Translations under genes and position numbers: made by a program
Part shown: piece by piece, positions 1 through 64,000 of the stretch
Position numbering within the stretch: the stretch's first letter is position 1
Layout: every line of letters starts with the position of its first letter
Notes under the pieces: generated by a model
The model's input: the letters and a program-made list of their open reading frames with translations, nothing else
What the model was told of the DNA's origin: nothing
Database searches by the model: none
NCBI RefSeq assembly: GCF_036321535.1
Contig: NC_087436.1
Span: 53,446,001 to 53,510,000 of the forward strand
Source: Camelus dromedarius
Taxonomy: Eukaryota
Length of the DNA stretch: 64,000 nucleotides
Reading direction: 5' to 3'

Positions 1-868
1 AAGAATGAAATCTTGGCTTATGGGACAACATGGATGGACCTCAACGGTATCATGCTAAGTGAAAAAAGTCATACAGAGAAAGACAAATATTGTATGATTT
101 CACTTATATGTGGAATCTAAAAACCAAAACAAATGACCAAACATAACAAAATAGAAACAGAATCATAGATACAGAGAACAAACAGGTGATTGTCCAGGGG
201 GTGGGGATGGGGGTTTGGGAGCTGAAAGAAATAGGTGAGGAAAATTAAGAGGTGCAAACTTCCATTTGTAAAATAAATGAGTTATAAGTATGAAATGCAC
301 AGTGTGAGGAATATAGTCAATATGTAATATCTTTGTATTGACAGATGGTAACTAGATTTATCATGGTAATTATTTTGAAGTATAGAAACATCAAATCACT
401 ATGTTGTGTACCAGGAACTAACATAGTGTTATGGTCAATTATACTTCAAAAACAAACAAACTCATAGAAAAAGAGATCAGGTTTGTGGTTACCAAAGGTG
501 GGAGGTGGGGGGAGGAAGAATTGGAGGAAGAATTGGATGAAGACAGTCAAAAGGTACAAAATTCCAATTATAAGACAAATAAAGTATTAGGGATGTAATG
601 TACAACATGATTGATTAACATAATTAACACTGTTGTATGTCATATATGAAAGTTGTTAAGAGAGTAAATCCTAAGAGTTATCATAAGGAAAAAAATTTTT
701 TCTGTTTCTTTAATTTTGTATCTATATGAGATAATGGATATTCACTAAACTTATCATGGTCATCATTTCATGATGTATATAAGTCAACTCATTATGCTAC
801 ATATATTTTAAACTTATACAATGCTGTATATCAATTATATCTCAATAAAATGGGAAGAAAAAATAAAG
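1..868 (+). mobile_element. LINE-1 3' end fragment(s), L1MA-like, in ADH4 intron 1
   Basis: Typical L1 3' motifs (atggatggacctc...atgctaagtgaa, cacttatatgtggaatctaaaaa, tatcaattatatctcaataaaa) ending in an A-rich tail; subfamily is a guess. Confidence 0.8.
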
Positions 869-1572
869 TTGATCAAAAAGATACGTGACCCTCATGCTAA
901 GAATTTACTCTAAGAAATAACTGTAAATTTGCCAAAATGCTTACTACAAGGGTGTTCAAATAAATATTATTACAATGGCCAAAAAAAGAGAGATTTGAGT
1001 AACACCTTCACAATCATAAAATAAAATTTGCATTTGTTGGAAATAATGTTAGAAAAGAATATGGAAAATATTAATAGGTGGAAGAAAGTAGATTACAAAA
1101 CATTACTTACAATATGGTCCCATGTGGAAAAACTCAAAATATTTACTTCAAAATCATAAAATGAGTGACAAAATTACAGATATATTGTTTCTTTTTTTAT
1201 TTGAATTTTGAAACTTTCCATAATTAACATATGTTGTACTTGTCATAAGACAAATGATAGTTAAAATATAATTCAAAACTGCATAACAGGTATTTAAAAA
1301 TATGTATTTTTGTGAACAAAGACTGGGAAAATCATACCAAAAGTAAAAATAGTAGCATTAGAATGAAGGAGTGTAGGTTTGTTTTTCCCACTTCCCTTCA
1401 ATGTTACTTATATTCTAAATTAAAAGTATAATATTAAGAGGCTAAAATGTTTTTAATCTGGGGATTATAGAACCTTTAATGCTTAATTTCTTTTCATACA
1501 TTTATATTCAAAGAGGTAAAATTTTTATTTAATTTATATTCTACTGATAAATTTAATAATTATGTAAGCCTC

Positions 1573-1728
1573 ACTTCTCAAACTTTTATGTGCATATAAA
1601 TCACATGGGGATCTTATCCAAATGCAGGTTTTGATTCAGTGGATTTGGGGCAGGGCTTGTAGGGCTAGCAAATTCCCAGGTGGTATCCATAACTGCTGGT
1701 GTCAGGGAGGTTCACATTTGAGTAGCAA
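1573..1728. mobile_element. MER5-like hAT DNA transposon remnant
   Basis: cttctcaaactt...aaatgcaggttttgattcagtggatttggggcagggc...cacatttgagtagca resembles the MER5A consensus as recalled; boundaries approximate. Confidence 0.55.
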
Positions 1729-2054
1729 AGATGAAAAACACATCTATGCTCTAGCAATAAGGATTCATATAACACAGATCTGATAACAATTTGTTCAATC
1801 AACAAATACATACTGGCCATCTACCCTGTCCAAATCCTCTAAATTTATTGTCTCCGTTCTGGAGAAAAAAAAAATCAAGGCTTTAAACTTTAATACACCT
1901 GCTCTTTTCAAAACTTAATGCAGAAGTTGACTTCTTATTTTCAATTACATTCACTTGTCTTTAAAATAATATAGCTATACGTAACATCCAGCCACAAACT
2001 CCAAAACTCTTTCATGAAATAATGGCATCAAAATGCTCTTTAATTTTTCCCATG

Positions 2055-2493
<439 letters not shown>

Positions 2494-3455
2494 TGAAAAA
2501 AGAAAAAACAAATAAACAAACAAAGAGGCATTATCCCATTATCCCCAGAAAGAGTGAATTATAATTATTTGTCAGTTGTTCTTGACAATGGGCTTAAATC
2601 TAATTGAACTGTCTTAACATTAATCATTAACCCTAAGAATCAGACAAAGGAATTCATTTTAGATTAGAATTAGGTACCTTTTCTTTTTGTTTTCCAGTTG
2701 CCAGTTATTGGAAAGTGTTATTAAAAGGAAGACTCAGATTGTGGTTCAAAACAAGGAAAGATCTGAAGTGCTGCCCTGGGCAGCATAGAGGTCTTGGGTG
2801 CCCAGGGCAGGGGACAAGCGCGAGATAGCAGGGAGAAGAGAGGGCATTGAGCAGAGAGGGACCATATGCAACAAAATGGATGAATTTCTCCATTTTCCCC
2901 ACAGCTGACCTGGCTTATATTTTTCCTCAGGATCACCACAGTAAGAGTTTATCCATGAGAATGAGTGGGATATCCTCATGAACAGAATCCTGAAGGTTTA
3001 CAGGGAAACATTCATAATTAATTTAGGCAATTCTTTATTTGACATCTCCCTTTTAACAATAAAAGTTTTGTTACCTCAATTTTATTTCATGTAGTTTCAA
3101 CAAAATTTGAACAAGCCCTAGAAACCTGTGTTCCCTCCACTCCCTCTACCTAATAGACTTTAACTTTTCCCTATTACCTCTGATCTCGCCTCTCCTGGAG
3201 ACAGTAACTGCCAATTCTACCTCTTTGCATGATTTTCCAGGGACAGTAAAGGAAGAAAACAAAGATGCATTAAGAAGAAAGAATATATCTTAATGTATTT
3301 GAATTGTTCTTTTTTTTTTTTCAAAGTACAATTTTTTCATTGAGCTCTAAGAGTGTTATAAAGTTTCAAGGTGACACTGGAACTAAAGTAATCCTCCTAA
3401 CCACACCAGTAATATAATTACAGAAACAAGACTCAAGTCTGTGGTTGCTTTGTAG

Positions 3456-3597
3456 ATAATCGCCACTACCCTGTGCCACACTGATGCCCACATGATCCAT
3501 CCTCAATATGAAGGGGCTTTTTTCCCAGTGATCCTTGGCCATGAGGCTGCAGGAATTGTGGAAAGTGTTGGGCCAGAAGTGACCAACTTCAAACCAG
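3456..3597 (+). CDS. ADH4: ADH4 exon 3 (catalytic Zn ligands Cys46, His67)
   Basis: 142 nt, [51 protein letters not shown]. Confidence 0.95.
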
Positions 3598-4294
3598 GTA
3601 TTTTATTTTCTGATTCCAATTAAATGAAAATTTCAGGATATTTCAGGGATAATTCCTGATACAGCCCTGCCTTTTCATGTTATAACTGGTATTTATTTAC
3701 ATAAGGGGACCATCTTTTCCAAAGCAAAACTGAGACACACAATCTATAACAGATTAATGAGACAGAATATTTGCAATCAGAACTGTCTAACAAAGTCTGG
3801 GAAATATGATCACCTTGTTTACAGATAGCACTGAGAAATTGTCCTATGAAAATCCTACAAGGTGAGCTTACACTGAAGCTTCCATGGAGGCACAAATGAC
3901 AATTTATAACAAACTTCCCTAAATAAAACAGAAAACTATTTTAATATGATAAGAAATTAAAAGAATGATAGTTTATAGATAGCTTAAGTGAGAAATATGC
4001 ATATGTCAATGTTAGCTTAAATGTCTTTTTGGAAGTTTGTAAGATAAAAATAATATGCATATAAAGTATGTCAATAACTGAAATTATTTACTTTACATTT
4101 TGTAACAGATCCACCAAATACTGGAATATGAGCTATGTAATCTTCACTTATCAGGCAGGATGAACCATTTCATTCTTTCCTCTTTTAATGAGGACACTCC
4201 AAGCTTAGAGGTATGTTAGTGTCTTTCCATTCCAAACAAGCTTATGGAAATAAATTGCTCTCCAAAATTTGGCATCCATGAAGAAGTATGGCCA

Positions 4295-4510
4295 ATGTAG
4301 TCCCAGCTCTGCCACTCACTGGCTGTGCTACCATAGCCAGTTAAGTCACTTTAAAGTGTCTCAGCTCAGATTTCTGTTTTCTAAAGTAGGGACAATAATA
4401 GTACCCATCTCAAAGGGTTGTTCTGAGAATTAAATGGGATCATACATGCAAGCAGTTAGAATGATGACTGGCATGTAATAAATGCTGAACAAATGTTAAT
4501 TATCATTATT
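4295..4510. mobile_element. MIR SINE remnant
   Basis: cccagctctgccactcactggctgtg...aataatagtacccatctcaaagggttgttctgagaattaaatg matches the MIR core; boundaries approximate. Confidence 0.65.
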
Positions 4511-4982
4511 AGACCTTGGTCATCAGAGGATAAAAGTCATTATTAAATTAAAATTGAATAAAAATTAGAAAAATGTAGAATTTGAGAGTGAATTAAATGG
4601 TAAAACATGGAGAAGATGTATAGTTTACTCTCCATATCTAGCCTATTGCCCACTCCTATTATATAAGGATGCCCTATTCCATGCAGGATGTTTAGAAATG
4701 TAATAAATAACGGTCATGATATAATAAATAATAGTCATGATGCAGAATGTTGCAATGCAGCAGAGGCTCAGACAGGACCCTGCACTTGATGATATCAATA
4801 TAGATGCATTGCTCAACTGCCCAGCAGAGAAACAAAACAAAACAAAACAAAGATAGAATATGCAATATTTGGGAGAATCAGCAATCTTGTAGGTTAACAA
4901 AATATTGTAGCCACGTATACTTCCCACTGAATATAAAATGTATACCATAAAGAATGGTGTTTTCCACCAATTCATCTAGTAG

Positions 4983-5126
<144 letters not shown>

Positions 5127-5535
5127 TAAGCTCCATAAACTATTAATAAGAGTATAAATTGGTACAAGTACGCTCAGCAGTACATTGGCAATACATAAAT
5201 GGAGTTGAAGATGTGCAAACTTTCTACTTACCAATTCTAGGTGTGCACAAAAAACTGTTGCAAAATCACCCAACACACTAGAATGATCATTGCAACACTG
5301 TAATAGCAAGCAATTGAAAAAGGGCCAAATGTTCATCAGTAAGAGAACAGATTAACAAATTGCTATGCAGTAACACAATGGAATTACTATATAACAATAA
5401 GAAAAGCTAAACTTGCTCTAAATGTATCAACATAGAATAACCTCACACATACAACGTTAATGGAAAGAAGCAACTTGCTGAGGAAAATTTAATAAGGGGT
5501 CATTTACAAAAACAATACCATATATTGCTTATGGT

Positions 5536-5537
<2 letters not shown>

Positions 5538-5586
<49 letters not shown>
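5538..5586. repeat. (GT)n microsatellite, ~24 units
   Basis: Directly visible perfect dinucleotide run. Confidence 0.98.
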
Positions 5587-5587
<1 letters not shown>

Positions 5588-6794
5588 CAAAGGTATTTAT
5601 CACCAGAAGGATAAATGCCAAATTCAGAATAATAGCTACTTCTGCAGGGGATGAGAGAGGAATGCAATGAGTTATAGTAAAGTAATGTATTTCAAGGCCA
5701 CATAGATATGTCTTGGAGCTAGATTTTGAACCTAGGCAGTCCGGCTCCAAAAGTCTTAATTGCCTTACTCTTTACAGAGACTGTAGAAAGAGCTATTCGT
5801 CCTTAATGCTAATTGAAACTAGTTATTTCAAAAGCTAAAATTTTACTACTCTTACATCTATTACTGTGACTCAATTTCCTCATCTATAAAATGACAACAA
5901 TAATAATGCCTATTTCACAGGGTGGTTGCAGATATTCAAAGAATGAATACAGCCTTTGGCAAACCAATGAAATAATAAATTTTGACAATGACCATCAATT
6001 CTTTCTAATGTCACAAAAATAGAGATAAGGTATTACGTGCCTCCAAGTGAAAATGTACACCACTTTAGAAATAGTCCTACAAAAACATAAAACCTGAATT
6101 AGATCCAAGCATTTAAATCAAAAATACTATTTTAGAGGAAATACAGGGATGGAGAAACATGTTAAACTAGCTTACAGAAATGTAATTAGAAAAATCTAAA
6201 GTGAGGAGAATTTTGTAGGACAAATGACTGTTCCTTCAACAAATAAATTGGAGGGAGAAAATAAGGGGGGGGGGTAAGAACCTATAAATGAAAAGAGACA
6301 AGAGACACAACAACTAAATGCAATGTGTAGAACTGAAAAAATCTTTATCTTTTAGACACATATACTGAAATATTTACAAATGAAATAGAGATGTCTGGGA
6401 TTTACTTCAAAATAGTCCAACATGGGGAGGGTAGGTGCTGGTGTGGAGGAGCAGGTAATAGATGAAACTAGATCAACCATGAGTTGATAATTGCTAAAGC
6501 TGTGAGATGGTTACATGGTTCATTTTACTATTCTTTGTACTTTCATTTATCTTTGAGTTTTCCAGAATAAAGTTTTTAATAGAGACATAAAAGAGTAATT
6601 GGCACCTAAGAGTTAAAAGAGTTCCTGGCACATAAGAAGCATTCAGTAAAAAGTGTATTATTATTGTCATTATCTTCAAACTACTTCTGGTATATGTTTA
6701 GGTGAAGAGTCTCAAGTCATTTTCTCAACTTTTCCATCGAATAAAATTATCATAACAAATATATAACGACTACTAATTTTTTTCAGGCAAGTAA

Positions 6795-7193
<399 letters not shown>

Positions 7194-10100
7194 TGATTTT
7201 AGGCAAGTTATTTAACCTCTCTACTCCTGTCTCTCTACAGTAATATCTACTACGTATAGTTCTGGGAATAATTAAATCATATTACATGTGTAAGACATCT
7301 GGCCCAGAGGTTAGCATATAGTTGGCACCCAGTTCATGTTAATTTCTTTTCCTTTACTAGCACCATAGATTATATACCATCCCTGATTTAAACACAGCCT
7401 GCTTAAATATGTCCCCTAATTACGAATGCTCGTCCTTGGACAGCAGACCCAGTCCAGAGACAGCAGAAACCCCCACCCATCTCCATATAGCCACCCTACT
7501 TTCTCCCTGACCTTTGCAGATTCCTCTCCCTCCAACTGTAATAATTCATCCTGCTTCTCACCCTATACCTTTGTGGCTTTGAGGAAGGGTCTCAGACGGC
7601 AGCCCTAATGGTAGCAAGATGCATCCCTGGAATCCCATGTCAGAATTTAGAAACTTTTACAAAGCTCTTTAACTGAGAGATCAGAGAGATGTCAATATAA
7701 CTTGGATGCCTCAAATAACCTCCTTATTTAAACCTCCTTGACATCAATTTTTAACCCCTGACTCTAAACTGCACAAAGCAACCAGAGTGGTCTTTCTAAA
7801 CAACAAATGTGAAAATTTCACACCCCTTTCCCTATTCCCCTCTTCCTTCAGTATGCTACAGTCATTCTCCATTTCTTCATTTCATGGCTCACTGTTCCCC
7901 CGGGCCTGACCCCCAGTCTTTGGGCTCTGAACTGTGGCCTGTGGACTTTTCATACCTGACGACTCCCACCAATGCTGCCTGGAAAGCTCCCCCAGTTCTT
8001 CTGGCTGACTCCATTTATTTGTCACTTCCTATTGGAAACCTACTCCAGCCTCCTGGGCACCCTTTGGATGTCCCTCCCAGTTTCCCCTAAAGTATCTGTA
8101 TCTATCCCTGTCTTTCTTCTATCACGCTATGGAGAGATTTCCCATTTACTTCTCCTTCCTATTAGACTAGTTGCTCCTTAAGGGCAAGAATTCTCTCTTT
8201 CACTGCGATATCTCCAGAGTCTAGCCCTGTGCCTAGCACATAGTAGGACCTTGATAACTTCTCAGCAAATGAATGAATAAAGCCAAGTTCATGTACAACC
8301 CCTAAAACATCTTCAGCTTTGCAATCCAAATATTCCTTTTTATCAGATCGCTTAGAGTTGTTCAGTGTCAAGGAAATAAATTCAGTCTAACCAAATAAAG
8401 AGGCTGATCTAATAGCCAGAATATCAAGATGTGACTTTCCTTTGAGAATTATATCAGCCAAGCAGATAGGATTGCTACTCTTGGCTCTCAGTATATTATC
8501 TCCCTCTAAAAATTCACTCACTCATTCATTCATTCAAAATTAAAAAATTAAAAACTATATGGAAATTCAAACTATACTCAGAAGGCTCCTGGAGGAAGGG
8601 TGTTGTTAGTTGGGTGGAGTTAAGAGCCAACGTGACCTTGGCAGTCAGGCATATTTTCCTCTAGGTAACATTGGAGACACAGGGAAGAATTATTGCTCTT
8701 TGCCTCCCCACCCCCACTGCCCTTTTCTGGAGTCTGTGCTATCACCTACTGTTCTAGTCTTTCTTCAGGAGTATTAACACTAGAGATTCAGCCACAATTT
8801 TCTTTTAAATCTGGTCAAAGCTCACCTAAACTTCCAGGACCCGCTCTTCCTGCTGTTGAGGAACAGCTAAACCACTTCGTGAGATGCTCAAAGAAAACTG
8901 GTAGGAACAAGAAGTGAAGTATCAGTAATTCTAGTCAAAAGGCAAGAGCTTTAATAATGTTTAATTTACTTCTGGGAAGAAAAGTGATGCAACAACTCTG
9001 ATTAATTATCTAGGAACCCTATCCCCCCAGCATCCTCAGAACTCCTAGTTCTTTTAAATCTGCTTGTATCCTTTACTGCCAAATTAATCACATTTCACAG
9101 AGATATATGGAAGCATGAAAATGACTGTAACAGTGTTGTTTGCTGATGGATAATCACCCACTATTCATAATCCTATGTTTAAGTGGAGGATACTATATAA
9201 TGACCCCCCCCCGCAGAACTACAATGAAAGACACTTTTACACACAGGAGTCCAGTTGTATAATACAACTGGTGCAGTGCATTCAATTTATGCACTGTTGT
9301 GAGCTATGTACAACTACTGCATACAACATTACTTCAATGAAAAATGCAAAAAAAAATGCATCCCACTTTCAGTGAGACTTACTTGCAAACTTTTTAACAC
9401 AGTCTCTAGAGAATATATTTGTAAATATACTAAACACATGCCACAAACTCACAGTAAATAGTACACAGTGTATATAGAACAAAATTCTGAATATTTGCAA
9501 AATACACATTTTACTTCACCTGAGTAGCAAAAGCCAGTGTCGGCATGCCTAAAATCGCATGTAAGTTAAAGTAAAATATATGTATTCTCTCTGTTCCTTA
9601 ATAATTTTGTTTCCAATTTAGAATGTATCAGTACTCCCCTTGGGCACATTTTCTCTTTCCCTTTTGCTTACACTTTAATTCTAAGTTTTTCATCACCATT
9701 AGAAAGTATTAGTTGAGCATCTCTCTGTATAGTAATTTTATTTTGCCACTATACCACTCTACAAAATAACATATTCCAACTACAGCAGCTTTCCTTATCA
9801 TCTTATATATGTTTCTATTTAATTCAATGTAACAAACATTTATTGAAGACCAAATATAGAGAAGATTCCTGATAACAATGTGAAAGATTACATGCCTTCA
9901 AAGATTTCACAGTCTTTGAAAGATACACATGCACACATACAAAATCAATCAAGACTAATTATAAATTGTATAATACAGAAAAAGCAAAAAGGTGGGCGCT
10001 AATTTCTAATCAAAGAATCAAGAAACGTTTCACAGGGAGAGTGTAAATTAAGCCTAGAAGTATAAGTTAGATTTTAATTAAAGTTAATACGGTGAAAAGT

Positions 10101-10702
10101 ACATCAGGCTGAGGGAATAGCATAAAATAAGACATGACAAAAGGAAACTGCTGTAGCACTGGGACATCATGGAGATGAAGTCGGAAGGTAACGGGACCAG
10201 AAAATGAAAAACCTTCAATACCATGCAAAGAAATTCACTTCATCCATTTGAATGAAGTGATGATTTGGGATGACTGAGTTAATTTACATTTAGAGAAACA
10301 TCAGTGGTCATTCAAAACCAACTATAACATTAATACAACTAAATAAGGCCTATTAGAAATATAGATGTCAAATTACTTGTGATCTATTTTTAAAAGAAAC
10401 CAATAAACCCTTTTAAATGTGTAAGCTTCAGTTTTTGTTCTAACACTAATGCAGAAAGGAAAACAAGAGAATAATTTTCACTTCGGTTTGTTCCTTATGT
10501 GCTAATAATTCCATTGGTCTTCAAATGTTTCTCCAAATTTAGCCAATGATTCATCCATCTTCACATTGGCAGATTTTCCCCATTTGACCGTATCATTTAG
10601 TCTTATGACAGGCAGTCTTTTATTCATATGTTGTTCCTACCCCCACCGCACTCTGTCCCTTTAAAAAGAAGTGAGACAGGCACTTGAAAAGTTCATTTAT
10701 AA

Positions 10703-10993
<291 letters not shown>

Positions 10994-11404
10994 TGATAGG
11001 GTGTAATAAATATCACTTATTAACATTAATAAACATTGATGTATGTGCACATTAATATATTTATATTTAATATAAATATATATGTGTATAAATGTTTATA
11101 TAAGCAATGGTTATTAATACTATATTAGATACTATTATGTTACATAACATATAATTAATTTATTAATAAATATTACTAATTATTACTTAATATTAATGTG
11201 TTACTAATGTGTGTTTTTCCTTCCACATGAAATTCAGCAAAAAATTTTAGAAAAAACTTAGAAATGAAGACCCATAATATTATGACCTCATTAGCTGGAG
11301 TCCCATTATTTTATATGCAGAGTTGTATAAATTTTCCCTAAAGCATTGTACATACCCACACTGGAATTCATGTTCTACTTTTCGTTTTTTGTTTGACCTT
11401 CCAG

Positions 11405-11540
11405 AGAGCAGCCATGGACAGCATAACAGTAGGTGGGGGATTATGTACAGTCATTGGAGTAAACGTTGGTGACAACGGATTGAATATTTCTGCAATGGAG
11501 CTATTAATGGGCCGTACCCTAACAGGAACAAGCTTTGGTG
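11405..11540 (+). CDS. ADH4: ADH4 exon 7
   Basis: 136 nt, AG/GT, RAAMDSITVGGGLCTVIGVNVGDNGLNISAMELLMGRTLTGTSFG. Confidence 0.92.
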
Positions 11541-12021
11541 GTCAGTTTATTTTTTTCTTTTAATTTTTTCCACAGTGGTACTCAAATTCTTATAATGAAG
11601 ATTATTGAACACAAAGGAAAATAATTTGTTGTTTAAATATTGAATGCCTAGAACATATCTGTTGATTATATGAAAGCTATTTATTCTACTAGTTAGTTAA
11701 AAGTAAATGGAGTTTGTATAGAAGGATAACTATAATTTGCAAACTGAAATTCGATTTCCATTAAAATGGACCAATATAGGGGAACAAAAGGTAAACTTTG
11801 ATGAAATTGAGATAATTCCTTATCTAGAAATAAAAAATAATCTTGAATTTTTCTTATAAAAAAATTTGATAAAAGTACAAAAAATTAAAGATGGTGAGGA
11901 GATAATCTATTTGAAGCAATCCAAATTTGACCTAATAATATCATTCATTTGAGAAACACTGATTAAACTACCTCTTCATGTCAAGCACCATGTCTTTATT
12001 TGGCATTTTGGCCAATTACAG

Positions 12022-12160
12022 GTTGGAAAGGTATGGAGTCTGTTCCAAAGCTAGCTGCTGACTACAAGAATAAGAAATTCAATCTGGATGCACTGGTGTC
12101 CCATACCCTCCCTTTTGACAAAATCAGTGAGGCATTTGACCTAATGTACCAAGGAAAAAG
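12022..12160 (+). CDS. ADH4: ADH4 exon 8
   Basis: 139 nt, [49 protein letters not shown]. Confidence 0.95.
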
Positions 12161-13094
12161 GTAAATTACCAAACAGATGGGTGAGCAGTTTGAAAAACCC
12201 TGATGATGATTCTATTTTCATTGGACGTTAAAAACTAACCAGTTTGTCTTTTCTGACACTCTCCACATCATCAGAAGTACTCAATGGGCTTAAAAGATTA
12301 AATAGTGACCATTTGGAGAAAAGCCTCCTACTCCATTTCCATAATGTACATGGCCATGCACTATTCTAATAAGAGTGATGGTATGAATTGACACAAATTT
12401 TTCATTTTCACAAACAATTAATTGTTAACTCAAGTAGGGCTGCTCCCTAGAGAAAGAGATTTCTACAGTGTAATGCCAGGTTCCCTTAGTACAATATAGC
12501 CCTGGGTCTGGAATCATTATGGTCTGCAATTGACACAGAACGCCCACTCCAGGCCCTTCATTATCAGAATCAGGTGATTCTGAAAATATGAGCAGTGAGT
12601 GGCAGGTGTCAACTCTTATTCTCTTGCTTTGTTATGGGAGTCCTATAAGTGCATTCTGATCCACAATTTTAGCTATATTCTGTTCCCTTGGCATAAACCC
12701 TAAGGACTGATTTATAGAAATTCCCAACTGGGTGATCCCTAGTAACTGGGGAGTAAGACTAGGATCAATAATTTTGGTTAAAATAATCAACCAGAGCATT
12801 GGTCAATAGAAGGAAGGACAAAACACCAGGAACAGTGTTGCATAGAGAAGATGCAAAAAGGCAACAAAAAGAAAAGACATCACAAAAGAGACAGGGTAAA
12901 AACATATAGTTAAATGACAGGAGTTTGAAACAGGGGATAAATGTTGCAAAAGAAGAAAACAGATCCATGGTGTGAGGACCCAGGATACTTCCTGGGGAAG
13001 AAACCTTAGAAAATATCCCTACTGACATGAACTCCCTAACTTGCAAAGGTTTTAGCTGCAATATCAAAAAGAAGTTCAATAAAAAGAAAAGAAA

Positions 13095-16000
13095 TGATCC
13101 CTGCTTGGTGTGGTGAGGATGATTTTCTTTGCAATTAAGGAGCAGACTCTTGTTTTCACTCTGAGTACCAGGAGGTTCAAAGGTTTGGAAAGAGATAGCT
13201 TAGCAGAAAAGGAATGTGGGCAGGAGAAATTGAATCTCTTGCATGAATTTCTGCAAAAAAGAAATAAAGAATCAATTATGTTACTTTATGTAAATTACAT
13301 AAAGAAAAAGTATTAGTGGAGGGCTACCTGGCTAAAATCAAATCCCTTTTAAATAAAGATTCGTCCTTGGAGAATGGAGCTCATGCTTTCAATTGGGAAG
13401 GGAATGGATGTCTAGAAAACAAGCGGTAAAGACCTCTGACTGAGAATAGCAGAGGAAACAAGTCCCCCAAACCCATTTCCACACTTTGCATGCCCAGAAG
13501 AAGCAAGTCTGATGGAGAAAGAGAGTCTCAAGTCTCATCTAGGTCCAGGAATATAAGGCAAGCTACCGGGCAGAACACCATCACATTTCATTTAGCAAGG
13601 AAACCTGAGAAAGAACTTGAAAGACCAAAACTGGATGATTCTCTCAATGAAGAAGAAAAAGACCAGGAAGCAAAGAGACATAAAGTCACTTCCAGAGAAC
13701 CAACTGCTAGACCATTCCCTGCAGAAGAACCAGAAAGAGTAAAACCATAAACATACAAGAAAGAAGAATGAAGGGAAGGAAAAGAAGAAAAGAGACTCAG
13801 AAGTCAAACCAAAATAGAACCTAAATAGAAGTCTAAGGAGGATGCAAGACCAGGAGTTCAGGTTGAAATGGGTAGAGGAGATGAGAAAGATAAAAAGAGG
13901 CACAGAAGACAACCCAAAGATTCTAGCTGCCAGAGACCTGAAGAAAAAGAATCTGAAAGAGTAAAACCACAAGTTTCTGATTAGAAAGATGAGGATGAAA
14001 AGTTCTGGAGACTGCAAGGCCAAGATCAAAGTGACAGCAGGGAGGAGAAGAGATGCAAAACTACATTCAAAGAACCAACTGAGAAAAAAAATGGCTCAAA
14101 CCAAAACAGCTGTGTCCTCCAAGACCCATCCTCTGACGTGCATTCAGTGCAGACAATATCTGGATAACACTGAACTAAAATATGAACAGCATTCCCCTGA
14201 TGCAATGGATGAAATACAGTTGTTGACAAATGAGAGAATGTCTATCTTCAATGTCAAAGAATCCGGCTTTGAGAGGCTCTTCCTCAACCAAACTGACGTG
14301 CTTCAGCATGTACTATAAACACAATCACCAGTGCCTGATCAACACTAGCCTCATTAAGAAGAAAGTCCAACTCTTCTGGTTCAGCAAAATCAATACATGA
14401 TGATGGCCCATCTCTTGAAAGTGATTTAATGGCAAAATTCTTGGTCCCATAAATAAATGGTGGATCACTGATTTTAAAAGAAGTGAAAAGGCTCTCATTG
14501 GCTTCAGCACCTCATCTGCCAAATATATTCTGATAGATCCCAATACACATTGATGTCCAGCATGATGCAGGAGATCTACTTAAGACAGTAGAGTTCCTGC
14601 AGAACAACCCTGACTCAACCTATAAAGACCTGATCAATAAGATTAAGGCCACTGTTCCTCCTGTGCTCATCCTGAATCAATTCACTGAGGAGTCTCTCCT
14701 TTGGCATGCCCAGTTTTTGGTGGGACAAGTAAAGAGCTATGATTAGTCTGGGGCTAGTGACAAGTGACCCATCTTCCTGATCTGCTGCATGAGAGACCTG
14801 ATCAAGTTGGTGGGGACCACCCTGGGAAAGAGGCAAGCTGAAAGACTTCAGACCATTGGGCATTCTGCCAAGAAGAAAGACAAAGACCTCACAAAAGCCA
14901 TCACTATCAATCTGGTCTACCAGATCTTTGACACTTTCTTCACAGAGCAAATTGAAATGGAGACTAAGAATGCCTTTAAATGCTGGCTGTGTGGCATCTG
15001 CGAGTTTTGTCAACAGCCCAAATGTAGAAAGTGTGAAGCCTATAAGGATATGGTTAAATTTGGTGGTAGGGAACAGAGCAAACAGGCTTCCTGAGAGAAG
15101 TGTTCCATTTTTTAATCCATGGCCATGAAGGATGAAGATGATGATGAAGTTGATGACAAAATCCCAGAGAAAAAGTGCATCAGGGGAAGGAAAAGAAACA
15201 GAGCAAGAATCTGATATGTTGGGTTAGAGAAGTCATCAAGACTGCTGGGGGAACTATATTCAATATCTCGTAGTAACCTATAGTGAAAAAGAATACGAAA
15301 ACAAATATATGTATGTATATGTATGACTGAACTATTATGCAGTACACCAGAAATTGACACAACATTGTAAACTAACTATAGTTCAATTAAAAAAAAATAA
15401 AAGAATACTGGGAAGAAGAGTTACTATAAGAAGGTATGCATTGCCTCAGAAACCCTGGAAGTGGGGAACTGTGTCTCTGTTATTCCAAATGATTCCTGAA
15501 AACCATCCTCACGGCACTGCAGGAGGACAGCAGCAAAAGGCAGAGCTTGCATACCCACTGGTTCTGTGCTGGGATAGACAGGGTCCTCCGGGCCACATCA
15601 GATCCCCCCTGGAGCAGCTCTTGTTAGATGAACGTGAGGATGTGCAGCTTTTCACACACTCACAGCAAAGTTCCGTCGGAAAACTGGGCCTTGGAGGGAG
15701 GCATGGATTCTGAGACCTTGATAACAGAGGGTAATGGGAAGACTTGTTTCTCCCAGCTGTGACATGAACAAGACCATGCAAGATTTGAGAACCCCCCAAA
15801 ACTCAGTCGATGGAGAAAAAGCATAAATTCTGTATAAGCTGTGTCTGTCTGGCTGAAATGAGGCAAAAAGAAATTCCCAGGATCATGGAGCAGCTTGAGG
15901 ACCTTGATGGCCAGGGTCTCTTCAGCTCAGCCACCAAGACTGGCATCCAGTATCGAGCGGGCAACAGCATGCATCTCCTCCCTGAGGCCTTCTCATTGGA

Positions 16001-16765
16001 CCAGTCCTGTAAAATATCCACAGAAGGAGCCTGTGGATGAAGATATGTACCCTAAACACTACGAGAACTATTCCAACTATATCTAAGGCATGCCACAAGT
16101 TGGACGCCCCTGGGCCATACCAAATTGGCCACATAAAAGATCTTCTGAATCAATAAGAGCGCCCAACACAACACACAGCAAGATCAGACAACAGGTTCTA
16201 CAAGTCAGCAAAGGCCTCTGTTCTTGCAGGAGGCAGCACTCCTACAGGAGGCTGTGCCTGAAAAGAGGGTTGTAACATAGCACACATAGTGTTTTAAGAG
16301 TTACATAGAGGTGGCTGTTTTTCCAAGTGTTTCTGATTATTTGGTGCATACTGACATTGACTATATTTCATAGCCTTTGCTCTTAGGCCTCTATTTTAAA
16401 GTTGCAGAGCTCTTTCTACAAAACAAATCCATAAGCAGAAGTCCAGAGTGTGACAAAAGCAGGGATGGAATGTTGTGGGCTCCGCCTGAGGCACCCCCAA
16501 GAGAACATCAAGTTCTATTTATGACAGTCTGTGATCTGCTCCTTCCCATGAGTCCGTCCCTACTCTCAGTCCTCCTGCTCTTTCCAGGCCCCTCCTCCTT
16601 TTTCTAGAGTTTCTCTCTGTCCACACTTTCCCCAAGGTCTTGGCTTCACTCAGTCTTTTTTGGTGATCCTAATAGTGGTTAGGAGCTAACCTAAAACTAA
16701 TCCATACAGATAGATACAAAGTTGCTTTACTTCTTAGTTACTATACATCAAAGATTTTCTGAAGA
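13095..16765 (+). pseudogene. DNMT1: Processed (retro) pseudogene of DNA (cytosine-5)-methyltransferase 1, N-terminal regulatory part only, inside ADH4 intron 8
   Basis: Intronless, frameshifted and stop-ridden homology 13175-16203: [36 protein letters not shown] region, [32 protein letters not shown]1, [12 protein letters not shown], start of BAH2. Outer limits set from a candidate target-site duplication AAAAAGAAAAGAAA (13081-13094 / 16766-16779), which is less certain than the homology. Confidence 0.93.
15250..15400 (+). mobile_element. 5'-truncated LINE-1 3' tail nested in the DNMT1 pseudogene
   Basis: ggaactatattcaatatctcgtagtaacctat...cagaaattgacacaacattgtaaactaactatagttcaattaaaaaaaa; TSD AAGACTGCTGGG (15238-15249) / AAGAATACTGGG (15401-15412); interrupts DNMT1 [12 protein letters not shown]. 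Confidence 0.88.
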
Positions 16766-17915
16766 AAAAAGAAAAGAAAAAATACACATTATTTTTAAAG
16801 CTACACAAAGTAACTTAGGGCATAAGCCCCAGAGTATCTTGCAAAATCTCAATATCCCCATAAGACTACTCCTCAAGTTAAGAGTTATGTTGGGGTTTGG
16901 GGCCTTAGATCCTGGTTCTCATAGCTCCTCCACCACTACCCTTTTTCCCCTAGAGTTCTCCCTCATGGAATATACCCATAAGGACTGCCATGTGGTAGCC
17001 AAATGAAAAATGTTGCATTACCTTATTAATAGCTGGGCAAGCCTCCCATACTATCCCAAATAGGCCAGGTAATCAGCAGTAGAATGGAGGTTGAGGGTTA
17101 GACACCTGAATGAGGCTTCCTACTTCCCCCTGGTGCACTGAGAAGACCATCTGACTGCCCACACAGCTGGACAGGTGGCAACAGAGAAGGCAGAGGATGG
17201 GCCTTCCCAGGGATACTGACCATACAGGAAGCACAACTGAGGACTTATCCTCCTGCCACACCAACTGCATAAAAGCAAGGAAGTGGAAGGCGCACAACAC
17301 CCAGCTGGCCTGTTAAGGTGCAGTGACCCTGACTCATGTCATAGGTATGTATAGCTCCAGGTCCTGCAGGAAGAAAACAGTTATGCACAACAACCTGCTG
17401 ATGCCAGGGATTCCCCAGCTCCAGCAGTAAGGTCCGAGATAAGAAATTCTCTGTCCTTGAGGCTTATCCCCCTTTTTGCTTCTACATGTTAAAGGGGTGA
17501 TCCAGGAGCAGAAATTTTTGAGTTCTCTGAAAGTAGCAACCCAACACACCAACCACTCCCTCTTTTGATGCCAATTTGCCCTAAGCTACAGGAGAGCCAA
17601 GAGCAGTGACTGTTTCAAGTCAAAAATCTCACTACACCGGCGGCAGGCTCTACTTCTCTATAGCACCACTGGGCAACAAGGACCTTGACCAGAGTCAAGT
17701 GTGGGTTCCCAATTTTCGCCCAGCTTACTAACACCATGTGTAAAGTATTATTAATGTCATGGATGGATGACAAGATAAAGAAACTAGACAACTAGACTTA
17801 GCAAAGTGAAATATCTATAAAGAAACATTAAAACAAAAAAATAAAAATTATTTGTGGATTTTGGTTAAACTTATCATGAAAATTATACTGATTACTGTTT
17901 TATTATTATTAACAG

Positions 17916-17940
17916 CATTCGGACAATCCTGCTCTTTTGA
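17916..17940 (+). CDS. ADH4: ADH4 exon 9 (terminal coding exon)
   Basis: aacag|C ATT CGG ACA ATC CTG CTC TTT TGA = (S)IRTILLF*; exons 2-9 sum to 1125 nt in an open frame. Confidence 0.93.
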
Positions 17941-20900
17941 TGACACCAGGAACAATCTGGAATACTAGATGACTGAATCTGAACCTGTCTGGTTAATTCA
18001 TAACCTGATGAACCATTAATCACCATGAATTTAAACAGATGTTTACAGTTAACATCTCAATATCAAACAGCTATAATGATTATAAAGCATTTGTATCCAT
18101 AAAATATATTAATATTCCCTATGTTAAATAACTATGATAATTGATATGTTTATGAATAGAATCATATGATGTTTGGAAATTGTTTAAAACCAGTTCTGAA
18201 GAAGTGAGAGTGGAGAATAAAGAGGTCATAAATAAAACTAGATTGGCTATATGTTTATAGTTTTTTAAGTTGGGTGATAAATATATGGGGTTTCATTATA
18301 CTGCTCTCTCTACTATTGTATATGTTAAAAATTTTTCCATAATAAAAAGCTTTTTACCAGAAAAAAATCACTATTAATATGTAGCATGTAACAAAATACA
18401 TATATCTTTAAAATATATATCATATATAACACAAGTTACAATAATTTACAAGATACTCTTCTTTAATAAGCTGCTAAATAATTTCCTTTTTAACATCTGT
18501 TAATTTCTCTTAGCCCCACCTTACCACTGTGAACTATAATTACAAGTAGTGATCTATCAGAAACTATATAAATGAATACATATAGAGATTATTTTAAAAG
18601 AAAATACATCTATACTCTCAAATTTCCATCATTATTAAATAATTGCCCTTTTCCTCTTTGATAATACCACAATATATAATGTTTAGAGCATCACAGAGTT
18701 AACCATCTATAATCTGCACTAAGTAATCTATTTTCTATAGACGACTAGAAGTGACAAAGGACAATGTTCTTATAATAAATGTAGTAAGTAAAAATATTTA
18801 TAGTTATAAGGTATAATAGATAATAAGATTTATATAAAAAGCAAATTGCAAATTTTCAAACTATTATACTTATAGATGCTACAATGGACAGTTTAAGAAT
18901 AAGATAGATAATTCAGACTAGAGTAACAAAGACTAGCTCTCAATTTAGCATAACTTCTGAAACCTACCAATTTATTTATTTTTTTCATGTTTACCACACA
19001 TTGAATTCTGAGAGAAGATAAACTTCTCTGAAGTTTTGGCTGAGGAAGGTAGTAATACCTCAGAGTGGAAACATATTCCTGCTTATTTAAGATTCTCTTT
19101 CATTAGAAATGGAGGCCAGAGAATTCACCTGTAAAGACTTCCTTTGCTGATACTGTGGGGAACAGGATGCACCCCACAGGTGGTTGGCCTCTCTCTTCCT
19201 ATTTCATGTATCAGTTACGTCCTTTTTCCTCATGCCTTCCCCTCCTCTCCTCGGCTCCCTCAGTTCTTCCCAGGTCCAGCTTGAGACCCAACTCCTTTTC
19301 AGATCTTGGCAGCCACAAAGCTATCTTTCTTCCCTGATCTCCTTTGGGTCTTAGTGTCTTTATTGAAATCTTAAGACATGCTGCTTCCACTGTTAGTTTT
19401 TCAAGTATATGTTTGTAAACTCCTTGAAGGCAGAATGATCTTTGAATCTATTGTTCTATTAGAGAGGCTCAATAGATACATGTTGTTTGATACCAAAGTT
19501 TATCCTCACAAGTGTCCAAATAATTTATACTAGCCCTTTTGAATGAAACTTTTCCAAAACATTTTCTATGCTCCTCTTTTTTCCTAAATAGAGAATCACA
19601 AATCTAATCTTAATAATTCAGGAGAATCATTATGAGCACTATTTTATTAATAAAGTTAAATTAATAAAAATTAATAACTAAATTAATAATAAATGATTAA
19701 CTAAGTTGTGATACAGTAGTTCTCTCTCTCTCCAATCACTCCTGCAGTCAGCATCCCTGCCTCTATCAGTCTTTTATTTTTCCACATCTGGTTAGGTGAT
19801 TTGAAAAATAAAAAAACTCATTATTCTTAACAAGGCCGCTAGGGTTATTTACAAAATCAGTGAAAACCCACGGTGATGTGTATGGGGTTTACCATTCCTT
19901 TTACAGCAGAAACCTTTCTTCTCATCCAGGCCCCCAGCTAAAACTCCTCGTAAACGTAATTATAATATAATTCTTCAAAATGAACACCTAATGTCTTAGT
20001 TACCCAAACATCTCTCTCTCTCTCTCTTAAAATAAGATATGAATACTAAATATTTATATGATACTACAGAAACAACAAAAATCATGTAACAATAATTCAT
20101 TTGGCAGCATGCAGAAAACTTCACTTAAAAACTGCACTTTAGAGACGTAAAAATAATCTGCAGACTACTGACAATTGTCTGCTTTTCCTGAGGGCTCTAG
20201 TATTTGTTCTTTATTTTTTAAATGTTACTTTTCGAACTACTAGGGACAACACAAATTATAGTATTCCTAGGGCGTCAAGCCACTGAAACAAAACTGGACT
20301 AGAACTTGATCCCTTCAAAAGAAAAAGCAAAACAAACCAAAAAAAAAAAAAAAAATTTGAAGGTTTGAATTCTCTAATATATTAAGATACACAGGTCTAT
20401 TTTTTAAATGACATTTTGGACTGAAACTATTACAAGTTTTTAAGAATGCTGGTTAGTAGGTGACTAATACCTGAATTTAGAAGGCAATACAATCACAGTG
20501 TATTCTTCAGAGAAGAAAAAAAAATGCATTTTTAAGGTATATTAACTGTCTTCAAACATGGACTGTCATTGTTTTCTAAATGCTATTACAATGCCCTCTG
20601 GTGTTTGGTTTTTGTTTTTTGGTTGTTGGTTTTTTTTTAACATTTTCCCATCTCTTTTCTTTGAGAGAAAGAATTCAGAGAGAGAATAACAACTTTCATT
20701 TATATCACAGTTGACATTTTTTTAAGTATTTTCATGTACATTATTTCATCTGATTCTTCAGCATTTTCAGTGGACTACAGCTTCTTGAGGGCAAAGCCAT
20801 TTTTCACATTCTTTAAGCGCTTCGCAGATAGCAGGCCAATTGTTTCCTTATGGTTAAAGCTAAGGTCTGCGTCCCCAGTTTTGCCATCTGGAGCATCACA

Positions 20901-21377
20901 AAGTTCAGTCCTTCTGCTAGGTGAAGACAGCTGACACACCCCCTTCTCCCCTACCACCGTGTACTCTCTATTCCTAATTAAATATCTCTAAGTTTTCTTG
21001 AACTCTATATTCCATACGCAGTCTGAATAATATACCTATTCTGAATGATATATCAGTAAATGCAGGCTAGATTTTTAGTATTCTTTAGTCAATCATCTCC
21101 ATTATTGACAAATACTGAGCTGTATAAAATCCCTAAATACTTCCTCTCTGGAATGCTATTAAACCAGAATGCTTAGTCTACCACTTGAACACAAGGATAG
21201 ACCATTTGTCTTCTCTGAAGTTTCAAGGTCTTTTTAGAAAGAAATTATAAGTAAGTGAGGTATTTAATAATAAAGAAAAAAACTATATCCTCCTTATTTT
21301 ATTATTATTAAATAACATTTTTTTTCCATTTCTTTTCTCCATTTCTGTCAATAAAATTCTGTTCTACAGGCCTGATT

Positions 21378-22139
21378 TTTTCTTTTTAAGTGAAGTATAG
21401 TCAGTTATCATGTGTCAATTTCTGGTGTACAGCACAATGTTCCAGTCATGCATATATATACATATATTCATTTTTATATTCTTTTTCATTAAAGGTTATT
21501 ATAAGCTATTGAATATAGTTCCCTGTGTTACACAAAAAACTGGGGGCTAACATTTGCAAATCTCAAACTCCCAAATTTATCCCTTCCCACCCCCTTCCCC
21601 CAGTAACCATAAGATTGTTTACTATGTCCATGAGTCTGTTCTGTTTTGTAGATGAGTTCATTAGTGTCCTCTTTTTTCTTTTAGTGAAAAAAGTGACATA
21701 TAAGTGACATCATATGGTATTTTTCTTTCTCTTTCTGGCTTGCTTCACTTAGAATGACAATCTCTGGGTCCATCCATGTTGCTACAAATGACATTATTTT
21801 ATACTTTTTATGGCTGAGTAGTATTCCATTATATAAATATACCACAACTTCTTTATCCAGTCATCTGTCAATGGACACTTGTTTCCATGTCTTGGCTATT
21901 GCATATAGTGCAGCTATGAACATTGGGGTGCATGTATCTTTTTGAATTAGAGTTCCCTCTGGATATATGCCCAGGAGTGGGATTGCTGGATCATATGGTG
22001 TCTATTTTTAGTTTTTTGAGGAATCTCCATACTGTTTTCCATAATGCCTGCACCAAACTACATTCCCACTAGCAGTGTAGAAGGGTTCCATTTTTTCCAC
22101 ACCCTCTCTAGTGTCTATCATTTGTGGACTTTTCAATGA
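21378..22139 (-). mobile_element. 5'-truncated LINE-1 (3' UTR plus ORF2 end)
   Basis: Minus-strand L1 3' motifs, ORF2 C-terminal remnant (DTREGVEKMEPFYTASGNVVW); TSD TTCTACAGGCCTGATT (21362-21377) / TTCTATAGGCCTGCTT (22140-22155). Confidence 0.9.
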
Positions 22140-23399
22140 TTCTATAGGCCTGCTTATAATACAGCTAATAAAATTTAAGAAATAAAAGTCTTCATAATTA
22201 ACCAAAGGATTCTGAGAAAGAAATGAAAGAGATGTCCCTTCTTGTAGGCTTGAAAAGAGAAATTCTGCATCATAAGCTATTTTTAAAAACCTGACTTGAT
22301 AAGGTATTAAATTAAGAACCTTCCCAAGAATATCATTTTGCTCTCCATAGCAATATAGAGATGTGTGAACACTCAAAACCGTTACTAGAATGTCTTCTGG
22401 TTTTCGTTAAAAAGAAATTCATTCTCTGTTACTACAAATGTTATTTAAACCAAAAGCTCTTGTAAAACTCCAAAGACAGTGTTGCCTGCTAAACAGCATC
22501 CCCAGGATGGATCACCTTGTTCACCTGATTATTAACAATCCCTTCCCAAGTCAGAACTTTTGGTAAGAATCACATGAAATATACGTTTTCCTCACACTCA
22601 GTGCCTGCTATGAAATGTCCATCCACATTATCTCTTTTCCAGATTTCCTTATTACTAATCTTACAACCTCATTCCTTCAAAGTCCCTGATCATCTGACCA
22701 AATACTAACTACTGCCTATTAATCAATGTAGATTTATATCTCAGACAATTTCATTCTGATCAAACATAACTCACAGTGATATAATGCTTGCAGTTCTGTA
22801 CCCTGGCAAGATTCCCTGAGTCTACCTCTACCAACTGCCAGAATATTGTGCAGAGTATATAATAACCATGCTGAAATTCTCTTCCTCCTCTATGAACTGA
22901 TCATAGGGAATCTCCCTGAGGGATGGAAATGCAGTAGGAGTGTGTGTCTAATGCTCAGGCAATGTATTAGACCTTCACGATCTGCTTGGGTCTATTCCTC
23001 TATATATCAATTCCTTTGATAAGGCTATCCCCCTGGGCACATGCAGCCTCCTAAATTTGTGGATCCAATAATACCCAGTTCATAGTGAGAAAGTCAGATA
23101 GCATGATTACCTAATGACTCATGGTCAGGCATTTTTCATCATAACCAGGACTGAAGAGAGTATGACTTTGCTCTAAACTCCAGGTTCTCCACCATGATTC
23201 TACTACTGGACATCCTGCCATGGTCACCTAAAAGCTATTCAGTCCATTAAAGGAAAGCATCAGGGTTGTCCTCATAGCAGGCTAGACCAGCTGAACTTCT
23301 ATTGCTCTAGGTTCTACTCAAAGATGGCAATTCTTTAGGTCATACTATAAATAGATGAAAGCTACCCCCAAAATGGTGTTGCCCACACTAGATTCCTAC

Positions 23400-23830
23400 T
23401 CATTAACCGTTCCTCTCTTCTTCCTTCCAATCAGAACCCCAATTTTATTCCAGAAACAGGCAATAATGAGCTCAGGGAAGATGGGACTCTCCCTCAGCTC
23501 CAGAAGTTAAGCTATGATTGATCTAATCCCATTCCTCTTTGCTAGTGACTGACTTAGGGCAGACACAGGACTTCATTCTGATGAGTGATACATAAGGGGA
23601 AGTCTGCTGAGGGAGCGATTTCCCTCTTGATGTAAAAAAAGAGGTGGGGATTGAGTTTAAAAAAAAAAAAGACCCTTTCTTTCCTGCCTTTGGATATTGT
23701 CATAAGTACATTACAGGCTGGAGCTGCAGCAGCCATCTTGCAACCATGATGGGAAAGACAAGAGAATGGCAGAGAAGCTGAACTAGAGCCCTGACATCAC
23801 TGAGCAGCAGAATTTACCATTCTCTTTCAT
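23400..23830. mobile_element. MaLR (MLT1-like) LTR remnant
   Basis: ggggaagtctgctgaggg...ctggagctgcagcagccatcttgcaaccatga typical of MLT1 LTRs; boundaries approximate. Confidence 0.6.
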
Positions 23831-25399
23831 TAACTGTACCACATTTGCAGAAGCAACTATCTACCGCTACAAGCTTTAAATGACTTATGCTCTTTTAATA
23901 CTCTTCTTTGGCAAAAAACTTGTGGCCCCCAATACTTTGCCTTTAATACTTACTTCCAGGAAATCAGAGTTTATTTATTAACTGTTTCATCCTGCCATAA
24001 GTAGAGATAATCTACTCCTTAGAATCAACTGAATTTTCACAGCTTTCAGCCTCAACCAGGTCAGATAATTAATCCCAGACTGACCCATTTCCCTGGTGTC
24101 TGTTTTCTTGTAAAACTTCTGATACCGTTTTTGATTGGTTCTACTGCAAGTCACAGAAATCAATTCTGGCTAATTTAAAATGATAAGGAATTTATTTAAA
24201 GTATGGCAGTTTATAGAACTACCAAAATTACTAGAAAACACTTTCAAAGATATTCAGCTTGAAATTATGTCCAAACCCACATAGCAGAACTGATCTGGTC
24301 ACCATTTTCCTTGCCCTCAGGCCCCAGAGGCTGCAGACTGAACTGTCAATTCCACCCCTAGATAGAGGGCACCACCACTAGTTTGACTGCCATTGCTGCC
24401 ACAAGAAATTAAATCTGCAGTAGAAAGGGGCTTGGGAAGAAAAGGGGCTTGCTTCTTCTTGCTTCTGTATTCCATCTCCTCCCACACTTGCCAACAACTG
24501 CTTCAAGCCCCCTCCATTGCCCAGCCTAGGAAGAGGGGAAATTTGGAGGAAAATACATTTTACACAACCCACAGTGTTGCAATCTGACATTGGTGCCCTT
24601 TGCATCTAGCATCCTTTAGATACTGGATTCCTTCTTAAGTGGGGAATTCCTGTGTGTTTCACAAAAATCTTCTGCTCCACTGAGGATCTCCTACCTGCGA
24701 TTCCTTTATAGGGATGATTCTTTCTACAACTGACCAAGACTTTGCCTTCAGCCCTTGGCTTTCACCGGGCTCACATTAACCTCTCCAGATGGGTCTTTTT
24801 AGTGAAGTTCCTTTTAAGATGATCTACAATTTTATTTCTTTGCAGTTTCCACCTTTGGTCCATGGGAAACGTGTGTTCTTGTCCCCAAATTTTGCTCTAC
24901 TTCATTCTGCCACCAGGCGGCTGTTCTAGCCAGCCTCTCTAGCCTTTTTTTTTTTTTTCCTAATTTATTTCAGGTAACAGAGTCTTCTACGAATCAAGGT
25001 ACCAGAGAAAACATTTCATGCTTTTTGAATGTTTTCTCTTGGCTGCAGTTAAAGGAGAAGTGCTTCCATCATCCTCACCAGGAAGTAGGAAGGGCATTTA
25101 CAGCACACTGACGACTCTCTCCAAAGAAATCCTTCCTCCAAACCACTTCTGCCCTTCCCCATGAAGTCTCTGCTCTCCTTTATATAACTCAGAGGCAGGA
25201 AGTGAGCTAATTCTGACAGAAGAAATTTTCTGTCTCTTAGCATGTCCTACATAAGGTAATCTAGTATTTTGCCTTAGAATGCTGGGATAATTTTGGCACC
25301 TATATTACTTGGCCTTGGAATACTTAGACAAAATTGAGATAACATGAAAGGTTCCATTTTAATTTCCTGCTACATTTAATCATGAAACTATTCCTTGTA

Positions 25400-25715
25400 C
25401 AGGCACACCTCAAAGATACTGCAGGTTTTGTTCCAGACCACCGCAATTGATCGAATATAGCAATAAAGTGAATCACATGAAATTTTTTTGGTTTCCCAGT
25501 ACATATAAAAGCTATATTTACACCATACTGTAGTCTATTAAGTGTGCAACAGCATTGTGTCTTAAAAAAACCCAATGTACATACTTTAACTTTATTGCTA
25601 AAAAAAATGCTAACCATAGTCTGACAACACAGAATTACCACAAACCTTTAATTTTTAAAAATTCAGGGTCTGTGAAGTGCAATAAAGTGAAGCACAATAA
25701 AATGAGGTATGCCTG
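25400..25715 (-). mobile_element. Tigger1-type internally deleted DNA transposon (MITE-like)
   Basis: Terminal inverted repeats CAGGCACACCTC ... GAGGTATGCCTG with TA target-site duplications on both sides. Confidence 0.88.
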
Positions 25716-25829
25716 TACTTCTCCAGCCTGTCAGGTCTTCCAGAGTCTCCACAGTTCCAGTCAGGAAAAGATATGCTCAGGTTACTTGTAACAATGGATA
25801 ACTTACAATATACCAACTACAAGAAAAGC

Positions 25830-28800
25830 ATTACTTTCACTCCATCCCACAAATTTTAAGTTCTGATTTCATTTTCATTTAGTTCAAAACATTTTTTTAA
25901 ATTTCTCTTAAGATTTCTTCTTTGATCCATGTATTATTTAGAAGTGTATGGTTTAATTTCATGTATTTTCAGATTTTCCAGCTATCTTTAATTCCACTGT
26001 GGTCAGAGAACATACACTGTATTTTTATTCTCTTAAGTTTGTTAAGGTATGTTTCATGGCACAGAAAGTGATCTATCTTGTTGGGTGTTTCATGTGACAT
26101 TTAGAAGAAAATGTATTATGCTGTTGTTGGATAAAATAGTCCATTGATATCAATTATATCCAGGTGGTTGATGGTGCTGTTGAATTCAACATATCCTTAC
26201 TGATTGTCTGCCTGCTGGGTCTGTCCGTTTCTGATAGAGGGATGTTGAAGTCCAACAGTTACAGTGAATCTATTTCTCCTTACAGTTCTAGCAGTTTTTG
26301 CCTCATGTATTATGAGGCTGTTTTTAGACACATACAAATTAAGGATTATCATGTCTTCTTGGCAAAGACAAGATACCCCTTTATCATTATGCAATGCCTC
26401 GCTTTCTTGCTTTGAATCTGCTGTCTGAAATTAATCTAACTACTCTAGCTTTTGATTAGTGTTAGTATTGTTATCTTTCTCCATCCTTTTACTCTCGATG
26501 TGTGTCTCTATATTTAAAGTGAGTTTTTTTTGTATATAACATATATTTGGGACTTGTTTTTTGATTCACACTGACAATGTCTTTTAATTGATGCATTTAG
26601 ACTAGCAGCATTTAAAATGATCACTGATACAGTTGGATTACTACCTACCATGTTTGTTACTGTTTTCTACTTGTTGCCCTTCTTTGTTATCACTCTTTTT
26701 CTGCTTCTCTGGTGTTAATGCAGTATTTCACATGATTCCATTTTCTCTTCTTTCTTAGCATATCAACTGTAATTCTTTCTGTTTTTTATTTTAGTGGCAC
26801 AAAAAAAATTTAATTTAGTGGCTGCCCTAGACTTTGCAGTATATATTTACAACTAATCCAAGTTCACTTTCAAATAGCACTATACAGCTTCACTGGTAGT
26901 GCTAATACCTTACAATAACAGTCAGTATAATCCTAATTCCTCCCTCACATGCCTTGTATCATTGCTGTCATGTATTTCAATTATCTATAACTATGATCAT
27001 CAAATATTTTTGCTGTTATTATTTTGAACAAACTGTTATCTGTTAAATCAACAAAGAAAAATAAAAGTTGTAATTTTATTTTTACTAATTTTCTAACACC
27101 CTTCTTTCCTTTACCTGGATCTGATTTTCTGACCTTAATCACTTTCTCTCTGAAGAATCTCTTTAATATTTCTTGCAAGGCAGGTCTGGCAACAAATTTC
27201 CTCAATGTTTATCTAAGAAAGCCTTTATTTCTCCTTCACTTTTAAAGGATAAAGTCACTGGATACAGAATTCTAGATTGGAAAGTTTTTTCCCTCAACAT
27301 TTATATATTTCACTTCACTATATTTTTGCTTGGATTGCTTCTGAGGATAAATGCGATGTAATTCTTATTTCTGCTCCTCTTTTGGTAAGGTGTTTCTTCC
27401 CTCTGGCTTCTTTCAAGATTTTTTTCTTTACCTTTGATTTTCTGTAGTTTGAATATGTTATTCCTAGGTGTAGGGTTCTTTTTGTTTGGTTTGGTTTGGG
27501 TTTTTTTGTTTGTTTTTTGTTTGTTTCTTTGTTTTGCATTAGTTTCCTTAGTGTTTTCTGAGCTTCTTTGATCTGTGGTCCAGTGTCTGACATTAACTTG
27601 AGAAAATTTTCAATCATTATTGCTCTAAATATTGCTTCTGTTCCTTTCTCCTTCTTTTGGCATTTCCATTATGTGTCTGTTATATCTTTTGCAATTATTC
27701 CATAGTTCTTAGATATGCTTTTCCATTTATTTCAATCTGTTTTGTCCTTTTCAGTTTGAGAAGTTTCTACTGACATATCCTCAAATTAGCAGATCCTTTC
27801 CTCAGCTATATATGATCCTCAAATAAGCCCATCAGAGGCATTCTCCAATTCCATTTCAGTAGTTTTAATTTCTAGTATTTCTTTTTCTTTCTTTCTTAGA
27901 ATTTCCATCTCCCTGCTTACATGATCCATCTGTTCTTGCATGTTGTTTATTTTTCCCATTAGAGCCCTTAGCATATTAATATCAGAGTTGTTTTAAATCC
28001 TTGATAATGTCAAAATCCCTGCCGTATCAAAGTCAGGTTCTTGTTCTGTGTCTTCAAACTGTGCTTTTTGCCTTTTAGTACACCTTGTCATTTTTTGCTG
28101 AAAGGCAGACATGATACACTTACGGGTAGAAAGGTGGTAAACAGGCCTTTGTCGTGATAGTGGTAAGTAGTAAGGTGTGGGAGAAGGGGAAGGTTTCTAT
28201 AGTCTTATGATTAGATCTCAGTCTTTTAGTAAGCCTGTGTCCCTGGATTGTGAATTTTGTGATTTCTTCTCAATTTGTTTCACCTCCTCAGGTGGTACAG
28301 GATGTCTAAAGGGGGCTGCAGTTGGGTATTTCTCTTCCCCAATGTCAGTTAAACTCTGTTAACACCTCAGTAGGTCAGACTCTGGCAAAACAGTCTCTAT
28401 TGAGGGCAAGCCTATTTAAGAAAAACAGATTGCTCTGGCATATTTCAAAACGGTTCCTTTTCCCCTTCCCCTGCAAGAATGAGGGAATTCTTCTCTGATC
28501 CTGGTAAAGCATCTAGAGATAAAAGTCACAAAAGTGTAAGGGTCCTCCATGACTGGATTTCTCTGGAGTTTTTAACTCTCAGACTTATCCACACTAAGCC
28601 TCCAGCAATTCACCAATTATGCGTCACATTTTCCAGCTCCAATACTGGTTTCCACAGAGGTGGGTTTCTGCTCCAGTAAGCTGTGATGTCTGTATCTGTA
28701 TGTCTCTCCAGTTCTGGGGTCAGCGGTTTTCCCTGTGATCTCACTTCTCTGATGGATCAGAGAAGAGTCTGGATTTTTTAATTGGTTGAGCTTTTTTACT

Positions 28801-28860
28801 TGTTAGGATGGAGTGACGACTTCTAATCACCTTAGATGCCAGACCGGAAACTAGAAGTCC
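25830..28860 (-). mobile_element. Old degenerate LINE-1 (5' region, ORF1 and ORF2 endonuclease remnants)
   Basis: Minus-strand fragments IENFLKLMSDT..QIKEAQ..KKKILKEARGKKHLT and RKFVARPALQEILK (ORF1-like), QEDMIILNLYVSKN (ORF2 EN-like); boundaries approximate. Confidence 0.8.
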
Positions 28861-30145
28861 TGTCCATTATTTCAAGCAAGGTACCATAAAAATGCAAATG
28901 TTTCTTCCCAGAAGATACACAATATATCTGCAGTAGGGAAAAGAAAATTAAGTTTCTGCTAAAAACTCTTTTTTCACTGGAAAGAGCCTTGCTGCATTCC
29001 AAGCAGAAGTTCTATCATATACAAAGGCCTGGAGTCAAGAAAGAAAAGAGCCCTTTTAAGGAAATACAAATCTTCCACAAGACTGAAGCAAGACTTATGT
29101 GGTGGAATAGCAGAAAATAAGGATGGAGAGATAAGCATAATAAACTAGGTTACACAAGGTCTGGCTGGCCTCGCTACAGAGTTCAGATTTTAGCCCTCTC
29201 TCAACTCTTGAAGATTTTTAAATAGAAGAATGACATTTATTTACTTATAAACTATATCATTCAAAAATTATTAAAGGTGAAAAGAAATGGCATGGATTGA
29301 TATATGCTTTGGAAATATCGCTAAAAGGGCATTCATTTAGAAGTACATCAGATTCAGAGGCCTGGCAACAAAGAAATCACATGGGAGGCTTTATCAGAAA
29401 CCGTGTAAGAAATCACGAGAGTCTGAACTAAGGCAGCAGTAGTGGGGACAGAGAGGAGGTACAAGATGTGAGAGGTCTTTAAGGTTTGGTGACAGAATGA
29501 ATGCAGGGGCTGAGGGAGAGAGAAGCTGTGATTCCCAGGTTTCTATTGGGGCAAGTAAGTAAATGGTGATACCATACAAAGAAAAAAAAGTACCTTTAAA
29601 AAAAAGGATGACAGGATGAGTTCCAGACAAGGTGAGTCTGAGACAATTGTAAAACATCCTAATAGAGACAGAAGTCTAGTAGGCAGTTGTGTGCCCAAGT
29701 CTGGAGTTTACTGGGAGCCATTCTGATTCATAACAAGAAGTTAAAAGCCATGATGTGGATGAGAGAGTGGAGTGAAGGGAAAGATTTTGGATAGAGTTTT
29801 TGAGAGCAACAACCCTTAAGTTATAAACCAAGGAAAAGGAGCCATGAAAAAGACTGAACATCAAAGAAGAGAGGAGTCTGCCCAGTAGAGTCATTTTAAT
29901 AAAATTCAGCATCCAAAAAAAAAAAAATTAAAAACTCAGCATCCACAACAGAGTTTTAAGAGTAAACTGCAAATACTCCATCTTCCCTCTCCCTACAGTC
30001 TGGTCCACTCTTAAAACAACAAACACTGCCACGTCCCAGAGACTTTCCACTGCCCCCTTCCTTGCAAAATTCTCTCCCTGTGTCCTGTTGACCATCCGCC
30101 AAAAATCCTACTCACCCTTCAGCAGCAGCTGGAACAGAAGCCTGG

Positions 30146-30606
30146 TGTAAAACAAAGAACGTTGCCCACCATTCGATTCTACAAGGATTGATTGATTAGC
30201 CACCACCAGAGTCGCTGACCTACAGGGAAGGAATTCAGAGCGCAGATCAGGAAAGAGGCACTGTGCGCTCTGGGAAAACAGGGCAAACAGGCCCTTAGAT
30301 AGCTAGAAATATTCCAAGAGAAACTTTTATGAATCTGGATTCTCGCATCTTCTGCTACTTAGAAAAGCAGAGAAATCATTAACTTAGATATCTGCTCCTC
30401 CCGGCTAGCAACAACCTTCTAAGAGGATATATGCTCGATTACATGGACCCCTGGGTCAAAATCACATATATGGTGGCCTTCCCCTCCGCCCTCCTTGAGA
30501 ACAGTTCCTCAGAGCTCTCTGAGAGCCTGTCTTCCCAGCCGGAGTCCTCAGTAAATTCCGAATAAACTCAACTCACAGGGCTTCGGTTGTGTTTTTTTCC
30601 AGTCAA
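30146..30606 (+). mobile_element. Solo LTR, ERV1-like, upstream of the ADH5 promoter
   Basis: Begins TGTAA, has AATAAA at 30561-30566 followed by a GT-rich U5-like end (..ccagtcaa), flanked by 4-bp direct repeat CTGG (30142-30145 / 30607-30610); terminal CA imperfect. Confidence 0.7.
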
Positions 30607-30829
30607 CTGGGAAGTTTCCTGTGAGCCTCTTTGTGGGCCCTTTATCACTCTTCTCACAGCCCAGCTGACAGAGACTCCCTCGAAGGGCCGTGTCTTACTC
30701 ATCTCGCGTCCTCAAGACGTGCACAGTGTGTACAAGGAGCAAAGGCCGTGCAGTCCTCTCACTGTTTCTCACGTGCTTTTAGTGAATTCCTGGCTCCTCA
30801 CTTTCCACATCTCTCCTCTGTAAGCCTTA

Positions 30830-31560
30830 TCTACGCTGCCTGGGCTAACGGTACACGGGGAAACTCCGGACAGAGACTTTGCAGCGAGCCTGTCAGGTTC
30901 ACCATAAAGCAGCCACCGCCCTCCTGCCGCCTTGAAACTACTACAGCTTCCCGCGAGACCACCTGGGCGTCAGGGGGAGCACTGACCGCGCAGCACCTCA
31001 GGCCCCGCCCTTCTCGTTCAAGCCCCGCCTCCACGCTCGCCCCCGCGCAAGCTGAGGCGGGACCGCGCCCGTCTCACGCCCCGCCCAGGTCCTGGACCCA
31101 CCCCGCGAGGCCGTTCCCGGACTTGGACGCCCGCTTCACGGTCACCGGAATCCGAGGACATGGCGAACCAGGTATCGCCAGGTGCTCCGGGGACGAAGTC
31201 CGAGAAAGGAAGGGAGGGAGGGAAAGCATGGGGCAAAACCGGGCCTCTGGCCTCGGGGGTCGTGCGGGGCTCAGCCCAAAGACGGGATCTGGCTACCGGA
31301 GCTGAAACGGGGCCTCGGGTCAGCGGCTCACCGGGAAAGAATGGAGGAAGCTTTGTTCCAGCTGCTTACTGGGAAGTTTTGATGCTTCTGAGACAGCAGA
31401 AGCGGGGTGGGGGTCGGGGGATCCGGAGTAGGGAGGAGGGCCAGTGTCCTGGTATCTTCGGAGTGGCTTAGGAGCCGCCATGCTTTGCGCACACAAAAAT
31501 AATTCGCCCCGGGTCGCACTTGTAAGTGGCAGAGCTGTAGCCGGCGCCTAACCCCTAGGA
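30830..31560 (+). promoter_or_regulatory. ADH5: ADH5 CpG-island, TATA-less promoter with multiple GC boxes
   Basis: High CpG density; CCCCGCCC/CCCCGCCT boxes near 31003, 31023 and 31079; surrounds exon 1. Confidence 0.88.
31160..31171 (+). CDS. ADH5: ADH5 (class III ADH / S-nitrosoglutathione reductase / GSH-dependent formaldehyde dehydrogenase) exon 1
   Basis: gacATGGCGAACCAG|gtatc = MANQ in a good Kozak context inside the CpG island. Confidence 0.93.
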
Positions 31561-32127
31561 TTTATGGTGCATTGAAGTGAAAAAAGATTCTAATGCAGTG
31601 TATGAATTTTTACCATCAGATTTAATATTTACATTTTAATTTTAAAAGTAATCATTTTTATCACCTCACCAATTTTCCCAAGCCACTCATCCATCTATAT
31701 AGTTCAGCCCTCCTTTTCCTCCACTCTTTGTTCTTCCGCTACTACAAAGTACCAGCTTATTTTTGCAAAGCTGCACTGGGTCAAGGACTGTATTAGGGGC
31801 TTCACATTCACTGCTCACGCTCTGTATAGAGGTATTTTATCTTCATGTGACTATCTCTTCATCCTTTGATATCCTACTTAAAAGTGAAGCTTTCCCAAAC
31901 CCATCAACCAAAGTTATACTTTTTCTCCACAGTTTGCATTCTGTAGCTTTGTACCGCTCCGTTTAAATCTCACTTTTTGTAGTTAGCTTTCAAGTCTGTC
32001 TCCAAACCCAGTGCAACCTTTACCCTGTCAACACATTTCATAAGCATTATGTGAACTGATCCAAACCTTCCTCATTACACTTGATTCTCTGGTAAAGGAA
32101 GGGTGTAAATCTGACTAAAATCTTCAC

Positions 32128-32423
32128 AGCAGCACCATATTATAGAAATATAATATGAGACACATACGTAATTTGAACTTTTATAGTAACCACGTTAAAA
32201 TGGCATTAGAATTGGGTTAAAATTTAACCCAGTATATTCAAAATACTATCTCAACATGTAATCAATGTTTTGAAAATATTATTGAAATATTCTCATTTTT
32301 TTATACTAAGTCTTCAAAATCTGGGTATATTTTACACTTAGAGCTTATCTCAGTTCAGACTGGGCATTTTTCAAGTGCTGGATAGCCACACATGGCAAGT
32401 GTGTACTCTATTGGATAGCACAG
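32128..32423. mobile_element. MER33/MER3-like hAT remnant
   Basis: atagaaatataatatgagacacatacgtaattt...caagtgctggatagccacacatggc...tattggatagcacag resembles MER33. Confidence 0.6.
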
Positions 32424-32624
32424 TTAAAAGGAATAGATGTAGTTTTTTAAATTCCCCCATTCTGATACTCCTTCTTACACTCCTTCCCAGTGTGCAGTTT
32501 TGCACTAAATCAGTGTTACTCAAATCAACCTGAACAAAAGAATTTCGTAGGGCACATTTTAAGCATTCAGATTCCTTGGGCCCTATGCCAGAATACTGAA
32601 TCAGATTCTCTTGGAACTTGGTTT

Positions 32625-32753
32625 TTGGTTTTTTTTGGGGGGGGGGGGTTCATAAATCTTTTTTTTTTTTTTTTAATGGTGATGCCGGGGATTGATCCAG
32701 GACCTTGTGCATGCTAAGCATGTGCTCTACCACTGAGCTATACCCACCCTCCC
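32625..32753 (-). mobile_element. tRNA-derived SINE (camelid Vic-1-like)
   Basis: Reverse complement reads gggtatagctcagtggtagagcacatgcttagcatgcacaaggtcctggatcaatcccc plus A-rich tail; degenerate TSD tggaac(t/c)tg. Confidence 0.8.
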
Positions 32754-32992
32754 TGGAACCTGTGTTCTTAACCTGCTACTACTTATGCATTGTAGAGGAT
32801 CATGAAATAGTCAATGAACAGAACTTTATGTGGTCATCTCAGTTCTTTTTAATGAATGTTATTTATATGAAATATAAACACATGCAAGACAATGCTCCAT
32901 GTCTCTTAGAGGTATATGTTTCTTTGTGAATTTGTGATGTACTCTCTAAGATTAGCATTCATCAACATCTTAATTAACTCATAAGTAGTTGA

Positions 32993-33196
<204 letters not shown>

Positions 33197-34752
33197 TGAC
33201 TGCAGAGGATCAACCCCAAAGGACAGTGTCAAGGGGAAGGTAATAAAAGTCATCCAACCTTGGAATCACCACCTCTTATTTTATCCCTCTCACCTTTGTA
33301 GCACTGCTCTCCATCTTCTTAGCTTTGCTGTTGGTCTGAGCAGCTTTCCCCATGGGTCACTGGATTATTGTAGTTTATCTAATGTAGCCTGGGTTTAAGA
33401 TGACTTTGTAGGATGCTCCCCTTTCTGCTTCTCCTGTAACTTAAAATGTGTGATGACACATTAGAAACAACAACAAAAAAAAAAGTCTTCAGTTTTGTTA
33501 GAAGACACTTCGAATAAGACTTGGGAAGAGGTTCATAACTACTGGACCAACAAGCAAATGCAGTAAGCTTGCTTCTAGAGTTTTGAAATGTACTGACCCT
33601 TGGAGACAAGGTCAGGGTTTGGGGGATTCACTCTTCTAGTGCTTCTCAACCTCTACTGTGGCAGAGAAATTGAAGTTACCGGTGGAGAGAGGCACATTTT
33701 ACAAGGCAGCCAGCTGGATGTTCTGGCATTCTACTCTGTACTTGTTCTGCTATAAAATGAATGCTTTAAAGTAGTGACCACTGAATGAAACTAACATTCT
33801 AGAAAAAAACTTTCTTGCTGTGAATCGGAGTATACTTCCCCTATCCTACCTCCAGTGCTCATGCTCCCAGGGATCACATGTAAAATGTTGAGAAGCCCGG
33901 GACCAGATAACTTTTTAAGATCCTTTCAACCCAGATGCAGGAATCTGAAATCTTATAATAGTTAGTATATTTTTCTTTAAGTTTAGAAATCAACCTGATT
34001 GTGATTTTGCTACTGAAGAAGAAAATGTTGGTCCTGGATGTACTAGAGTGAGCTGTATAGGGTACACTGAGTTCAGCTGCCTTCCCTGGGAAACTGCTAA
34101 AAAAAAAAAAGCTAAGAGTGTTATGTTGTAATTGAGTACATAGGTGAGAAGCAGGGAAGCATAAATACAAATAGTCCCAAGACTTTTCCTTTCTGTACTT
34201 CTGGTAGTTTGGAAAGATAAGAGACGCTTGAAAGCCAGAGGTCAGGATAAAAGGCTTATTTAAGTAGAAATTGTGTATGATTGCTAGAAGGGGAGTTGGT
34301 TCCACTGAAAGCTCTGAGTTTTGGCCCCAACCAAGCAGGCTGGCATATTTTAGAAATTGTACCTTTTTGGACGTTGCATTTCCCAGCAATCATGAGGAGA
34401 CCAGCAGTGAGATGGGCTCTACCTGCTTTTGCATGTAGGTAATGTTCCTTCCTCTCCACACCTGAAGAAGGCACAGTGCCCGTAAATCACCTTGTTTACC
34501 TTCTCTTCACTGAAAAGGAGAATATACATACCATGTTCCACTGCCTATAAATGAACCATTACTTTGATGTACTACTAAGAAATATTGCCAGTTCTAATTG
34601 TTAAGATGCCATAGATTATAAGCACATGCTGATTTTAGAGAAGTTAAAATAAGAAAGAAACGTATCTTACAATCTGTAAAATATGCTATTAAAATAAAAA
34701 TGTCTTTACTTTGACCTATGCCTCACTCTGAATTGCATGCACACACACTTAG

Positions 34753-34935
<183 letters not shown>

Positions 34936-35402
34936 TGAACCATTTATTTTACAATTCTGGCTTATTTCTATAGGGAAATTGTATTTGTGATAAACTACAC
35001 GTTTATTTATGAACAATTTATCGCCTGTCAAGATTGGTTTTATTTCTCATCTGGAAAGCACAAATATTTGAGAATTTTTTTCTGATTTTTCAGACTGCTG
35101 TTTATCTGAAATGGTTTAAGTACATTTCCAAAGCAAATTTTCCCCAATTAAGCAAGAATTTTTAAAGATATGTCAAGTCAGTATTATGAAGCACATGACC
35201 TCCTTGTTCTCCACTTACTGTTTTAAGAGTTTCATATGGATAAAAATTTTGAAACTTGTATTTTTTGCATAGTCAGGCAGTGTCTAAATGATGTTATGTA
35301 GGTAAAGTTCTAAACCTTTTAAGTTGTTAACGTTGCAAACTGAGTTGACAGGAATGGGAATTTGCAGTGGCTGATGTATTCATTTAGAAACAGATGCTAC
35401 CT

Positions 35403-35792
<390 letters not shown>

Positions 35793-37459
35793 TAATTATG
35801 TGGCAGTTTGTACAGAGCATCATCCTCCGTGAATTATTTTATTCCATCTTTATGGCAACCTGTTGTTGTCACTGGTATCACCATATTCATAGAAGAGAAA
35901 ATGTAGACTCAGAAATGGAGTTGTTTGCCCAGCATCATCAGCTGTTAAGATACATAACAATTTTTTGAACTCATTCTCGTTCCATAACCCTAGGCTAAAT
36001 TTGCCAAAATGTATAATAAGGAGGGACATGTTTACGCAATTAAATGGAGTTATTTTTTTTTAATGGAGTCATTTTTATAAGCCATTTTAATTGTCCATGA
36101 AATGAAAGTAATAAAACTTACCTCATAAGGTTTTGGCAAGAGTATAAGAGATAGCACAATGCTTTTAACACAGAAAAAGTCGTTATTTTACTGTAGCAAG
36201 GTAATAGCACTTAAAAAACTTCTTTGAGGCATTTAAGATCTTGTGTTCATTTGCAACTTTTTTATCTTTTTTACTGAAGTAGAACATACATATAACAAAG
36301 TAATTAAAATATACAAATTTTAAGTGTACACTCAACGAGTTTTTATACATATACACACCCAATGGTTACAACCAGATCAAGATAGAGAACCCTTCCAGCA
36401 GCTCACAAAGTTCTTCAAGTACCTTACAGGTCAATACCTGCCTCCCTCAATTCTGCATGAACAGAATTATACAGTATGTGCTCTTTTGTCTGGCGTCTTT
36501 CATCCATGATGTCTGTGAGGTGTATCCAAGTTGCTGTATGCATGAGTGGTTCTCTTTTGCTTCTGCCATATTCCATTCCAAATGTCACTGTTTACCCATT
36601 CTCCTGTTCATGGACATTTACACTGCTCCCAGTTTGGGCCTGTTGTGATTAATACTGCTATGAGCATTCATGCATGTCTCTTGGTAGACGTATGCACAAT
36701 TTTGTCTTGGGTACTTTCCTAGGATTGGAATTGCTGAGTCATAGGATACACTCCTCTCATTTGATTTTCATAGCAATCTATAAGAAAGAGAGATGGTTTC
36801 TCTGATTTTCTAGTGAGGAAACTAAGGCCCAAAAGTTAACTCTCTTGCCCAAGATCACATGGAATTTTAAACCCAAGGATGTTTGCTTTTACAGCCCATA
36901 TTCCTAAGCAAGACATTATATCATCTATCTGTTCAGAATATCAAACATAATTTTTGTTAGTATTATATCGGTTGCATTTGTGAGGTTTATTTATTTTTCC
37001 TTTATTGGTGTAACCAACTACACAGGCAAAAAACAAAGTGAAAAAATTACTTGAATCTGTGAGGGCTGTACACTTTTGAAATAGGCCTCCTAAAAGATCT
37101 GAATTAGCCAGTTTGGCCATCTATTTTCATCAGCTGATCTGGATGATTGCTTGTAATCTCTGCTGTACAGATGCTGGTTTTGGCTTTAAGCTTACAAAGT
37201 TATATTTGCTCACAGAGTTTTATGATGGAATTTTAAAATTATTTCATCTGATCCATAAGTTGTACCTGTTAAAATTATTTCAGTATTCTGACAGTAAAAT
37301 CCAGAAGGATATTGAATGTTGAAAAAGATAGCTAAGATTATAAATCTCTTATAAATGTCCCTATAAGGCATTGCTAAATATTAATAAATATATTGGAAAT
37401 TAGACTTTCAGTCTTAGCACACTTTCTAACTATTTACTGGTCATTATTTTTTAAATTGA

Positions 37460-37786
<327 letters not shown>

Positions 37787-37897
37787 TGATACAACAGAGC
37801 TTTAGTGGAATAGTGAAATTGGCCCAATCTGTAAGAAACCTGATGATTTCCTTGACTCTTGTGGAATGCGTACCTTATAGACTGTCTTTACTATTAG

Positions 37898-38200
<303 letters not shown>

Positions 38201-38865
38201 TGACTTATTTTTTTAAGTGTAATTTCCTTAAGATCAAAAAGTGTTTTGTTTTGCAAAGGAAAAGTCTCTAGATAAGAATTATCCTAATAGAAGAAGGGAA
38301 AAATAACTATTTTAACTAGAAATGGGAAAAGGTAGAAGCATGGTCAGAGGAAAATGAAGAAAAATGTTTCTTTGCCTTTCAGTATGCTAACCCTTAGAGT
38401 ATGTTTCATTAAATGAAAAGGCAGAATGATGCAGTCGTAGAGAACATGGGCTTTAGAATCAGATAGGCATCCACTTACTAACTCAGTGACCTTGAGCAAC
38501 GACTTAACTTCTGTAAACCTGTTCCTTGTGTAGAACGCAGAGAGTAACCACAGGTACTTGATGCAAAGTAGACACTCAGCAAAAGTATTACTGTCACTTC
38601 TCTGCCTGCTGCCTGTATTATAGTCTTTAGAATTTCAAGCTAGGATTTACTTTTAAAAAACAGACAACAAATAAAAGCTCTAAATTCTTTCAATTTGTGT
38701 TAATATTTAGCCAAGTTAGTAAATTCTTTTAAATGCCTGTTAAAATTGTTCAATAAAATTAAACTTGCCAAATACTCAATTTGATCATTTTGTTACCATT
38801 TAAAAAAAAAAGTTTATGCCACCACCTTCTCCCCCGGAAGCTTCTGGGGAAGCAGATATTCTTAG

Positions 38866-39135
<270 letters not shown>

Positions 39136-40859
39136 TAACAATTTTCATGAGCTCCCTTCTCATCATAAATTCTTGAATCCCGAGTTATTTTAATAGAAGA
39201 GTTTCACAATTAACATTTACCCTTGGAACTGGGGAGAGGCTCGGCTTCTCTTGAAACACACGGCTACTTTTAACACACTTTAAAAAAATCAGTATTCCAT
39301 TAATAAGGAAATAGTTGCGGGTAGGGCAAGAGTAGGAAGTTGGTTGCTCAATAAGCAAACAATATTATCAGCCACACTTTGTCATGCTGTGGACTTATGT
39401 TAGGTTATCAGCATTTTTACTCATTTTTCCAGAGAGTGCAGTGATTGCTGGATGTGATCATGTTTCTGTCTGAATAGTACTGATTTCAGCAGTAACCAAT
39501 AGTAAGTCTTACACTAAAAATGTTAAGGTAGACAAAATCTTACAACAGACTTGAAAAGCTATCAAACTGATCATTTTTCCTTCGTGTGATCCTAAAAACT
39601 ACACAGTGGTTGACGAACTACCAGTAAAATGCTGAGAAACAGTTTCCACCTTTTTCAAGGTTGCTCAACTAGGGAAAAGACAAGACATCAGAACACGTTT
39701 GTATTATCGAACTGTGAGTGAATGGAAGAAAACTTTTATAGCTTTTTAAAAAATATATTTATATCCTTGTCATCCTGCTAAGGAAAAAAAAATTACCTGA
39801 AAAATGAGAGCCAGAGTTTTCCTTCTTTAATAACTACAGAATTTGCCACAGAAAATGTCAGGCTGACTAAACCCTCCTTTCCAAAGTCCTAGCTGTATGC
39901 CACACTTGAGGATCTTCAACTTTTAGAGCCACACATGGAGCTCAGGGGCATCGTCTCAGGGTCCGTAGATGTATTTGAAAGGGCGTTCTAAGTCCAGGAG
40001 ACTGAGTCGGGGGATTGGTGGTAACTGAAGCCTCATCCTCTCACATGCTCACTGGAAAATATGCTGGAGCCTTGGAACCCCATGGGTGTTGCTAAAATAT
40101 GACACAGATGTAAATAGAAGTTTTGGTCTAGGGAATAGTGGTGACTGTAATTGTCTCGGTTACCAGGAGATTTAAAGGAGAAAATAAAAGAAGCACCACA
40201 ATTTGGAGGGAAAAGATAATTGGTAAAGGATTTCAGGAGAGAGATTTAGAAAGGCTCAAAAAGGATTTGAAATATGATCCAAAGCTTCGCTGGTGTAAAA
40301 GGTGGGAAGGCTTCTTTGTAGATTTATTGCTGCTTTTCATACAAGTGAAAAATTGAAGGATCTGATATTATTTAAAATCTTAACATGCAACTAAAGACTT
40401 CCTTCTTTGCTTTTCAGTTTGTTTTCTATTCCGAGTTGCTATCCCTACTTTGTTTTTGAAATTAAAACCACAGAAATAAAGTCTTGCATCAATCAATTTT
40501 TTTCTTCCTTGAATTTCGTGATTATAGAGATCTTTGGTGTTGTGGACTGCAAGTCTCAGGACTAAGCGTGTCCTGAGACTTCCAGAGTTCTGTCTTGTAT
40601 GGTATAATCTCCATTGAGATTTAATGGTATTTTAGTAAATCTTAATACAGAAAAAGGAAAGTACTCAAAAGACATTTACTTTTCTCGTAACTAAAGATGT
40701 ACATTAAATTCTTCCTCCTCTCTATGCTGATTTTGGCCTCTCATTCCTCTTTAATTCATGAAAAAATTCATTTTCTTAAATACCTTTGTCACCCACTAAG
40801 TAAGCACACTGTAGAGATTTGTTGGAAAAATTAATGAATAGATGTATGATTTCTTTTAG

Positions 40860-40998
40860 GATGGAAGAGTGTAGAAAGCATCCCAAAGTTGGTGTCTGAA
40901 TATATGTCCAAAAAAATAAAGGTTGATGAATTTGTGACTCACAATCTGCCTTTTGACCAGATTAATGAAGCCTTTGAACTGATGCATGCAGGGAAGAG
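40860..40998 (+). CDS. ADH5: ADH5 exon 8
   Basis: 139 nt, [49 protein letters not shown]. Confidence 0.97.
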
Positions 40999-41131
40999 GT
41001 AAACTTTCTCTTTAACTGTGTAGTGTAGAATGTGGTAATGACTTGGGGTTATGGAGGAAGAAGGGTAAAAAAACAGTTTTAGTGGTGTTAAATCACTCAG
41101 AACTTATGTTTATTACTTCTGTCTCTTACAG

Positions 41132-41156
41132 CATCCGAACCATAGTAAAGTTTTAA
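41132..41156 (+). CDS. ADH5: ADH5 exon 9 (terminal coding exon)
   Basis: acag|C ATC CGA ACC ATA GTA AAG TTT TAA = (S)IRTIVKF*; nine exons total 1125 nt = 374 aa plus stop. Confidence 0.96.
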
Positions 41157-41417
41157 ATTTCAAAGAGAAAAAAACTCAGCCATCCTTCTAAGACTCCTGG
41201 TCTCACTGGAGCAGCCAGACAAGCAGGGAGGACCTCTTTCAAGTTCACAGCCTCATTAGCACAGCCTTACAGCCCTTCATTAACCCACTCTAGGGAATAA
41301 TGTTTTGTGTATAATTCATAAATCTCTAATCAAGGACAAGGCTGTTACTGTCATAAATCTGTTTTCTGGACTCTTCTTTACAAATAATTGCTAGCTCATT
41401 AAGGAATACTTTAACAT

Positions 41418-41423
41418 AATAAA
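41418..41423 (+). terminator. ADH5: Probable proximal polyadenylation signal of ADH5
   Basis: AATAAA ~260 nt after the stop, followed by GT-rich sequence. Confidence 0.65.
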
Positions 41424-44400
41424 AGGAATTTCTGTATACGTGTGGAAGTGTCAGCTCTGTTTTACACCGAATTCACGGTTCCTCTCCCCATTATCTTCAT
41501 TCTTTAAAGGAAAGATGGAGGAAGCCAGACAGTGATGAGTATCTGAACCCTGTGTCCTGCTGTCCTCAGTAACTTTCACTTAGCTTTTAACTCAAGCCAG
41601 TTTACAAAAGAGCAGATTTCTCCAGCTGTCAGTGGCAGAGTTAATCAGAACACAAGTCTGCTTCTGTGAGATTATCTTCTTGAGGGCGGATGCCCTGCAC
41701 TGTTCGGACTCAGACTCCTAGTCCGTAGTACGGCATCTGGCCCACAGCGGGCAGTAACATTCCCCACTGGAACTGCCTTCTGAGCTGAAGTAAGGATATG
41801 TGTGTTGATGGTGGCTCTGTGAACTATTTCAAGTATATGGAGAATAGACTTATTTCTATACTGAATATCCAAATTTTCAGTGCATATTTTGTCAAATCTT
41901 TACATTTTACCACTTCCAGACCACACTCTCTTTCCTCTCCTGCAGTGGTCAACATCCAGAATTTGGTGTTTATCACTCCAGTGCGTGTTGCCGTACTTGG
42001 ACGTTACAAACCTATAAACCCGCTAGTCCTCAGTGTTGTCCATCTTTTAAACTTGACACAGTCTCATTCTGCCACTTTCATTTTTTTACTCATTATTGTG
42101 TAACTAATCCGTGTTGTGTATATACTCCCATTCATTAATTTTAGTACTGTGCAGCAGTACTATAGAACTACCATAATTGACCTGTCTCCAGTTGATGGCA
42201 TAAAGTGGTCTCCCAGACTGTTTCTGTATTTATTAGCAACTCTTTGGTGGAACATTCTTGTCCATTATACTCAGTGTGTTACTTAGGATGTACATCATAG
42301 GGTAAGCTGCTCTTCACACTCATCTGACTTGCAAATCAGATGAGTGTGAAGTGACTTTAGTTTGCATTTCCCTCAGTTACTAACGTCTTTCGATTTTATT
42401 GGCCATTTGTATTTCCTTTTTTTGCAAAGTAGCTATTCACATCCTTTGTCCATTTTTCTATTGGATTATTTCTCTTTTTCTGAGTAGTTTTTAGGGGTTC
42501 TTTATTGTAGACACCAGTCCTTTGTCAGTTTTACATTTTATTTTAATATATGTTGTATTTCTTATGTTAACATCAAATCTATCAGTCTTCCTGGTGCTGT
42601 TAAGTAACATTTAGGGTGCTTTACCCTGAGCAAAATATAGAAGCAAACAAAAGTGGTGCATAATTTGAGGTAACCCATTAACAGAAATAAATGTATGAAG
42701 GCAGTATATCCCAGAGTTAGAACATTCACAGAGAAACATTACATGAGAAAGAAGTTATAGTTTCCTCTACCCCCCAAAATAGGTGACCACTGTTAAGTTT
42801 ATGTATCTTCCCAGAAGTTTCTATGAATAAAATAGCATTTATACATATACTTCAAATTTCCACAAAAGAATAAATACTATTAACACTATCCTGAGCTTTT
42901 TGTCTTTTCCACAAAATAGCACATTTTGGACTATTTTTGTATCAGGACACCAGATATGCCATGCACGTAAATATCTTTTGATGGCTTGAAACCATTTTTT
43001 TTTAATTCTTCTGGTTGATGTGGCTTAACTGCTCCCAAAAGGTTGTGTTTATGAGAGAGCAATATTTAGTTGATTGAAAAGTGGAAAAGTGGCAGTTATG
43101 GTCAGGACTTCTTTTTGGGTCTTTGAAGGGCCAGGCAATACAACCTAGCTTCTCTCATCTTACCTGGAGGGCTGGAGACAGTAAGGGCCCAGGTGGCCTG
43201 GATTGTCCTGGGTTAACTGGAAGAGAAGGAAATTAAAACTAGCTCCTATCCCAGCTGTAAGAAATGTACTTTTAATCTCGTTTGTTTTACCTCAGCCCTC
43301 CAGGAAGTATATTATTGCCTTAGGCAACTGCAGTAACAGAATGGGCGTGTAGGTTGACAATGGTGGAGCACTACTAATTTTTTCAAGTTTTTTTTCCCCT
43401 TCATTTTTTTCTCATACATGAGTTATACATGAATGAGAATGGTAAACATTTTTATGGTCACCAATATGAGAAAATAGAACAATTTTAAGACAGTAAAATA
43501 ATGTAAGTCCAATTCTTGTAGCTGGCCAATTAGGGAGCTTGCTTCTCATTTCTGTCACAGTGAAGTACATACTCCTGAGCCAGCTAATTCAGTTTAACAA
43601 ACGGGAGCATTTCCCAACTGAAAACACAATTGTCTCTTTCAAAGAACCAGTATGAAGAATCAGTTTTATAAGAGCCCACTACCAAGATTTTTGGATCATG
43701 GAACCATAGGTATAAAGTATTTTTTGTTAAGATCCTTTTAGTACATTCTCTTGGATGACATCTGGGTTGTTGTATATACTGCAGAACCAAATAGATTTTG
43801 GAGGAATGTACAACACAGGACTAAAAAACATTCACTATGTGCATGTCAGCAAATCCACCAAAATTAGTATTGTACCACCTTAGAAGTGTTGGGAATTTTT
43901 TAAAGGTATCTTTAAACCGCTTTCTTGGACAAAAGATGTAATTTTAACACAAATGGCTATCCTCCACTGTATATTTCATGGAAGCTAGTAAAAAATTTTT
44001 AAGGATCTAAAGTTTTACAATATTAGGAACCAACTTTAAACAACTCTGTTTTTGTTTTTTATTGAAAATGTTCATATACTAGGCATTTTTCAAGTCTTTT
44101 CTTACGTGCTTTTCCATTTTCAGCATGTTGGCCTAATCTGTTTTCAATTTAACCCACCTAGTGTTCACTGTAAAAACACAGGCCACATACAGGCATGTCT
44201 GACTTGGAACAAGTTCTTTACTACATGCACAGGGAACTAGCATAGAGTAGAAAGTGAGGAATGAGGAGGTTTCTGAAGTGAAGAAAAAACTGCAGTACGT
44301 CCAAACTTTTGTTACAGTGGACCCAGTTAATGTGTACACAACTTACACCAAACGAAAACGGCTCCAAAAGATACACATAATGCTACTTCCATTTATTCTA

Positions 44401-46024
44401 TTTCAAAGCAAAATTAAATGGGGCTGGTAACTCTGGGAATGTTTTGCTGATCTGGGGAAGAGGAGCATATTTTACATGCACGGAATGCTTCAGAACATTT
44501 TCTGCTTGGCTGCCAGTCGCCCAAGTAGGCTGCTGATTAAAGCTGTACGGTAACTGCCAGTGCTTGGGACCTAGAGAAACTGCAGCTCGGGAAAGAAACC
44601 AACTTTGCATTCAGCCAGTTTTAAGTTAACTTGCAAGATCAGATTCTTTGTCAGCAAATACCCTTTAGAAAAAAATAGACCACAAACACATTTTGAAAAC
44701 ATTTTATTAAGTATATTTAAACAGTTAGTGAGATAATAAATGCACAGAACTCTACCAAGGGAATCATCTTTAAAGAAACAACTAGGAAGTGACCCGGTAC
44801 ATACAAAGTCCTCCATTACAAATTTCTTTTGGTGGCACTTTTCTCTATAGGAACAACGCAGGTGACATGGGCTTCTAAGCAGACTAATTTTTATCAATCT
44901 CGACATCCTAACAATTCCTTGTGATGAGGTACATAGGCACATGCTCCCTTCCACGGAAAGGACTGCTAAGCCACCACATAACTACCCTGAGTTTAGACAT
45001 CAACTGAAATACACTTAACTACCAAAAATACCTCGATACGTTAAACAAGATAGAAGAGCAGAAATTTGCTGTAAAATATGTTGCTTTCACTTATCTACAT
45101 CTTAATGCTAAAAATTCTTTTCCTTGGCTATTTTGTTTCCTCAGAATCACCCAGGGCTCAGATTTACTGATAAAGCTTAAAAACTTTTACCCTGAATTTT
45201 CTGTTGACTTCTGATCCAAGTACTGAAATTAAGCAAAATTGCTTTATAGCCACATTATATATAGAATAAAAGTTGCTAAGTGGTGATAATGTGGTATCAT
45301 TACCCAAATAGCGTACTTCCACAGAGAAACATGGTGATCTGTCCATGCAACCAGTTCAAAAAAAATGAACTCAGAGCCCTGGTGCCCTGGTTGTATAATC
45401 TTGTGCTCTTCTCGTGACACAGTAGTGCAAACGTGCCCCCAAACTTGTGGAAGTACTGGCACGTGTGTGTTGTCAGGAGTGGGTGAGGTGGCTGGAATAA
45501 CAGTCAGAGGGCCAGGCACCCAGGAGATGGAAGCAATTACTCTGCTAAAATCTTTGCGACAGTAAAAGGGCTGGACATCCACAAGAAGAATTACTTAAGT
45601 CCTTTGAACTATAACAAACATTAGTGGTAAGTGAGAATCTCCCCAGGAAGCCCTTCTTGAGCACTCCACATACTGGCTTTTTGGCACACTTTTCTAAGAC
45701 ACACCACTGTTGACTCATTTTTAAATATAACCACAGAATTGCCATATACAGGTGGTTCTGTTGTTGCTTATCCAAGTTCCCAAAATGAAATTCAGCAGGT
45801 AACAGGTAGCCAAGGCCACCCTACTCCTGCTTCCTTTTGCAAAATAACCAAATGCAAATCACTGTCTTTCTTTTTCATACTTAGCACCAAAAGGAAGAAG
45901 AGGTAAGAGAAGGCTATCACCAAAGGCCCCTCCAAGTTGAAACACAGTTGGGACCACAGAAATTCCATGCATGCAGCCTGTGCTGCATTTCTTTAGATGT
46001 TCATTTTTTAAATGAAACAAAACA

Positions 46025-46121
46025 GGGGTTGGGGGCATAGCTCAGAGTTAGAGCACGTGCTTAGCGTACACAGGTTCCTGGGTTTAATCCCCAGTACCTC
46101 CATTAAAAAAAAAGAAAGAAA
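46025..46121 (+). mobile_element. tRNA-derived SINE (camelid Vic-1-like)
   Basis: gcatagctcagagttagagcacgtgcttagc...ctgggtttaatccccagtacctcc plus A tail; TSD AAATGAAACAAAACA (46010-46024) / AAATGAAGCAAAATA (46122-46136). Confidence 0.85.
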
Positions 46122-47351
46122 AAATGAAGCAAAATACGTAACTTTCAGAATATTAGCATAATGCAGCCTATATTGTGAAACAATCTGTTCCTAAAACAAT
46201 GTCCAGATGTTTTTCCCTACTCTATTGGAAAATGGGCCACACATCTACATTATAAGTGGCATAATTTGCTCCTCTTGAGCAAGAGAACTTGGTAGAAGTC
46301 AAACACAATTAAATGTAGACAGAATCTTATCACACTATGTCAATCGGTTCCAGTATTTCTAACTCCCAGACCACTAAGAAATCCTTCCCACCCCTTCTGC
46401 ATATTTTGCCCCTAAGATTTGCTGCATTTATTGTTAAAAAGTAGCTCATGGTTTCTGAAATTTCGAATACAGTACGATCAAAGTTAATTACTTCAAATAA
46501 CTTGTATACCAATATTCTGTACCCCCTTAGTGAGATGTGTTCCAAGAATATAAAAGAATCACAAATTTTGCACTTAGTTTATTTTTGGTAGTGATTTTGA
46601 TGTAGTAATTTTAAAATAAAGCAAATAAGTAAATATCAATATTCAAAATCAAGTTCTCACCATGGAAGATGGAAAATACGAATATGGAACAGGAAAGGGT
46701 GAGGAAGATTAGTGTTAAATTTGAAATCAAACTATCAGAATGAATTCATGATTTATAAAATTCTATTTGCTGGCTCTGTTCCCTGAATGTGCCTAGAAGC
46801 AAGGACACCCCAGCAGCACCCAGATCTTGATTTCCAAATACCATTCCCCATGAAGAGAAACTAGGGCTCCTTGAGGAAATAGCCAATTCCCAGTCTGGGG
46901 CAGGAAAAGTGTATGATAAACCTAGAGCATCTTGATGTGGCAACAAGCAAGAACGTGCTCAAAGATGACTGGTGTCGGTCAAAGTGACCCATGACTAAGC
47001 TTCAAGCTGCTCCTACTTGCTAAAAATGGAACATTTATAGTAATTAAATTGAATTTTAAAAAAGAATCAGTGTGCTCACATTGATAATCAAAAAAAGTTG
47101 GTAGAGAGGGGAAAAAGTGCTTCTTAGTAAAAGAGTGCCAACAAATAAATGTAGATGGAATGCTATTTACAAAGTCCCAGTTTGCAGCCACCAAAAAAAT
47201 TACGGATTCTGGCAAGGCTTATTAATGCTAAACCCTGAGCGAACAGGATATCCGAGTGGTCTCCAAGTATCTCCTCCCAGATTTGCTTAAGAAAAGAAAG
47301 ATATTCTTAAAATAGATCTGACAGAAACCAAGTGTTCAAATATATATTGGC

Positions 47352-47485
47352 GGAAGTAGGGTATAGTTCTAGTGGAAGAGCGCATGATCAGCATGCACAA
47401 GGTCCTGGGTTCCATCCCCAGTACCTCCTCTAAAAATAAATAAATCTAATTATCTCCTCCCTTAAAATTTAAGAAAAAAAATTTT
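47352..47485 (+). mobile_element. tRNA-derived SINE (camelid Vic-1-like) inserted in older L1-like sequence
   Basis: gggtatagttctagtggaagagcgcatgatcagcatgcacaaggtcctgggttccatccccagtacctcc plus A-rich tail; flanking direct repeat ATATTGGC. Confidence 0.8.
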
Positions 47486-48988
47486 AAACATATTGGCAAT
47501 AATATAAGAATGATATACGTGCCTCCTGCTATGACACAATGATTGGGACTCACCACATGCTGTCCACAGAGTTCGCCAAAATGTTTGTCCTGAACCTATT
47601 CGTGAGGAACAATCAGGGAAGGGCAGAATTCTACAAGCTAACTGGCCTGCTTTTTTCAAGTGTCAATTTCATACAAGATCAAAAAAGGTGGAAGGATTGT
47701 TCTAGAGTAAAAAATGACTACAGATGACAACCGAATACCATAGTTTTGATTCTGCATTTAAAAAAAGAAGAAACACTTTAAAGAACATTTTGGGGGAAAT
47801 TGAGACTCAAGTTTGAATACATACTATACATTAGACAATGCTATATCAGTGTTCAATTCCTTGGGTGTGAGAACTGTATTATGATTGTGGAGGAAATGTC
47901 CTTGTGTTTTAGGAGAGACACGCTGCAACAGTAGCAGGTGTCTTTCAAAAGAGAAGTGCTCATAGAGAGATGCTACAGTAACAACTATAGAATATAGGGG
48001 AAGGATATATGGTAATTTCTCTGTACTAGACTTCCAACTTTTCTATAAATGTGAAAATTTTTAAAATCCAAAGTTGGAAGATTAAAAAAAAAAAGGCCAG
48101 AAATAGCTTACAGATACCATGAGGGTACATTTGGGGGCATTAGCAAAGTGGAGCATCCCACTCTCAAATTTAACCAAACCCAACGAAAAGCCAGAAGTGA
48201 CAGGACAAACTGAGGAATCAAGCTAAGATGGCAAACTCCTAAATATCCGCTTCCTAGTAATTAGACATGTAGATGGCAAGTAATATAAAGGTGTTGGTGA
48301 ATGGGTACTAATGTACTTTAATCCATTCTATCAACAAGAAATAAAATGAAGATAAACGGCCAACATGTTTCCCTTCTACATTATTCCAAGGGGGATGGAG
48401 GACTGGCAGGAAACAAGGGGGGGGGGGGTTAAGTTAATTCCAAAAAGTTAATACACTGACATTTTGAAAAGTTGGCAGAATGATGAAAATACCCTAGATG
48501 TTTTCTCATCTAAATCTAGTAAACATCTGTAATTAGATACATACAATTAGACTGGAGCCCATATTGTTTTAAAATCTCCCAAACCAAGAAAAGCATCTTT
48601 ACCCGTGTGCTGGTTTTTACCTTTTAACAACCAAAAAACCTATCCCACCAAGATTTTTTTCCTTGAGCTTATCTTCTAATGATAGACACTGAATACGCCC
48701 ACAATTAATCCATTATCAGTACATAAAATGCTGTCCTAAATATTGAGCAATCTGTCTTAAATGAACTCAAAAATATGGATGCATCTCAAATCCTGCTAGA
48801 AGACTGCCAAACTAAACACAGTGCCGAAATTTTTATGCAGCCATTAAACTTTAAAAAGTATTCTTGCTCTAATAGTTACGAGTTTATTTAAGATTGGAAC
48901 AGCCACCCCATTCCCACCACTTCCCTCTGAAATCCCAAATAAATGCAGCAAAGTTAATGACTACATGGTGGGATAATCATTCAAACTT

Positions 48989-48994
48989 TTTAAT
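48989..48994 (-). terminator. METAP1: Candidate METAP1 polyadenylation signal (ATTAAA)
   Basis: ATTAAA on the minus strand ~1.5 kb downstream of the stop in AU-rich UTR-like sequence; usage not verifiable here. Confidence 0.4.
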
Positions 48995-50492
48995 CTCCCT
49001 TTACACATTATATTAACATTCATATTGCAAGGCATTCCATTCACAAATATTACAGTTTTATAAAAAACTTCACACACATACCCCCAAAAGTCTATACCAG
49101 ATTCAGTCACTTTACTAAATCATTAAAATAATAAAAGTAATGAAAACATCATCATAATTCCTTTAAAGCAATAAAGGTCTGAGGCACTCTGGGAAAGATG
49201 TTCTTGTACAAGTGGAACATGTCAGTGGTATCAAATTATCTTACAATAAAGTTACCAGATACTCGGTAATCAAGTACACTACGTGATGACGATGACTTTG
49301 ATCTGATATATCTTCACTGGATACACTACCATCTGGGCTGAACTACTGAAAAGAATACAGATATTGGGCAGCTGAGGTCATCTTTAATGAGGTTCCCAAC
49401 TATGTAAAGGTGAAGTGTGTTTTCAGGACACCGAGGACAGCTGCATCCCTCCCGAGGGAGCAGTCCAGTCTCCTAGGCAGTTCCTTGCTCATCACTACCA
49501 GGTTTACTAAGTGTTAGAATTACAGCCCACCTGACTCACTCTGCTCACTGCTGGTGAGATTTCGAACCATCTTTCCCCATCAACCTCCACAGTGCAACCT
49601 CTACCCTTCTCTGAATATTTCCACTGTGTGCCCTTGAAATAAGACGGAGGAAGGGAGCATTTTTTCCTCCCATTGTGACCAACGGAGGTCTGAAACAGCA
49701 ATGTATTACAAAAATCTCATGTTCTGCAACAGCCAGCTACCACTTGGGGCATGGCTATTTTTGCCATAAACTAAATTTTGAAAAACCTGATAACCTTTTT
49801 CCAAAGTGAATTTTGACACATCCATTCACTGACACAGAGTCCACATTGGAGACAAAGTCTCACTGACCGAGCGCTTCCTTATACACAACTGCAAGGGTAA
49901 TTAGCAGGAGGAGCTGGGAGGCCAATTTCCAACTGGGAATTAAATCACTGCAAACTATGGGTCCATTTATGACAGCACATAACCTGTCAGAGCAGAATCA
50001 ACACAAACCCCAGGTCACATAGTGTTCGGTAATTACATATACGAAATTTAAAATGTACACATATATATTTCCATACATATATAATAAAAAAAATCTGGAG
50101 CAACATATGTTGCTAAAGTTTCAAGGATTCTCATCTCCAACATTCACCTGGAAAGCAGCTGGCTCCTGATGGCCCAGTGGTGGCAGTGATAAAAGCAACT
50201 AGAAAGAAGCAGGTTTAAGTAAAAGTGCTCAAAGGGCAGAGGAGGAAACGGGGGTGCAGAGATATTTTTGTGGGGAGAAGAGAGCATTGAAAGGAGTTGA
50301 GAAATGTTTCCTTTATTCTTCTTGGCTTGACAAGTTCTTGAGGACACACATCAAATGCTGTAGTCCTTCCTTATCTATAGGCAAAACAAAACAAGTAATA
50401 AAAAATTTCCTCTTCCATTCTGTACTCTCAATAAAATGCATGGTACAGCCAGAAGGTATCACTGAGATGTGCCATCGCAGGAGAAATTAAAA

Positions 50493-50651
<159 letters not shown>

Positions 50652-52333
50652 TTAAATGAACAAACACACACAATTTCTGAATTCTATCACTCAGGTCGTT
50701 TTCCAAATAATCTCCATAGGTAAGTGTATTGGCTTGTACGCCTGTATCCTTGGATACTTTAGAGAACTGATTTTAAAATTCACTATTAATTTTTTTTAAT
50801 TCACCATTAAGATTCCTATTTACACTTTAATTGTTTAAGCTAAAGCCTTTCCAACTTCATTTTGGTCTTTAGCCCAACAAAGTAATAACAATGTTTAAAT
50901 TTCTGCAGGTGTGTGATGACTTAACATTTTTTATACTTTCCAAATACTAAATCAAGATGGCATTTCCAAAATAAAGGCACTTGGTTTCATTTTAGGAAAC
51001 ATACTGATACCACTCATTACCGAACTACCAGTAAAAACTGAATTAATGAATTTAAAAGCTCTCTCCTGGTATAAATGGCATCTCACTAGATTGTAGCCAA
51101 TTTATATTGTGAAAGAAATAGTGTAACTTTTTATACTTTTATTATAGCATTTAATTCCTGATATAATTATTAAATGGCAGGCACACAGATGGGAGAAAAG
51201 TTTATACTTTGAAACTTTTGTAGATCACACCTCTGTAACCAGAAAGAGGGCAGAGAAAGAAACAAAGATTGATGAGAAATTTAAAAAGGAGGTTAGAGAG
51301 GAAATGAAGGGATAGTGAAAGAAGCTGGGAAACAACGAAAGAGAGAGACTGAGGAGTGGGGCGGGCAGGGGAGGCACTGGTACAATGACAAAGTTCTGTA
51401 ATTCCAGATGCTGCTACCAAAATGTGTTCACAGAGACTTTCCTGTCTCCAAATTAGATGTCCAAAAACTCACTAGTCTTCATTCTAGGTAATCTTTATCA
51501 AAGATTAGGTCTCACTGGCTCACACAAATCCCAGAATGTAAAGTCTGCAGTGAAGTAACCTACTTTTGCAATATTAAATCCCAGTCTAAAAAGAAAACAT
51601 GAAGTGGCTTAGAGAAAGCTAACTCACGCTTTGTCAAACATCTAAAGATGCGTAAATGGATATTTTTCAATGTAACAAATGACCTTTTACAAATGGATTT
51701 AAGGCAACACTTAAATTTTATAGTGATCTGCTAAACCAGATTTCCCCGGTGGTGGTGTGACGCCACCTGCCGGCATGAGTGCAGACCCTGAAGGACACAG
51801 CTCGCCAGCTCAGAGTCCCACAAATTCTGCCCCGTTAACAAGCTAAGGGACTCTGGGCAAGTTACTCAGCCTCTTCAAACATCAGTTTGCTCTCCTGTAT
51901 AATGGGGATAGCACCTACCTCGTAAGTTGTGTAGAATTAAATTACATAACTGTGTCAGCATCAAAACGAGTTGGCTCTACCTTCATTTTTCCTCTTCTCC
52001 CCCACCCCCCACCAAGTCAAGCAAGAATTTCTACACAGGCTTGTCAGAGGCACCTAATTATCACAACGCACCCTTTGGCAGGATCTTTAGGAAAGGAGAC
52101 CAAGATTCGAGCACTTCAGCATCTACTGACAGCAGGAGATTACTGTGTAGAAGCACTGCTTTCTTCCAACCCTTACCATTTTCAAGTCTACATGATACTG
52201 AGCCAAGTTCAAGACAGGACAGGGAGTGGAAATGAAGCAAAAAGAAAGTAGAGCAGACTGCTAATCTGATCATGAGTAACCAGAAGTAAAGAATAATTTA
52301 ATTAAAGAATGTCACAGCAGCCTCTTTTCTCAC

Positions 52334-52399
52334 CTTCACAAATCATTGGCTCAATTGTAAATACGTGGCCGGCCTTCATCACTCCAACTGCTTTATTTT
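52334..52399 (-). CDS. METAP1: METAP1 internal exon (66 nt)
   Basis: [25 protein letters not shown]. Confidence 0.96.
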
Positions 52400-53693
52400 C
52401 TGAAATTAAAGAAAAAAATCCTACAGTATACTGTTAAACAGCTCCCTGGAAAAAAGTGCACAACTTATATTCCCATGTGTGATTCATAAATTAATTACTT
52501 TCTCCTCTCCTGATTCCCTTTTCTTAAAGTAGATCATTCAACAAACAGGGGTTTTACTGATAAGCATCCATTCTCGGGCAGATATTGTCCTTGGTATATT
52601 TCATTTTGCTTATGTTTTTTCTAGGAAAATACAGAGATGCCCATGGGCTGGATTTTAGACGTGCGTACCACTTCTATAAAAAGAAAGGAGCCCCTTTGTT
52701 GTAGCAGATTCAGAATTGCAATCATGGAACCAAGCAAAGCTCCAGGACTCATCCAGGTATGACAGTTTAAAGGAGAACAAGATACTTCAGATTATGCCAC
52801 AAGTCTCCCACCTCTGGGTGGGTGGGGGTGCAGCTGGGGGTGTGGGTAGGGGCAAAACAACCACACCATTTTCATAAAGTTTTGTAAATTGTCTCATCTT
52901 CAGAGGAGACCAAAGCCTCTGCACACCAACCTATTTTTTTTTTAATGCTAACAAGATTATTCCTCTTTGTTTGGTAACAAAAATTCCCCTTCTCCCTCGA
53001 AATACTTCTTTGGAGTTTTTTGTCCAAGTTCACTAATATGAAAATATTTTTCATCATGAGAAACACTTCTATGAATTAATGTGTCCAGACCAGCCATCTC
53101 CCCAAAAAGGCCAAAATTTGTAAGCAGGGATAGACCTTTTCAGACAAACTTAGACAAAAACGGAGAACCAGTTAAAATTTCAAACTAAAAACCAAGAACG
53201 GGTAAGAGCGTCAGTAAACGAGTGCCCGCACTTGCTCGGCCTGACCACCAGGTGGCAAAAGTACCAGCTTCCAAGTTTTCTTGGTAAGGCTGCAAGTCTC
53301 CGTGATGGCAACTCTAATGAGTGACAAGTGTCCACTGAGGTTGAATCTACCAAACGCCGCTCTGTCTGGGTGTGGTCCAACCTCACCCTCACATTTACAT
53401 ACCTGCACAGCTTTCCTTGTGAATAGCTATCATGTACCTTTCCACTATCTCAGGTATTGCCAAAATGCATTTATTCTACAGATTCCAAAACAGAGGTTTC
53501 TAAAGTGTTACAAAAATCTGAGGGACAAAAACAACTTTGACTTTTTACTTCCAATCTCATGAACTTTCTCTCCAAATGACATGCAGTTTACTACACATAA
53601 AGACTTGGTCATATTCCCTCGCGGATGTTAAAAGGAAAATGTCAAGGGAGTCAATGTGGTGTCACGGAAAGAAAAAAAAAAGGATAGAGGAAT

Positions 53694-54002
53694 CAGGGGC
53701 TGTGCTGGCCAGCACAACAGCAGCTGGGTGTGTGCGGCTACTGAGCACCTGAGAAGTGGCGAGTCAGAACAAGATGGGCTGCGCTGTGAAAACTATGACT
53801 GTTTCAAAGACAAAGGGGGCACATAATACACCTCAGCAGTTTTCACACTGATTAAATGTGGAAACGCTAAGATTTTAAATGTAATGGACTAAGTAAAATA
53901 TAAAATGAACTTCACATATTTCTTTTCACTTTCTGAATATGACCACTATAAATTTTAATATTACATATGTGCCTCGTAATATATTTCCACTGGACAGCAC
54001 TG
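53694..54002. mobile_element. MER3/MER33-like hAT remnant
   Basis: tgtgcggctactgagcacctgagaagtggc...atatttccactggacagcactg resembles the MER3 family. Confidence 0.55.
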
Positions 54003-54883
54003 TCACAGAAAATCCAAGTTCCACTCCTGTTTCTGCCACTGGTTCATAGTTCTAGAAAAGTTACAACTCCCACTCGTCTCATGGTTTCAGCCTCAACATA
54101 CCTCACTCAACATGTACATTATCTGATGACACTACAGCAGATCTATTGCTAAGTACTTTTACAAAAATGTGTACCTGCTCTGCCACCTCCCCCAGAGAGT
54201 CACCATGATACACATTCTAAAGGTACAAGAGTATCATCATTACTTTCCCACCATAATGACATATATAAAGAAACAAAACAAACTCTCATCTAACAAGGAC
54301 TTCCCTTACACAGAAGGGGTGGAGGGAAGTTACACAACAATTTCCTGGTCCTGCCCTCAGGCTAGTTAGGAATATGGAGTTACCAGCCAAAGCAGGGATC
54401 ATTTACATTTCAAAAGACCTCTGTCATACAAAGGCTCTCTTAGCAGCTACCTTTAACACTTCCCTAAAGGAAGCACAACATAGTATAATTTATCTAAACC
54501 CGATTAACACTTGGCTTTTCATAAACACATCAAATGGGTGAAATGAAGTATACTTGGTCCTTGCTTCTTTCTTCAGAATTGTTATATTTCTAATTAAATA
54601 GTTTACCACGTTCATCAAATTGTGCATGTGAAACGAGTAGTTTACTGTACAGGAACCATACCACAATATGGCATTAAAAAATTTTTTTAATAGTTTAACA
54701 CGAAACTCAAGTGGCATCTCTTGTGTATCTCAGTTGTATCTCATCATCACTGACCCATATCTCCTTCGTCCATAAATTCTATCTCCTTCAAAGTCTCTCT
54801 TTATCTAATCCATACCTAACCCTGAGTTTGTCACCTGTGCGAGTAAGGGGCTTTTCTTCATCCCCTCCCCGCCGACTATCTTT

Positions 54884-54908
54884 ACACACACACACACACA
54901 CACACACA
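54884..54908. repeat. (AC)n microsatellite
   Basis: Directly visible. Confidence 0.95.
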
Positions 54909-56641
54909 TGTGAGCACATATGCTCAGAATAGCGACTTCCTTTCTGTGAAAGGGGATGAATGTCAGGTGATCACAGGACTTACCAGGAAGAAATAAGGTC
55001 AGCTACTTTTTTTCTGTTGCTAGCTTTTATTTCAAGCTCAATTCCAGCTGAAACAAAAAGGACTGTGTGGCCTGCTAATAAACGCTTACTGATACATGTC
55101 AAACGCCGTGCTTTGAGCGACTCCTCTAGCTGCCCCTGTTGAGAGGTTTCTCACTCCGCTCCCTTTCTCTTCACAACTACTGACAACCTGGAGTTTACTA
55201 CCTCACAGCTGGGTTCCGGCAGCAACTGTGCACTGGGCTGACCAGCTCACACCTGCAGTACGTTCTAGACACCATTGCCAAAGTTATCTTCCCAAAATAG
55301 CAACTTAATCTTGCCATTCTTCTGCCAAAAAGTGTTCTGCAAATCCCTACAAATGAAGTCAAATATCCTCAGCCTGGCACTGCCTATTTCTAGTTCTTTA
55401 CACATAATTCTCAGCCCAAGCTTATCTTGTCTCTGTTCGGTCTCAACGTGAAGCACCTATTCTAGTCATGCTTCCCTACGGCCTGGAATGCTCTTCCTCA
55501 TCTTCTCCAGCAAACCAAAATCTCATTCTCTCTCTATTTCTCTCACAAGACCCAGCACCAAACTGCTTCAGTCCTTACGAGGCAGTACAGCAGAAAAGAC
55601 TGACTTGAGAAAACCACAGAACCCAAGTAGCAACCCTGGCCCTGGCACTGACTGGCTAATTTGTGACACCTTGGATAAATAAATCACTGCCCTAAGCACC
55701 GAATCTGACTCTTAAAACAGGGCTAAGAAATTATTCGTAGAGTTGTGATGATCAAATGAGATAATGTATATCATCACCGCCATCATTACAATCATTCTAA
55801 AAGTTAACTTTAAGTGCGTCCATGTCCTCTCTCACTTAATCTTAGTAACAGTTCTAGGAGAGGTGCCATTCCCTGCTACTGTACAGATGAGAAAACATAA
55901 ATACAGATACATCAAAGTGTCTATGTGGCTACGGCTCCTATATGTTTGTTAAATTCCTCCTTAAGTCACTTAACTGTGGACAGCTTTCATTTCCAGCACT
56001 AAATAACAGACTTATCCCTGCATGTCTTATCTCTCCAAGAGAAACGTTTCTAAAAGACATTCACTACCCAACACTCCCTCTGTTCATCTATTAGACAGCA
56101 CTGAGCTTGAGGAGACGTACTTGTCTATTCCCCTCTGTTTATACTAGCAAATAACACAGTATCTGACATACACCAAGAACTCAATCAACCAAGCTGAACC
56201 AATTTCATTTAAGGAACAGGGATACACACGGACTGTTGTCTGTTGACCAAAATGACTAGTTTCCTTTTCTTGCAGAGTACTCAGCTGGATTACACTTCCC
56301 CACCTCCCCTGCAGTTAGTGTAGCCATGTGACTGAACTCCTGCCAATGAAAAGTAAATGTATGTGATTTATGCCAAGTCCAGGCTGTCTCGTTAAGACCT
56401 CCCAAGCACACCCCTCCGTGCCTCTCCCCTCCTCCCTCCTCAATAACTACAGGATTAGGAGGGTAAGTCCCAAAGTGACCCTGACCTTTAGGTTGAAAAT
56501 GACAGAGCCTGGGTCACAGCATAACCATCCCGCCCACCACACCGCTACAGTGACCAAACACACACGCTCTGGACTGTTATGTGAGCAAGATATGAATGTG
56601 TATTGTGTGTATACACTTTGGGGCTCTATGTAAAACAGCTA

Positions 56642-56935
<294 letters not shown>

Positions 56936-57917
56936 TTACTAAGCAATCACTATCTATGCCAGGAACCTTTCTGAATGCTTTATATACCTACATGCCGAAA
57001 TTTTCAAGATGAGGAAACCGAGGCAGAGAGAGGCTAAACTGAGGCTCCGCTCAGCAGTGTGGCACCTCCTCCTTTGGTGCAGAAGAGGAGGACATGTGTG
57101 CAGCACAAAGGGGTTGGGAGGGGCACTGTTGCTCTCTGAATAAACAAGAGAATGGAAAACACATTCTCTTCCTCGCCTTCCCTAAGGTCAGTGTGCTCTT
57201 CTGTTAATGCGAGAAGAGATACGAACGGAAAGAGCACGGGAGAAATAGGAATTTCTAAAAAGTAACTTGATTTGTCCTGTTTCAGTCCGGTCAAGTCTTC
57301 AAAGAATTACTTCCCCAGGCTTCTTTATTCCCATAAGAGTGGTTCTCAGATTATTCACAGTTGCCTCTGCAGAAGGTCTTGGGAGCAGGGTATATATGGA
57401 AAGGTATTTCTCAGAATATACTTCCTGCCCTGTTTAATTTTTATGACTTTTATTACTGTTTAAATAAAAACCGAAAGTGGTTCTTATTGCTATGATGGCT
57501 CTCCTAGCACTGGGACCCCAGGATCTAGGCACTGGCAGACTCCTGGGGAGCCAACTCATGATTCTGGGGCTCCTCCCACTCCCTAGTCTGCTCTGCTGCC
57601 TACCTCATTTCCAACCTGAAGTTCAGGTACAACTTACCCTCTCCAGCCAATCAAATTCCTGGGCAATTGACTCAAGGAATCATTTTAATTAACATTTACT
57701 TGCTTTTAACAAGATGTCCCAGCCTGGCATTTTCGAGGTCAGGAGGTTAATGTTTTTGATGAACGTGCCGACTTTCATAATGACTTTCCTACACCCAAGC
57801 CTTCCTACCAGCCCCAGTTGGTGGGGAAGGAAAGCCAAAATTTTAGCTCACGTTGCACAACATACAATAAAGAAAATCCCTGTGCAACAACAATGAGGGA
57901 GGGTGAGAGACTTCTTC

Positions 57918-58108
57918 CTAATTCTCAAACTGGAGGCAGTTCTGGTCCCGAGGGTACACTGCACAGCATCTGGAGGCATTTCTGGTTGTCACATCTAGCG
58001 GCTGGAGACCAGGGATGATGCCAAGTGTCCTACAGTCCACAGGGCAGGCTCCTACAACAAGGAAGTGTCAGGCCCAAAAGCCATTAACATGTAGGCTGAG
58101 AAGCCCTG
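57918..58108. mobile_element. MER20 hAT remnant
   Basis: ttctcaaactgg...tctggaggcatttctggttgtcaca...gaccagggatgatgcc...gctgagaagccctg resembles MER20. Confidence 0.7.
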
Positions 58109-59477
58109 TTCTGGAAGCCAATTTCAACAGTGGGTCAAGCCGTCTGGAGTTCTGTGCCAGGGTGGGCAGCCAAATTATTGGAAAATATAGGGCAGGAATA
58201 AAATACACAAAGGTGTTAATAGCACTCTCCAGAGATTAAGCAACTTTTGTTCTTTCCTGTCTGCTGTTATGATGACTCTGCTTTCTGGTAGTTGGTTTAG
58301 CAAATTTTATTCCTGTGTATTTGTAAAACCGCATTCTAGCTGTCTGGTTGTTTTGATCAACTCACAGAAAAGCAAAAAGTATATAAACACTGAACACATT
58401 ATCTGGCAAAAACTCTAAAAACTATTTAAAACTAAAGCTTCCACAAATGAGAAATTAAACATTAAAGTTCTCATCTCATAATAGCACCCAGAATATTAAA
58501 GTTTTTAAATATAATGAACAGTGAATAATAAAGAGAATGAAATCTCACATATTGATACATGAAAATAGTCACATGCTTTCATTTTTCATTCCTCCAACTT
58601 TATTAAATTAATAAAAATTTTATCCTTTATGGATGTTGAGTGGCCTAAAAACAATAAAAATAATGGATCTATGTTGTAAGAGATAACTCTGCATTTGCCT
58701 AAGAATAAGAACCCTGTCCTGTCCAATACACTGCTGAAGATCTATCAGGTTGATTTACTGGGGGGGAGGGGGAATACATTGAACAATAAAGTTGAAATGC
58801 TGGGGATTTCAACTGAAAAGTTCTTTGCCCTCAAACTGTCCTTTGTAATAGTCTGTTAACACTTGTAACAAGGCTTTCCTTCTCTTCCCTCACAAGATAT
58901 AGCATAAATGAACAAAACCTGGAAGAACTGTTTGTCTGGACAAAGACAGTGTGAGAAAAAACCTACAGCAATATACTGCTAACCAAAGATATGATTCACT
59001 ACAATAGTAAGATTCCTGGAAAACACCAAAATCCAAATCCAGGAGGGGAACAGTTGTAGAAATTTTTGTACTACAGAATATAATATGCAGCCATTAAAGA
59101 ATGGAGCAGATCTATGCACCCAGATATGTATATATGCTAATTTGGAAAAATCTATAAGATATTAGTAGTTGAAAAAGTACCAAATTACAGAATACTACAA
59201 TGTTTTATGATTCCACTTAACCTAAATAAACACATAGTTATGTGTGTGTGTTAATGCACAGAGGAGAAAAAAAATCTAAATGTTAAAAGTGAGCATCTCT
59301 GGAGAAAAGAGAGATAAAAAGGAACAAGAGACAAGAGGAAAGGACGATCACTCATTTCTCTCTCATAATCCTAATGTTTTCTTTTAGTTTTTTACAATGA
59401 GAACATAATACTAACAAAAGAATTTTTAAAAGTAGGAGAAAAGCTGTACTCAAGAACTATCTTCACATTCCTCCTCA

Positions 59478-59867
<390 letters not shown>

Positions 59868-61348
59868 TCACTTCAAAGTTGAAGTCAAGTTTCGGTAACA
59901 TGACAGAATCAAGCAGCTTAATGAGAAGGTAACTTCTGCATTCACAAATGACAGCAGCAATACATACTCAGTGTTCAACAGTCACTTCTTGTCTGTAATG
60001 CAGCTAAACTCACCGTGGAAAGCAGGGCCGTGGTCACGCAGCCCAAGCCAGACGGCAGGCTGCAACACTCTTACAGCCGTGACTAGATCACTTATGGCAG
60101 AAGAAAACTGTCCAGGATACATTCGTGTAAGATCAATAACCTGAATTAATAACATTAAATGAAGGACTCTGCTACAATGTGATGCTGAACAGAAAATACT
60201 GCTTTCACTGATTATCTTTAACGGGTTTTTCCTCCTCCTAGTGAATCAATAAACCGAAAAATTTATACTATTCTATACTTATTTTTCAAAAACTTATTTG
60301 CCTTTCACTTACCTGTGACTACTCATCCTTCTCTTTGTCTCCATGTCTAAAAGCACAGGTTGCTACAACACCACTAAAACACACTAAATGTATATACTAC
60401 ACTAAAGAGAACAGTAAATGAGCATTTTCAAACCATGAATTTTCAGTCAATTTACAATATCGCAGTATAGGTTTGTTGGCTCTAGCGCAATACATACGTT
60501 CCTTAAAAACCTCACACATTATGCATGTAATAAAAATAATAGGGCTTATATGAAAAACAGCACTGAGCAGACCCCTCAGAACCTATGGAAATTTATAAAT
60601 AGATACTCTAACTGAAGCCATAACATTTCATATAAAAACAGCGTCAGTTAGGTCTCCGTGATCATTCACAGCCAGCATCAGGGCCGGTTCATTCTCGGTA
60701 GCCTTTAACATCTGGGCTCATGCTTCCTTGTTTGATATATACATCTCTGAAGATACATGATTACTAAAGAGACCAAGTTCATCACTATCAAAAATACCAT
60801 TGAAGGGAGCCTTCTTCATCTAATTTTTTTTATATCACAGGGGGAAATAAGCATCTTGGCAGCTGCTTTCTCTGCACTTGCAGCTTCCCAAGACAGCTTT
60901 ATATAGTGCCACTTTAATACAGAAAGTGACACTAAAGCCACTTTCTGAACTTCTCACATCAAGGACAGTACTTTTGCAGAACTTTTAGCTTTCGTCTTAA
61001 TGTCTTCATATATTACTAATGATTTTTCTTTACCTGTAAGAAAGATTGCCCTAACTAATCTCTTCAAAACCAACAGTGAACTGAAAGAAAAAAGAAACCT
61101 AAAATCCCACTTGAATCAACATTACTTCCACATTTCACTGACATCTTTCCCCTAATTACCCATCACATATGATCATCTGCATGAAAGAACCTGTAGCAAA
61201 CACTTCATACTAGAAGTTATCTTGAAAGCAGTTAAGTATCTTCAAACCATAAAAAAGGTTTTCCTAGACTTTAGATTTATTTTAAATTTTAAATACAAAA
61301 AAATAAGTTAAAGACTGGAAGAAATGAAGAAAATGCAATTCACTATCA

Positions 61349-61573
<225 letters not shown>

Positions 61574-62605
61574 CTATAATAAAATACAGAGAAGATAATC
61601 TGGAATGTGCAAAAGAAAAAAATTAATCTGTAAGCAATTAACCAGACATTAAAATTTTAAAAAATGTGAAAAAATTTGCTGTATAAATGCTACTAATGAC
61701 AAACTTATTTAATATTTTATTTTAGAAACAGTAGTAGATATTACCTCTTAAACAGTATACAACAGGATTTGTAACAGTCAGACCTTAGGCAAACCAGTTT
61801 AATGGTTGCAAAGTAAAAGCAAACTCACATATTACAAATGTTACTATATGAAGATTCTAGTTTAGAATTACCTACTCCTTATTGAAAAATATATTGTTTA
61901 AAGTAAATATTAGCATGCATATTTAATGTAATTATAATTTCTTCTATTAAAAGCAAGCCTCTATCCCTACGACGAAAAAAAGCAACACTAGTATAACTAA
62001 GAGATGGCAAAGTATTTCCAGAGGCATTGTAACCACTACATTCACGTGGAACAACAAAGGAACCTCTGAGAAAATGATCTAGTCTCCCATAAACAAGTCC
62101 TATTTTACTTGGATGTTTTTATGCAGTGGTAGTCATAGCATACATAATTTCTCTTTCCATATTGCCACACAATCTTCAGACTAATAATTTTTAAATAGTT
62201 GCATACAATAGAATTTATAGAATGTACTATAATTTTATTGGCATGTCTATTATTGAAAATTCAAAATAAGTTCCCTCAATTACAAAAAAAATTACAATCA
62301 ATAATACATGCCTATAAATTTTCCTTTATTCAACGACACACTACTGTATTTCTCACAGCAGTATAAATAGTCAAGAGCATAAAGAAGCAGATTGTGTTGA
62401 CTGAAAATGCCAACTCCGTTACTTACAGGCTGTGTAACACTGGGCAACTGAACCTCTCTCTGCCTCAATTTCCTTATCTAAAAGATGGAGATGAGTAGCA
62501 TCCACCACATGGAGTTGCTGGGGAGACTGAGTTAGTAAAAGCAGCATGTAAAAGAGCACCTGGCCTACAGGAAGCGTTCACACTGCTATCAGTGCATACT
62601 ATATA

Positions 62606-62950
62606 CAGCAGAGCCCAAACAATGCAGGGGCGGGGGGCAGGGGGGCGGTTAGGGACACTGACCCCCTGGGCAGTCAAAAATCCACATAAAATTTGCCTCC
62701 CTCAAAACTTCACTAATACCCTACTGTTGACCAGAAGCCTTACCAACAACAGAAACAAGTCAGTTAACGTATTTTTTATGTTATATGTAGTATATACTGT
62801 ATTCTTACAATAAAGTAAGCTAGAGAAATTATTTTAAAAATTGCAAGGAAGAGAAAATATATTTACAGTACATACATGTATTTACTGAAAAAAAATCCAC
62901 ATATAAGTGGACCCATGTAGTTCAAACCTGTGTTGTTCAAGGATCAACTG
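62606..62950. mobile_element. Tigger2-type short DNA transposon
   Basis: Right end gttcaaacctgtgttgttcaaggatcaactg|ta; internal ctactgttgaccagaagccttacc; left terminal repeat degenerate. Confidence 0.75.
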
Positions 62951-63715
62951 TATTTTATAAAATATAGAACTGTATTTTATAAAATATGGAACATTCCAAA
63001 AATCAGGATTTATAAAACTCCAAATAAAAAAAATTTTTAACATTTTTAAAGCTCAAGACACACTGTCAAATTTCCTTTCAAAAGGATTGTCCCAATTTAC
63101 AATAACACCACGTTTAAAAAAAAAAAAAAAAAGGACCAATTTCACATAGGCAATGGACATAAACACCGAACTTACGGCTTGCATCTGTTTGACTACCACG
63201 GCAGGTTTAACTAGTTTTCCATGTGATTTACTAACTAGTTATTGCTCTCCTATTATGAACAACCTAATCATATCAAGTGTAAACTCATCTACTACAGTGG
63301 TTTAAGGTCTCTCCTTGGTGGACATGCAATCTTTATTTAAAAAGTATCCCTCTATCATATTTACTACAAATATGTATCTGGTCTATTTACAGCCTTGGTA
63401 TTGTAGATACAAAAGGGAACTTTCTCTACTAAAGTAGTTTCAAAAGTAATATTCTTTCTTATTTCAGAATACTTGATGCATGTGGTGGCATGATTTACTT
63501 AAAGCACTAATAATATTATTCCTCTTATAAAAGCTCAACTAAAATGTTATGAAATGTGAGGTTTCAAGCTTACCTCAGACCTCAATATCATAGATACTTA
63601 AAAATGGGAATAATGACTACTGAATATTTTCTATATTTGAACCAAAATAAAAATCTGCTTTCAAATTAGCTTGACCAAGTGTAGCTATTCAGAACTTATG
63701 TGTACTTAACTTTTA

Positions 63716-63862
<147 letters not shown>

Positions 63863-64000
63863 TTAAAAAAAACAAACAAACACTTCATACATTCAAGAAA
63901 TGAAACAAACAGGAATGAGTACCCTTTGCACTACCTTAGATCTTGTGGGATACTGATAAAATGAATCTCACCTTGAATATTATAATCCTGAATTTTCATT

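Follow-up and report, generated by a model that had tools for sequence, protein, structure and literature searches.

Which RNA left a decayed copy of DNMT1 in the last intron of the dromedary ADH4 gene, and why does that copy break off before the catalytic domain? We addressed this question in a window of 64,000 nucleotides of Camelus dromedarius DNA (contig NC_087436.1, positions 53,446,001 to 53,510,000), in which a first-pass annotation, made from the letters alone, had described the fossil of a non-somatic, catalytically truncated DNMT1 transcript. With a probability of roughly 0.7, we favor the reading that an oocyte-type DNMT1 RNA was retroposed in an early artiodactyl ancestor, that an LTR exon it carried was later lost in camelids, and that its 3′ end was a one-off.

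Structure search gave ADH4 as the best solved-structure match of an upstream host exon. The parental DNMT1 gene was located on contig C27 by a DNA search of the dromedary's own genome with the best candidates scored, and no second long copy was found. Dromedary isoform X1 mapped onto the C27 locus as 40 coding exons; these have AG/GT ends, and their translation is exact. Aligned to this parent, the copy spans 13095-16764 in the sense of ADH4 and consists of an upstream exon, exons 2-28, and the beginning of parent intron 28. The features, in window coordinates, are as follows.

12161 to 17915, + strand: host intron, ADH4 intron 8 (the last intron), with GT...AG ends; ADH4 exons 2-9 were read.
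13081 to 13094, + strand: left target-site duplication, 14 bp, an A-rich L1-type site, exact match to the right copy.
13095 to 13174, + strand: upstream, putatively 1o-type, first exon, spliced to exon 2; in-frame ATG at nt 25; 84% identity to G000:C27:6252460-6252542.
13175 to 14002, + strand: DNMT1 exons 2-12, spliced and decayed, recognized by their junctions and 76-97% identity per exon.
14003 to 14041, + strand: 39-nt in-frame cassette, orthologue of a ruminant 13-residue exon and an exonised piece of an LTR-type repeat.
14042 to 15240, + strand: DNMT1 exons 13-23 (RFTS and CXXC regions), decayed; zf-CXXC match at E 4e-7.
15238 to 15412, + strand: later insertion of an L1 3′ end (about 15250-15400) with its own 12-bp duplication.
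15413 to 16203, + strand: DNMT1 exons 24-28 (BAH1 and the first part of BAH2), decayed, by exon alignment.
16204 to 16764, + strand: read-through of the exon-28 donor into the first 493 of the 843 nt of parent intron 28; 77% identity to G000:C27:6288411-6288903.
16765 to 16779, + strand: one extra A, then the right target-site duplication (16766-16779).

The stretch from 13095 to 16764 is a dead processed pseudogene of DNMT1. The intronless homology in ADH4 sense that the first-pass annotation had reported was borne out at all 27 exon-exon junctions: 24 are exact, 3 have short deletions, and none contains intron sequence. The 14-bp duplication that it had offered as a candidate is exact on both sides and occurs only twice in the whole window; an equal match arose in one of 20,000 random position pairs of the same spacing, and that one is probably the true site itself. 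Its description of a nearly complete 5′ end and an absent catalytic 3′ part also held, as exons 29-40 (along with somatic exon 1) scored at shuffle level and gave no BLAST match in the window. Exon 28 ends at codon 1022, and the methylase domain (residues 1140-1593) is encoded within exons 29-40. One stretch had been misassigned: the sequence at about 15250-15400, previously read as DNMT1, is a later insertion that is 72-81% like repeat ends near the parent locus and that we take to be L1, and its duplication spans the spliced exon 23/24 junction. We also considered a full-length copy that lost its 3′ part afterwards; this was ruled out because intron sequence reaches right up to the target-site duplication. 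The flanks of the copy matched only themselves in the dromedary genome, with no paralogous empty site, and 13 reading frames from these flanks gave no Pfam match of note. It is likely that L1 produced the copy by reverse-transcribing an oocyte-type RNA, and that this took place in an early artiodactyl ancestor; the evidence for the age and for the template is set out below.

The copy is heavily decayed, as the first-pass annotation had noted. We counted 11 stops in 903 aligned codons and 31 frame-shifting indels among the 44 in exons, and 80 of the 108 parental CpGs now read TG, CA, or TA, with 6 kept. Change at second codon positions amounts to 13%, and re-reading confirmed the decayed KRRRC codons described at 14978-14992. 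Excluding CpGs, the distance between copy and parent comes to 0.145 over the exons and to 0.252 over the intron part. Neutral sites change at a rate near 2e-9 per site and year, and from this rate and the intron-part distance, we estimate that the copy is roughly 60 million years old.

Diagnostic residues suggest that the copy originated before the artiodactyl radiation, on the artiodactyl stem. At 12 sites where camel and alpaca share a derived state relative to other mammals, the copy is ancestral at 10, camelid at 1, and different from both at 1. At 10 artiodactyl-derived sites, it is ancestral at 6, derived at 2, and different at 2; one of the two derived states could be CpG decay. Trees placed the copy outside crown artiodactyls without support and on a long branch (the second tree included 16 of the 23 rows), and the AU test did not reject a clade of camelids plus the copy (p 0.075). 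Since its insertion, the copy has decayed neutrally, and it received its L1 fragment later. At the age proposed here, the empty site would lie outside artiodactyls and not in close relatives.

The 5′ end of the copy indicates which kind of RNA served as the template. Its first 80 nt correspond to a parental exon at C27:6252460-6252542 that ends in a GT donor and lies 7.7 kb above the somatic ATG (6260203), which itself sits in a CpG island. Two in-frame ATGs occur in the camel upstream exon, at nt 22 and 25, one of which is common to the copy. The DNMT1o protein starts at a downstream Met and is about 118 residues shorter, and one dromedary isoform model (P0123) begins at the corresponding Met. 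The N-terminus of a mole isoform model is homologous to the exon peptide, being the best of 97 N-termini with a score of 35 vs. 15 for the next. A protein search with the 5′ frame of the copy, which is a weak kind of search, gave no match. From position and isoform models, rather than from an alignment to published 1o sequence, we infer that the upstream exon is exon 1o.

This identification agrees with the short first exon of DNMT1o in mouse, human, pig, and cow, which lies several kb above the CpG-island exon 1 and is spliced to exon 2. In pig and cow (PMC7216732) and in human (PMC6117921), DNMT1 is reported to have an oocyte start above the somatic promoter, and an oocyte-specific upstream start is described for mouse (PMC2266903); PMC6117921 also describes an N-terminally shortened DNMT1o protein. 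Two differences stand out. The in-frame ATGs of the camel exon could restore a DMAP1-binding N-terminus, and known DNMT1o extends to the full 3′ end, whereas the copy stops in intron 28.

Several smaller observations concern the same region. By the usual definitions of these motifs, an initiator-like word lies a few bases at most from the point where the copy begins, and a TATA-like word is found at −26; both were chosen after the sequence had been seen. A combination of one CACGTG and two TAATTR-type words inside 100 nt is rare among 2,332 windows, but we give this count little weight, as the words were picked afterwards and the grid of windows did not include the promoter itself. Among the public runs listed for the upstream-exon stretch (11 of 24 rows), one is an RNA run with a share of 0.12; we give this listing no weight as evidence.

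Because the upstream exon is taken to be exon 1o, the template RNA would have been made in an oocyte or early embryo. A template from testis or from some other non-oocyte cell that used the upstream exon seems improbable to us. The spermatocyte exon 1p lies on the other side of the somatic exon, downstream of it. PMC4772013, in discussing the expression of retrocopies, frequently associates them with testis, but the upstream start reported for pig, cow, human, and mouse is one of oocytes or early embryos. The first-pass annotation's proposal of a non-somatic template is well supported, with a first exon at the 1o position and a cassette that matches a ruminant exon, and we treat the template as a probable oocyte-type RNA.

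A second, much shorter insertion points to the same RNA. At G000:C8:60735746-60735646, about 101 nt consist of the upstream exon, which continues directly into the first bases of exon 2 and not into intron sequence, and the 5′ point is about the same as in the copy within ADH4. This insertion ends in an A-rich tail (11 of 15 positions are A) and is flanked by a 14-bp duplication with 2 mismatches. It shows that the same RNA was retroposed a second time, 3′-cut and A-tailed, at a quite different point.

The template also carried something that the modern camel gene does not. At the exon 12/13 junction, the copy has an open-frame cassette of 39 nt encoding 13 residues, and isoform models of cattle, zebu, goat, and deer have a 13-residue insert of the same length at the same junction, with 8 of 13 residues identical as judged on the protein residues of these models. 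Among the 93 proteins with a readable junction (227 were fetched), 4 carry the insert; none of the 11 listed camelid isoforms does. Of the models with the insert, that of deer starts at the DNMT1o-type Met and that of zebu is non-somatic at its N-terminus, whereas one cattle model (P0146) has the somatic start. We take this ruminant exon to be the sheep exon known as Dnmt1(12b). In 2009, Taylor et al. reportedly found Dnmt1(12b) to be restricted to oocyte, embryo, and fetus. The first-pass annotation had counted the 5′ exon, the cassette, and the 3′ read-through as three independent departures from somatic mRNA; all three are real, but the first two are known features that are linked to each other; the deer and zebu models combine both.

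On sequence grounds, the cassette is best described as an exonised and spliced piece of an LTR-type repeat. A 26-letter pattern taken from it had 97 genome matches at up to 3 mismatches, compared to 0 in the control. In 14 other genomic copies of the repeat, the likeness begins after a pyrimidine run plus AG and fades some 39 nt on at a donor-like point, and these splice-like ends lay outside the 26-letter search pattern. The repeat itself is presumably an MLT1-type MaLR LTR. A protein search with the cassette frame, again a weak kind of search, gave no match.

The first-pass annotation had expected its unusual blocks to map to the parental gene. The 5′ exon and the intron-28 read-through do match there; the cassette does not. 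Local alignment of the cassette against parent intron 12 and 50 kb of the gene stayed within the shuffle range, and a search for traces of the repeat in the 632-nt parent intron 12 gave scores of 22-33 vs. shuffle maxima of 25-35 and a positive control of 55-165. A repeat copy elsewhere near the parent gene scores well. The reading of a non-somatic template survives this result: the camel gene most likely lost the exon at a later time.

The repeat origin of the cassette and its missing match at the parent locus might instead suggest that DNA was inserted into the pseudogene after it had formed. However, the cassette sits precisely on the boundary between exons 12 and 13, its first base follows the acceptor AG of the repeat, it ends at the donor-like point, and it has no duplication of its own. 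The ruminant isoforms, which agree in place, length, and residues, in effect refute a later insertion, and we regard it as so improbable that it can be set aside. The simplest reading is that the cassette was a spliced exon of the ancestral gene that was later deleted in camelids. Its likeness to the ruminant exon extends to the junction, the 39-nt length, the frame, and the residues; the difference is that in the camel it is kept only in a pseudogene, the gene itself being without it.

The 3′ end is harder to explain. The copy passes the exon-28 donor and stops 350 nt before exon 29. A search for 13 poly(A) hexamer variants gave no match in the 300 nt that lead up to the end of the copy or in the corresponding 280 nt of the parent. 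An ancestral weak poly(A) signal is conceivable. The single extra A before the right duplication is all that a tail could have left, and it merges with the A-rich duplication. In four public runs, for which tissue is unrecorded and two of which are RNA by guess only, intron 28 was represented over its whole length by four contigs and four reads. Three of the four contigs cross the end point, and this material showed neither a pile-up of ends nor splice joints, although contigs cannot show ends; it lends no support to an isoform that terminates there.

The first-pass annotation had read the truncation as a real isoform. Such an isoform, produced by regulated intronic polyadenylation in oocytes, would be a DNMT1 of ~1,035 residues with RFTS, CXXC, and BAH1 and no catalytic domain. 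The copy does have the structure of a composite terminal exon, with every upstream intron spliced and the last donor read through, and the parent frame reaches a stop 12 residues into intron 28. Parts of PMC7470951 describe catalytically truncated Dnmt1 that still binds chromatin in mouse embryos. A canid-like frame of 787 residues (P0043, 94% identical to dog DNMT1) likewise has its stop 3 residues short of where exon 28 ends. This last hint is ambiguous, however, as the frame was seen at the protein level and its gene-model mate keeps a weak likeness beyond exon 28. (A metagenome scan with the canid-like frame returned 1 distant locus at 51% identity, which we gave no weight.) Against a regulated isoform stand the absence of the 13 hexamers near the end in copy and parent, the contigs that cross the end point without a pile-up of ends, and the proteins: of 154 with the end of exon 28, 6 run into the intron, all of them short single-exon frames, and no multi-exon protein does so. 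We therefore consider a maintained isoform unlikely, and this part of the earlier description was not upheld. More doubtful still is the wider scenario in which early, and perhaps living, artiodactyl oocytes use an RNA that combines exon 1o with the LTR exon, terminates in intron 28, and encodes a chromatin-binding but catalytically dead DNMT1 that acts as a brake on maintenance methylation in the early embryo, with the pseudogene as its fossil.

The RNA may also never have ended at this point. L1 could have primed internally on a full-length pre-mRNA that retained intron 28, a route that we judge possible but on balance rather unlikely. Passages of PMC5322556 describe a class of tailless retropseudogenes, mRNA copies included, that are 5′-complete and 3′-truncated with almost no tail and flanking duplications. 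The camel copy resembles this class, having just one extra A before its duplication. Intron-28 sequence also occurs in RNA-type runs, if the two guessed assignments are right, and the parent has an A-rich word resembling the target 24 nt beyond the end. Still, the class needs pairing between target and RNA at the break, and the modern parent continues there with pyrimidine-rich rather than A-rich sequence. The camel copy differs from the class in lacking this pairing (as judged from the modern parent), in its length of 3.5 kb, and in ending within an intron. Moreover, the A-rich tail of the C8 insertion points to RNA that was cut and tailed.

Because no poly(A) signal is present, contigs cross the end, and the C8 insertion was cut at a different point, we favor a one-off premature end. 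The 3′ truncation is likely a processing accident. In its least certain part, this reading would have a nascent, incompletely spliced RNA cut and tailed early in intron 28 as a single event, not as a maintained isoform. Since neither a poly(A) tract nor a signal survives, the cut-and-tail step is one that we can only infer.

The oocyte-type reading then gives the following sequence of events. The copy records an RNA that began in the upstream first exon, spliced to exon 2, and held the LTR-derived exon of 39 nt at the exon 12/13 junction. All remaining introns up to exon 28 had been removed, and the RNA ended 493 nt into intron 28. The extra exon would then have been part of the gene, to be retained in ruminants and later deleted from intron 12 in camelids.

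That processed pseudogenes made by L1 can archive transcript isoforms is known (Shemesh et al. 2006, as cited in passages of PMC4772013 and PMC5470649). The camel copy resembles such archives in being intron-less, in having a target-site duplication, and in preserving exons that are missing from the usual mRNA. It differs in being 5′-complete and 3′-truncated, in ending within part of a retained intron, and in recording an exon that its own parent gene has lost. The use of retrocopies as isoform archives, DNMT1o, and the annotated ruminant exon are already known. As far as our searches of the open-access literature show, what is new is the DNMT1 copy itself, together with the exon's derivation from an LTR, an age greater than that of ruminants, and its disappearance from the camelid gene. 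In that literature, which leaves subscription journals mostly uncovered, we found no report of a DNMT1 retrocopy, of an LTR origin or pre-ruminant age of the ruminant exon, or of DNMT1 intronic polyadenylation in oocytes.

If the oocyte-type reading is right, genome sequence alone would date and explain a piece of DNMT1 biology: the ruminant 13-residue exon would have come from an LTR-type repeat and would already have been spliced into oocyte-type RNA in the ancestry of camels; the camel gene no longer has it. The intron-28 end, if still used, would yield a natural catalytically dead DNMT1, although the present evidence does not favor such use. Finally, two separate insertions from one upstream-exon RNA, in the ADH4 intron and on C8, suggest that retrotransposition occurred in the early embryo or the female germ line.

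The upstream, probably oocyte-type first exon of the parent DNMT1 gene carries two in-frame ATGs, at nt 22 and nt 25, the second of which also occurs in the decayed copy within ADH4 intron 8. If these ATGs were used, the DMAP1-binding domain would stay in the camelid oocyte-type protein. By contrast, mouse and human DNMT1o lack this domain. Upstream-exon sequence was also found in a second retroposed DNMT1 insertion, on another contig (C8) of the same genome (G000).

G000:C27:6252460-6252542 (stretch L016:2460-2542), parent upstream exon with in-frame ATGs; copy's ATG at window 13119-13121
G000:C8:60735746-60735646 (stretch L045), minus strand, second retroposed DNMT1 insertion, ~101 nt

The C8 insertion consists of the upstream exon and the first bases of exon 2. 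It has an A-rich stretch as well as a duplication of 14 bp, and it lies in what we take from its appearance to be an old L1. One base change relative to the parent at the start of exon 2 is common to this insertion and the window copy.

The flanks of the window insertion (12440-13080 and 16780-17740) have higher G+C than the remaining ADH4 introns, and together they look like one old element. No further copy of them was found elsewhere in the same genome, and the flanks gave no noteworthy Pfam match.

Camel DNMT1 intron 12 (G000:C27:6276275-6276906) is only 632 nt long and lacks the repeat from which the copy's 39-nt cassette derives, which suggests a lineage-specific deletion. Further pieces of this LTR-type repeat family lie just downstream of DNMT1 (G000:C27:6300489-6300844) and ~40 kb upstream of it (G000:C27:6220545-6220642).

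A canid-like 787-residue single frame on 10-kb contigs (P0043 / P0219 / P0216) has 94% identity to dog DNMT1. This frame, which clusters with a raccoon-dog gene model, is likely a younger canid DNMT1 retrocopy. It ends 3 residues short of the exon 28 end.

Follow-up and report, generated by a model that had tools for sequence, protein, structure and literature searches.

A decayed DNMT1 retrocopy in an ADH4 intron carries a homologue of the 13-residue insert of ruminant DNMT1

Sheep are said to have a 13-residue DNMT1 exon, "12b," that is specific to the oocyte and early embryo and that was reportedly described by Taylor and colleagues in 2009. A development-specific DNMT1 isoform of sheep is in print (Taylor et al. 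2009, PMID 18951375), as cited in the available part of PMC13201342, and the available parts of PMC3221676, PMC3683128, PMC8202464, and PMC5880922 do not mention the exon. In mouse, oocyte Dnmt1 is a shorter isoform, according to the accessible text of PMC2164986. Related systems are known from the co-option of ERVL-MaLR elements (MLT1/MST). LTR co-option in cow oocytes was reported by Franke et al. in 2017 (available part of PMC5538554), and ERVL-MaLRs make up 34.4% of 64 TE-exonization isoforms of human oocytes in the accessible part of PMC13233917. The cases in the available parts of these two papers are mostly promoters and first exons. Processed pseudogenes made by L1, as a class, have no introns, are flanked by target site duplications (TSDs), accumulate stops and frameshifts, and can freeze alternative exons of the transcript from which they were copied.

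All of these class features are found in a DNMT1 processed pseudogene at about positions 13095 to 16765 of the window, by which we mean the whole 64-kb stretch of DNA analyzed here. It lies in the last intron of ADH4, in sense orientation, and all features of host gene and retrocopy given below are on the + strand. The penultimate exon of the host gene was read from the sequence at 12022 to 12160, and the best PDB match of this upstream exon is ADH4 (3cos, human); the last coding exon, with an AG acceptor, a short frame, and a stop, is at 17916 to 17940. Exact 14-nt TSDs flank the retrocopy at 13081 to 13094 and 16766 to 16779. The 14-mer has just two copies in the 64 kb and is A-rich, hence no proof by itself. 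The intron-less coding remnant at 13175 to 16203 corresponds to about residues 27 to 1035 of cattle isoform X4, without the catalytic domain. In a frameshift-aware alignment with that isoform, 635 of the 946 aligned residues are identical, with 11 stops and 20 frameshifts, and introns are missing over about 1,000 aligned residues (3 kb). A zf-CXXC domain match is still present. The remnant is split by a later repeat tail at 15249 to 15405, which we take to be an L1 3' end, with related copies at 21411 and 35430. The sequence is thus a decayed processed pseudogene, dead and making no protein, and the TSD together with the lack of introns points to L1 as the likely copier. It differs from the typical processed pseudogene in that it keeps the 5' end, loses the 3' third of the gene, and ends in an apparent intron, with no clear poly(A) tail. 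The ancient duplications of exon pairs within the DNMT1 linker can still be recognized at 13666 to 14081 (units 13667/14042 and 13725/13947).

Both ends of the retrocopy bear on the transcript that was copied. The 5' leader at 13095 to 13174, about 80 nt from the TSD to exon 2, is unlike somatic exon 1; homology to somatic DNMT1 begins at 13170. The leader contains an ATG that shares the frame of exon 2, and its last two codons read T-R. Among the isoforms that carry the 13-residue insert discussed below, zebu X6 has an alternative N terminus that also ends in T-R, a match of two residues, weak and suggestive only, and deer X4 begins at an internal Met. Judged from its sequence, the leader is likely to be an alternative, germline-type first exon and may be a fossil of an oocyte first exon. 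The earlier note on this DNA had proposed that the cassette described below co-occurs with an alternative first exon, and the non-somatic leader of the retrocopy bears this out. The insert-bearing deer isoform resembles the shorter mouse oocyte isoform (available text of PMC2164986) in its internal start, whereas the leader in the window has an in-frame ATG, so that a shortened form is not necessarily encoded. On the 3' side, the last homologous residues are KFY; a GT comes right after these last DNMT1 codons, and about 560 non-coding nt at 16204 to 16765 lead up to the right TSD. The 3' exons, a canonical poly(A) signal, and a run of eight A residues are all absent from the retrocopy before this TSD. 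The 3' tail is likely to be parental intron sequence, which suggests that the template, without the catalytic domain, ended in an intron or was internally primed. The heritable insertion and the non-somatic leader suggest that the source was a germline mRNA, probably of the oocyte or early embryo.

Within the coding remnant, 39 nt at 14003 to 14041 stand in the DNMT1 frame, with the codons for DEDEK before them and those for EEKR after them, as first noticed in the earlier note. The upstream exon copy, which ends in DEDEK, is at 13925 to 14002 (start approximate), and the downstream 35-nt exon-like unit that opens with EEKR is at 14042 to 14076, with a paralogous unit at 13667. The two motifs had been taken to be contiguous in somatic DNMT1. 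We collected 94 full-length DNMT1 isoforms covering the site from protein searches and cluster listings, each cluster being partial (for example, 15 of 341 members). In 91 of them DEDEK and EEKR are directly joined, and the other three have a 13-residue insert at this place. The insert, FWRIQFTYQSTSR, was found among the isoforms listed in Bos taurus X4 (XP_010805078.1), Bos indicus X6 (XP_070648894.1), and Odocoileus X4 (XP_020758002.2), that is, in 3 of the 5 ruminant isoforms, and is identical in the three (13/13). The proteins listed include no ovine isoform; we take the insert to be that of ovine DNMT1(12b). The peptide encoded in the window agrees with it at 8 of 13 residues, including the first three and the last two, and 0 of 200,000 shuffles reached 8. 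At least 9 nucleotide changes separate the two cassettes, with five residues different. Junction, length, and frame are the same, and the proposal that the cassette is a homologue of the ruminant exon is upheld. The difference is in the setting: the ruminant cassette belongs to annotated isoforms of a living gene, whereas that of the window sits in a dead retrocopy, in a genome that is likely camelid, whose donor was likely pre-ruminant.

Outside ruminants, none of the isoforms listed has the insert (camelids 0/11, suids 0/8, cetaceans 0/7, horse 0/3), and the rodent, rabbit, and primate DNMT1 isoforms examined do not have it either. Its absence from the camelid, suid, cetacean, and horse isoforms may reflect loss, or annotations with no oocyte RNA behind them. 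The cassette of the window has no TSD or poly(A) of its own and no stop codon, both as the earlier note had observed; 48% of the 39-mers in the window are likewise stop-free, which makes the open frame weak evidence alone. The cassette is not a local duplication, with best local scores of 16 to 24 against the rest of the retrocopy, and no LTR-like relative of the 39-mer was found in the 64-kb window, where the best gapped score of 28 was equalled by 46 of 100 shuffles. Searching 1.84 billion representative sequences by phmmer with a 35-residue stretch returned 0 matches, the ESM Atlas search yielded no usable match, Rfam gave one chance-level match, and ARAGORN gave none.

That DEDEK|EEKR is an exon junction could be examined with short database ORFs. 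Eight of 10 such ORFs hold the upstream exon up to DEDEK and continue with V-R or V-S, as expected of a GT-type intron start, and the end of DEDEK is therefore an exon junction. This agrees with the earlier claim; the evidence is for the donor side, as these ORFs give no direct view of the acceptor that precedes the EEKR exon. The other two ORFs resemble whale retrocopies. A grey-whale model (P0001), whose match ends after DEDEK, was dropped as junction evidence because of its likeness to a family of whale retrocopies (P0111 and P0113). All three are whale-like, multi-exon DNMT1 fragments with unrelated sequence right after DEDEK, probably representing a separate retrocopy of DNMT1 in cetaceans with its break at this junction.

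In an alignment with 23 DNMT1 proteins, the pseudogene, read through its stops and frameshifts, has 10 of 13 laurasiatherian states, as well as an Ile common to horse and cetartiodactyls, and next to none of the residues derived within Cetartiodactyla (camelid 0/8, whale+ruminant 0/14, ruminant 1/18, suid 1/15, cetacean 1/7). At the 13 sites that define cetartiodactyls, it is ancestral at 9, derived at 2, and different at 2, and the 9 ancestral sites include both diagnostic insertions, such as a Gly insertion common to camel, pig, cattle, and dolphin. Two apparently shared residues were set aside: a cetartiodactyl Ser in alignment column 260, one of the two derived states, is a frameshift artifact, the bases by eye being ancestral Ala-Ala under a compensating frameshift, and a Met in column 82 was excluded from the counts as variable among relatives. 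Phylogenetic analysis places the pseudogene beside Cetartiodactyla with weak support (69/54) on a long branch (0.52), and because of this branch length the site counts carry most weight. By the AU test, grouping with ruminants was rejected (P = 1.5e-7), grouping with camelids was weakly rejected (P = 0.036), and a donor on the whale+ruminant stem was not rejected (P = 0.117).

The shared amino acid states are best read as those of a donor on the early cetartiodactyl stem. This stem dates to roughly 60 to 80 million years ago. With laurasiatherian states and none of the camelid or whale+ruminant derived states in the donor, splicing of the exon likely predates crown Cetartiodactyla, and the cassette would already have been part of the mRNA ahead of the split of camels, pigs, whales, and ruminants. 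An age greater than that of ruminants, which the earlier note had ventured, fits the lack of whale+ruminant states, the missing cetartiodactyl insertion, and the rejection of a ruminant donor.

As to where the exon came from, a reasonably probable candidate is an MLT1-type MaLR LTR standing in antisense orientation in the parental intron. In a comparison made by hand, the cassette agrees at 27 of 32 columns, one gap included, with the MLT/MST motif quoted in the earlier note, a motif that is not library-derived. On their antisense strand, MLT1-type LTRs would offer a pyrimidine tract and an acceptor directly in front of this motif, and a GT some 39 nt further on. According to the available part of Franke et al. 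2017 (PMC5538554), ERVL LTRs at insertion have a donor and no acceptor, and the LTR reading accordingly needs the antisense orientation. The likeness to the MLT1/MST co-option in the accessible parts of PMC5538554 and PMC13233917 would be that of a putative source for an exon in an oocyte-type transcript; in contrast to the promoters and first exons that predominate there, the DNMT1 cassette is internal and its LTR origin a candidate only. DNMT1 is not named in the available main text of PMC13233917 or in 10 of the 11 supplement files of PMC5538554, the table opened being for mouse, and the available pseudoexon table of PMC8819188 holds no matching exon. Genome, viral, and metagenome contigs gave 0 LTR-like relatives, these collections being microbial or viral and not expected to hold mammalian repeats, and 0 matches were obtained to the AG/GT-flanked exon pattern in metagenome contigs, which is uninformative for mammalian DNA.

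In our preferred account, which we hold with good confidence, the cassette is a homologue of the ruminant exon in a dead retrocopy of an early-cetartiodactyl germline DNMT1 mRNA. Such an mRNA, cassette included, would have been copied by L1 into the ADH4 intron, and the candidate antisense MLT1-type LTR of the parental intron would have given the exon its acceptor and probably its donor too. Carried by the living gene, the cassette would put 13 more residues into the unstructured N-terminal linker, where it would separate the acidic DEDEK run from a basic KRRR run; catalysis would be untouched, and the effect would at most be to tune import into the nucleus or the binding of partners. The insert corresponds to cattle residues 319 to 331. 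This place, flanked by the DMAP-binding and RFD domains, belongs to no Pfam domain and is upstream of the human crystal constructs. In mouse oocyte Dnmt1, a second nuclear localization signal lies in residues 140 to 259 and retention needs residues 308 to 854 (accessible text of PMC2164986). In deer, the cassette begins at residue 198 of the short isoform, which by rough numbering puts it within the region of mouse residues 140 to 259. The likeliest function would be a modest one, in nuclear import or in partner binding. The conservation of the cassette (8/13) is no better than that of its flanks (about 61 to 67%), and no selection on it is therefore demonstrated. A fuller scenario, to which we give tentative and rather low credence, is that DNMT1 gained an antisense-MaLR exon before the cetartiodactyl radiation, that the exon has since been spliced into an oocyte-type mRNA with its own first exon and selected at least in ruminants, tuning nuclear import of maternal DNMT1 through the separation of the acidic and basic runs of the linker, and that the retrocopy is the dated fossil of that transcript.

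The function of the exon is where a competing account has most room. The cassette could be an old, functionless, leaky cryptic exon that is included at some rate in germline transcripts, is tolerated since it keeps the frame in an unstructured linker, and was captured by chance. We regard this as a serious rival, possible if on the doubtful side. Conservation equal to that of the flanks is what such an exon would show, and it is absent from the camelid, pig, whale, and horse isoforms listed; the retrocopy also seems to end in an intron, as though the template had been incompletely processed. A leaky exon sits less easily with a length, frame, and pair of ends that are the same in an ancient copy and in living cattle and deer (mutually 13/13), with annotation in three ruminant species, and with the published development-specific sheep isoform (Taylor et al. 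2009, as cited in the available part of PMC13201342). The exon might also be the same one and have arisen from ordinary, unique intron sequence, its LTR likeness being coincidental, which we think unlikely. Three collection scans, the window, and the literature gave no repeat evidence, as this origin would have it; the collections in question hold microbial or viral sequence, which makes their silence meaningless, and 27 of 32 columns would be far above chance if the motif quoted in the earlier note is right.

Two further alternatives concern the retrocopy itself. That its donor lived later, on the whale+ruminant stem, with an exon just modestly older than ruminants, is compatible with the AU test and with an insert so far seen only in the ruminants among the isoforms listed. 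We consider it very improbable in view of the 0/14 whale+ruminant derived states and the missing insertion common to all sampled cetartiodactyls; moreover, a camelid host, as the repeat types of the window suggest, could not inherit such a copy. The pseudogene did gain a repeat at 15249 to 15405, and a small repeat fragment could in the same way have been inserted after retroposition and have hit the exon junction by chance. This has practically no probability left: living ruminant isoforms share the site, the length, and 8/13 identity, no TSD surrounds the cassette, and we count such a late insertion as refuted by the ruminant isoforms.

The exon is already annotated in ruminants, and processed pseudogenes that preserve a germline isoform are familiar objects. 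The novelty lies in the dating by a molecular fossil and in the LTR lead; neither a camelid DNMT1 retrocopy nor the age or LTR origin of the exon is described in the literature covered, which includes few subscription papers. On the preferred early-cetartiodactyl reading, a cassette so far annotated only in ruminants was likely spliced into the DNMT1 mRNA of a much older ancestor, beside a non-somatic first exon. This raises the question of whether non-ruminants have lost the cassette or are under-annotated. DNMT1 keeps LTR elements methylated. If the LTR origin and a regulated inclusion are both true, a retroelement remodelled the maternal form of a retroelement-silencing enzyme.

The surroundings of the retrocopy hold some further features. 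Among sequencing runs that contain the locus, 14 from one organism carry 0.99 of its words, and several of these may be the source. Downstream of ADH4, a second ADH gene, presumably ADH5-like, has its GC-rich promoter and its first exon from 31000 to 31170 onward, and paralogous exons were detected. Two SINE copies are present at 46030 to 46117 and 47355 to 47444, which we take to be of a camelid-specific type, and the SINE and L1 tails of the window presumably are camelid by their look. Few other young repeats occur in the 64 kb, unlike in a ruminant genome.
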